Assembly: GCA_951406725.2 (NCBI GenBank)
Contig: OX597825.1
Coordinates: forward strand, 12,958,001 to 13,022,000
Source: Octopus vulgaris
Taxonomy: Eukaryota
DNA length: 64,000 nucleotides
Direction: 5' to 3'
Part shown: piece by piece, positions 1-64,000 of the stretch
How the letters are laid out: each line of letters opens with the position of its first letter
Position numbering within the stretch: position 1 is the stretch's first letter
Notes under the pieces: generated by a model
The model's input: the letters and a program-made list of their open reading frames with translations, nothing else
Database searches by the model: none
Told to the model about the DNA's origin: nothing
Translations under genes and position numbers: made by a program

Positions 1-57
1 TTTATTTTTGTTTCATAATATATATTTTTTCGGATGCAGCCAGTTGCTATGACAGTG

Positions 58-570
58 CTTTGGAGAGAGAATAATCACCCGCTACGGCAATGTCAATTGG
101 CTTTCACGCTCCCCAGACTTGACTAGCCCGGATTTTTGTTTTTCGTATGGATACCTGAAAGAGAAAGATTACGTCATCAAACTGGAGACCCTGGTGCAAC
201 TGAAGGAGAACATCAATAGAGAAATCAGAGAAGTAGGGACTGAAACTCTTGAGGGTGTTATAGTGCACGTTTTGGAAAGAAAACGGGCGAGCGAATACAA
301 AAATGGCTGCCATTTAAGCGACGTCATTTTTCATGTGAAATAGTGCTGTTGCAAAATTTGACTTACTCTCTCTTTTACTCTTTCAGTCATTTCACTGCGG
401 CCATGCTGGAGCACCACCTTTAGTCGAACAGATCGACCCCGGGACTTATTCTTTGTAAGCCCAGTACTTATTCTATCGGTCTCTTTTTGCCGAACCGCTA
501 AGTGACGGGGACGTAAACACACCAGCATCTGTTGTCAAGCAATACTAGGGGTTCAAACACAGACACACAA

Positions 571-607
<37 letters not shown>

Positions 608-881
608 CGACAGGCTTCTTTCAGTTTCCGTCTACCAAATCCACTCACAAGGCATTGGTTGGCCCGGGGCTATAGCAGAAGACACTTGCCCAAGGTGCCA
701 CGCAGTGGGACTGAACCCGGAACCATGAGGTTGGTTAGCAAGCTACTTACCACGCAGCCACTCCTGTACATATTAATTTCCATTATGACTTTTATATTGT
801 ATCAAAATTCTATGCATTTATTTGTAAAGTGAAGGAAGTTATTAAAAACTGAAACCCATCAGTGACTTCTTGCACACCCTG
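58..881 (+). mobile_element. Tc1/mariner DNA transposon, 3' part: decayed transposase C-terminus plus right TIR, interrupted by a SINE
   Basis: The frame of ORF 119-343 extends upstream as FGERIITRYGNVNWLSRSPDLTSPDFCFSYGYLKEK...HLSDVIF, matching the Tc1/mariner WPxRSPDLTPxDFFLWGYLK motif. A ...CACCCTG|TA terminus lies at about 875-883. Confidence 0.8.
364..766 (-). mobile_element. tRNA-derived SINE family A, full length
   Basis: The reverse complement has the head CAGGAGTGGCTGCGTGG (A box) and CCGGGTTCAGTCCC (B box), an internal TA/TG tract, and the tail GGTGCTCCAGCATGGCCGCAG..GACTGAAA. More than 15 homologous copies occur in the window. Confidence 0.9.
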
Positions 882-1816
882 TATATGGAAGCTTATTCCT
901 AAAAATGTATAATGTGACAATTATCTTTATCCCTTAACAGTAAAATATCTTGAATAACGAAGCAGTTTTCTTTTTCCGACATATTTCATCGCTATTTTCC
1001 CTTCTTCAAGAGCTGGCTAATCTCAAGGAACTCTCATCGCCAATAACGTTAACAAATATGAGTTTTATTATTGATTTTGCAGTTAATATCTTTTATGTTG
1101 TTTGTGTGTGTTTTTCTTCCATTTAAATTAGCATCTTCAGCATTATTCTCGTTTGTGCTTTTTACAGTTCGACAGCAAATGTTTGAGCTTGGAAATCTGT
1201 CCGTTTAATTATTATACTGTGTTTAATACTTTAACGTGCTTGAAAAATTTTACAATTAGCGTTTAAAATTTTCTTCTATTGCCACTCTGAAAGTGACGCA
1301 AACCTCTTCCATTCCATTGTAATCTGGAAATAAAGTTTAAAATAGTTATCTTTTATAGAAATGTACATTGTTAAGGTAAAATTATTAAAACACAACGCTT
1401 CCCAGAATAGGTAATATTTGTTGAGATTTAAAATCTAAAATGCCTGCCTATCAGAATTCCAGAATAAACAATAGTTTTCAGCAAGTAATTCATAAAACCC
1501 ATTGTACTCTGTTACAAATGGGAGTTCTGTAACCGTGTTAGACCAGGCAACGACAACAGCTAAACACTCAGGTTCACATAACCTAATCAGCACTCTATGC
1601 GAAGAAATTGTCTAAGAGAATGTCAAATAAGGTAAATAGTAATCATTCTAGGTGAAATACACCGGGCAATCTGTATAAACTGTAAAACCAAAGTTATTCA
1701 TCTATTGATTGGCTGCTGCATGCGTCTCTTAGTATAATGGCAATCGGGCACAAATAAAGCTTCCTTGGCTATATAAATTCGTTTAAGGATGCAATCAGCT
1801 TAAATGACTCGAGAGC

Positions 1817-1883
<67 letters not shown>

Positions 1884-1902
1884 GGAGAGACTGGTAGAGG
1901 AG

Positions 1903-2265
1903 CGGGCGTGGCTGTGTGATAGGAAGCTAGTACTCCAACCACATGGTTCCGGGTTCAGTCTCACTACAGCTTCGGGCTGATCAAAGACATGTCACTGGAT
2001 TTGATAGACAGAAACTGAAAGCCGTCTTGTGTGTATGTGTGTGTGTGCGGGCGATTTTATGTTTGTTAGTACCCCCCACTACTTGATAACCGGTGTTAGT
2101 TTATTTCCGCGCCTCTTATCTAACAATTCGGCGAAAGATCCTGATAGATTAAAACAAAAAGTACTAAGTTTAATAGATTCTATGTTAGTAAAAATTCTCC
2201 AAGGCGGTGCCCCAGCATGACAGTAGGCTAATTGCTTCAAGAAATAAGATATAAGATAAGATAAA
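1903..2265 (+). mobile_element. SINE family A, diverged
   Basis: Contains CCACATGGTTCCGGGTTCAGTC ... AAGGCGGTGCCCCAGCATG. Confidence 0.8.
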
Positions 2266-2899
2266 AGATTGGCTTCTATGCGTAATTAATCAGTTGATTA
2301 ATTAATTAATCATTCAATCAGTGAAGCAGTTATCTATCAACTATTCTTGTCTGACCATGAAGTAATTAAGTTAGAATCTCTGTTTCTAACACATATATAA
2401 GCAGGTGGAAGTGGACTGAATTGTCGTAGAATTTTAAATATCAAGAGTTCTCATGTCAGCAAATTCTTGAGATGGAGATTATACATAACTGACATATCAA
2501 ATTCCTATTTTTAAGTTATCATAATCTTGTAATAAGAAACTTGCATGTAAAAACGTGCATGGGCTCTGAATGACACTATCAGATAGTAAGACCTGTTTCT
2601 GCTTGACTTCACCAACTATATTCACCAATTTGGATGTTTACGCCCAACACGGCTCTGATGTTCTTATATGTAAAGAACAAAAAATACATCTGCTAGCATG
2701 TACTAAGTTTTTTCAAGCTGGAATTAATTAATTGATTATAAGCACACTAAGTAGCGATGATTAAAATAAAGGTAGCTACATTTATATTTAATCTGCACCT
2801 GTACACTCAAACTTAGGAAGAAGACTCTCGCAGTAATTGTCTCAAACTGAGTTCCCGATAGACTCTCAGTGTAAAAACAAACGCGGGCAATGGATGGAG

Positions 2900-4495
2900 T
2901 CATCAGACTAAGAGGTATACGATAACATCATTTAGACATATACCCAAATTTCATAAGTTCTGTTTTGAGACAATTAGTGGCGTTGCAATCTTTGTATTCT
3001 AGTTCAAGACAGTTAAAATAGTGGCAATCACGTTAATGTTAGAAACGTTCGTGCTAAGACGTAAAAACGTCTTAGCACGAACGTTTCTAACATTAACGTG
3101 AGCAGCTTTGTCGTAACGTTCACTGCTTTTATGATAGTAAAATAAATGAGGTTTTCAACATCGCTTGAAGTAAACGAAAGGCCTCAAATTTTTATACAAT
3201 CTTGTTTGTTATTGCTTCTACTTGTTTTTGCTGTTCAATATACTTGTGTACGTCTAAGAGGTATACTGAACGGTTAAGCTATTTAGAAGAGTTAGTCAAA
3301 ACTAGTCATAATTGAACCAGAGAATTAAGCCCTTAAATGAACATAATGATTGAAAAGAAATTATAATTCCAAACTTCAAGAACTCTCTATAAGATGGCTT
3401 CGACATGAGCAAAATATTGTGACCAACGGTCAGAACTTGTGTTATTATTATCCTGGAGTTTATGGATGGCTTCGACGATATTAAAAGAATGACAAATATC
3501 CTAGCTTCAATTTTGCCTCACATTAATAACCAGCTTAATTTAGAACTTCATACAAAACGTTTAGAATTTATAAGATAAGGACATTCATTAATAAAGGTAA
3601 GGGGTTCTCAGAATTTCATCAAAGAAATGCTGAAATCTAAGGATGTGAGTAGCAATATTGTTAACGATGCTTCAATATATAAAACGACAGTTGACAGTCA
3701 TTGTATCGGCATTGTAGAAAACATTAATCTTGATTATTCAACAAAAAATATCCCCCCCTCTCATGAGAACTACAAAAAATTTCCCCTTTAAATATTTTAA
3801 ATTTCTACATTGCTTTATAAACTAGATGCTTCAGTGATTTTTATTTTGTGAACTGTTTGAAAATTTAGGGTTGCTTCAGGCGTTGAATGCAACCAATGTT
3901 ATGGAGGGAAGCCAAATCAATTATCCGTTAGTTATGTAATTTTCCAATATAGTTCGTTGAAAACAAAACAGAAAAAGCATTATGAAGAACTTTATAGGAA
4001 ATGAAGAAAGTTGGTACAGCAAGCTAAAACTGCAAATGCAGAAAAAAGTCTCAGCAATTTTTGCTTAAGATGTGGTGAAGAATTATGGTTCTCTTTATCG
4101 TCAAAATTTATGATTAACCTTCATTCACCTCATTCTTCTGCAGCTGCTGAAATAGTGGTTTCCTTATTCATCAATATTAAACTTAAAAAATTGCGCTTCT
4201 TTGAAAACATGCACCTTCAGTGCATTAATAAGATCTGAATCTTTACTTCAAGACGTTAACTGCCAAAAGTGGAATCCATGACAACAGCTCTGTGACAGAA
4301 TGCAAAGTTATAGTAATGAGGCAGTTTATAAAAAGTGTGCTTTTAATAAAGTATACGTTAAATCTATTTTCCTCTCTGATTAAGATTTTTTTATTCACTT
4401 TTTAGTTTGATATTTCAAATTTCGTGCTTGCTTGTGAATTTTTGTACCTTTCCATGCAAAATTTGGTATACCCGCAAAAGCATTTGGCAGTTCTA
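2900..4495 (+). pseudogene. Decayed hAT-superfamily transposase relic
   Basis: Fragments LSIRWLRHEQNIV (about 3384, TRWLS-like) and MINLHSPHSSAAAEIVVSLFINIK (ORF 4011-4238, resembling the hAT dimerisation motif LSLPHSxAxAERxFS). Possible terminus TTGGCAGTTCTA at about 4484-4495. Many stops and frameshifts. Confidence 0.6.
3028..3101. repeat. Perfect 35-bp inverted repeat with 4-nt AAAA loop
   Basis: TCACGTTAATGTTAGAAACGTTCGTGCTAAGACGT-AAAA-ACGTCTTAGCACGAACGTTTCTAACATTAACGTGA. Confidence 0.95.
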
Positions 4496-6260
4496 TTCCT
4501 TAATTTCTACAAGGCTTGTTTCATATCGTGACGACACTTCACTAGCCGCATGCTGTTTATAATTCAAACCTTCTGAGCAGAAACCTATTAAATGGTTGTA
4601 ACTGCCACATGTATAGTAGCTGAACCTTCTTCCCTGAATGTTTAGTCTTAAGGCATCTCATATCAACACAAAACTCTCCTATTTTGTTTCCCGTAGTATT
4701 ATCGAATCGAGAAGACTTATTTATCGATGGTGACCACACCCAATCACATTCACTGAAATGATCTCAGTACTGGTTAATTACTCATAATGTGACAAGAAAC
4801 TGTCTTTGAACCAAGGATCGAATTCGCGATCAATGTCCCTGAGGAGATCTTGGGTGTTTTTATTCTAAAAGGTTATGGAGAGGATTTATAGAGGGATACA
4901 CCGCATACTATATGGGGTTGTGTTTTTTCTCCACGTTGTTAGTTTTGCGACAACGTATATGTTTCCATGCCCTTGAAGAGGGTTGCATCTCACAACCTCC
5001 TTTGATTCCAGAAAGCAATCGTGCGTGGCCTTCACATTTGCATATTATTCTCTCTCTCTATCTCTTTCTCTCTCTGTTACCTGGGCAATTGATCGTAACA
5101 GCGAGGCACCTTTTTGGAAAGAAAATACTACCAATAATTAGTCAATCCAGCAAATATTTCGTATCTAGTCTTGTCTTGTTTAAAAGTTAACTTGCGAATC
5201 TGCTTCGTACAATCCAACTGATAGGTTCCAACAAAGTTTTCCATATTCCCAATTTCGCTCACAAATATTGAGCCATCTCGTGGTTAAGATAAAAGACACT
5301 TGCTCGAAATAGCTTACAGTAGGATGGAACGTTCAATCGCATGTTTGCGAAGCGGACTTCTTATCCGTCATCCATAATTACGTCTACAATTGCCATAACA
5401 CAAGCCACATGACACATATTCTATCACCAATCAAACAACACACAGGAAACACAAACAATGTCCAGCAAAATAACACAGTCATATTCAATGTAATAAAACA
5501 ACACAACAACGAAACTAAGACTAATAACAATGCAAATATTGTCATCTGGAACACACAATATAATATGCGAATACAAGTCAACATTACGAAAAGACTATGA
5601 TGCTAACACACACATTTCAGGAATAAGACTGCAGCGTTCTAACAGAAAGAAAAACACTCACTAAAAATATGAAATTAATACAAAAAAAAAATGACATTCA
5701 CCACAGACAATGTGGAGGCGGAGAAGTTCCGATTAAGCAGCAACAAGAACGACAATAACAACGAAGGCATTCGCTATATAACCATCATAAATAAGAATAT
5801 TGATTTAATGTTTTCGTCAGTTTAGTTTCTTGTCGTTTTGACTGCGTTTTAAACCAGAGTTTTCAGTCACAAGAAAGACGACATAGAAGAAAATTTAAAG
5901 ACGAAGAAAGAAAAAGATACAGAGAGAAATGGAGAGAGGGAGGGAGAAGAGGGTCGGAACAAATAGAGGATAAGGGGAACGGTGGCGTAATGGCATAGAA
6001 ACTGAAGAAATTTGTTAGGTAATGAAATAATTCCAATTGCTAATTAAAGGAGACGAATGTATTAAAGTCTCTCGAGTGTCGAATTGAATGCCGAGTGGTA
6101 AACGTTCAGACTTGGTATACGAGAACAAATCCTGCCAAGGTCACTATTGCATTTCGTCCTCTCAGTAGTAAACACTAGCTCCCCTTAACATTTCGTTCTA
6201 GATTAGAGATTAAAATGTTTGAGATGTTATTGTTGAAAATCCTTTCATCTTTGTTGTTTA

Positions 6261-6632
6261 CTTACTTACTTTTACTTGTGGCGACATTCACCCTGGGCGG
6301 GTTGAGTCGGCTTCTTCCTTGGAAGAAGTTTCGTGGGAATATCTGGATTTTACAAGCGGTCCCCAACAATCCTGCATGTAGAGACATCCTGTTTGCCACA
6401 GATTGTCCGCAGACGCAGCGACAGAACGACCGAGGAGACGCCGGTTGCCGAAGTAGACACTCCGAGGATTTTCCCCAGAGCCTCGTCTGCCGGATTGTGG
6501 CCCTAATACCACTCTGTGTCAGACCAATCCGCCTTGGGTAGCCCTACCAGGAACCGAAGTTCCCGACGGCATAGCTGACACTACCCGTTGCCAGCGTCCC
6601 CAACGCGGTGAGGGGGGGATGGACTTTGGGGA
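6261..6632 (-). mobile_element. Non-autonomous RTE-related retroposon (5'UTR-like part plus 3' end), with TSD
   Basis: 12-bp TSD CTTTGTTGTTTA at 6249-6260 and 6633-6644, and a (TAAG)n tail on the minus strand. Internal AGCTATGCCGTCGGGAAC..CCTGGTAGGGCTACCCAAGGC resembles RTE 5' UTRs. No pol III boxes seen. Confidence 0.7.
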
Positions 6633-6733
6633 CTTTGTTGTTTAGACCCAGGTTAGCTCTCACTGAGATGGGAAAGGTTTAAAAAGTATTTTTACTGGGG
6701 GCATCTTTTATTAAGACATAGTGTGTCAAAGTA

Positions 6734-7272
6734 TTGGGTTATCCAGAAAGTTCGTGTCGATTTTTAAAGGGAAAAAAGGTCAATAAATACTTGCCATTAC
6801 GTTTTTAATCAACCAAATATGAACCATTTTGTTGCACAATGAGTCTCCATCTTTCCTTTAATTTGAAAATAAACTCTTCCCAGAATTGAGGTGGTTTCAT
6901 GGCAAAGAATTCATCAAGGTATCTTTTTACGTCATCCAAGGAATTGACATTTTTACCATTAAGACTATTCTGTAGAGACCTGAATGAGTGGAAATCCGAA
7001 GGAGCAATATCTGGTAAATATGGAGCTGCAGCAATTTTTGTCTGGTTCCCAAAGCATCAAGTGCCGAAAATGAACTTTCTTATCTTCCATTTTAAAAGGT
7101 TACAGCATTAACATAGGTTATAGGAACATAAACCTTCTTCCACGGAAAGATAGCTTAAACTGTGCTCTAAATGGAGGTATAGTCAAATCCTATTTCATGG
7201 AGTCAACCATATTCTAAAATAAGTCGAAATGTAAGCTACTATAAATCGGCACGAACTTTACGGACAACCCAA
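6734..7272 (-). mobile_element. Internally deleted mariner element with both TIRs and TA TSD
   Basis: TIRs TTGGGTTATCCAGAAAGTTCGTGTCGATTT and AAATCGGCACGAACTTTACGGACAACCCAA, flanked by TA. The minus strand encodes MEDKKVHFRHLMLWE joined to PYLPDIAPSDFHSFRSLQNSLNGK...ERWRLIVQQNGSYLVD* (YSPDLAPSD motif). Confidence 0.92.
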
Positions 7273-7554
7273 TATATATTGTCTAACATCCTTTTGTTTC
7301 TTTATAACAATACTATCCTATGATATGTGAACGATTAGCCTGTTTTCCTAGCCGGAAGGGCGATCACTTGGAAGCTCTTTTCAAGGCACAATAACACCGT
7401 AATGACTGCTTTCATTCATAGGCAGAAAATCACGGATTTCTAAACAGAAGTAAATCATATTACATCACCAATTAGACACGGTTTCAATTGGAAACGCAGA
7501 ACATTCTATAATGAAAGTAAACGGAAATCTGACTTTGAAAGTAGGTTATTAATT

Positions 7555-7600
7555 TACTTCACTGATGAAGCCGACGGAAAACCGAAAACTAGTCCATAGT
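7555..7600 (+). ncRNA. Degenerate minimal hammerhead-like motif
   Basis: CTGATGA (7562-7568) ... GAAAACTAGTC with the palindrome ACTAGT before a GTC triplet. Stems I and II are imperfect. Confidence 0.4.
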
Positions 7601-7967
7601 TTTATCATTCTGGCAAAGATTAGACTCCCTTTGCCCCGCTGCATGTGGAAATTTGAAATTAATTTTAATTTCGGGGATGTTTTTCCGACACTCTTTCAGA
7701 AGAATTAATCATGCTGTCAATTATTTTTATCTCAATACTATGTGTGACTTTAATTAGTTAAAAATTATTGGTTCGCTTTTATTAACTTACATTAGCACGA
7801 ACTTCACTATTTTGTAAAGTAATTAGTTCGGCGTTCAGCACTTTCAGACGTTTCACTATTTCCAAGGGGAAATATGGGATATATACAACTAAAATTAAAA
7901 CTATATATATATATATATACATTGTGCATAACGTTAGACAGACAGACAGATAGGTAGATAGATGGCT

Positions 7968-8192
<225 letters not shown>

Positions 8193-8193
8193 A

Positions 8194-8601
8194 GGCGCAG
8201 GAGTGGCTGTGTGGTAAGTAGCTTGTTTACCAACCACATGGTTCCGGGTTCAGTCCTACTGCGTGGCACCTTGGGCAAGTGTCTTCTTCTACAGCCTCGG
8301 GCCGACCAGAGCCTTGTGAGTGGATTTGGTAGACGGAAACTGAAAGAAGCCCGTCGTATATATGTATATATATATGTATGTGTGTGTGTTTGTGTGTCCG
8401 TGTTTGTCCCCCTAGCATTGCTTGACAACCGATGCTGGTGTGTTTATGTCCCCGTCACTTAGCAGTTCGGCAAAACAGACCGATAGAATAAATACTGGGC
8501 TTACAAAGAATAAGTGCCGGGGACGAGTTTCTCGATTAAAGGCGGTGCTCCAGCATGGCCGCAGTCAAATGACTGAAACAAGTAAAAGAGTAAAAGAGTA
8601 A
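8194..8601 (+). mobile_element. SINE family A, full length (reference-like copy)
   Basis: GGCGCAGGAGTGGCTGTGTGG..CCGGGTTCAGTCC..CACCTTGGGCAAGTG..GGCGGTGCTCCAGCATGGCCGCAGTCAAATGACTGAAACA followed by (AGTAAAAG)n. Confidence 0.93.
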
Positions 8602-8615
8602 AAGAATATAGATAT

Positions 8616-8673
<58 letters not shown>

Positions 8674-8727
8674 GGATGGATGGATAGATAGATAGATGGA
8701 TAGATACATACATACATACATACATTA

Positions 8728-8807
<80 letters not shown>

Positions 8808-9316
8808 GCAGACAGACAGACAAACACTACATAACAAAAATACAACAACAGTAACAGCAGTTAGTACAAAGTTAGGATAGAAGGAAGATTGTGGAAACAG
8901 AAGAAAGAAAAAGAGGTTATTTTCTCCATTTGAATAAACGAAAAGATAAAAGATGCAGTGAGTTGGTTCACATCTGTCAGTTGATAATGCAATAAGATGG
9001 TAGCAATCAACATCTGTTTTGTTTCTCCCCTCAAGATAGTTTCAGAAAGTAAGTTTATAGTTTCACACGCCGTACTTGTGATTACTTCGGTACTACACTC
9101 CATAGTAACCAACGTAACTGGAATCTTATCGTTGCTGTAATTAACGGCTATTTGCTTGGGCGGACGGACAGGACGGAACTGTTCTATTATCTTTTATCCA
9201 TTATTTTTACTTTTAATAAGACTGCGTGAATATCTTTTAAGCTGTTGTCATAAAAAAATAAAATGAAAAGTAAAAGGAAGAACAGAAATATTTGTATATG
9301 TATATATCTGTTAGAG

Positions 9317-9437
9317 CAGAGGTTCTTAAAATATTTGGACCAACACCACCCTTATAATTTCCTCAGTACCCTACCCTATTTTTATGTATAAATAGATATT
9401 TTATATTTACTATTTTATATTTATATATTATTATATA

Positions 9438-9484
<47 letters not shown>

Positions 9485-9951
9485 TATGAATCATTTGATA
9501 TTTAATACAATATTATATAATTTGTATACGATATAAATGCGCCCTTTTCAAGCCTAACCAGGCTCATGGGCCCACTTTCTCGGTTTCTATGGCGTATGTG
9601 TTCCCCAGCTGGACGGGACACCAGTCCATCACAGCGTTACTCATTTTTGCCAGCTGAGTGGACTGGAGTAACGTGAAATGAAGTGTTTTGCTCAAGAACA
9701 CAACGCGTCGCCCGGTCCAGGAATCGAAACCACAATCTTACGATCATGGTGCTGACACCCTACCCACTAAGTAACGCACCTCCACCATTTTGTGCACAAT
9801 ATATAATGATATTATAAATTCATAGTGTCCTCCAATCCACTGCCTTCATTCCAATGGTTCCTTTTTCTCTATCGACCCCTTAGTCACCAGCGCTCACTTG
9901 GACCATCTCAACGCCCACCGGGGGCGGCAGAGCCCAATCTGAGAACCTATG
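9317..9951. mobile_element. hAT (Charlie-like) MITE with a nested SINE
   Basis: Termini CAGAGGTTCTTAA and TGAGAACCTATG. 8-bp TSD TGTTAGAG (9309-9316) / CGTTAGAG (9952-9959). Confidence 0.8.
9535..9785 (-). mobile_element. tRNA-derived SINE family C (Meta-like plus V-like domains)
   Basis: Reverse complement of the 14717-14945 copy. Contains GTGTTCTTGAGCAAAACACTT..CCACTCAGCTG..AAATGAGTA and GATGGACTGGTGTCCCGTCCAG. Confidence 0.85.
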
Positions 9952-10136
9952 CGTTAGAGGAAACATTCAGGCATACTTTTGTTTTCATCAAATGCGCCAG
10001 TGAGAATAATAAATGTATGCTTGTATTGTTAGTTGACATTTATCTTTATCCATAAGTCTTGCATTATAAATGTCTGCTCCTGTCTCTCTACTTCTCTTTC
10101 TTTATTTCTCAATCTATGTACACAAATACATACATA

Positions 10137-10169
<33 letters not shown>

Positions 10170-10306
10170 GTATTTATGAATGTATGTATGAATGTACATA
10201 TGTACGTATATATGTATGTATGTATGTATGTATGTACATATGTACGTATGTACATATGTACGTATGTACGTATGCATGTATGTATGTACGCACGTATGTA
10301 TGTATG

Positions 10307-10340
<34 letters not shown>

Positions 10341-10420
10341 TGTATGTATGCATGCATGCATGTATGTATGTATGTATGTATGCATGCATGCATGTATGTA
10401 TACGTACATGTATGTATGTA
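10170..10420. repeat. (TATG)n-based microsatellite
   Basis: Direct inspection. Confidence 0.95.
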
Positions 10421-10608
10421 TAAACATGTCCGATATTCCCTATTATAAATCTAAAACACTTAAATTATTTAGAATGTAGAGTGATATTATTTATCATCTG
10501 GTCATTTATTCTACAGTCAAGTTACTGATTAAATACAAAGCTTGCAACAGATGGAATGGTGCTGTTGGTGGTAATATGCGCAGCAATATCTGATTCTTAT
10601 TTATGTAA

Positions 10609-11020
10609 GGCGGTGAGCTGGTAGAATCGTTAGCACGCCGGGCGTAATGCTTAGCGGTGTTTCATCTGCCTTTACGTTCATAGTCCTAATGCCGCCGAAG
10701 TCGACTTTGACGTTCATCATTTCGAAGCATCAATTGCGTACTGGGGTCGATGTAATCGACTTAACCCTATACCCGAAATTGCAGGCCGTGTGGAAAAATT
10801 TAGAACAAATATTTAATAATTATGTGAGGCGGTGAGCGGCACGTGGAGCGAAACGCTTAGCGGCATTCGGTTCGTAGTTCAAATTTCGCGGGAATCAACT
10901 TTGCCTTTCATCCTTCCGGGATCGATAAAATAAGTACCAGTTGAACACTGGGGTCAATTCAATCAACATAATCCCTTCCCAAAATCTGTTGCTCTTGTGC
11001 CAAAATTTGGAGCCAGTATC
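10609..11020 (+). mobile_element. Two tandem diverged copies of SINE family B
   Basis: GGCGGTGAG heads at 10609 and 10828. The second copy retains GTTCAAATT and ACTTTGCCTTTCATCC. Confidence 0.8.
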
Positions 11021-11162
11021 TAATATATATATATTGTCTTCTACATTTAAAGCATTTTCCATTGTACCATGAATGTTTTAAATTTTAATGTGTTATATTT
11101 TGACATCTGTTATTCACATTATTTACATTTGACGGACATTTATCCTCATCTTGTTTGTTGTT

Positions 11163-11208
11163 AACACAATGTTTCGGCTGATATACCCTCCAGCCTTCAT
11201 CAGGTGTC
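11163..11208 (-). ncRNA. Minimal type I hammerhead ribozyme motif
   Basis: GACAC-CUGAUGA-A-GGCUG-(10 nt)-CAGCC-GAAA-CAUU-GUGUU. Stems I and II both pair. Relatives have CGUH where this copy has CAUU. Confidence 0.7.
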
Positions 11209-11281
11209 TTCGGGAAGTTTCGAACCTGGGTTCTCATTCCTAAGGTATTTTTCGGTGTTGTTGTTGTTGTTATTATTATTA

Positions 11282-11342
<61 letters not shown>

Positions 11343-11363
11343 CCTTATTATTATTATTATTCA

Positions 11364-11429
11364 GGCCACTTCCTGGAATCGAACTCGGAATCTTGGGGTT
11401 AGTAGCCCGCGCTCTTAACCACTACACCA
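11364..11429 (-). promoter_or_regulatory. tRNA-like pol III internal promoter (not a complete tRNA)
   Basis: A box TGGTGTAGTGG, anticodon-like arm GGG-CTACTAA-CCC, B box GAGTTCGATTC. The acceptor stem is incomplete. Confidence 0.75.
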
Positions 11430-11537
11430 AGATGAGGACAAATATCCGTCAAATGTAAATAATATAAATAATGTACATAGTTCCTCTTCTCTTAAATATA
11501 GAACTGTATCTGTTATTCATTTGATATTTTTTTATAA

Positions 11538-11915
11538 GCGCAGGAGTGGCTGTGTGGTAAGTAGCTTGCTTCGCAACCACATGCCTCGTGGTTCAGTCCC
11601 ATTGCGTGGCAACATGGGCAAGTATCTCTAGTATAGCCGCAGGTCGATTAAAGCCTGTGGATTTGGTAGACGGAAACTGAAAGAAGCCCATCGTATATAT
11701 ATCTATGTATTCATTTGTATGTCTGTGTTTGTCACCCCGACATTGCTTGACAACCGATGTTGGTGTGTTTACGTCTCGTAACTTAGCGATTCGGCAAAAT
11801 CTACTGATAGAATAGGTACTAGGCTCACAAAGAATAAATCCTGGAGTCGATGTGTTCAACTAAAGGCGCTGTTCCGGCATGGCCGCATTCAAATGACTGA
11901 AATAATTAAAAGAAT
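11538..11915 (+). mobile_element. SINE family A
   Basis: Homologous to 8194-8601 from head to tail. Confidence 0.9.
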
Positions 11916-12242
11916 AAGATAAATTAGGGACCCGTTTTTCTGGGATTCTCAATCCCTAGATTCCACCATTCCCCTGAATAACTCTTTTTGTTATTTCTGA
12001 TCCCATTTGGATTCCAATCAATGGAAATTTGCTAAAAATACACGGGCACTTAAAGCCGTCTAAAGACAAAGCCTCCTTCTAATCCAAGAAACGCGATAGG
12101 CTTTCATACAATCCAAAATACAATTTTTAGCAAAGCTACAAGAAAAATAATCAAATTCTTATTTTTTCTATAGGTTAATCCGGTTAAAAAATTATTTTTT
12201 TGCAGAGTTCTTGCGCACAAATTCGTTCATTTCTTGCATTTA

Positions 12243-12264
12243 ACAACAAACAACAATAATAATA

Positions 12265-12331
<67 letters not shown>

Positions 12332-12348
12332 TAATAATAATAATGATG

Positions 12349-12383
<35 letters not shown>

Positions 12384-12523
12384 CATGATAATGATGATAA
12401 TAATAATGACGATGATAATGATAATAATAATGACGATGATAATGATGATGATAATGATGACGATGATGATGATGATGATGATAATAATACTGATAACAAC
12501 AACAATAATAAACATAATGATTA

Positions 12524-12555
<32 letters not shown>

Positions 12556-12561
12556 ATGATG

Positions 12562-12633
<72 letters not shown>
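12243..12633. repeat. (AAT)n/(GAT)n trinucleotide microsatellite
   Basis: Direct inspection. Explains the poly-N, poly-I and poly-Y ORFs. Confidence 0.95.
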
Positions 12634-12635
<2 letters not shown>

Positions 12636-13385
12636 GAAAATAAATCATCGATATTAAAAAAGTTTAGAAACAAACAAACCCCTAATCAAATGATTTCTAA
12701 TAGCCCCAGGGAAATGAGGTAAAAAGTGAATTGTAGCTTCTTCAATTGAAGCGAAAAATACACTTCTAACACTGCTCAAATATCCGTAATATTGCCATTA
12801 AACCAAGCGAAGAGACAAGATACTTCAACACACAAAAAACACAAAGAGACTAACAGAACCAAGCAAAAGAAGAAATAAACATGAAATCACAACAAAATCG
12901 ACAAAAGAATATATAAAAATAAATAACGGCTTTGCCTCCGCCGCCGTCGTCGACAACAACAATAACAGGAAGATTCTCAATAATATGATAGCGAATAATG
13001 ACTATATCAATATATCTTGAAATAATATGAAATAAATGATATATCAAATTTAAATCGGGGTGTTTAGGGTGGAAAGAAATGTTCTGAAAGACGTTGTTGA
13101 TTTATCGGTTGAAAAATATTAAATCCCAAAAGGAAATTCGTATAAAGATAGAGTAATTATGTTTAGCTGCTACACCTCATTAACACGCGACCCCACCACG
13201 TAACCACAGAGACAGAAGGACACACAGACACCCACATACACACTTATATACATATATATATGCTAATACACACACACACACATATGTACATATATATACT
13301 ATATATATGCGAGCGTGTGAATATATACATATACATATATATTTCATATATATATACATTTTATATATAAATATATATATATATT

Positions 13386-13452
<67 letters not shown>

Positions 13453-13469
13453 ATATACACACACATACA

Positions 13470-13625
13470 CGCAGGAGTGGCTGTGTGGTAAGTAGCTTGT
13501 TTACCAACCACATGGTTCTGAGTTCAGCTGCACTGCACAGCACCTTGGGCAAGTGTCTTCTACTATAGCCTCGGGCCGACCAAAGCCTTGTGAGTGGATT
13601 TTGTAGACGGAAACTGAAAGAAGCC

Positions 13626-13630
<5 letters not shown>
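13470..13630 (+). mobile_element. SINE family A, 5' half
   Basis: Runs from the head to GAAACTGAAAGAAGCCC, then continues into microsatellite. Confidence 0.88.
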
Positions 13631-13689
<59 letters not shown>

Positions 13690-13726
13690 GTGTGTGTGTG
13701 TATACAGAGAAAGAAATCGATAAATT

Positions 13727-13787
<61 letters not shown>

Positions 13788-14467
13788 GCTATATATATAT
13801 ATAATATATTATACAAACGCACTCACACACTATGTATGCATGTATATCTGTATTGCTTTCCTCACGGATGTGTGTCTTCAGATAAAAAGTTTCAAGAGTA
13901 AAGCCTCAGGTATCGCATGCCAAGTAGATGCTGTAGCAATGTAAGTGGAACAGAAGGCGATATCTTTTAGGAAAATTTGTTACTGTGATGTTTGTAAGGT
14001 TTATGTTTTTACGTAGGTTGTTTAGCATATCATTTGAAGTTACTTCCTATATTTAACCAGAGCACCGCTAAATCTCCATAAAGGAATCTAGATTGGTTGC
14101 CTCAATAAATAGTTTCCTCTCCCTCCCTTTCACTTGTAAGGAAACATGCTTAAATGGTAATCCGCAAAAGACGCTAACATTTATTCGTCTTGTCTTGTAG
14201 TCCAACAATACTTATAATTATGTAAGTATAATTATATAATACTCATAACAAATAATATCATAACTAGTAATATAATATCACTATTTATATAAATCACAGT
14301 TAATAAACGATTAATATAATTAGTCACTTAGTACTTAGATGCCTTGATTAATTTTCTTGTACTGCCTTCATTACGTTATACCACAAGTTATACACAAAAC
14401 GATTCCTAGCTCGTGTTTACTCTACATTGCTACGTCAAATTATCGAATATACATTTAAAAACAAAAG

Positions 14468-14945
14468 TGGAGGTGCGTCGCTTAGTGGTTAGGGTGTTAG
14501 CATCATGATCGTAAGATTGTGGTTTCGATTCCTGGACCGGGCGACGCGTTGTGTTCTTGAGCAAAACATTTCATTTCACGTTGCTCCAGTCCACTCAGCT
14601 GGCAAAAATGAGTAACGCTGCGATGGACTAACGTCCCATCCAGGGGGGAACCACATACGCCATAGAAACCGGGAAACCTGGCTCATGAGCCTGTCTAGTG
14701 TTTAAAAGGGTACAAGTGGAGGCGCGTGGCTTAGTGGTTAGGGTGTCAGCATCATGATCGTAAGATTATGGTTTCGATTCCTGGTCCGAGAGTCGCGTTG
14801 TGTTCTTGAGCAAAGCATTTCATTTCACGTTGATCCAGTCCACTCAGTTGGCAAAAATGAGTAACGCTGCGTTGGACTAGCTTCCCGCCACTGAAACCGG
14901 GAAACCGGGCCCATGAGCCTGGCTAGGCTTTAAAAGGGCGCATTT
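14468..14945 (+). mobile_element. Tandem pair of SINE family C
   Basis: Two heads TGGAGG(T/C)GCGT..GCTTAGTGGTTAGGG..GGTTTCGATTCC at about 14468 and 14717, with matching bodies. Confidence 0.9.
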
Positions 14946-15304
14946 ATTATTTTTTTATTAAAAAACAAAGATGACGTCGGTTAATAAAATATTTAGATTG
15001 AACTTTCGTGCAGTGATTGTCTACACACGACATTCCTAACTTGTGAACGTTACCCAAAGAACGTTACATAAAGAACATATAATTCGCTATTTCTGTGCTC
15101 GCAACTGATCACAGAAATGGCAAATTATAAACATAACCGAGAGAGAAACAGAAAATTCGCAGACATTTGTATCCGACATATAACACATGCCGTAGTAAAA
15201 CTACAGTGTAAAACACTCCCGTGTTTTAATAGAACCAGCCGAAGCCGATAACAGCAATGTTCAAACTAGTCTCTTGTCAGAATAACGAACGTAAACGAAA
15301 TACC

Positions 15305-15781
15305 TATTTCTTTACAACCCACAAGGGGCTAAACACAGAGAGGACAAACAAGGACAGACAAACGGATTAAGTCGATTACATCGACCCCAGTGCGTAACTG
15401 GTACTTAATTTATCGATCCCGAAAGGACGAAAGGCAAAGTCGACCTCGGCGGAATTTGAACTCAGAACGTAGCCGTAGACGAAATACTGCCAAGCATTTC
15501 GCCCGGCGTGCTAACGTTTCTGCCAGCTCGCCGCGTTGACGAAATACTTATTTCTGTACTACCCACAAGGGGCTAAACACTAAAAGGACAAAGAATGGCA
15601 GATAAACGGATTAAGTCGATTATATAGACCCCAGTGCGTGACTGGTACTTAATTTTATCGACTCCGAAAGGATGAAAGGCAAAGTCGACCTCGGCGGAAT
15701 TTGAACTCAGAACGTAAACAGAGACGAAACACCGCTAAGCATTTCGCCCGGCGTGCTAACGTTTCTGCTAGATCGCTGCCT
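15305..15781 (-). mobile_element. Tandem pair of SINE family B sharing one target site
   Basis: Copies at 15305-15535 and 15549-15781. Outer repeat ACGAACGTAAAC(G/A)AAATACC at 15285-15304 and 15783-15802, with ACGAAATAC between the copies. Confidence 0.9.
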
Positions 15782-16558
15782 TACGAACGTAAACAAAATA
15801 CCATTACAACACAAACCTAAGTCGACGCCGTTTGCAGACACTGCTCAAAAAGCAAACAAAGACACAAAACAGACAAGACTAAAAAAAAAGGGTGAAATGC
15901 CAATCTTTATCATCCTTTGTCCCACTTTCTACCTTTTGATACTTGAAAAATGCAGTTGTCATATTTAAAATAACGAATGTCTCAGAGTCAAGCTAAATGC
16001 TTGACATACATTTTGAAACAGAATGAACTAGAAAGGGCCCACATCAATCACCATCAATTACTCACCGCCTGCTCTGTCAAATTCCAAAGACGTGATAGGC
16101 TAATAAAAGCCTAGCTAAAAGAAAAGAAAAGACTGAAATAGCATCATATCTACCTATTACTCTTTTATGCATACGCTCGTGTATTCTAGACGATTCTAAT
16201 CTTAGACATACCTTACTGTATTTTTAACCCCTCAGAGAATCACAAATTTTTTCAAAGTATTATACCCAGCTATCACACCTAAACATCAGATCATACACAA
16301 AGAATATATATAATACATTCAATAGCCATAATACAATCACGGAAACCATTTCAGCAAACAGTGATATTAACAAACTTTTCGATTTTCACATGTAGCAAAC
16401 TTATTTAATATTCTCGTGGGTGTATCTGTGTGTTCCCATGGGTGTGTGTGTATGTGTGTGTGAGCGCGCACCTGTGTATGTATACGGCTTCAGTATGAAT
16501 ATATCGCTTGTTTGTGCTTGAATACTTACGGGTATCCATCCATCATTCCATCCATCTC

Positions 16559-16628
<70 letters not shown>

Positions 16629-16829
16629 TGTGTGTGTGTGTGTGTATACACATTTTCTACTATATCCTGGTACTTACCAAAGTGTTGGGTAAGTGTGGAT
16701 TCCGTCGGCGGAAACTAAATGAATCCCGTCATACACACACACACACACGCATATGTATATGCACCCGCACATAGACATATTGGCGCACACGTGCGCACAC
16801 ACTCACACGCATATATTTACACTCACATA

Positions 16830-16914
16830 TGAGGGTGAGTAATATGCAATTATGTAATACATACGTAATTATACCTGTCCTAAACAAAATGGCATCACCT
16901 TTTGACTCACCCTC

Positions 16915-16915
<1 letters not shown>
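16830..16915. mobile_element. 86-bp mariner-type mini-MITE
   Basis: TA|TGAGGGTGAGT ... ACTCACCCTCG|TA. Confidence 0.6.
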
Positions 16916-16963
<48 letters not shown>

Positions 16964-17102
16964 CCGCACCAACGCACGGTTGCAACACCATATGGTTGTA
17001 CCTCCAACCGTGCTGTTTACTGCTGTGATTTTTTTTTGCTACCAAGGTATCGGTTAAACTTTTGATTAATCTACTACAAGATTATTCATCTTTCTATTTC
17101 AC

Positions 17103-17142
<40 letters not shown>

Positions 17143-17202
17143 TAGGTACACAGATATCTAGATAGATAGATACACACATAGATACATACATACATACATA
17201 CA

Positions 17203-17235
<33 letters not shown>

Positions 17236-17517
17236 CACATGCATGCATGCGCATGAATATTTTATACTCGTAGACAACTCCACAACATTATTCTTTAGTT
17301 CATCCCCAAGCTATATTATTATTAATGCATTTGATGCATTCAATCTTACAAGCCTATTCAAAGACATTTCGAAATCACAGACATATTTTCTGTTTAAATA
17401 TACCCTCACCATCTGTCTGTCTGTCTATCTGCGTCTCTCTGCCTCTCTGTCTGTCTGTCTGTCTGTCTGCCTCTGTCTGTCTGTATGTCTGCCTCTGTCT
17501 GTCTGTCTGTCTGTCTG

Positions 17518-17563
<46 letters not shown>

Positions 17564-18327
17564 AGTTTCCCTTTCTCTCTACGTGTATGGGAATTTTCTT
17601 TTTAAACAGAAACTTTAACTCAAAACAACCTGAAGCGATATATATTGTATTTTCGCTTTTACAGAACAAAGTTTTGCATGTAACATATTTTAAAATATTA
17701 AGAAGCTTTATATGTCATCTCAGTATTTTCAATTTCTGTGTCTTGTCTGACAATTTCGATATCTCAACTCTACAGAGAAAAAGTAAAAGGAGGGGAAAAT
17801 GAAGAAAGCGAAAACACATGAGAGACAACGAGGGAGCAAAAGTATTTAGAAATAAAGCAATATGAGCAACGGGTTGTGATTGAGCGACTGTTGGCTTACA
17901 ATAACTTGCTTTTACCGCTCTTTTGTAAAAGGGACGTGACAGAGAAGGAGAGGAGAAACAGACAAGGAGAAAGGGAGTGAGAGAGAGCAATAACGACATA
18001 GCAAAGATGAGATTGAAAGAGGAATAATGAGAAAAGAAAGTGATGATGAAACAGAGAGAGAGATAGAGAAAAGGGGAGAGAACTGAGAATATTATCAGCT
18101 CAGTTGGAGTTTTCATTAGAGCGCTCTTTAGCATCAAGCTATTCATCAAGATATTCGTAAGGCTTTAAAAGCTATTACACAATTATAATTACCACAGCGC
18201 AAAATATATTCAAAGCATTGGCTCCCAAATTTCTAACGATGTATGTTTATAGGTAAACAAAGGTTGGCATATTTATAATTATCTATCTGTCCTGACAGAA
18301 ATCAAAACTTTCTAGAAACACACATAC

Positions 18328-19035
18328 GTGGTCTGATCAACAAGTATCCGGACTGTTACCTTAGTAATGAACAGTGGCGGGGCGGACTGGCCAGGTTGCC
18401 AGTTTGCTCGATAGCAAGTGGGCCCCTGCGCCGTTAGAATCCATATATTGGGGCTCATGTTAGTATCTAAGGGGCACATCCCCGCAAGTTTGAGAATGTT
18501 TTATTCACTCCTGGAAGAATGCTTTAATTATTTCAGCCTGGCTGTGTTTGTGGTCAGAATTCTTTTAACAAAAGCCACAAAAAAAAAATGAATAACATTG
18601 TAGTTGCGGCTGGGCCCCCTTGTAGTTAAGGTGTCCCACCCTTGTAGTTACGGGTGTCCCCCTCCCTGTAGTTGAGGGTGGGGTCCATTGTAGTTACGGG
18701 TGCCCCCCTCCGCTTTTAGCTGCGGGTGGGCACCCTTAGTCTCCTGGCAACAAATATTTTTAGAACCAGCCTACCACTGGTAACGAAACTGTTGCACCCA
18801 CAGTAAAACCGTTTGGCACAAATTGACCTTAAACACTGCTGTGATTGCGCTCAAAGTGTTCACGCTCTAGCTTACTTCCGCTGTTTACAGCAATGTTTGG
18901 AAGGCAGGTGTGTAGCGTGTGATCACCACATTAACCATGTGAGAAAAACGTTGAGCAGAAAATCTGTATCAAATTTTGTCAAAAGTTTGGCGATACCTGC
19001 TCATGGGTCTGCTCAAAGCTTTCAAAAAGTTTTCG
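18328..19035 (+). mobile_element. Mariner 5' fragment (TIR plus transposase N-terminus), interrupted by a hAT MITE
   Basis: TIR TA|CGTGGTCTGATCAACAAGTATCCGGACT. Peptide NVEQKICIKFCQKFGDTC at about 18947-19000 (EQRxxIKFC motif). Confidence 0.75.
18372..18779. mobile_element. hAT-type MITE with an internal minisatellite of about 22 bp
   Basis: Termini CAGTGG...CCACTG. 8-bp TSD GTAATGAA (18364-18371) / GTAACGAA (18780-18787). Repeated CC(C)TTGTAGTTACGGGTG units at 18597-18730. Confidence 0.82.
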
Positions 19036-19992
19036 TTAGTCTCGACACAGTCAATGAGATCTATACATGATGCGGTTCTTTCAGCTTGCATGCAACAAGT
19101 AACTTCACTAGACTTTGGTTGGACTGTGATTATAATAATAGACCCTTGTTCAATGTCGTATCCAGTGAGGTGAACCCGGAACCATGTGGTTGCGACGCAA
19201 AAGTCTTACCACAGCGGCACGCCTACGCTTACATATGTATGCGATTGCATTTATATGTGTAAGGGTGTGCGTGTGTGTTAGTGCTTATGTGTGTGTGTAT
19301 TTGTGTGTATGTGTGCGAGCATGCGTGTGTGCGCATGCGTGTGTGCGCATGCGTGTGTGCGCATGCGTGTGTATCAAATCTACAAAAAGGAAATATTTGT
19401 ACATAACCTTTTGGTTCAATGTAACTGATTGGATTTCAGCTTTGATGTGGTTAATGTAGCTGCCAAAAATAGCAGCCAAATTTCAGTCGAACTTCACTTT
19501 TATGACTTCTGTCAGTGTATAATTATCTGTGTGTACTATCTACGGTGCGTTAATGAGAAAGTGCTTGGTACGTTTGGTAGTACATACGTATACTAACACT
19601 CACACATACGTACTAAAGCACAGAGTAAGAGAGATACACACATACACGACCGTAAAAAGACACACAGAGTTACCAAGCCGCAATCATACATATATATACA
19701 TAGATAGATCTGCTTTAATCTTTGTGCTTCTATAAATCAATCTTTTAAATTTGTAATTCCCTGGCCGTCTATCTCGCACCATCTCTGAAAATCTCCATTT
19801 TTATCATCTCTCACTGACTTTCTAAGTATCTTTCCTTCACTCCACCATTCTTCCTCTCTCTGTCTCTCTGTCTATCACTCACTTGATCGCTCTCTTGCGC
19901 ATACATTTTCTATATCCTTATCTACTGGTCTTTTTCCTCAATCTTTTTCGCTCTATCTCTCTCAATATCTTCCTGTCTCTTTCACACTGCAA

Positions 19993-20031
<39 letters not shown>

Positions 20032-20438
20032 CTCAACAATTGTTTACACGTTTCTCTCCTACGCTCTTCTTGTTTTCTCGTATTTGTTAAAATTCATATT
20101 TATTTATATGCAGAGGAGAAAATGTCTCGCAGCCAGTGGTTAACAAATAGACTTCGCACGTTGACCTACAGTCAAGGTGAATGGTACAATTTCGCGATCA
20201 CAACGCTCTCACACATTATACTTCTTTTAAGGGGGTAATTATGAGGATACGAAGTGCACACAAAGAACTACAAGGCCATCAAACCTCCAAGCCAATAAAG
20301 ATGATAATGAATCAACAAATAGATTTTACTCCTCTCAACATTAACTCAACATTATTTTTCCCATTGCGTATAATACACACACACACAAACAAATATGTAT
20401 GTATATAGGCGTAGGTATATATATATATATATATATAT

Positions 20439-20612
20439 AGGCGCAGGAGTGGCTAGGTGGTAAGTAGCTTGCTTACCAACCACATGGTTCCGGGTTCCGT
20501 CCCACGGCGTGGCACCTTAGGCAAGTGTCTTCTACTATGGTCTCGGGCCGACTAAAGCCTTGTGAGTGGATTTGGTAGACGAAAACTGAAAGAAGCTCTT
20601 CGTATATATATA

Positions 20613-20665
<53 letters not shown>

Positions 20666-20866
20666 GTGTGTGTGTGCGTGTGTGCGTGCGTGTGTGTGTG
20701 TGTATCTATGAGTGGGTCTGTGTTTGTCCTCCAGCATCGCTTCGCAACCGATGCTAGTGTGTTTATTAGTGGTTCGCCAAAAGAAACCAATAGAATAAGT
20801 CATGAGGTCGATTTGCTCGACTAAAGACGGTGCTCCAGCATGGCCGCAGTAAAATGAATGGAACAA
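20439..20866 (+). mobile_element. SINE family A with expanded internal (TG)n
   Basis: Head, body and tail are homologous to family A. Confidence 0.88.
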
Positions 20867-20877
20867 ATGAATGAGTG

Positions 20878-20950
<73 letters not shown>

Positions 20951-21170
20951 ATATATACACATATATACATACACACACACACACACACATCCAGAGAGAG
21001 ACAGACTGACAGACTGATACATAGGATGATAGATAGTCAGACTGATAGATACATAAGTAGATATGTAGATAAATAGATAGAAGTGAGACGTACCTATGTG
21101 TATGTATGTTTGTTCGTGTGTGTGTGCGTGTGTGTGTGTATTTATATATATATACATATATACATGTATG

Positions 21171-21212
<42 letters not shown>

Positions 21213-21519
21213 TATGTATGTATGTATGTACAAATATTGTGTGTATAATTAAATGTATACACAAATGCTAACATACGTAGCGTTCATATTTATCTACGCC
21301 GTAAGATCTAAAGTTTATATCACATTTTCTTAATATCTGTATCAGCTGCTACTTTCCAATCGATCAATCAGACAATATTGATTATCAATTTTTTAATTTC
21401 AACCCCCAATATATATGTGTATATGCATGTATGTATATATGTACATACGTATCTATTGAGCCATCAATCTCTCTCTGCCTCTGTCTCTCTCTCTCTATAT
21501 ATATATATACATATATATT

Positions 21520-21569
<50 letters not shown>

Positions 21570-21577
21570 AAAATAGT

Positions 21578-21798
21578 TATCGCCACGCTAGCATACCAGT
21601 CCAGATAGATAGGACAAAAGCTGCCGTTGATTAGCTCCAGGAGACCATCACCTCTAGCTAGGTATGTGACACACAAACCTGTGTCCACTATAACCTTCGA
21701 ACAGGGGAGGTCAGCAGCTTCCCCGAGCTGGTCTGGCTCCCACAGACTAGTTTAGAGGTGTTTTGCCTCTTATCAATGTGGAGTAGCCGAATCCAGCA
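21578..21798 (-). mobile_element. Diverged relative of the 354-nt retrozyme-like unit, between (TA)n tracts
   Basis: Co-linear motifs with 42560-42760. Degenerate HHR on the minus strand: CCACA-UUGAUAA-GAGG-CAAAACA-CCUC-UAAAA-CUAG-UC-UGUGG (21782-21740). Confidence 0.65.
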
Positions 21799-22173
21799 TA
21801 TATATATACATATATATAACATCGTTCTTTTCGTATTCTCAAATACGCCAGCTGAATTCAATTTGTCTCGAGTCGAAAGACGCCTCTTGTCTTATTATTA
21901 TTCTGTTATTATTATTATTATTGTTTTTTTGTGTTTATGTTCGTATTATTTTTATTATTTTGGTATTTATATTCGTGTAAAATCGTCCGTTTTTCTGTCC
22001 TTGTTTCGTATACATTCAATCCTTTTTCCTTGGGGCTGGCCAGATTGGAGCAATCTCAAGATGAATCAGCCGAAATTGCGAGGATGATCCGCCTTTTGAC
22101 TGAAGATTAGAGGCTTCGAATACGTGTCTTTTGTATCGTCTATCTGGATGTTTTGCGTTCTTGTCCCATTTTG

Positions 22174-22246
<73 letters not shown>

Positions 22247-22878
22247 CACACGCACATACATATGTATATGTTTGTGTGTGAGTTTCTGTGTGTGTGTATC
22301 GAAAGGTTAGTATATATACACATATATATGTATACATAGGTACACATACAGAGACAAACACATACACACACACACACGGACACACACGTATATATATATA
22401 TATATGCATACAGATATACACTCATACGGACATGTATAGAATAGGCTTACAAAAGATATACATTTTCTCCTCCCAGACATTTTTATAGTTTATTTTATCG
22501 TTCACAATTTATGTAATAAATAAATATAGTAGACTAAAATACTTATAATTCAATCTACTCGTATATATGTGTATAGGGTGCGTGCCTCTGTGTGTGTATG
22601 TGTGATTGTGTATGAGTGTGGGGGCGCCCGCGCATGTATCTACACCTATAAACAAAAGCATATGCACAGACACACATACACACAAACACACATATATATA
22701 TTTGTGCGCCAGTCATAAATCTACATAAATTTTGCATAGACTGTGTATACGTGTGTCTAAATTTTATTTATGGACCAATTTGTATATCAGTAATTCACTG
22801 TAGGTATTTATTTACTTATATTAGAAACTATATTATACAAACACGAATATATATGCGTACGTATATCCATATGTATAC

Positions 22879-22927
<49 letters not shown>

Positions 22928-23465
22928 TATATACATATGAATATATGCATATATATATATACATACATAAATATATATGTATATACATATATATGTATGT
23001 GTGTATATCAATATAGAGAAAGGGAGAGGATGGGAGAGTGGGAGAGAGAGGATGATAGAGAGATAGATAGATTAATAGATAGATAGAACACATAGATTTA
23101 CAGTTATATTCATAATTACACATAGCTCATGTGCATTTTAATATTTAAACAACGGTTTGTATACTCTGAAGCATCTTTATGAAGCTATAATACATTTATA
23201 TGTATTATATATATATATATACACACATTTAAACACGCATGGACTGCAATATTGAGTCGGCATTAATACAAAGATGAAATGTAAATTATTGTATTAAATT
23301 GGGCGTATACATGCAAATCAACGACAATCCTATATACAAACAAACAAACAAACATAAATATATATATGTATACATATGTGTGTGTTTGTGTGTGTACAAA
23401 CATATAAGTAAATATATGTATATATGTATGTAAATATAAACGTAGCTGTATATATATATATATAA

Positions 23466-23514
23466 TATTCCCTCATATTATTATTATATGCATATATAAT
23501 AATATGAGGGAATA
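23466..23514. repeat. 18-bp inverted repeat at the edge of a (TA)n tract
   Basis: TATTCCCTCATATTATTA ... TAATAATATGAGGGAATA. Confidence 0.8.
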
Positions 23515-23604
23515 GTATTCCAAACTTACTGGGAAAAATTTAATTTAGAAATACTAAATCAAATTTCACAAAATATAATATATATATTTATAAATTAGAA
23601 AATT

Positions 23605-23703
<99 letters not shown>

Positions 23704-24611
23704 GTGTGTGTATGTGTGTGCGTGTGTGTACAAACACACACGTACATATGTATATATATATACAGATATATATATATATATATATATGTACACGTATATA
23801 TTTACATGCGTGTACAAGTTGAGGAGTGGCTCTGTGGTAAGTAGCTTGCTTACCAACTGGCGGCTCAGTGGTTACCGATGATGTTAACTTATTCTTCTTT
23901 TCGGATTATGGCTGCTGTTGCTTAGAGAGTGGGATTGACTCACTGCACAGCCTTTCCTCACTTTAGAAAAATGTTCTTGCACAGGCATTGCACGATAACA
24001 ACATTGATTGAGCTTCGTGCCATGGCCATACTCGATAACGAGGGGGCAGCCACCATATGTATGTATGTAGGTAGGTAGTATGATAAAAAATTTAGACAGG
24101 CAGTTGTAGATGGCAGAAAATCATTTACAAATAGATATATTAAAATTAGTACAAAGTTATATAAACCGTAGAAACTGCAAAGGAAAGCCAGAAAATTGAG
24201 AATGCGAAATTGAGAGAAATTCTTTATGAATAGATATGTATATCCAAAGAGATTTTACTTTGGTGTTATCGATAAAATATGAGAATCCACGCAGTCGTTT
24301 GTAGTGGTTCATCTTCTTTAACTACAGGAAAATCGGTAGATTTCAGACTTGAACCTCAAAGTTAAAAGTATTCAAATACGGTAATACTTTACAGCTGTTT
24401 CTGTGGTGTACTGTTCTGTGTGTTCAGTAATGTGCATTGTGAGTACATACAGAAAATAAAAATTCTTTTATTGAATGTATATAAGATAAATTTTAAATTA
24501 CGTAAACCACTTATTCCATCCTCAGAATGGAATGATATTTTATCAATATATTTAAACACACGTAAAATCATAAACGCACAAATGTGTATATGCAACTCAT
24601 ATATGAACGTG

Positions 24612-24647
<36 letters not shown>

Positions 24648-24652
<5 letters not shown>

Positions 24653-24900
24653 AAAACAAGTCAAGATAGAAAATGCTAAAATAATTTTACAAAGAACATT
24701 TGAGTACCGGTTTCAGTCATTGAGATTTGTCAACTGTAACAATTAAATAATTAAATTTAGAAAAATTAAAAGAAAAGTTTTTTAAAAGAATATTTGTATA
24801 GTGTTCAAAAACAAGTGGTATTTTCCTTGTTTCTGCCTATCTCTGTATCTCTTGTTTACTCTTGTGGATTAGAAGACGTTGTGAATTATTGGTAGGGGAG
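24648..24900 (-). mobile_element. Solo Penelope-like 3' terminus, diverged homolog of 29045-29292
   Basis: The reverse complement aligns with the 3' end of the PLE, including ..TTGACAA..GAAACCGGTA (24736-24702). Ends on (TA)n. Confidence 0.8.
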
Positions 24901-24930
24901 AAGAAGAAGAAGGAGGACTATATATATATA

Positions 24931-25227
24931 GTCAGCAAATCTCACCAGTTTTTCTGACGACACAAAAGTATCTCATGCAGTTTGGAACCCAGAGGACATA
25001 ATAAAACTGAAGAAAGACATAAATGAAATATACAGGTGAGCTAACAAAAGTGACCTGCAGTTCAATGGTATGAAAATTTAGGCACTCCATTCTCGGCCCA
25101 ACACCAGGCTACAATCGGAATACACTGGACCAGAAGCTAATACGATCCCAGATTTAGAGTCAGAGCGTGCCTGGGGTACCACATGAGCAATGATGCAATA
25201 TTTCATGTGCGTATTACCAATATGGCT
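24931..25227 (+). pseudogene. CR1-group LINE reverse transcriptase fragment
   Basis: SANLTSFSDDTKVSHAVWNPEDIIKLKKDINEIYR*ANKSDLQFNGMK matches the FADDTK ... LQxDL..W...NxMxFNxxK pattern. Confidence 0.8.
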
Positions 25228-25541
25228 GTTCAACAAGAAATTGCGAAGCCCTCATATGTCGTCTAACGACGGGTGAGTCCGTGGTATATTAGTGTATTCA
25301 CAATGTCGAAAAGTATTATAGGTAGTTATATACTACCTACATTGCGTGAGTAAAAATACGTAATCTGTTGATAGTGAAACATGTTTGTGATTAATCTGTA
25401 TTTTTGTTACTTAACATTTGTCTTGCTCGCTTACGTTCTGGTGTTTGCTAAATTTCCTTGAGAACATTTCTTAGTGGTAAGACCATAGCGGATCTACTTC
25501 TAGCGTAAGGGTTGTCCACATAATGGTCATCTCTCTCATAT

Positions 25542-25574
<33 letters not shown>

Positions 25575-25578
25575 CACA

Positions 25579-25757
25579 CTTTATTTAAAAGCAGCAGAAA
25601 TGTTTAAAAAGCTATTACTCGGAGTTTCACGTTTCCGTTCTTCGGACAGTTTTGTTAACAAAATTTCTGCTGCTTTTAAATAAAGCATATTACTCTACCT
25701 CTGGTATTTGAGTACTCTTTTTTCCACCTTGTTTCACATTTATGTGTTTACTCCGGT
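25579..25757. mobile_element. Penelope-like terminal fragment with a 5' inversion and an HHR motif
   Basis: 23-bp perfect inverted repeat at 25579-25601 and 25663-25685. Minus strand reads CUGU-CCGAAGA-ACG-GAAA-CGU-GAAA-CUCCGAG-UA-AUAG (25649-25612). Flanked by (TA)n. Confidence 0.65.
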
Positions 25758-25765
25758 ATATATAA

Positions 25766-25807
<42 letters not shown>

Positions 25808-26774
25808 AATTCGAAAGCTTATTTCTGTGTGTCGGTGTGTCACACTTAGACCCCTTCTCTCACTATTCAATGACACTCCTACTATTCTTCATGTTGAGGT
25901 GAGAGTAATAGTAGGTATAGAGACAGTGAGGTCGGTGCCGAAGAAAGACAGAGGGAGAAAGAGAAAAAGAAACAGAGAAGGAGGGATATACAGAAATTTT
26001 GGGAGAGTTAATGATATTTTATTAAAAGTAGTAGTGTTGGTGGTGGCAGTGGGAGTAATAATAAGAGAGAGAGAATGAGTGGGGGTGTGAGAGAAAGAGG
26101 GACTAAACACTGAAGTAACACGCCGAATAACATACTGAACGAACACTACATTTAGCCTTTTTGTAATGGTAATAGCGTGATACTATTACTATGAGCTGAA
26201 GTTGTGATAGAGGCGGGGGCGGCTGTGATAATGGTAGCGGTGGTGGTGCTGGTCGGGGATGACGGTCAGAGTCAGCGATGTGTAAGACAGTGGTGATGGT
26301 GGTGGAGGGGAAGGCGGCGAAATCAAAGGTATTGATGGTAGTGACGTCAGAAATCTGAATGGTGTGTGTAAGGGAGTTGTGGTGGCGATGATGGTGGTAC
26401 TGGAGATGTTTGAAAACAATCAACAGAAAGAGAGAGAAGAAAAGATGTTAGATGAACAAAAATTGTACTTCACCCGAATGGGAAGGCAAAAAATCTTGTT
26501 TCTCATGAAGCTTTACAATAAGTTCCAAGTGGACAAATTATATCATTGGTTTGAGGAAAATTGTTCATTGCTTGGTAAATATTGGTCAAGTTTAATAAAA
26601 TTTAATATGTACTCAATGCATGAAGTGTCATTGTTGGACTCAAGGTCCATTGAGCAGCCCTCCACAGGAGATAGTACAAAAGCCCCTGATAAGGTGACTC
26701 TTAAACTATATATGTGTATATATATATTTATATATACGTATATACATATATATGTATATATATATATATATATA

Positions 26775-26975
26775 AGGTTAATCCAAACGGGAAAACAGAA
26801 AAAACAACAACACGTGGAACAATTACAGTATTATTATTATTAGGCGCTCAGGAAAATGGAAGAAGGAAGGTATGACGTTTCGAGCGGAGCTCTTCGTCGG
26901 AAACATAGGAGAAAGAAAGATCCCGAGACGGGAGGACAGAGGAAAAAAAATTGCAGGTAGTCTTCACGAGGTCAC
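26775..26975 (-). mobile_element. Penelope-like terminal repeat with minimal HHR (same family as 33967-34149)
   Basis: Minus strand reads CCGACGA-A-GAGC-UCC-GCUC-GAAA-CGUC (26900-26874). (TA)n on both sides. Confidence 0.75.
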
Positions 26976-26993
26976 ATACTAAATATATATATA

Positions 26994-27030
<37 letters not shown>

Positions 27031-27076
27031 GTATATACATATATACATATACATATAAATATATATATATATATGT

Positions 27077-28474
27077 TTCGATGTAGTCAACCTCTACTCC
27101 AATATCCCCCACAACCTAGGACTAGAGGCAATCCAATTCTGGCTAGAGAATCACGCCAACGAACTACCACACCGCATCAAAAAAGAATTTGTGATAGAAG
27201 GGGTTAAATTCATCCTGGAAAATAACTTCTTCGCCTTCAATGACAACTTCTACCGACAAAAATCGGGGACTGCGATGGGTACACGAATGGCCCCCTCCTT
27301 TGCCAACCTAGTCATAGGATACCTAGAGATCAGTCTGTATCGTAAGGTTCTAGAAAGATATGGCAGCCCTTTCTCCATCTACATAGAAAACAACTGGAAG
27401 AGATATCTAGATGACTGTTTCATCCTTTGGCATAAAAATATAGAAAAACTCATAGAATTCCAGAAAATTTTAAACGGACTGGACGTAAACATCCAATTCA
27501 CGATGGAATATAGCCAACAACAACTCCCCTTCCTCGATATCCTCATTAAGAAAGCTAATAATATAATAGAAACAGACATATACTATAAGCCTACAGACTC
27601 TAAGCAATATCTTCCATTCAATTCATGCCACCCCAGACACACCAGGATGAATATCCCCTTCAATCTAGCAAAAAGGATATGCACTATAGTCTCTAACGCA
27701 AACACCAGAGACACACGACTACAAGAACTAAAAGATACCCTAATCACCAGGAACTATCCACCTTCACTTATTGACAAGTGCATTCAACGTGCCCTTCAAC
27801 TTAACATCAAGGAACTGAGACATCCCAAATCAAAGAAAAACTTACAACCAAAAGCCTTACCATACATCTCCACACACAACCCTCTCAATAACGAAGCCTT
27901 CGACACCATCCTCCACAACATACCCCTCCTAAAAAAAGACCACAGAATGAACACAATCCTCCAAACACACACGATCATAAAAAGCAAAAGACAGCCTAGA
28001 TCCATGAAAAGTCTCCTTACACAAGCCCGAATTCACTCTTCAACACAGAAGCCGACAGTAAAAAAATGTGGAAGACCCAATTGCGGGATATGCGACTATC
28101 TAATCGAGGGTTCTGAGTTCTCCTTCAAACAGGGACAACGGTTTACAGTGAAAAGCAACTTTACATGTGCTTCAGAGAACCTAATATACTCACTAACCTG
28201 CTCCGGGTGTCAAGAGCAGTACATAGGCCAAACAAAAAATGGTTTGCGTAAACGAATGGCCCTGCACAGATCCCAGATAAAAATTCCCCAAAACAGAAAA
28301 ATAGCTTTTAGCCAACACATAGATACTTGCGCCAACAAAAAAACACCAAACTTCAGAATTTTCCCCCTCTACCAATTTAGGGACGATACAACCTCGAGAC
28401 AAAGAATAAGTAAAGAAAATCTCTTTATTACAAAATACAAGCCACTTCTTAACGGGTCTACGACAAACAATTAA
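27077..28474 (+). CDS. Penelope-like element ORF, 5'-truncated: reverse transcriptase plus C-terminal GIY-YIG endonuclease (Neptune-type)
   Basis: Open from FDVVNLYSNIP (27077, RT motif A) through QKSGTAMGTRMAPSFANL, WKRYLDDCF, LPFLDILI and YYKPTDSKQYLPFNSCHP. Cys linker CGRPNCGIC, then CASENLIYSLTCSGCQEQYIGQT..RMALHRS..FSQH..KENLFI..KPLLN. The listed start at 27191 is not a true start. Confidence 0.95.
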   Translation, partial: FDVVNLYSNIPHNLGLEAIQFWLENHANELPHRIKKEFVIEGVKFILENNFFAFNDNFYRQKSGTAMGTRMAPSFANLVIGYLEISLYRKVLERYGSPFSIYIENNWKRYLDDCFILWHKNIEKLIEFQKILNGLDVNIQFTMEYSQQQLPFLDILIKKANNIIETDIYYKPTDSKQYLPFNSCHPRHTRMNIPFNLAKRICTIVSNANTRDTRLQELKDTLITRNYPPSLIDKCIQRALQLNIKELRHPKSKKNLQPKALPYISTHNPLNNEAFDTILHNIPLLKKDHRMNTILQTHTIIKSKRQPRSMKSLLTQARIHSSTQKPTVKKCGRPNCGICDYLIEGSEFSFKQGQRFTVKSNFTCASENLIYSLTCSGCQEQYIGQTKNGLRKRMALHRSQIKIPQNRKIAFSQHIDTCANKKTPNFRIFPLYQFRDDTTSRQRISKENLFITKYKPLLNGSTTNN

Positions 28475-28599
28475 TATACCTCAACTTTAGAATAAAAGAA
28501 AAAAATATATATACACACACAAATACTACACTCCATAGAATCCATTACTAATCAGCCCCTTCATAGCTATATTTACACCCATTCATATTCTCCCTTCTC

Positions 28600-28870
28600 T
28601 GTTTTTTTCTTCTTCTTCTTCTTCATCATCATCGTTATCATCATCATCGGCGTCATCATCATCACCACCATCATCACCACCATCTTCTCCTTCTCCTCCT
28701 TCTTCTTCTTCTTCTCCTTCTTCTTCTTCTTCTTCTTCTTCTTCATCATCATCGTTATCATCATCATCGTCGTCATAATCATCACCACCATCACCATCAT
28801 CTTCTCCTTCTCCTTCTTCTTCTTCTTCTCCTTCTTCTTCTTCTTCTTCTTCTTCTTCTTCTTCTTCTCC
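28600..28870. repeat. (TTC)n/(ATC)n compound repeat with a duplicated unit of about 120 bp
   Basis: CTTCATCATCATCGTTATCATCATCATCG recurs at 28621 and 28741. Confidence 0.85.
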
Positions 28871-29287
28871 ACCCCCTACCCCTTAAGTTTGTCACTAATG
28901 TTTTTTAGTATAACACCTACGCTAATTCTATAAACAATCCTGAATTGAACTGAGACTGCCAGCCGCCACTGACCATTCAAAATACGACCATCAGGGCACT
29001 CCCAGATTCTCCCACCCCCTTTCCTCACCAGCCTTCCCTCTACTACCCTACCAAGAACTCACAACTACCTCGAACACACAAGTGAAAACAAGGGAGTCAG
29101 AGAAAGGCAGAATGCCACTTAAATCTGAACACTACTATAGAAATATTCTTTTAAAAAAACTTTTCTTCTAATTTTTCTAAATTTAATTATTTAATCGTTA
29201 CAGTTGAAAAGGTCTCAAAATGACCGAAACCGGTACTGAAATGTTCACTATAAAATTATTTTAGCATTTTCTATTTTTTACTTGTTT

Positions 29288-29349
<62 letters not shown>

Positions 29350-29354
<5 letters not shown>

Positions 29355-29530
29355 TTCACTAAAAAACGAAAGACGAAGACAGGTGGTGTTTAAAACAAAC
29401 AGATGTAATAGTATAACGGTCAGGAAATTGAAAAAGTCTTTTACGTTTCGAGCCTACGCTCTTCTACAGAAAGGGACACAGAAAAAGACAAGGAGAGAAT
29501 AAAATATGTGTAATGGCTACCGATGGAGCC
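29350..29530 (-). mobile_element. Penelope-like terminal repeat with a minimal HHR variant
   Basis: Minus strand reads CUUU-CUGUAGA-A-GAGC-GUAG-GCUC-GAAA-CGUA-AAAG (29473-29438). The 3' end abuts (TA)n. Confidence 0.7.
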
Positions 29531-29608
29531 ATGGAGCCGTTTGAAACGGTCGTACTGCATTACTACTTGATATCCTGCAGCTCGTTTGTATATATATATG
29601 TTTGTGTG

Positions 29609-29639
<31 letters not shown>

Positions 29640-30091
29640 TTGTGTGTGTATATGTATAATTGTATACACATGTATACACACAACCAGGCACATATATTTA
29701 ATGTGTAAATTTCTAAACGTCAAATCTGTAACATTTAATTAGACGTTTAATGTCATTAATAATTTCGCCAGTTTGTTAGTTTTGAATATAAATATATTAC
29801 CATACTCTAGCTGTCTTATACCAATCTTAATTTAATTTCTAAAGTTTTTATTCTAAATATATCAAAGAGGTTAGATTTGATATACTTCATTAAACTAATA
29901 ATTATTTGTCTTCGTATTTCGTAATGATGAGTTTTGCTCCATATTTTGCGTAAATCTGTAACCTAAATTTGCTTGTTCGATATAAATGACTATAAATTGT
30001 ATATGTCTGTCAGAGTCTGTGTGAGAAAACCCACGTTGCCGGTCATTTGATTGTGACTGATCTTGTCTAGGCATGCAGTTGCCATCAGGTG

Positions 30092-30135
30092 CTTAATACT
30101 GACGATACCCAAATGGGTGGAAATGCGTATTGTGG
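30092..30135 (+). ncRNA. Minimal hammerhead-like motif within a probable PLE terminal relic (about 29700-30290)
   Basis: CUGACGA-UACCCA-AA-UGGGUG-GAAA-UGCG-UA. The expected palindrome CGCG is altered by a CpG-type transition, and stem I is weak. Confidence 0.55.
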
Positions 30136-30957
30136 TGTACTACGACTACTGCTAGACGATATACGTTTCGCTATTTATATATCATGTTCTATTTAAAACT
30201 GTACGTCTACAATAGATATTATCTCAAGATGAATAAGCCTGTTAATTTGGTTTTCCACGGTGATACGCAGAATGCTTATTTAAACTAATATTGCTTCTGA
30301 TGCACAAAACGAATACACATTTGCACACCTACATACATACAAACTTACCTATATACATAGAGACATACAAACAGTCAGACAAACAGGCAGATAGACAGGC
30401 ATACAGACAAACATACACACATACAGATGTATATATATATAATTGATGCAGGAAAAACGGAAGATAGATTTGATACTAGTCTTTATTCAGTATCATGATC
30501 GTTTCGGCTCATTCTACAGCTACCCGATACGTGTAGGGTTTTGTGCATCTAAATAGCTGCATCAATGTATGCCGCTTGTGTCACATCAGGTACATGCATG
30601 GAGAAGAGGATGCTCCTATAAATGTACTGATATGTTCTTCGTGCCTACTCTATCTTGGTTTTAATTACATATATATATATATATGTGTGTGTGTGTGTTC
30701 CGGCTAACACAAGAGAAAACACCCACTAAGTAGATAATACAGTAATAACTTTTCGCTTTACATGTTTCCATTGCTTTTGACAATGCTTTGACGATGCCTT
30801 GTTTGACAGATAGTGTATGCGTATATACACACACACTCGTATGTACGCATTGTCTACGTACTATACTGTGTAGCCGGCAAAATATGAAAAAACAATGCGC
30901 ATACGCAAAATTACAATTATAAAATGGCATCAATTTATCATGTACACACACACTTAT

Positions 30958-31116
30958 ATACGACAAGCTTCTTTCAGTTTCCGTTAACCAAATCCACTCA
31001 TAAGACTTTGGCTGCCCCGAGGCTATAGTAGGAGACACTTGCCCAAGTTGAGGCGTAGTGGGACAGAACCCGGAAGCACGTTGTTGGGAAGTAAGCTTCT
31101 TACCACACAGCCACAC
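30958..31116 (-). mobile_element. SINE family A, 5' half, diverged
   Basis: CTTCTTTCAGTTTCCG..GACACTTGCCCAAG..TACCACACAGCCAC. Confidence 0.82.
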
Positions 31117-31163
31117 CTATATATATACATGTGTGTATGGGTGTGTGTATATATATATGTATG

Positions 31164-31214
<51 letters not shown>

Positions 31215-31971
31215 CTAATATATATATATATAATAGATGTATTTGTCAGCGTGTGGTTATGCCTGTCTATATATTCGGATGTTCCTGTCCTTGTGTTCTT
31301 CATCTCAAACCTTGACAACTCGTGTTGCTTTGGTTACTTGTCTGTAAATAAGTGGTTTAGTAAAAGAGATTGATAACGGAAGGAAGCGGTAAGGGCGAGT
31401 TCAAAACGGAAGCAGTGGGTCAGTATTTCCACAGGTCAATGCCTGAAACACGTCAAAGAAATAAAAAAAAATATATAGCAATGAATAATCGATGTTTCAA
31501 AATGAATCATCGTGGGGAAATGGTTTGTCAAATGCCTTTATCTCTCTGGTGGTTTGGTAAACAATTCACCTTTATCATCAACGAACAACATACCGATAAG
31601 TTTCGCGCTGCTTGGTATTATTTCAGACAAGCTTCATCCTGTAGCTACATATTTAATTCATATATCCAAGCGAATGAAGCTACTCATTGACAAATGCGTT
31701 TTTTATTGGGTCTGACAAGACAGAATATTTAAAAATATGTATCATTCTCGCTGGCATAGATTTGGGGCTATATTATTTGCTTCGATTTGCTCACAAAAAA
31801 TATAGAAAAAATACGATAAATTGCTGAAATACTTGGCCACTCAAAACATATATATTCATTAAACACGCGTGCCAGCATACACATGCACACGCACACACAT
31901 TCTCACACGCATATATGTACATATGTGTATGTATACAAACATACAAGTGTGTGCGTGTATATATATATGTA

Positions 31972-32700
31972 GGCGCAGGAGTGGCTGTGTGGTAAGTAGC
32001 TTGCTTACCAACCGCATGGTTCCGGGTTCAGTCCCACTGCGTGGCACCTTGGGCATGTGACTTCTACTTTAGCCTCGGGCCGACCAAACTGAAAGCAAAA
32101 GAGACCGATATAATAAGTACTAGGCTTACAAAGAACAAGGGGTCCTGGGGTCGATTTGTTCGACTAAAGGCGGTGCTTCAGCATGGCCGCAGTCACATGA
32201 CTGAAACAAGTAAAAGAGTAAAAGAGTATATATATATATATATGTTTGTGTGTGTGTTTGTGTGTGTGGGTGTGTGTGTGTGTGTAGATGCAGGCGTGTC
32301 TGTATTGTAAAAACTTTACTTCGTAGTCACATGGTTCTGGCTTCAGTCCCACTGCGAGGTACCTTGGGCAAGCGAGTAGATTTGGTACACGGTACATATA
32401 TATTATATGTGTGTTTGTGTGTGTGTCTGTGCCTGTGAGTGTGTGTGTGCGTGTGTTTGAATGTCCTTGTATCAGCATTTGTCTCGCATCACCGCTTGAC
32501 AACCGGTGTTCGTATGTTTACACGCCTCTAACTTTGCAGTCCAGCAAAAGAGAGCGATCGAATAAAAAAAAACCATAACGGGGGACACTGATTTGAAGAG
32601 CTTTTCCGTCGATCCCTTCAACAGACAAAAAGAAAAAAAAAACTCATCAAAACAGTGCCCCAGCATGACCGCAATCAACTAACTGAAATCATCAAACAAA
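31972..32700 (+). mobile_element. Two SINE family A copies (one internally deleted, one diverged)
   Basis: 31972-32227 lacks the central part. 32292-32700 is degenerate with the tail GTGCCCCAGCATGACCGCAATC. Confidence 0.82.
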
Positions 32701-33274
32701 GATACAAGATAAAAAAAAGACATACACTTTAGTACGAATTACTCGAACATAAAAACACAACTTTTTCCCATATTTTAAGACGTTATAGGATATAATATCA
32801 CGAGTTTTATGTTTTTTTCCTCCAGTTCTCTATTCTAAAGAAATCAGCTATAATTATCCTCTATAACAATTTAGCATTCGAGTGCAACCTAATAAGATCA
32901 GTCTACGAATGTTATCATACAACCTGATACGTTTGCTATTTGTTATTTCTCTGCTTGTAATTATCATCATTAACATTAACTTTAGAGGTAGAAGTAGTTG
33001 ATGGTATGGGATTGTGTTGGGTTTTGTATTTCTTGGGAACTGGAACAAGGAAGGCGTCCAGTAATTTAATGCTGTGATCTGACATTAAAAAAAATCACAT
33101 GCTAACATATATTCTGAAATAAAAGGGGGGAAAAAGCCTCAGCCAAGACCCACATTTATGTAAATCAGTAGAGGTCTGCTTATATTGTGAAGATGTGTGA
33201 ATATGCGTGAGAAAGCGAGAGAAACAGAGACAGACAGGCAAGCAGAATGTGTGTATGTGTGTGTATATATATAT

Positions 33275-33505
33275 GTTTCTTTACTACCCACAAGGGGCTA
33301 AACATAGAGGGGACAAACGAGGACAGACAAACGGATTTAGTTGATTACATCGGCCCCAGTGCGTAACTGGTACTTTATTTATCGACCCCGAAAGGATGAA
33401 AGGCAAAGTCGACCTCGGCGGAATTTGAACTCAGAACGTAGCGACGGGCGAAATACCGCGAAGCATTTCACCCGGCGTGCTAACGTCTCTGCCAGCTCGC
33501 CGCCT
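33275..33505 (-). mobile_element. SINE family B, full length
   Basis: Reverse complement: GGCGGCGAGCTGGCAGAG..GAGTTCAAATTCCGCCGAGGTCGACTTTGCC..GCCCCTTGTGGGTAGTAAAGAAA. Confidence 0.92.
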
Positions 33506-33506
33506 T

Positions 33507-33566
<60 letters not shown>

Positions 33567-33614
33567 GCTAAGTATATACTTACTTGTATGATATTTCTTC
33601 GTACGTGTGTGTGA

Positions 33615-33652
<38 letters not shown>

Positions 33653-33935
33653 GTACTTGACCCATTTGTTAAGCTGTGGTACTTATGACCGATTCCACTA
33701 CCGAACGGAACATTGTGTTCTTGAGCAAGTATTACATTTCACGTTCCTGTAGCCTACTTACCATGAAACAGGAATCCACGCAATGGACTCCCGTCTTTGC
33801 TCAAGGAGGATGCTGTAATTCCAGTTATGTAAATGTCATGGAAACAGGATAACAGGGCCTATGAGCCCAAAGACCCCCAGTCAATAATGATCAGAAAGCA
33901 ATGACCACACACACACACACATACAGACACACACG

Positions 33936-33966
<31 letters not shown>

Positions 33967-34144
33967 GCGATTTTTCCCCTCTGCCTTCCCTTCTCTGGAT
34001 CTTTCCTTCTCCTATGATTCCGACGAAGAGCTCCGCTCGAAACGTTAGGCCCTCCTTCTTTCCTTCTTTCCTGAGCGTCCAATAATACTATATTTGTTCC
34101 ACGTCCTCGCGTTGTTGTGTTTTTTTGTGCTTTCTTGTTTGGAT

Positions 34145-34149
<5 letters not shown>
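33967..34149 (+). mobile_element. Penelope-like terminal repeat with minimal HHR
   Basis: CCGACGA-A-GAGC-UCC-GCUC-GAAA-CGUU at 34020-34046. Homologous to 26775-26975 and flanked by (TA)n. Confidence 0.75.
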
Positions 34150-34197
<48 letters not shown>

Positions 34198-34340
34198 TTT
34201 ATTCTTTAATTCTTTTATTTATTCCAGGCATTTGACTCCGGTCCTGCTGGAGCACCGCATTTAATCGTACAAATCGACCTCAGGACTTGTTCTCAGAAAG
34301 CTTATTACTTATTCTCTCGGTGTCTTTTGCCGAACCGCTA
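34198..34340 (-). mobile_element. SINE family A, 3' fragment
   Basis: TGCTGGAGCACCGC..CTTTTGCCGAACCGCTA. Confidence 0.75.
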
Positions 34341-34992
34341 TATATATTTCGAAGATTCAACAAGCCAAGCCATCACATGTGTGTGTGTTTATGAAAGTGA
34401 AAGTGAAATGAAGAAAGAGAGAGAGAGAGGGGGGGGGAATGAGAGAGAGTAAGAGTCAATGGTAGCATGTCCATATATATTATTCTCGCTGAAGAATAAA
34501 AAGTCCTCGGTTAGAAGAAAGATATTTCTCAATTCCATAATTCTGTAGGTCGAGGATCGCGAAATCGAATTTAGGTGAACTGACGGATAAGCGAGCAACA
34601 TTGTGTGCGTCATTACCTACAGGCTCTTCTTCCCCTACGTTATACTTCAGCAAAACAAAATCTCGCAAACGCTAGTGGATTCATTTGCTTCTGTGTGTTT
34701 CGTTTCTATGATTGCATTATTCTATGTACAACTTTTAGTTTATTCCTCTCTCGCCCACAAAATCTATTCAGTTTTCTGAAGTGTATCTCAACAGATTTTC
34801 TATAGAAATTAGAGCTAGATGTGTAAGTTACGACGGTTCGTACACGAATAAATCTATGTAAACAGTGATGTCGAAGATGGAAAAATAGATAATGTGGTGT
34901 ATATACAAATTTCAGGAGTTGTTGCTCTTTCATCAGCACCGCATTCAACCCATTAACTTTCAGTACTGCATTTAAAACATGTAAACAAATGT

Positions 34993-35388
34993 AGGCGCCG
35001 GAGTGGGGGTATGGTAAGAACCTTGCTTCCCAAACACATGGTTTCCGTTCAGTCCCACTGCGTGGCACCTTGGGCAAGTGTCTTCTGTTATAGCCATGGA
35101 CCAACCAAAGCCTTGTGAGTGGATTTGGTCGTTGGAAACTGAAAGAAGCCCGTAGAATATATGTGTGTGTGCGTGCGTTCGTGACTGTATATGTCCTCCA
35201 TCACTACATAACAACGGTGTTGATGTGTTTACGTCCCCGTAATTTAGCGATCCGGCAAAAGAGACCGATAGTATAAATACTAGGATTTAAGTAAAAAATT
35301 TGAGATCGATTTGTTCGAGTAAAATCCTTCAAGGTGGTGCTCCAGCATGGCTACATTCAAATTACTGAAACAAGTAAAAGAATAAAAG
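34993..35388 (+). mobile_element. SINE family A, full length
   Basis: Homologous to 8194-8601. Confidence 0.9.
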
Positions 35389-36356
35389 AAAACTGCTGAC
35401 TTAGCAGTCTTTAATGTCCTTGCTAGTATATTATAGTTGCAAACCGAAATATGGTGTCCCCACCAGCAATTACCAGAGAACCTATGAACAGTGCGAATTC
35501 CCGAATCAACTGATCTCCTCACATTACATGTTACATTTTATCAGCAAGTGTATGTCGAAATGTGAAACGTAAAATCTTATATCTAAATATCCGGTGACAC
35601 CATAGTGTCGTATCTCCACTTCATATTGTACTTCAATGCACTTACGCCTAACATTTCAAACTTTCAAACTTTAGTGTATGCGAATTAATGGAACCAAATC
35701 TACCTCCCCAAATTGGATGAACGCTAGATTTTATATCCTCTGGTATTATTCATTATAAGAAACGATATTATATAATATTGATGGATTTCAACCATTTGTT
35801 CATTTTAAAAACCATAGCGGAAGAAATTTTTTCTGTATTTCAATCAGTCTCCGTACGTGAAACCCATTTGCTGCTGGTTTTAAAGCTTTAGAGCAACATC
35901 GTTTTGAAAGAATTTTTTATTGAATATATTAATGCATGTTGAAATAATATCCTGCGTTACAAAGATAATATCATAAAGTGTATAAGTATACCATCGTGTG
36001 TATCTATTGTCTGCATCAATATGTGTGAGCAGGTTTTGGTTTTTCCGTATTCTTCTCCCAACGTATATCCACTTACGTGTCCATACATGCATATATATAC
36101 GTGGAGTGATTTGTGAGTAAGATCCAAATGACCTGAATAAATTTTATTCAAGTTCATGATAGTGCATGCGTAAATATGCACATTTGCACTAAGTAGCGCA
36201 GGTGTTTAGTGTCAACAAGTTTATGCATGCACGGATATTAAAAATTCTCTATATATCGTAAGAAACACAAACACACACACATACACTCACACAAAAGCAT
36301 ACATGGGTGTGTACATATATATATATATATATACAAGTAAGCATACATACATATGT

Positions 36357-36392
<36 letters not shown>

Positions 36393-37977
36393 TATAGATG
36401 TATATATATACATATATATAAATAAAAGTATGCACATAAGTATACATATGTAAATAGATATGTATTTCTCTCCCTCATTCTTTCTCTCTCTCACTTTTTC
36501 TCTGTCTATATGTATATATGTATATATATATATATATATGTGTGTGTGTATATATGTATATATGTATATATATTTATGTATACATATACATCTATATGTG
36601 TTTGTTTGTATACATGTATGTGTATATGTGTGTGCTTGTATGCATGAATGGATACATGTATATAAATGTATGATGAGATGACACAGGAAAACATCGAATT
36701 GCGAACGATCTGCCGCTATGGCCTGCTTAATCATCAGTCGTCCGAGACCAATCAATATATACATATATAAAGAGTGAGAGAGAGAAAGATATATATATAT
36801 ATATATATATAAACAGAGAGAGAGAGAGAGAGTGAGCGAGAGAGGGAGTGATATAGAGATAGATACATACCTATATTCATACATACATACATACATACAT
36901 ACATGAATACGTACATACATACATGTATACATACATACTAGTATAGTAACGAACGAAAATGATGCCACGTATTTCAGTATAGAACACAATATTGATGCAT
37001 AAATTTTCCATAAGCATTTACGTTCAAATAAGTCATACTCGATTTGATTTGCAACGGGCTTCAAATTATGGTGTCATTATAGAGAATGGGAAAATAAAGA
37101 TTGATACGTAAATGCGGTTTATATAATTTTATTCATGCATATTAACGTAGGCGATTAGGGGATTATATTTCAACATAATTTGACATGCATAGTCATACGC
37201 ACACGAACACACACCAATTTATATAGTTTCTTTTCTCCCCTTCATCATTTCTATCAGTCCCTCTCTCTCTTTCTCCCTCTTCTTCCTTTACTCTCTCGTT
37301 GCCCAAACGTGACCATCTTCCATCATTCTTTTCCCCCCGTGATTATCTCTCTTTTCTTTCTGTCTGTGTCATAAACCAGACGCATATCTTGTATGTCTCC
37401 TCTCTTATCTCTTCACCTGCGAAAAGATTGTTCCTCCAGCGTTCGCAGCTTTTTTTTCTGTTACCAACTTTGATCCTCCGCAAAACCTAAATCTTATTTT
37501 GGTTGCGGGAGAAACTGTTTCCTCGACGACACATTGTCGTCAATTACTCGAAATGTGGAGTAGATAAACAGCCGACAACTGATGAAAGGTCGTTTTTATG
37601 ATACTTATCTTGCTTTCCGCTTGTTTCTCACGTGGTGTGTAAAAAAATATTTGTCTTCGTATTTCATATGTCTTCGTATTTAATGTTGTATATGTTTTCT
37701 CACGTCTTGTACTCATATATGCATATACATATACATATAATGTAAGTATGTACATATAAGTATGTATATATGCATATATATATAGATAGATATAGATATA
37801 TACTATATTGAACGCCACACGTCCATTATTGTGTATCAATCGAAACAATTTGTACAATTAATATTTGTATTTCTATTCATATGATATCATATTATATTTA
37901 TGGTAATATAATATTATGTTAATAAAGTATATTTAAAATATGTCAGTTGTAAATCTCCATTATATATATATATATTT

Positions 37978-38030
<53 letters not shown>

Positions 38031-38347
38031 GAATACATGCACAGAGGTTCTCTCAAGTCCAATACTAAAACTTCTCATATCGTAGTTACTTTAAATAAAT
38101 AGACCTAATTGCTTGTGAGGAAGATTAACAGAATGAAATATTTATAAACACTTAGAGTTTAATGGTTATTGTTTATTTGTTCAGTTCATTAATTAAGCAT
38201 TTAATTGCAGGAATAGTGGAATTGCAACAAGAAATGAAAATTATTTCTCTATACTTTTCAATATTGATTATTTTGAGTTTAATATTGACGTACAATAATG
38301 GAAATATATAACGTAACGAAGTTTACTTTGAACTGTTAGTTTTATTG

Positions 38348-38362
<15 letters not shown>

Positions 38363-38389
<27 letters not shown>

Positions 38390-38488
38390 AGTGTGTGTGT
38401 GTGTGTGTGAGTGAGTGTGTGTGTATGAGTGTGTGTGTGTGTGTGTGTGTGAGTGAGTGTGTGTGTGTGTGTGAGTGAGTGTGTGTGA

Positions 38489-38523
<35 letters not shown>

Positions 38524-38556
38524 TGAGTGTGTGTGTGTGTGTATGTGTGTGTGAGT

Positions 38557-38605
<49 letters not shown>

Positions 38606-38962
38606 TGAGTGTGTGTGTGTGTGAGTGAGTGTGTGTGAGTGAGTGTGTGTGTGTGTGTATGTGTGTGTGAGTAAGTGTGTGTGAGTGAGTGTGTGTGTGT
38701 GTGTGAGTGTGTGTGTGTGAGTGAGTGTGTGTGAGTGAGTGTGTGTGTGTGTGTGAGTGTGTGTGTGAGTGTGTGTGTGTGTATGTGTGTGTGAGTAAGT
38801 GTGTGAGTGAGTGTGTGTGTGTGTGTGTGTGTGAGTGTGTGTGTGTGTGTGAGTGAGTGTGTGTGTGTGAGTGAGTGTGTGTGAGTGAGTGTGTGTGTGT
38901 GTGAGTGTGTGTGTGTGAGTGAGTGTGTGTGTGTGTATGTGTGTGTCAGTAAGTGTGTGTGA

Positions 38963-39005
<43 letters not shown>

Positions 39006-39184
39006 TGTGTGTGTGTGTGTGTGAGTGAGTGTGTGTGTGTGTGTGTATGTGTGTGTGAGTAAGTGTGTGTGAGTGAGTGTGTGTGTGTGTGAGTGAGTGT
39101 GTGTGAGTGAGTGTGTGTGTGTATGTGTGTGTGAGTAAGTGTGTGTGAGTGTGTGTGTGTGTGTGAGTGTGTGTGTGTGTGTGA

Positions 39185-39233
<49 letters not shown>

Positions 39234-39238
39234 TGAGT

Positions 39239-39269
<31 letters not shown>

Positions 39270-39272
39270 AGT
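38363..39272. repeat. Compound (GT)n/GAGT microsatellite of about 0.9 kb with a higher-order unit
   Basis: The marker GTATGTGTGTGT(G/C)AGTAAGT recurs six times. Confidence 0.95.
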
Positions 39273-39334
39273 AAATGCGTGTGTAAGTGCACACTCATAC
39301 ACAACCACAATATGTATCCCACATATATCACACA

Positions 39335-39598
39335 TTTTGAATTAGTCTCAGCGCAATTATCACCAAGCTTTAGGCAAGGTTTCATGTAGATTCCCTGCTC
39401 AAATTTCTCGGTTAAGCAGCCACACGATATAGCACTGCTATAAACAACGGAAGTGACCGAGAACGTTATAACTTAGTGTGCCTGGGTGACAAAGTCCAAT
39501 GTCAATCTGTGTCAAGTGACTTCACCCTGCGCTCCATTACCATGGCAAAAGCTCCAATAGGTTTTCATCAGACCTCGTATACTTTTGATCAGACATCG
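39335..39598 (-). mobile_element. Mariner 5' fragment of the same family as 18328, with a doubled TIR end
   Basis: TTTCATCAGACCTCGTA is followed by TTTTGATCAGACATCGTA. The minus strand encodes EKFEQGIYMKPCLKLGDNCAET. Confidence 0.7.
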
Positions 39599-40299
39599 TA
39601 TGCGTAGGCTGCATTCCTTGACAAGAATAATCAACGTTCATACAACTGTCATCCACAGCTCACCATTCACTAATTCTGGGATACGAATTGACAGCACTGC
39701 TTGATAATTTTACTGAAACTTTGCCTGAATTATAGTGAAACTTCTAATGCAACTACGAATGAATACACGAACGTATATTATCGAATTTTTCATTAACTAG
39801 CATCTGCAGCCATATCTATCAATGGTCATAATCTCTACCATCTGACACCAAGTAGCAGATACTAAATACTTTGTACATCATGCAACGGTAAAGAGGTTTC
39901 TTTAGAATTCCTTGCTGCGTTGCCATTAAGAATAAGAGAATCAGACTGATCAGGAAATATTTATATATGTGACATTTTCAGTAATGCGGATTTAAACTAC
40001 AATTTTTTAATACAGATTTATGCACCACCCACAGAAACATATACATCTATGAGTATAAAGTATAAAGAAAACTATTTCTCTGATACAGGTGGAGGGGTTC
40101 TAGTGTCAGGTTTATTTTCATAGTTCATTAAAACTGTTTAAGCTTCGGTGTAATCGGAATCACGTTACCAAGATTATTATAAGGGGCTGAAATATCGTGA
40201 AATTTATATATCGCATCTTTATAATGAAAATTGTCGACGAAAGAAAACTAATATTTCATTGGAAAAATGATGTATGCACTATTATAACATTTTAAAACC

Positions 40300-40933
40300 T
40301 TTGCACAAGCCTGGCAGCTACGGGGAAGGTGGAATGTCGATTACATCGACTCCAGTGCTGAACTGGAATTTATTTTTGTCGACAGTGAAAGTATGAAAGG
40401 CAAGGGTGACGTCAGAGAAATTTCATCTCAGAAAGTAAAGACGGACGAAATATCTCTAAGTATTTTCTCCGGCGAGCTAACGATTTTTGACGAAAGGCCA
40501 GCAGTTTCGTGGGGAAGGAATAACTCAATTACATCGACCCCCCAGTATTCTACTAAGACTTAGTTTATCAATTCCCGAAAGAATGAAAGGCAGAATCGAC
40601 CTCAGTGGAATTTCGACTCAGAATGTAAAGACAGGCGGAGTAAAAACCGCTAAGCATTTAGTCCGGCGCTGTAACGGTTCTACCAACTTGCTGTCTTACG
40701 GACTGTTCTGTTAATAGAATTAAATATGTGTCGAATGCCAAGAGAGAGTTTTCCCGAAAGAATGAAAGGCAGAGTCGACCTCGGCAGAATTTAAACTTAG
40801 ACTTTAAAGACAGACGGAATAAATACCGCTAAGCATTTAGTCCGGCGCGGTAACAATTCTACTAATTTTCTGTCTTACGGACTGTTAAGTTAATAGAATT
40901 TAATACGTGTCGAATGCAAAGAGATAGTTTTCC
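40300..40933 (-). mobile_element. Three degenerate SINE B copies; the last two form a local tandem duplication of about 179 bp
   Basis: TTCCCGAAAGAATGAAAGGCAG at 40572 and 40751. The duplication includes non-SINE flank (..GTGTCGAATGC..). Confidence 0.75.
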
Positions 40934-41542
40934 TACAAATTCCATAGAATTATATATTCAATAATCAAATCCGCTGCCAACTCTCTGAATTCAGCTAAAA
41001 GATATTCACATTCACTTGATTACTTAACAAGGGTTGTAACAAGAAACCAAATTATTTATTGATTGTGTAAACGTTTACACCAGGCAAATTACACCATAGT
41101 CAACAGACGGAATATAATTATCAAAATATGCTACCGGTTTCAATCATTTTTACGAGATTTTTGTCATGCTGTAAGAGAAGGAGGCATGCATTGAAATGAT
41201 TAAATATTCCATGATATCAGTTCTAGTAGTTACCATGTATTTCTTGCAAGTTGACATGGAACTGGAAGGTTTTTTTTCTTCTTTATGATAATAGCAGTGG
41301 CGGAGTAATAGTAACTGTCTAAGCACTGTTAGACGGTTTTTGTTCTTTGCTGGTAATGTTAGTATTAAGTAGTGGCTATACACTCACAGACATACACACA
41401 AACATACATATACATACATTTCATTTGATACATTAGAAAACGACATACATTCATAATGAACTTCTAGATAGTTTTTTCTCAAAAAAGTCATGATGTTGAC
41501 ATCTAGAAGGCATTCTGTCATATGTTCATATAATTATGAATA

Positions 41543-41790
<248 letters not shown>

Positions 41791-42456
41791 CCGCTGCTTC
41801 TGCTGCTAACTGTTTCCTTTTTTGGGGGGGGGGTCTTGTTTCAAACTCAACTTTTGCTTTCTCGATTGTTTTTTTCTTTTGTCTCTTACTTGTATCACTC
41901 ATTAGACTGCAGCCATTCTGGAGCACAACCTTGATTGGTTTCATCGAACAAACCGACCTCGATGTTTATTGATTTTTTTTTAAAGTCAGGTATTTATTTT
42001 ATCGATCTCCCATAAAGAACTGCTAAGCTACTCGAACACAAACAAATACTGGTTGTCAAGCGAGAGATTACAAACAAAAAAAAAACAAAGACGCACAAAG
42101 CCCATACGCACACAAATACACGCACACACTCACTCATGCTCACGCACACACACACACACTAATATCATACTTTTTCTCGCTGGATTAAGCGTTCGTTTCT
42201 CATTTGGTCTCAATTTTATTTTTGGATCTTCTATATATATGAAGAATTTTCCTCCGTCTGGCTAAATTTCTCTCTACAATACGGAACAGTTTTGCATTAT
42301 GGAACTGCCATTTTAACGAGATTTTGTATATATTTATCACCCTACGAGATACGTCTGCACTACCAGATGCCACAAGAGGAATCGATGCTAGATGTGTCGA
42401 AACAATTGTTGTGGTTGATAATATATTCTCGTATATTCCATCTTCTGTCTGTCATT

Positions 42457-42502
<46 letters not shown>

Positions 42503-42504
<2 letters not shown>

Positions 42505-43085
42505 CAATAATAAATCTCTGAACGAGATATAAACAGTAACCGCTCGACAACGTAAGGGTATTAGCCATCTGAATGTGGCTAGCCACTGGGGCGGGTGTTA
42601 CTGATGCTTTTAGCCCCAGGCGATCAACGTCACCAGAAGGACTTTAGACACTATCTCAGTGCCCTTGTGTTATTTGCAAAGGGAGGCTATCCTCCCTCGA
42701 AGACCCGAGTACTACATACGGACTATAGTTTCAAGGTAATTGCCTCTCGTCAACGCATGATAAGCACCGGTCTTCGATGAAGGAGTCCCCTTTCAAATAA
42801 TATATAACGTTTTTCACAGTAACCACTGTCACTGATGTAGAAAAACTGTCTGAAAACAATAATAAATCTCTGAACGAGATATAAAACAGTAACCGCTCGA
42901 CAACGTAAGGGGTATTAGCCATCTGAATGTGGCTAGCCACTGGGGCGGGTGTTACTGATGCTTTTAGCCCCAGGCGATCAACGTCACCAGAAGGAGTTTA
43001 GACACTATCTCAGTGCCCTTGTGTTATTTGCAAAGGGAGGTCATCCTCCCTCGAAGACCCGAGTACTACATACGGACTATAGTTT
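42503..43085 (-). mobile_element. Tandem (about 1.65 copies) 352-354-nt non-coding unit with a type I hammerhead: retrozyme-like or solo PLE pseudo-LTR tandem
   Basis: Near-identical direct repeat at 42503-42731 and 42855-43085. Complete HHR at 42715-42759 and a partial one at 43069-43085. Abuts (TA)n. Confidence 0.82.
42715..42759 (-). ncRNA. Type I hammerhead ribozyme motif
   Basis: CAUGCG-UUGACGA-GAGG-CAAUUA-CCUU-GAAA-CUAUAG-UC|CGUAUG. 6-bp stem I, 4-bp stem II, palindrome ACUAUAGU and a GUC triplet. The G.U pairs form only on the minus strand. Confidence 0.8.
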
Positions 43086-43227
43086 TTACTATAACCCCCC
43101 CCCCCAGTGGCTAGCCACATTCAGATGGCTAATACCCCTTACGTTATATATATATATATATATATATACATACATATATACATACATATATACATACATA
43201 AATATATATATATATATACATATATAC

Positions 43228-43308
<81 letters not shown>

Positions 43309-43965
43309 AGACGCCTTGAATTCATCCCCGAGGCTTTAGCCACCTCGGGGTTATAGTAAAAAAATTTGCTTGCCTACTGGGACTGAACCATAAACCACGT
43401 AGATAGAAAATGAGTTTCTAAACTACACAGGCATTCTTGAGTCTATACGAGCTTTTAAATACTTGCACATTTCTTAGCAGAACAAGAAATTAGAAACAGT
43501 ATAAATGATATTTCCCATAAACTCGAATTGTTTATTTCTTGTTCAGCTATTTATATTATTTTATGCAGCTATGCTTGAAAAACAAAAGAAAAAAAATCCC
43601 TTTGAAGACGATTCTAGGCGACATAATTACCTGTTGATTGAATCTTGGCAGACAATACGAAAATGTTTTGCGAAAACGTCACCAAGTATCTGGGAAATAA
43701 ATTCTAGACGTTGGCAATAATAAGAACAGAAATATTGGCAAATGTCCTGGGGATGCCAGACGAGGATGTCACTAAGGTAATTATATATAAATATGCATGT
43801 CAGAATGTGTACGTATATTTGCATGTATGTATATGTATGTATGTATGTATTCATATATATATATATGTATATAAATTTATATACATATATATATATATAA
43901 ATCTATCTATATATATATAAATTTATATATATATATATATACACATATATATATATACATATATA

Positions 43966-44003
<38 letters not shown>

Positions 44004-44017
44004 TATACATACATATA

Positions 44018-44068
<51 letters not shown>

Positions 44069-44402
44069 GCATACATATATGTATGTATATGTGCTTATTT
44101 ATTCATACTTAAATGCACAGTTGCATGCAAGACGGGATGGTGTTAGAAAAGCTTTAATTACACTGAATAATTCATATTAAGTAATTTGTGAAGGAGGCTA
44201 CATATAAATGTATACAACAGCGTCAGAAACTTATACATACATTGATGAGAGGCAGTCAGGTGCGTGGTTAGGTTTGTAAGACAAAACAAATAGAATTTTC
44301 ATAGTTTATATTCTATAACATCAAGGACCTTTCACATGGCAGAAGGAACTGGACAGAAGAGAGAGTGAGAGAGAGAGATAGAGAGAGAGGGAGAGAGAGA
44401 GA

Positions 44403-44498
44403 TAATTATATAAAAGCGTAGGCAATCATACATGCATATATATATATATGTATGTATATATATATATATCTATATCTATATATCTATATATCTATATA

Positions 44499-44544
<46 letters not shown>

Positions 44545-44574
44545 TGTATGATTGCCTACGCTTTAATATAATTA
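44403..44574. repeat. Fold-back inverted repeat centred on a (TA)n tract
   Basis: TAATTATATAAAAGCGTAGGCAATCATACATGCA ... TGCATGTATGATTGCCTACGCTTTAATATAATTA (1 mismatch), extended outward by (GA)n/(TC)n. Confidence 0.9.
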
Positions 44575-44600
44575 CTTCTCTCTCTCTCTATATATATATG

Positions 44601-44634
<34 letters not shown>

Positions 44635-44654
44635 CACACACAAACACACACACT

Positions 44655-44703
<49 letters not shown>

Positions 44704-44749
44704 AATTGTGTTAAAATCCTCGTTCGACTCCATTCTTTTATTCATTTTA

Positions 44750-44797
<48 letters not shown>

Positions 44798-44935
44798 TGT
44801 ATTTATTTACATATACACACACACATGTATATGTATGTATGTTTGTATGTTTACTTTGCAGGCGTTTGTGTATGTGTTTAAAACTCCATGCCACCGTGTG
44901 CGTATGAATTCCTTTAATTAGTATAATATACATAC

Positions 44936-44968
<33 letters not shown>

Positions 44969-45464
44969 CATTTCGAAATACAATTCTTATGTTTTCTTAA
45001 CTGTTAAGTATTTCATACCTTTTAGTTTCAGGGTCTCCAACCTTACTCTTCATTTCGTCTACAGTTGACATATAATTATATAATTTGAATAATTTTATTT
45101 CTTTTGTTTTCATTTTATATTATTTTTTACTTAGAAGTCTGCAGATCCATTTTCCTAAGTACAAATGATTTTTTTCATTTGGTTTCGTATTTCGTTTGTT
45201 ATTTATGTTCGTTTCCTACTAATGTTGGCATTGACGCTTCTATATTTCAATTTACGAGCTATGAGTAAAACAACACTCAACTTTTAAAAGCTTCGTTCCG
45301 CCAACCCAGCTCAGAGTTTTCGAGACAGCAATGTTATGGCTTTAATCTTCAATATAAGGGTTTCGAATTCTAGCTTCAAGTGCCTGTATAAAATTCTGCT
45401 TCAAATTAGGAAAATATTTGTACAGAAACTATTGCAGTGTTGCAATATATCTAGTTTTTGAAAG

Positions 45465-45645
45465 AGGGCAGTCCACTAATTATTTTATCGACCTAAGTGC
45501 TCAACTGGTACTTATTTCTGTCGACCCCGGAAGGGAAGAAAAACAAAGTCAACTTCAGCGGAATTTGAACTCGAGGAATATAGACGGACGAAATGTCATT
45601 AAGCACTTTGTCTGATGTGGTAACGATTCTGCCAGATCATCGCTT
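45465..45645 (-). mobile_element. SINE family B, diverged
   Basis: AACTGGTACTTATTT..GGAATTTGAACTC..TAACGATTCTGCCAG. Confidence 0.75.
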
Positions 45646-45658
45646 TAAGCTTACATAT

Positions 45659-46042
45659 TGGAAGCACTCCGTCGGTTACGACGACGAGGGTTCTGGTTGA
45701 TACGAATCAACGGAACAGCCTGCTCGTGAAATTAACGTGTAAGTGGCTGAGCACTCCACAGCCACGTGTACCCTTAACGTAGTTCTCAGGGATATTCAGC
45801 GTGACACAGAGAGTGACAAGGCCGGCCCTTTGAAATACAGGTACAACAGAAACAGGAAGTAAGAGTGAGAAAGTCGTGGTGAAAGAGTACAGCAGGGATC
45901 ACCACCATCCCCTGCCGGAGCCTCGTGGAGCTTTTAGGTGTTTTCGCTCAATAAACACTCACAACGCCCGGTCTGGGAATCAAAACCGCGATCCTATGAC
46001 CGCGAGTCCGCTGCCTTAACCACTGGGCCATTGCGCCTCTAC
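45659..46042 (-). mobile_element. tRNA(Arg-like)-derived SINE family D, full length with TSD
   Basis: Head GGCGCAATGGCCCAGTGGTTAAGGCAGCGGACTCGCGG..GGTTTTGATTCCC. 13-bp TSD TAAGCTTACATAT at 45646-45658 and 46043-46055. Confidence 0.9.
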
Positions 46043-46416
46043 TAAGCTTACATATATAATATTGGTTTCAAATTTTCGACAATTTTGATGGTTTCAAATG
46101 CCTAAACAGTTCATAGATTTCTTTTGATTTTTCAAACGTTGAAATAGAAAAATATCGCAAATACCTAGGTACATTGTCAGGTTCTGAGGAATTTTGGGGT
46201 CGGTACTATGAGCGATTACAGCCCCTGTGAGCATATATGTATACATTTATGTGCTTTTCCTAGAGCATTAGAACATTTTAGCGCTTATTTCTAGCAATGT
46301 AGATGTCTTCCGACCTTTAGTCGCCTTCAGTGACATATTTCGTCATGTCCACATCCAAATGACTGAAACAAGTAAAAGAATAAAAGAATATATACATATA
46401 TATACATATATATCCA

Positions 46417-46725
46417 TGGCTGTGTGGTAAGTAGCTTGCTTACCAACCACATGGTTCCGGGTTCAGTCCCACAGCGTGGCTCCTTGGCCAAGTGTCTTCT
46501 ACTATAGCCTCAGGCCAGCCAAAGCCTTGTGTTTGTCACCGCAACATCGCTTGGCAACCGGTGCTTGAGCGTTTACGTCCCCGTAACTTAGCGGTTCGGC
46601 AAAAGTGACCGATAGAATAACTACTAGGCTCACAAAGACTAAGTCCTGCGGTCGATTTGCTCCACTACATGCGGTGCTCAAGCATGACCGCAGTCAAATG
46701 ACTGAAACAATTAAAAGAATAAAGA
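46417..46725 (+). mobile_element. SINE family A with a central deletion
   Basis: Head and tail are present. The segment carrying the internal microsatellite is deleted at GCCTTGTG|TTTGTC. Confidence 0.85.
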
Positions 46726-46762
<37 letters not shown>

Positions 46763-47692
46763 CATACATACAACATATATATGTACATATTATTTATACA
46801 TATGTACATATATATATAAATATGTGTGTGCGGCAACGTACATTTATACAAGTCTGCGTATATCTATGCCTTTTATAAGCACACACACACATGTATACAA
46901 ACTGACATACATACATATGCACGGGCGCCCCCACTCAAGTACATACACACACACATGTATAAATTATATATACACGCATATATATACATACGTGGGTGTG
47001 CCTGAAGATTTCTATATTTCTGTAAAAGAAAATACAAAACGATCTGGAAAAATTGTTTATATTCCAAATATTTCCCTCTCAGATTTACATATTTATTGTA
47101 GCCGTCCTAAAGTTTTTCAAAGCCCTGTAAAATCAATCGAGTGTTTGGGCCTCCAGCGAGGCCTTTCGCGATGCTCATAAAGCCAGGAACTTTTCAGCAC
47201 CCTCTCGAAATTGTTTCACCGAAATCTTTGTGTGAGTGTGTGTTGTGAGGAGGCGGTTGTGTGCGCGCGTTCGCTCGTGTGTATTGCGCCTGTTTATATA
47301 TTTGCGCATGTGCGTGTTACGCTTGCGAATATATGTACGATGGTGTGCGCGTTGCCATTGTATAAATGCCAGTGCTTTTATTTACGCGTATGTGTATGTG
47401 CGTAATCACTGTAAGCGCCGTTTCACAGCTTCGGTATGAGAAGTAGAATGCACCATAAGCTGCTGTGTTTATATACAAGGCCTCTTCAGAAATTAGGACA
47501 AATAACCATTGTCCTTCTCACTAAACAGAGCTTGATTGTTTAATCGTTAATCTCAACCTCAACAACATTATCAATCATCGTGGGATCGCTGTGTTTATAG
47601 TGAAGTTAGTCACAGGCATATGAACGCACATTTTTATATGTGTGAATCCAGATGTCTATATATAGGTGTATATGTGTGTCTGTGTGTGTGTG

Positions 47693-47734
<42 letters not shown>

Positions 47735-47843
47735 TGTGTGCATTGGTAGTTAGATATATACATAAACATTCAGACACATATATGTATGTATATCTACATA
47801 ATAACATATATACACTTAAAAATATATAGACAGGAAGACATAC

Positions 47844-47931
<88 letters not shown>

Positions 47932-48649
47932 GGATGGATGGATGGATGGATGGGTGGAGAGAGGGATTGATGGAGAGATGGATGAATGGATGGATGGATA
48001 GATAAATATACAGATAGATAGATGAACTATTTACCATATCCACGTTCTGTTCACGATGTTATATTAGAGGACGTTCAATGCTAAAATCTATAGAGATATA
48101 ATACAGTCGATATAATATTCAAGCATACCACATCCCAAGCAATATCACTGTATCAACTGCACTCTCGATGATTATTATAATAGACCTAAAATATAAAGGC
48201 TTGCAACAACAAGAGGTCTTCGTATACAAGTTTTTATGAACAGTAAAATGAGTAATACATTGATGGTTAAATCCTAAATGAATGTAGCTCAAAATATATA
48301 GATTTATATATAAATTACTAGTGTTAAATATGGATTCATAGAATCGCGTGTCTATCAAAAGAAGCTCCTCAAGTGGACCCGGCTACCTGGCCACAGAGTG
48401 ATTCTCTGTCATGTATATATGTGTGTATATATATATATGTGTGTGTGTGTGAGTGTGTGTGTGTGAATGTGTGTGTGTGTGTATGTGTGTGTGTGTATGT
48501 ATGATATTTTCAGCATAGAAGACAATTAGTAGCGCTCAAAAGATACAAACTTAGACTCCGATGTCTTTACAGGAGATCAGTTCCATGGAGTAGAGAATTG
48601 GTGAATCAAGTTGAACTGCATCTACTAACATCGTGATACATCTTTGAAC

Positions 48650-48942
48650 TCCCAGAAATAGCTGTTGGACTTATAGGATTGCTGGAAAACCATCAGGACT
48701 AGCAGTTGAGTTTGCGTCTACCCCAACTATGGCTAGTTGTATATCTTCTTAGCTATTGTCGATGTAATCCGTCGTAACTGCCTCGCTGGTTATAGGTGAT
48801 GCTGCTAAGTAACCCACTGGTTCGTTCACTTATCTGTGTTCCAGCGGGTGGTAAAGACACTTGAGAACTGGTCATTCAGTACCTCACTGATCCTGGTTAG
48901 ACTGTCTGTGAGAGAGCCATCCTTTTGGAAGAGAGGTCCTAT
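48650..48942 (-). pseudogene. CR1-group LINE ORF2 fragment (linker and RT N-terminus)
   Basis: Minus strand encodes IGPLFQKDGSLTDSLTRISEVLNDQFSSVFT ... EDIQLAIVGVDANSTASPDGFPAIL (LNxxFxSVFT and SxxGPDG motifs). Confidence 0.8.
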
Positions 48943-49074
48943 TTTGTAGCGTACTGAGGGTTTGACTTAATGTTTTTAATAACCCATGCTTCTTTAAAAC
49001 AAATAATATAGGTAATACCATTTTCTTTCGTTTCTCCAATCACTCGTACGCATACGTAGATGCATACACATTTA

Positions 49075-49128
<54 letters not shown>

Positions 49129-49721
49129 TGAGTATGTGTGTGTGTGTATATATATATATATATAAACATGCATGTAATGTATATAAGTGGGCACATATAT
49201 ATATTTATACATACATCCACTTAACATTAAACGCACAGATCACGAGTTGTTGATAAACATTTATTCCAAATACTTGAGATTGAAACTTTTGGAGACGTGA
49301 GCTCCTTTACATTTTGGAATGACTGAAGTGGTATAGCTGGAACATGTGACCGAAACTTCCGTATAGTATCTATTTTTTACCACATTTTCACAAATAGTTT
49401 TATACAGATTTAGCAAAAAAAAAAACGATTTCACGTCATTAAAATGTTTATGGAAACGATTCGCATCATTCCCCAATACAAAATCACATACATAGGTGCA
49501 TACATGCATGCACTCAGAGACGCACACACACACATACACACACAAACATACATACACACACATACATACATACATTCATATATATATATATAGATACATT
49601 CATGCGTACATTCATACACACACCCACACATACATTCACATACTTTTATATACACACGCACGCAAACATATAAAAATGATTTATATATGCAAATATACAT
49701 ATACATACATTTACATATAAA

Positions 49722-49767
<46 letters not shown>

Positions 49768-49769
<2 letters not shown>

Positions 49770-49895
49770 GCAATCTGACGAATCCACTAGAGTGGATGCA
49801 AGCGCTAATATATGATTTATAAAAACATGTGACATATTAATAATATTCTGTAGATATAAAACCATCCAGATTTCTGAGTACCTTATTTCTTCTAA
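49768..49895 (+). mobile_element. Penelope-like terminal fragment with a degenerate HHR
   Basis: CUGACGA-AUCCAC-UAGA-GUGGAU-GCAA-GCGC-UA at 49775-49807 (GAAA changed to GCAA, palindrome AGCGCU). Lies between TA tracts. Confidence 0.6.
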
Positions 49896-49985
49896 TATAT
49901 TTATACATATATATATTCATATACATATATAAATTTATATATACATAAATTCATTTATAATATAAACTTATACATATATATGTAG

Positions 49986-50067
<82 letters not shown>

Positions 50068-50264
50068 TTTCATGAATTTATATAAAGATAGTTACAATTC
50101 TAGACATTTATGAACATATATATATATATATGTATATACAAAGCTATATATATGCATATATATATTTGTGTGTGTATACATGTATATATATATATATATG
50201 TGTGTATATATATACATATATATATATTGATATATATGTATATGTATATATATATATTATAATA

Positions 50265-50308
<44 letters not shown>

Positions 50309-50510
50309 ATAATATTTATACAGACGCACTCACATTCTAAGGTTTTAGCTTATCAACCACTTAGAAACATTCATTGTTTCTTATCCCACTTTCGTTTTAT
50401 ATTTTTCAGCAACATTGTTCATTTGTGTTTTTCTTAAATCTTTCCCATGGCTTTCTGTGAATTTCCATTTACTCCGACTCTTCCCATACCCGAAAGTATT
50501 TCGGACCCGT

Positions 50511-50550
<40 letters not shown>

Positions 50551-50952
50551 TCGCACGTATGTGTGTAAGAAATAGAGAGAGTCACTGGAATTTGTTCTGC
50601 TTTTGCTGATACAGTCTTTTGTTGTTGTTTTTGATGTTTTTTGTGCTTCTTTTATTTGTTGTTGGCAGTTCATCAGAATACGTCAAAAATTTCGCATATC
50701 TCCATAAATCATAGGAAATACATCAAGTTGCTTTGTGATAACTAGTTATGAACAAACCGAGACACACAAACACACACACACACTTATATATATAGACACA
50801 CTTTCTCGTAATTTCATATATATGAATATAATACTAGTTCTATTAAAACAATGTATATATACGTATATATATTTTTTGTGTGTGCATGTGTATATATATA
50901 ATCATGTGTGCGTGTATGTTTGTGTAAGTGCATATATATGTATATATATCTA

Positions 50953-50985
<33 letters not shown>

Positions 50986-51252
50986 GTGTGTAGATATAAA
51001 TATATATATATATATATTCACTGCCTGCCTTGTTAACCCACATAACTTTTACAAAACTTAGTGTGTGTGTGTGTATGTGTGTATGTGTGCGTGTATATTT
51101 ATATATATATATATATGAGAATTTGCTTTCAGGTTTTACAATGCTCGTGAATCTTTAAATTTTGTAATAGATTAAGTCAATTTTGTTCCGAAAAAAATAT
51201 AAAATATAAATAAATATGGGCACTTTATATATACAAATATATATATACATAC

Positions 51253-51339
<87 letters not shown>

Positions 51340-51443
51340 TAAAACTTGACTTAAACAGAATTCAAATAATCCTGTCAGGTGGTGCTATTAAGTTAGACAT
51401 GGCCTGGACCAATCTTTGGGCGAAACATATCTAAGTTTATCTA

Positions 51444-51500
<57 letters not shown>

Positions 51501-52251
51501 TATATATACATACATACACATATATACATACATAAATAAACATGTGCATATATGTATGCACGTATAAAATTGTAATTGTATTCGGGTATAAAAATTGTTG
51601 CGTGATGTGTTAAGCACTTCCATGTTTATTGGCTATCTGATGTCATGGTCAGCAATGAGGCATGTTCTCCTGGATTTACTTCGGGAATTCCTTGTGCCTA
51701 TGGAAAAATCACAGAAAATAGATTTCACGATATTATTTATTGAAACCAACAATCAAACGTTTCGGTCTATTATGATATACGCTAGAAATTCCCATAAGTA
51801 ACTGAAAAAAAGACAGACTCCTCTTCAAAGGGTAGTTCAATGAAACCAACTGATAAACTTTTACATAACAAAACATATAAATTATGAAACACATGATATA
51901 AAAAAGACTTTAAAATTTGTAGGTTTTCGTTCTTCTGGAAAGGTACATATAAAACAAATCACCTCAGGAGATGAAGTTTGTGCCTGTGATGCAAGACAGT
52001 TTGAAGGTACAGAATCTCACATGATTAGTCGAAACATTTGTATTGGATTGGAATACAAAATCGAGCGAAGTCCGTTTTCTGTATTTGACCTCTCCCTCTC
52101 TCTTTCTCTCCCTCCTCTTCTCTCTCACTTTCTCTCCCTCCCCCTCTATATATATATATGTCTGTGTGTGATTTTGTGTGCGTTTGTGTGTGTATGTGAG
52201 TGTGTGTGCTTGTGCTTGTGTGTAAACATATACACATATAGGTCACATATA

Positions 52252-52286
<35 letters not shown>

Positions 52287-52989
52287 CAACACACACCTAC
52301 TCTTACACGCACACGGGCACACACGCACACACACACACACACACTCATTCACACAGACAGACACACACATACACACACACACACACACTGCACTCTCGCT
52401 TTCAGGCTGTGAGAAAACGGAATGAGGGCCGTGCCAGAATATAGACAATGGTGTAGATGAATAACTGCATGAATAGACGAATAGAGTGATGGATAAAGAC
52501 ACGATAAGACGAAAAAAAAAGAAGGTAATATGATAAATAAATGGGAAAAAAATAAAAATAAATAAATAGTTCCTTGAATAAATGACTGAATATATGGATG
52601 AATGCGATAAGATCTAAACTGGTGTCTGAGAAAGAATGAAAATATTTCACTGGTGCCTTTCGCTAATCAACGATGAAATAACAAAAGATGCAATGTGCTC
52701 GGTTATTTCAGTTAGGGTCAGTCTGGTTTATGTTAGACGTATTTGTTGACGTTGATGTTGTTGCTGTTGTTGTTGTTGTTGTTGGTAGTGGTGGTGGTGG
52801 TGGTGGTTGTGGTTGTGCCGGTGGTGGAGCCGTTCCTGTTTTGCGTCTTCTTTTTGATATCTTTTTTTTTTCTTTTCTTTGGGTATCTAATGCTGTTGAT
52901 GTGGCTGCTTGTCTGGTTTTTGTTGCGTTTCAAACCTTGACGGAGTTTATGAAATCATGGTGATGTTTATGAAATCATGGTGATGTTTA

Positions 52990-54360
52990 CGGAGTTTATG
53001 AAATCATGAGGATGACGACGACGTCAACGTCGATGGTGTTATAGTTGTTATGAACAGCAAAAAAGATAATATTGATGACAATGACGACGACGACGATGAA
53101 GGTGACAATGATGATGATGAGGAGGAAGAGGATAAAGAAGAGGACAACGACAACAATGATGATGATGATGATGTTGATGAGAACAACAACGCTGATATAT
53201 CTGATAAAGGTAATGATAATAATATCGATAATGATGCTGCGACCGCTGCTGCTGCTGCTGTTCATGATGATGATAATGATGATGGTTACCATGTTGATGG
53301 GACCGAGAATATTGATGTTGCTGTTGTTGGTTTTATTTAATCCCAGGTCCAGTTATTCCATAGTGAGTAGAGATATGGCCAAAGACATTCCAGCTAGGCC
53401 ATCACGTCTTTTACTTACGTACTGTAAATCCACAACTCGTGTTTGAGAAGGCCAAAATGTGTTAACTCTGGCCGATATAGCTGCTATTTCTAGGAGATCG
53501 AAAATCATGTGATAGTGTCACATTTTATGCGCATCCTTACTCGCGTCATGACGATGATGACAACAATGAGGTGGAGGGGGCCATTATTATGATCACGATC
53601 ATGAAGAGGATGTCGATGGTTATGATAATAATTAGGATGTCGACAACGAAGATAATGACACCGATGATGAGGGTGATGTGGCTGATGATGATGAGGAGGA
53701 GGTTGAGGATGGGGATGATGATGAGGAAGATGTGGGTGCTGATGAAGATGTCGAAGAGGATGAGGGGGATAATAATGATGATAATGTGGCTGATGATACT
53801 GATGATGATGATGATGATGATGATAATGATGATGATGATTATGATTATGGTCATGATGATGAATGTGATGATGATCATGATGATAATTATGAAAATGAGG
53901 GTGATGATGGTGATGATGATAATGATGACGAGGAGGAAGAGGAAGCGGATGATGATAATGATAATGATGATGATTATGATGATGAGGAGGGGGATGTTGA
54001 GGATGATGAGGATGAGGACAACGACCAGGTGGAGGTGGATAATTAATATTTTAATCTGGATCGTGGCGGTGATGATGATGATGACAGAGAAGAAGTCCTT
54101 GACGATCGTCATCATAACCATCATCACAATCATCATCATTCTCATTATCCTCATCATGACGAAGACAATACGGATTATAATGACTACGCTTATGATGATG
54201 ACGACGACGACGATGATGATGATGATGACGATGTCGATGACAATAAGTACAGAGACCTTCCTCTCTTCCCTGATTTCTTTATTACTGCTATCACCACCAC
54301 CACCACCACCACCACCACCACCACTACCACCACGAATACCACAACCAGCAGCCACAGCAC
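52990..54360. repeat. Long degenerate (GAT/GAC/GAG/AAT)n low-complexity region
   Basis: Triplet-periodic sequence that yields Asp/Glu-, Met- or Ile-rich ORFs on both strands. Confidence 0.85.
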
Positions 54361-54772
54361 CACCGAACGCGGGCCGAATTCTGTTTATAGACTCTGGCAC
54401 CACTTCACTCTGTCTAGTGAACCGAATGCAAATATTTTGATAAGGCAATTTCGTACGTTGAGGAACAAAAAAAATCTTTTTGTTTATTTCTGCCTCCTTT
54501 TTTTAATGACCCAACCCCGCGCCCTTATCGTTGTCTCTCATCCTCAGACTCTATCTTCCTTCGCAACACACAAATATACAAATATATATACACACACACA
54601 TATACACACACGCAAACACACATATAACGCACACACGGGGGTACACACATGCGCATACACACACATATATGTGAGTGAGTTTTACTACATTAAAACTCAT
54701 ATACATATGTATATATATATATACATATATATGTATATAAATATACATACATATATACACATATATACATGC

Positions 54773-54803
<31 letters not shown>

Positions 54804-54833
54804 TATATATATGTATATATATGTATATATATG

Positions 54834-54872
<39 letters not shown>

Positions 54873-54887
54873 ACATGTATATATATG

Positions 54888-54953
<66 letters not shown>

Positions 54954-54986
54954 AAATAAAATTAAAAACAGAATACAGTACGTACT

Positions 54987-55041
<55 letters not shown>

Positions 55042-55501
55042 TATATTTATGTACATGCATGCGTAGAAACATGTACATGGTATAAATATATAGGTATATT
55101 TATGCAAGTACGTATATAAATGTATGTATTCATAGTTAAATCCATATATATATACATATATATATATGCTAATACATATTTATGTCTATGTGTATGAATG
55201 TATGTGTAGATATATGAGATTTTATCAATGCTTATATTTACAGTTGAGGAAAAGAAAAAAAAAATGACTTGCTTTCATTTTCAAGAAATTAGAAATTCTC
55301 TCACTTACACTTCGTCAATATTGGAGAATGAAGAAATAACGGCTTTCACCGTTATTTCTGGACGTTCGAGACTAAAAGATAAAGCATCAAAGAAACATTT
55401 TGTTTCATTTTAGATCGCACCTAGCATTTGGCGCTTTCTTACCGTATAGTTTATGAAAAATCATATCTGCGTATTTTTCTTAATACATACATAGAAATAC
55501 G

Positions 55502-55603
<102 letters not shown>

Positions 55604-55691
55604 AACACACGCACAAGCACACGCGGACACACCTCACCCATACATATGTATACAGACAAGTATGTATAGATGTATAAATATTTGCGTACAA

Positions 55692-55747
<56 letters not shown>

Positions 55748-55954
55748 TGTGTGTGTGTGTTGCTATAGAGGTTTATCGATGCAAACAAGAAGAATAGACC
55801 TCGTGCTATATAACATACATTTTATTAATAGTTGGCAGAAACAACAGTGGGACAGGGGGGGACGAGAGTTAATTGAATAATTATATGTGTGTGTGTGTGT
55901 GTTTGTATGTCTGCATGTGTGTGTTTGTATATATATAAATAACGATAAACGTCG

Positions 55955-56233
55955 GCGCATGGGTCCGGTTTCCCGATTTCTGTGACGTATGTGTTCACCC
56001 CAGCTGGACGGGAGGCCAGTCCATCGCAGCGTTACTCAAGAAACAGGAAGAGAGAATGAGAGAAAGTTGTGGCGAAAGAGTACAACAGGGATCGCCACCA
56101 CCCCCTGCCAGAGCATCGTGGAGCTTGTAGGTGTTTTCGCTCAATAAACACACACAACACCCAGTCTGGGAATCGAAACCGTGATCCTCCGACCGCGAAT
56201 CGCTGCCCTAACTACTGGGCCATTGCGCCTCCA
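55955..56233 (-). mobile_element. Chimeric SINE: family D head plus family C (V-like) tail
   Basis: Junction CTTCCTGTTTCT|TGAGTAACGCTGCGATGGACTGG on the minus strand at about 56040. Confidence 0.85.
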
Positions 56234-56721
56234 CAAAACAAAGTATGTGAAGGCAGGACCTGGCGCCTTTCCTGCTTCTCCTCCATTCAAAAATTTGTGC
56301 AAACTCACCGACATGAAGGCACGCTGGCAAAACGCTGCTCCTCTAGATGAAAAACTTTACCTGTCATTGGGATTTTCTGGTATGAAACAAAGCATTCCTT
56401 GGCGTCAACTCAAGGAAACAGATATTGAATGATCCACAAGCACTCAAGAAAACTGTGTCCTCAACTTGTTTGATTTGCTAAAAGTTTTCCAAGGCACCAG
56501 CAGCCCTCAAGAAGCACGTTTGTGAAAACAGAACAAGATTAACACTTTATTTTCTTGAAGCCTCCTTGGTCGATCACGACAAGAGAGTCCATCATCATAA
56601 ATTTATGTGTTTATGTGTGTGTGTGTGTGTGTGCGTTTGTGTGTGTGTTTGTGTGTGTTTGCATGTATATATGTATGTACGTATACATACATACATATAT
56701 ATTTATATATACACATATTGG

Positions 56722-56825
<104 letters not shown>

Positions 56826-56838
56826 CATATAGATATGC

Positions 56839-56877
<39 letters not shown>

Positions 56878-57304
56878 CATACATACATACATACATACAT
56901 ACATACATACATACATACATACATACATAAGTATGTACCTACTGTATGAATCTACTTATCTACCTGTCTGTCAATTTTCTGAGTTTCGTCGTTGTTATAG
57001 GTTTAATGCTTAACTGTGTTATATAACAGTATATACCAATATATGAACCGGCTTCCATGTTTGTGTTTGTGTCTCCAACACTGACAATATCCCAATTACC
57101 AAAATATATTGCAAAATAATAAACACAACGTTTAAATTGTCTTTCGTTTTATTGTATTATAATGTTATATATCGTTATTTTTTTTCCAGAAAGGTCTATT
57201 ACATTCGAATAAGTTTTTGCATTTCCAAAATACATTGAGTATACCGGTTTCGCCTCTAATGGAACATTATCAGAGATACAGGATTAATCAGCTAATATAA
57301 ATTT

Positions 57305-57513
57305 TCTTTTACTTTTACTCGTTTCAGTCATTTGACTGTGGCCATGCTTGTGCACCACCTTTAGTCGAAGAAATCTACTCCAAGACTTATTGTTTGTAAA
57401 TCTAGCACTTATTCTATCAGTCTCTTTTGCCGAGCCGCGAAGTTACAGGGACAAAAACAAACCAACATCGGTTGTCAAGCGATGGAGGGAGAACAAACAC
57501 AGACACACAAATA

Positions 57514-57566
<53 letters not shown>

Positions 57567-57710
57567 CGACGGGCTTCTTTCAATTTCCATCTACCAAATC
57601 TAGTTACAAGGCTTTTGTCGGCCCGAGGATATACTAGAAGACACTTGCCCAAGGTGCCACGCAGTCGGAATGAACCTGGAACCATGTGGTTGGTAAGCAT
57701 GCTACTTACT
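57305..57710 (-). mobile_element. SINE family A
   Basis: The reverse complement is homologous to 8194-8601. Confidence 0.88.
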
Positions 57711-58003
57711 TGGCACCAATCACGAGTGGTTCTTTCAGCTATGGCACCCTCTCCATACACAGCAGGAATGTGGCGGACAGCTTTTGCGTCCTTAGAACCT
57801 TGATTAAAAGGAAAAGATGGCGGTGTCGAAAATGATCTGAAAATAAGCAAAAATTAACTAAAATTAAATAGAAAAGAAAAACAAAATAGATTCCAAAAGG
57901 ATTCAAAAATAGAATTCTCGAAACAAAATGGATTCTAAAATTTAAAAACGCAATAAATTCCAAAATTTAAAAAAGAGAACGGTGGGAACTTAGTTGCCAA
58001 CCC

Positions 58004-58006
<3 letters not shown>
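57711..58006 (-). mobile_element. Mariner 5' fragment (TIR plus HTH-coding region)
   Basis: TIR GGGGTTGGCAACTAAGTTCCCACCG. Peptides DHFRH.. and NQGSKDAKAVRHIPAVYGEGAIAERTTRDW. Confidence 0.8.
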
Positions 58007-58066
<60 letters not shown>

Positions 58067-58069
<3 letters not shown>

Positions 58070-58385
58070 TAAGTAACTTGTCTACCAATCACATGGTTCC
58101 GGGTTCAGTCTGTGAGTAGATTTGGTAGACGGAAACTGAAAGAAGCCCGTCGTATATATGTATATATATATATATGCATGTGTGTGTTTGTGTGCCTGTG
58201 TTTGTTCCCTAGCATTGCTTGACAACCGATGCTGGTGTGTTTATGTCCCCGTTACTTAGCGGTTCGTCAAAAGAGACCGATAGAATAAGTACAGGGCTTA
58301 CAAAAGAATAAATCCCGGGGTCGAGTTGCTCGATTAAAGGTGGTGCTACAGCATGGCCGCAGTGAAATGACTGAAACAAGTAAAT
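58067..58385 (+). mobile_element. SINE family A with an internal deletion
   Basis: Homologous to family A, and the tail is intact. Confidence 0.85.
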
Positions 58386-58914
58386 GAGAATGGGTATATA
58401 TATATATATTACATGCATACATGGATATACATGAAATCGGGTACTTCTTTAATCTGTCCAGTGCAGACTGGAGCTTAGCGAAATGCGGTCAGCACATATC
58501 ATTATATCATTTAATCTTTTTTTTTTTTGTTTTTCATTTTCATCCTATAACAATCTGTAGAGTTTCTTTGTAAAATAAAATAGTGCGTATGATATTTATA
58601 GATAGTGAAGAAGTTTCAAATTTTGACCTAATAAAAAGGATTGGGTAGGAGAGTTTTTTGTTTACACTATTTGTGAGATAAGACATAAAGTCTCTTTCAC
58701 GGAATAATCTGCGTATCTGTGTATGCATGAAAACTTACGCACAATAACTTTATACATGCATATGGGCTTGTAGGCATATAGAACATATACATGCATGTGT
58801 TCTATATCGCTACAGACTCACACACACGCATACGTGTGTGTACCCAAAAGAAACCAGAAATTTGCAATATATTTTCTAAACTTAATTGTATATATTTATA
58901 CTTTTATCGTCTTC

Positions 58915-59225
58915 AAAGTATTCTCCATTTCAAACAATGTATCGGTCGTGATGCGTTTTCAACAATTCGAAGCAGTCCTGGAATTCTTGCGAAGTGATGC
59001 CTTTTAACGCTTCCGGGGTTTTTTTTTCTTCCCCTCTTCGACAACTGCAACAAGTTTTCCTTTAAGGATATTTTTCATTCGGAGGAACAAAGAATAGTCA
59101 CAGGGAATAAGATCGGGTGAATAGGAAGAATGGATAGGCGGGGGTCATGTTACTTTTGGTCAAAAACCATATCACACTCAAGGCGGTGTGCGCAGGCTCA
59201 TTGATGTCATGAAACCACCCACTCT
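58915..59225 (-). pseudogene. Mariner transposase catalytic-domain fragment
   Basis: Minus strand encodes HDINEPAHTALSVIWFLTKSNMTP / HSSYSPDLIPCDYSLFLRMKNILKGK (HDNAPAH and YSPDLAPxD motifs), frameshifted. Confidence 0.8.
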
Positions 59226-59268
59226 CCACTCTCCATTGTGATCTTTAAATAATAATAATAATAATAAT

Positions 59269-59362
<94 letters not shown>

Positions 59363-59666
59363 TATTGCTGAGATAAGCTTGCATAACAAGTCTGCTGAGA
59401 CAAAAACAATTGCAGCGTGGAAGGTGTTCATAAGACATTTAAAAACATACAAAAACCGTTAGATTCACTTCAACATTTAAATTCATATATATAGATATAT
59501 AAATTAGAAAAAAAACACATTTTATCAATTCAATATTGAAAAATTAAATTATACCATTTAGAAAAATTACATATTACAGAAAAATTAAATATAAGATAGA
59601 ACATATAACAATGATTAAGTAATATGCAAAATAATAAATAAAACGTATATATATATATATATATAT

Positions 59667-59757
<91 letters not shown>

Positions 59758-60015
59758 TGTAGATATATTTGTATGTGTGTATTTATGTAAATTGATAGGT
59801 AGACAGTTATAGATATTTATAAGTATATGTATATGTGATATACAGTGTATTAAAATTTTCATTCTACCAATACAACCTTTAGCTGTACTTCACTTCTCTT
59901 ATAGGTTGACTAAATGTTACGTCACTCTGCAATCACCTTTAACATTTTTGCTGAGTATATGTTTGCTTACGGTCTTTCTACAGACGCATGTATTATATTT
60001 GTGTGTGCACGCGTG

Positions 60016-60091
<76 letters not shown>

Positions 60092-60424
60092 CGTTTTCTC
60101 TCTTTCCACATGTTCGTATCTCTTATTTTTCCTGAATTCAGTCCTCTCGTCAATCAGGCAGGCCATATCATCCACAATCAGTCTGCCATCTGTTTTCCTC
60201 ATCACTTCAGTGCATACCATCGGTCATTTTGCCAGTCTGGTGTCATAATACATACTTACATATTATAAATATATCCACCGTGTTTCGAAGTTTTCAGTGC
60301 TTTGCACTCAAAACTTGGAGCCATTTAACGATATGAAAACAAGGAAAAAATATTTTCACTTCATAGCATAGGTGTGTATACAAAGACATATACATGCACA
60401 CCAGCACGCGTACGATTATACATA

Positions 60425-60636
60425 CTCTTTTTTTAGTCTTTTACTTGTTTCACTCATTTGACTGCGCCTGTAGTCGAGTAAATTGACCCCAGTACTTATT
60501 CTATCGGTCTCTTTCGCCGAACTGCTAAGTTATGGGGACGTAAACACACCTGCATCGGTTGACAAGCGATGTTGGGAGGGGGGGCAAACACAGACACACA
60601 AACATATACACACACATACATACATACATACATACA

Positions 60637-60672
<36 letters not shown>

Positions 60673-60845
60673 TACATACATATATATGACGGGCTTCTTT
60701 CAGTTTCCATCTACCAAATCCACTTACATGGCTTTAGTTGGGCCAAGGCTATAGTAGAAGACACTTGCCCAAGGTGCCACACAGAGGGAATGAACCCGGA
60801 ACCATGTGGTTGGTAAGCAAGCTACTTACCACACAACCACTCCTA
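60425..60845 (-). mobile_element. SINE family A
   Basis: Homologous to family A, with the internal (CATA)n expanded. Confidence 0.85.
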
Positions 60846-60994
60846 TGCATCTATTGCTAGTTAATTAGTTCTTTCAGATTTTGGCACAAGGATAGACAAT
60901 AAATTTAGTAGGCGAGTTTTTTCAGTACTATCCACAAAAAATACTTGACTGGTAGCTTATTGAAACCACAACGGATCTTTATTTCTTTATTGCT

Positions 60995-61191
60995 CGACAC
61001 GCTAACGATTTTGACAGCTCACCAACTATATGACGTTGCTTTATATTCTGATGTTTGTGTTTTAATTAGCTTTTCTAATGAAATAAGGATATTGACAAAG
61101 GAAATAATAAGAAAAGCTAATTAAAACACAAACATCAGAATATAAAGCAACGTCATATAGTTGGTGAGCTGTCAGAATCGTTAGCGTGTCG
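60995..61191. repeat. 82-bp inverted repeat (1 mismatch) with a 33-nt spacer
   Basis: Arms at 60995-61076 and 61110-61191. Confidence 0.92.
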
Positions 61192-61220
61192 GAGTAGTTG
61201 TCAATATCCTTATTTCATTA

Positions 61221-61420
61221 GGTCGGCGAGCTGGCAGAATCATTTGCACGTCGGGCAAAATGCCGTTATGTTTTGAGTTCAAATTCCGCCGAGGTCGACT
61301 TTGCCTTTCATCCTTTCGGAGTCGATTAAATAAGTACCAGTTATGCACTGGAGTCGATGTAAACGACTTAATCCCTTTGTCTGTCCTTGTTTGTCCCCTC
61401 TGAGCAATAAAGAAATAAAG
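61221..61420 (+). mobile_element. SINE family B with 15-bp TSD
   Basis: TSD ATCCTTATTTCATTA at 61206-61220 and 61421-61435. Confidence 0.88.
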
Positions 61421-61942
61421 ATCCTTATTTCATTATTAAGGCGGTATCGAAATTTCTAGCAACCATTACAAACTCTTCACTCCACCCCCCATCAACTCCT
61501 AATCTGTTATTGTCACAGCAGGAGTTTGTTTAAACTGGTCCCTTTCTTCCTCATTATAATGGGCTCCAATGATTACTTTAAAGATATGAAGTAAAATCTA
61601 ATGGGGTCTTGTTCCTTCAAGGTTTTTCTTACCTCGTCCGTGGACACTGAATTTTATTCCTGTTGCTATTAAGGGAGAACTACAGGAGTTTGCTGAAGCC
61701 CCGTGCATTGCCTTCACAGTTTGCGCTGTGACTATACGTACAAAAAGGGCTTTTTTTGTTAGTCTTTCTGTGGGCATTCTGACGGCATGTTTATTTTAAT
61801 AATCCGCGATAAACAGCGAACAGCAGATAACCAGGTGTCAACTGGCTTTGTTTTTCTTAGATTTAACAACTGCACTAATTTCTAGATTTAGCATGGATTC
61901 TTTTGATCGGTTAAACACACACACTCACACACACACACACAC

Positions 61943-62079
<137 letters not shown>

Positions 62080-62276
62080 AGATACATACACATGTGTTCG
62101 CTAGCGGAAATACTTATCTCCTATATTACAAAATAGAACTTAGTTCACTCAAATATATCTATCAAAACAATTAGCGTATTTTCATGCTTTTCTTCTTATA
62201 TATACCTACATATATATACACGTGTGTATGTGTGTGTATGTATAGTATGATATTATATAATATTATATGATATATG

Positions 62277-62482
62277 GGTTTCAAATTTCGACACAAGGCC
62301 AGCAATTTGGAGGAAAGCGTGTAGGCAATGACATCAACTCTGTACTTAACCAGTACTGTTATCGACCCCGAAGGGATGAAACGTAAAGTCAACTTCGGGG
62401 GAATTTGAACTCAGAATATAAAGACAGACGAATTGCTGCTAAGCATTTTACCCGTCGTACTAACGTTTCTGCCAGCCAGCTC
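62277..62482 (-). mobile_element. SINE family B variant
   Basis: GGAATTTGAACTCAGAA..TAACGTTTCTGCCAGC. Its tail resembles that of the 10828 copy. Confidence 0.78.
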
Positions 62483-62594
62483 CCTTAGCTAGATTAACTA
62501 AAGATTATACATACATTGATGCAAACCGACACGAATGGGATTCCTGTAGATCCGTTTGACGCTAAAATTGATGTTTAAGCGACTGGGCACTCTT

Positions 62595-62800
62595 GTGGCA
62601 CACATACAAAGTGATTATGCATGACTCAGCATGTGGCAAGGCCGACCCTTTCAAATACAGATACTACTCATTTTTGCCAGCTGAGTGGACTGGTGCAACG
62701 GGAAATGAAGTGTCTTGCTCAGGGACACAACGCGTCGCCAGACGTCGAACCCACGATCGTCAGCCAAGTACCCTAAGCACTTAGCCACTCTCCTTCACAC
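62595..62800 (-). mobile_element. Chimeric SINE: family C head (Meta-like) plus family D tail
   Basis: Minus strand reads CAGCTGGCAAAAATGAGTA|GTATCTGTATTTGAAAGGGTCGGCCTTG. Confidence 0.75.
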
Positions 62801-62955
62801 GCACACAAAGACACACACACACACGTGCATGTGCATACATATATAAATATATATATACTTACATGCATATATATATATACATACATATATATATATATAT
62901 ATATAGAAATATACATATATATACATATATATATATACATATATATATATATAAA

Positions 62956-63038
<83 letters not shown>

Positions 63039-63249
63039 CTGTGTATGTAGGTGTTTTTCGCATTCATATATTAACAGTTTAGATTTTAAATATAAAAATA
63101 TGAAACCATTATTTTATGCTAATTTAGTTAATTGTAAGATAGAAATTTAAATGAAGTAAAATGCTTTAAAATAAATTTTAAGTGCATACGTGACAACTGT
63201 AATCCTACTTTAGGGCCACCCTCTCTCTCTCTCTTTCCCTCTCTCTCTG

Positions 63250-63280
<31 letters not shown>

Positions 63281-63440
63281 ATTAGGGCTTAGTAGAATAA
63301 ATCAATTTGCCACATACTGAACTTTCTAGAAATAGCAGCCAAAACGTTTTTTAGCTATTTCCACTACTTTAAGAAAAATTCTCCCAGATAGAGTTTACTC
63401 AAAAATTGATTAATAACTAATTAATTTTAGCCTCAATTAT

Positions 63441-63471
<31 letters not shown>

Positions 63472-63476
<5 letters not shown>

Positions 63477-63819
63477 CCTTAAATCCTTAAAAATGTTTTA
63501 GCCCGAAGGCCGCGGCCATGCTGGGGCACCACCGTTGAATGAGCTACACTAATTTGTGAATCCACCTCTGATACGTGGCACTTGATCAACAAGGGAGTTC
63601 GATGCTGCTGCCCGCATCCGCGTCTCCTGTCGTGAGGTAGGCTCATCTGGGACTCCCAACAAGAAGAGATCCAGTTTAGTTTTAAAGAAACCCACATCCA
63701 CACCATGTAAGTCTCTCAGGCATTTAGGGAGGATGTTAAAGAGCTGTGGTCCTCTGAAACCCAAGCTGTTGCAGTATCTGGACCTGTATTTTGATGGTGA
63801 TGTTGGAATCCTTGGCACC

Positions 63820-63821
<2 letters not shown>
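63472..63821 (-). mobile_element. CR1-group LINE 3' end (ORF2 C-terminus, 3'UTR stem-loop and AAGGATTT tail)
   Basis: Encodes ..NSLGFRGPQLFNILPKCLRDLHGVDVGFFKTKLDLFLLGVPDEP..AAASNSLVDQ*. 3'UTR reads GGTGGTGCCCCAGCATGGCCGCGGCCTTCGGGCTAAAACA. Confidence 0.88.
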
Positions 63822-63868
<47 letters not shown>

Positions 63869-64000
63869 CACACAAACACAGAAAGGGGGAGAGAAAGAAA
63901 ACGTGGGAGAGAGAGAGAGAGAGATCGGAACAGGTGGACACGCGCGCAGTTAGAAGTGGTCGCAATGCCTGGTGGGAAAGATGATACAGCACTCTGAGCT

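Follow-up and report, generated by a model that had tools for sequence, protein, structure and literature searches.

Two stretches of the window, by which we mean the whole 64,000-nucleotide stretch of Octopus vulgaris DNA analysed here, are copies of a hammerhead non-LTR retrozyme, a protein-free element of ~355 nt. Comparison of its subfamilies supports a structured RNA domain beyond the ribozyme which appears to have been kept through compensatory change, and we consider it fairly probable that the 3′ part of this retrozyme fold (H4, P5 and tail) positions a Penelope-type RT from another element at two internal starts.

Two retrozyme copies in the window

The stretches had been taken for PLE termini in a preliminary description of this DNA and proved instead to be ORF-less tandem retrozymes of ~355 nt. 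Every motif listed there was found in place, and the RNA corresponds to the minus strand, so that 'downstream' runs toward lower coordinates, a point at which the two strands had been mixed. The repeat units (352-361 nt) lie within the 170-400 nt range of retrozyme tandems that run from dimers to multimers, are arranged as partial tandems with inverted truncated arms, carry one type I hammerhead motif each and contain neither a protein-coding ORF nor an LTR. Both are dispersed repeats, the family A query giving at least 50 matches from 40 scored of 1436 candidates and the family B query at least 123 from 40 scored of 2889. With two hammerhead core patterns we obtained 739 and 892 exact matches, the reversed controls giving 0. 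Both tested units of a sister family, F1, matched Rfam Hammerhead_1 with an E-value of 4.8e-06 and 32.2 bits, the gathering score being 34 bits. The window copies A and B gave no Rfam hammerhead match; their cores are of the U3 variant, and U3-A8 covariation in hammerheads has already been described (PMC4209133). The Rfam scan of the whole window was dominated by microsatellite miRNA models. The part beyond the ribozyme belonged to no Rfam family in local scans (best E 0.36-9.8, far under the gathering scores), and its patterns had 0 matches in metagenome contigs and in viral contigs. Of the view that the elements fit no known family, the class can thus now be assigned, as non-LTR retrozyme, while the fold remains one for which we found no Rfam match or published description. 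The families are diverged as had been claimed, A and B being 46% identical, but they are joined by intermediates such as F12, which is 60-61% identical to both. At core position 4 the majorities of F13 and F12 read C, giving CCGA instead of CUGA (L069 565-820 (-), L237 1423-1757 (-)).

The copy of family A (F4) lies at 21572..21798 on the minus strand and consists of one 5′-truncated unit that ends at 3′ site 1 and adjoins (TA)n; over its 227 nt it departs from the majority sequence of the family 20 times. Its type I hammerhead core (21745..21776, minus strand) is of the U3-A8 variant with a private G12 change, a G-to-T in the GAAA core strand at 21754 (1/32 copies). As this change is accompanied by a decayed H4, the letters of copy A are those of what is probably a dead ribozyme. 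The local hairpin proposed earlier at 21704..21724 (minus strand) is the 3′ arm of extended stem I. Hairpin H2 follows at 21667..21686 and hairpin H3 at 21633..21663 (both minus strand), the latter built of an outer helix, an asymmetric loop, a C-G, a U.U and an inner helix, with ends set from the sequence. The 3′ part (21582..21626, minus strand) holds the P5 5′ strand (21620-21626), a small hairpin and the decayed H4 (21582-21597).

Family B (F2) is represented by a full unit at 42506..42850 (minus strand), which ends at 3′ site 2 with the tail included and adjoins (TA)n. Upstream of it stands a partial tandem unit (42851..43085, minus strand) which starts inside hammerhead stem III and is 97.8% identical to the full unit, and the inverted 5′-truncated arm of the insertion (43092..43145, plus strand) ends at 3′ site 1, followed by (TA)n. 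On the minus strand of the full unit we placed hairpin P8 (42817..42840), whose 5′ strand is like a U2 snRNA gene element, with a predicted transcription start near 42777; the type I hammerhead core (42721..42753), with the predicted cut between 42721 and 42720; and the earlier local hairpin (42680..42697), an alternative to the stem-I rod. H2 and H3 together cover 42612..42664 (H2 42646-42664, H3 42612-42643). The terminal domain (42515..42603) comprises P5 (42597-42603 with 42534-42540), H4 (42564-42579), 3′ site 1 at ~42548 and the tail hairpin H6 (42515-42527). At L036/L037/L041, LINE endonuclease and LINE RT pieces flank a family B array whose right arm stops 9 nt before stem I, unlike the usual sites; L036 is the one candidate case of LINE targeting of the predicted start, and no retrozyme continuation was found there within 10 kb.

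Comparison of the two copies confirmed the stem I pairs CCACA/UGUGG and CAUGCG/CGUAUG along with the stem III palindromes, and H2 was recognized in both (21667-21686; 42646-42664); its A.C mismatch in B, as quoted from the plus strand, is a G.U pair on the RNA strand. The block said to be shared by both copies is the 3′ strand of H3, again quoted from the plus strand, and has 13/16 identities between A and B; those at 21644 and 21640 are private to copy A (1/32 copies each), which leaves 11/16 at the family level. The window also contains other dispersed short repeat families (355-773, 8195-8601, 11538-11926 and more), further repeats at 9536-9793 with 14461-14944, at 15295-15788 and at 60993-61191, and a long perfect inverted repeat.

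Predicted fold and its covariation

On the RNA strand, single copies fold no more stably than their shuffled versions (z -1.34 and -0.18, not significant; B plus strand, z -2.15), and the evidence for structure comes from family comparison only. Since the differences among copies of one family amount to scattered decay, the test had to be made at the family level. Clustering of 194 ribozyme-anchored units, together with one further search, gave ten subfamilies that are 46-92% identical, to which F13 and F14 were added later through model R1 (H2-H3-H4), making 12. A 2-copy majority was used for F11, and the pair counts are without F9 (a chimera) and F10 (2 partial copies).

The 12 subfamilies share one predicted architecture of stem-I rod, H2, H3, P5 closing H4, and tail hairpin. 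In separate minimum-energy folds the helices follow in the order P8, a long extended stem I that ends in the hammerhead, H2, H3, P5 and H6, where the long-range helix P5 encloses a small hairpin and H4; single folds give largely the same order, with some helices absent from individual ones. The module had been described as a domain of its own; the fold spans the whole unit, the upstream part too. Three further candidates were rejected: a pairing of the conserved CUCCC with the H3 G-run suggested by RNAalifold (registers inconsistent in F4, F8 and F13, no compensatory change), a kissing loop that fits family A only, and an 8-nt palindrome in H3 that is missing from F2, F3 and F11. The word GGTGACGT occurs ~250 nt upstream of one U2 gene type (L333-L339, L347) and, among retrozymes, in H3 of one clade only (F2, F3, F11).

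RNAalifold predicted 62 pairs on 17 natural copies, 37 of them with both-side change. For 57 named pairs in 17 natural copies, 92% of the cells were paired against 32-46% in slid controls, and both-side change was seen in 25 of the pairs (shuffle mean 14.3, 0/500 as high); the helix strands were located with patterns written once the fold had been seen. Covariation is strongest in the rod around the ribozyme (23/27 pairs). Beyond it, both-side changes in the 17 copies fall in H2 (2/7), H3 (3/10), P5 (3/7) and H4 (2/6), while H6 has no compensatory change (0/4) and is broken in the youngest family, F1.

We then applied a tree-preserving null to the family majorities, in which partners are swapped among pairs of the same type and relatedness is kept. 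H2 and H3 gave 12 both-side cells in 10 families against 3.3 in the null (4/20000 as high), and 20 against 5.9 in 12 families (0/10000 as high). The terminal domain was weak in 10 families, where the P5 3′ strand of F1 had been mis-picked (6 versus 2.7, 864/20000 as high); with this strand corrected, 12 families gave 20 versus 6.3 (0/10000), 8 of the 20 cells coming from P5 of F13, whose register was chosen by complementarity search. In F13 and F14, which lie outside the training of R1 and were found via this model of the tested structure itself, 66/72 cells are paired, and 5/11 formerly invariant H2/H3/H4 pairs have changed, 5/5 of these on both sides. Counted by hand on the ribozyme strand, G.U cells number 21 and A.C cells 4 in the 3′ helices. 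The loci were ascertained with queries spanning the ribozyme. The suggestion that homologs be collected, modelled and tested for covariation was carried through, and covariation holds under both the shuffle and the tree-preserving null, with 20 versus 5.9 both-side cells in H2 and H3 of the domain beyond the ribozyme.

A second catalytic motif had also been suggested for this region. H3 has an internal loop with a conserved C-G and U.U of the kind typical of structured RNAs, a point in favour of H2-H3 or the terminal domain being a second ribozyme; the C-G is broken in F8 and F13, no Rfam match was obtained and the genomic ends form no third cluster, which makes this reading hardly credible. 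A SECIS element, which has a RUGA...GA core, an 11-13 bp helix and an AAR loop, was likewise rejected, as the AUGA word is lost in F3, F4 and F12 with no 3′ GA partner in register (alignment judged by eye) and local scans gave no Rfam SECIS match.

Genomic ends and a candidate source of the reverse transcriptase

In seven families, 201/227 genomic 3′ ends lie at two sites (103 + 98), counted in windows of +11..+20 and +55..+82 past H4 that were chosen once the data had been seen and for which ~24 ends are expected by length. Site 1 is ~16 nt past H4 and site 2 past the tail hairpin. In 7/7 families the modal site 1 falls inside the loop closed by P5, 13-19 nt past H4 and 6-12 nt short of where the P5 3′ strand begins, and its own letters vary between families; both sites are U/A-rich. 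F13 and F14 have two 3′ end clusters as well, the last bins being the query ends. The 5′ ends are scattered over the unit, with a departure from uniformity (KS p 0.004) and no pile-up at the predicted cut (5/248 versus 4.9 expected). The cut is crossed by 188/237 segments, and twice or more by 37/237, in a sample whose ascertainment favours crossing; of the off-site breakpoints, 2/43 are exactly at the predicted cut, a weak and indirect sign of cleavage in vivo. Head-to-head arrangement was seen in 76/162 insertions, and 118/227 3′ ends abut (TA)4 against 338/5000 random places. Two alternative 3′ ends, partial tandems with an inverted 5′-truncated arm and a microsatellite bias, the marks of PLE-mobilised insertions, were thus all found, and the combination of scattered 5′ ends with two fixed 3′ ends, the PLE tail signature, fits internal RT initiation on a circle or uncut multimer. 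The proposal of an RT-recruitment or template element finds support in the 3′ part (H4-P5-tail), which carries both fixed ends as would be expected of an RT-initiation element, and not in H2 and H3, which end mapping does not implicate. These two hairpins lie 60-110 nt upstream of site 1 and, in our model, are probably part of the same protein-bound scaffold.

In the mechanism that we propose, the unit would be transcribed, cut by its own hammerhead and ligated to a circle, as for the retrozymes of mussel, coral and axolotl in the available portion of PMC7229834. A PLE protein would bind the folded RNA and nick (TA)n DNA, and cDNA would start inside the P5-closed loop (site 1) or past the tail hairpin (site 2). 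From there the RT would copy back through H4, H3, H2 and the ribozyme, and go on around the circle, or along a multimer left uncut, until it dissociates. We infer a circle or uncut multimer as the template because a cut linear monomer primed at +175 cannot yield copies that run upstream through the cut. At L043/L134 (~1501-1560) a short ribozyme segment stops exactly at the cut and resumes inside H3, a junction as expected of a jump to the cleaved 3′ end. Retrozyme pieces of the H4 region are also present in AT-rich surroundings at L082 (3060-3250) and L335 (776-895), those at L082 coming after a sequence that we take to resemble a Helitron-type 5′ end.

The main rival reading is that the fold is selected for the RNA's own life, through stability of the circle, ligation, a hammerhead kept foldable or silent, or a host protein, and that the ends are set by short U/A-rich tracts pairing with nicked (TA)n DNA. 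The U/A-rich letters of both sites and the concentration of covariation in the rod agree with this, as do the high self-pairing and abundance of metazoan retrozyme circles in the accessible part of PMC7229834 and the two ends that an autonomous PLE has without such a fold. Stability alone, however, needs no identical helix order and register across families as diverged as these, and the distance of site 1 to H4 and P5 is constant although its own letters vary; we regard this reading as rather unlikely.

The autonomous PLE of the window is a candidate source of the RT. It is 5′-truncated (27059..29292, plus strand), with an RT and GIY-YIG ORF at 27059-28474, both domains being weak Pfam matches under the cut-offs, and a hammerhead of its own at ~29204-29235. 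Its family is young, 150/150 scored matches being identical in the endonuclease region and many having 784-aa open frames, with a further 417-aa frame upstream in L234/L235. The linker CX2-5CxxC given for the Neptune clade in the part of PMC8557442 available is present, a likeness by linker. The hammerhead at the 3′ end of this PLE is unlike that of the retrozyme and of the minimal type, and behind it come ~55 AT-rich nt and a tail of ~38 nt; the family has two 3′ ends too, without a comparable fold. Since it is without the module, RT and cargo share no visible recognition element, and the true partner PLE may be unsampled.

Next in rank stands the reading that the unit is the detached pLTR of such an unsampled autonomous PLE family, in which the module would be an ordinary terminal structure. 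It draws on Xenopus, where 24/57 retrozyme families match Repbase elements and 21 of 22 such elements are PLEs matched at their termini, according to the accessible part of bioRxiv 10.64898/2026.07.22.740005, and on the sequence examined here being ~1.5 Mb of a 2.8 Gb genome. Against it, the same-strand layout of an ORF followed by the module was found at 0/183 module-bearing loci, model R1 had 0 matches at the 3′ ends of autonomous PLE copies (85 sources, 645 kb), the readable PLE ends carry different ribozymes and no module, and the retrozyme hammerhead has the canonical retrozyme helix sizes and loop 2 rather than the minimal PLE form. Within this sample the R1 and layout counts give no support to the module being a PLE terminal structure, and we hold a detached pLTR to be improbable.

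Two chimeras join the element types. At L045 a B unit is joined inverted to a truncated PLE ORF, and at L111 the joint lies exactly at two predicted cuts, that of B and that of a second hammerhead element with an end similar to that of the PLE (alignment score 100 versus a shuffle maximum of 72). In this partner family (L111/L112 1501-1640, L263-L272 ~1500) GCAA replaces GAAA in the core of most copies read. The word CTCGT is present past the AT run in the tails of F2, F5, F7 and F12 and in two PLE-type ends, including that of the window PLE (L232), and missing from F1, F3 and F4, and may be there by chance. Minimal-type hammerhead remnants of other PLE-like families lie in the window at ~26870-26900 (-) and 29440-29470 (-), and also at L089, L099, L103, L106 and L107.

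Predicted alternative state, candidate promoter and known systems

The local hairpins GGGGA..UCCCC and AGGGAGG..CCUCCCU of the preliminary description are present as sequences, but in the whole unit the hairpin is predicted to be absent (pair probability 0.000 in 7/7 families folded; 5-17 kcal/mol if forced) because its strands pair with the upstream arm. Without this arm it is predicted to form (p 0.71-1.0). It remains possible in 12/12 families (-4.8 to -13.1 kcal/mol). In 11/11 families for which the comparison was made the corresponding 5′ arm is weaker, and in 8/11 the rod leaves all or most of the conserved CCC unpaired. Folding models suggest that the G/C hairpin is probably a second state, predicted in transcripts which start ~25 nt ahead of the ribozyme and lack the upstream arm.

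A CAGT-core element lies at -55 to -59 in 13/15 U2 snRNA loci, and a similar element 80-86 nt before the ribozyme core in 8/9 retrozyme families. A start 57 nt past it would fall 23-29 nt before the core, and in transcripts from this predicted start the G/C hairpin is predicted in 8 families (p 0.60-1.0); F13 does not fit, its element distance being inflated by a (TA)n run and no local hairpin having been obtained. Genomic 5′ ends do not pile up at the predicted start, where they number 7/248, with 4.9 expected. The snRNA-type promoter element upstream of the retrozyme is thus a candidate, and a lead to follow. One could go further and take the conserved letters themselves as DNA elements of such a promoter and the hairpins as incidental, to which the frequency of the element in U2 loci and retrozymes lends something. 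Against this, the similarity to the U2 element is located in P8, ahead of the ribozyme and outside H2-H4; when 330 nt of DNA from upstream of U2 were locally aligned with 7 units, all matches were AT-rich; and the compensatory changes and G.U bias indicate RNA pairing. We regard this reading as very improbable.

The octopus elements resemble the metazoan non-LTR retrozymes, as far as the available portion of PMC7229834 describes them, in the canonical-type type I hammerhead, ORF-less tandems of ~350 bp (350-390 bp in mussel), GC below 50% and coexistence with PLEs. Structure is given there as minimum-energy folds of single RNAs, without cross-family covariation or insertion-end mapping, both of which are given here. 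A 2020 review (PMC7761336, accessible part) described retrozyme repeats as without a conserved motif pointing to a mobiliser and seemingly without promoters; in the octopus elements we see a fold that is conserved, 3′ ends at two sites as in PLEs and a candidate element of snRNA type. For vertebrate retrozymes, PLE origin and mobilisation were argued from co-occurrence and pLTR homology, and the available part of that work (bioRxiv 10.64898/2026.07.22.740005) goes no further than the ribozyme in structure and does not analyse insertion ends; the octopus units are without sequence homology to the sampled PLE ends.

A further likeness is to the Poseidon PLE of Anolis, for which the part of PMC11167929 at hand shows that the two 3′ ends are internal RT starts and that the minimal RNA extends ~55-60 nt beyond the first start region. 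There, as proposed here, two internal starts downstream of the hammerhead give an optional tail; a start in a stem-loop, a need for RNA beyond the start and AT-rich targets add to the likeness. The Poseidon start region is ORF sequence of an autonomous element, whereas the octopus region is non-coding and a covarying multibranch domain in which site 1 follows the cut by ~175 nt and site 2 by ~220-235 nt. Insertions of EN+ PLEs, in the accessible portion of PMC8557442, share partial tandems, an inverted 5′-truncated copy, an optional tail and the microsatellite bias; the tail of 30-40 nt compares with 43-60 nt in the octopus retrozyme, which has no ORF.

The retrozyme class is therefore known and its mobilisation by PLEs already proposed (PMC7229834; bioRxiv 10.64898/2026.07.22.740005, both as available in part), and the fold appears to be new, since the open literature searched gave no description of helices that covary outside the ribozyme and stand in fixed register with PLE-type ends. 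A bolder reading, which we put forward tentatively and would not expect to hold in full, is that a dedicated RNA scaffold captures a PLE RT in trans and sets the template start like telomerase RNA, coupled to a two-state switch between the hairpin of the first, promoter-driven transcript and the rod of the circle. If this were true, the element would amount to a naturally occurring circular cargo of 355 nt, equipped with defined signals for rolling-circle insertion into (TA)n. On the recognition of animal retrozymes and their copying into DNA the sources available offer proposals rather than a demonstration, and a single in vitro system has shown what a PLE RT recognises on RNA. The octopus genome combines a covarying retrozyme fold, and two likely start sites at a constant register within it, with a young PLE family that is intact, and both questions thereby become testable.
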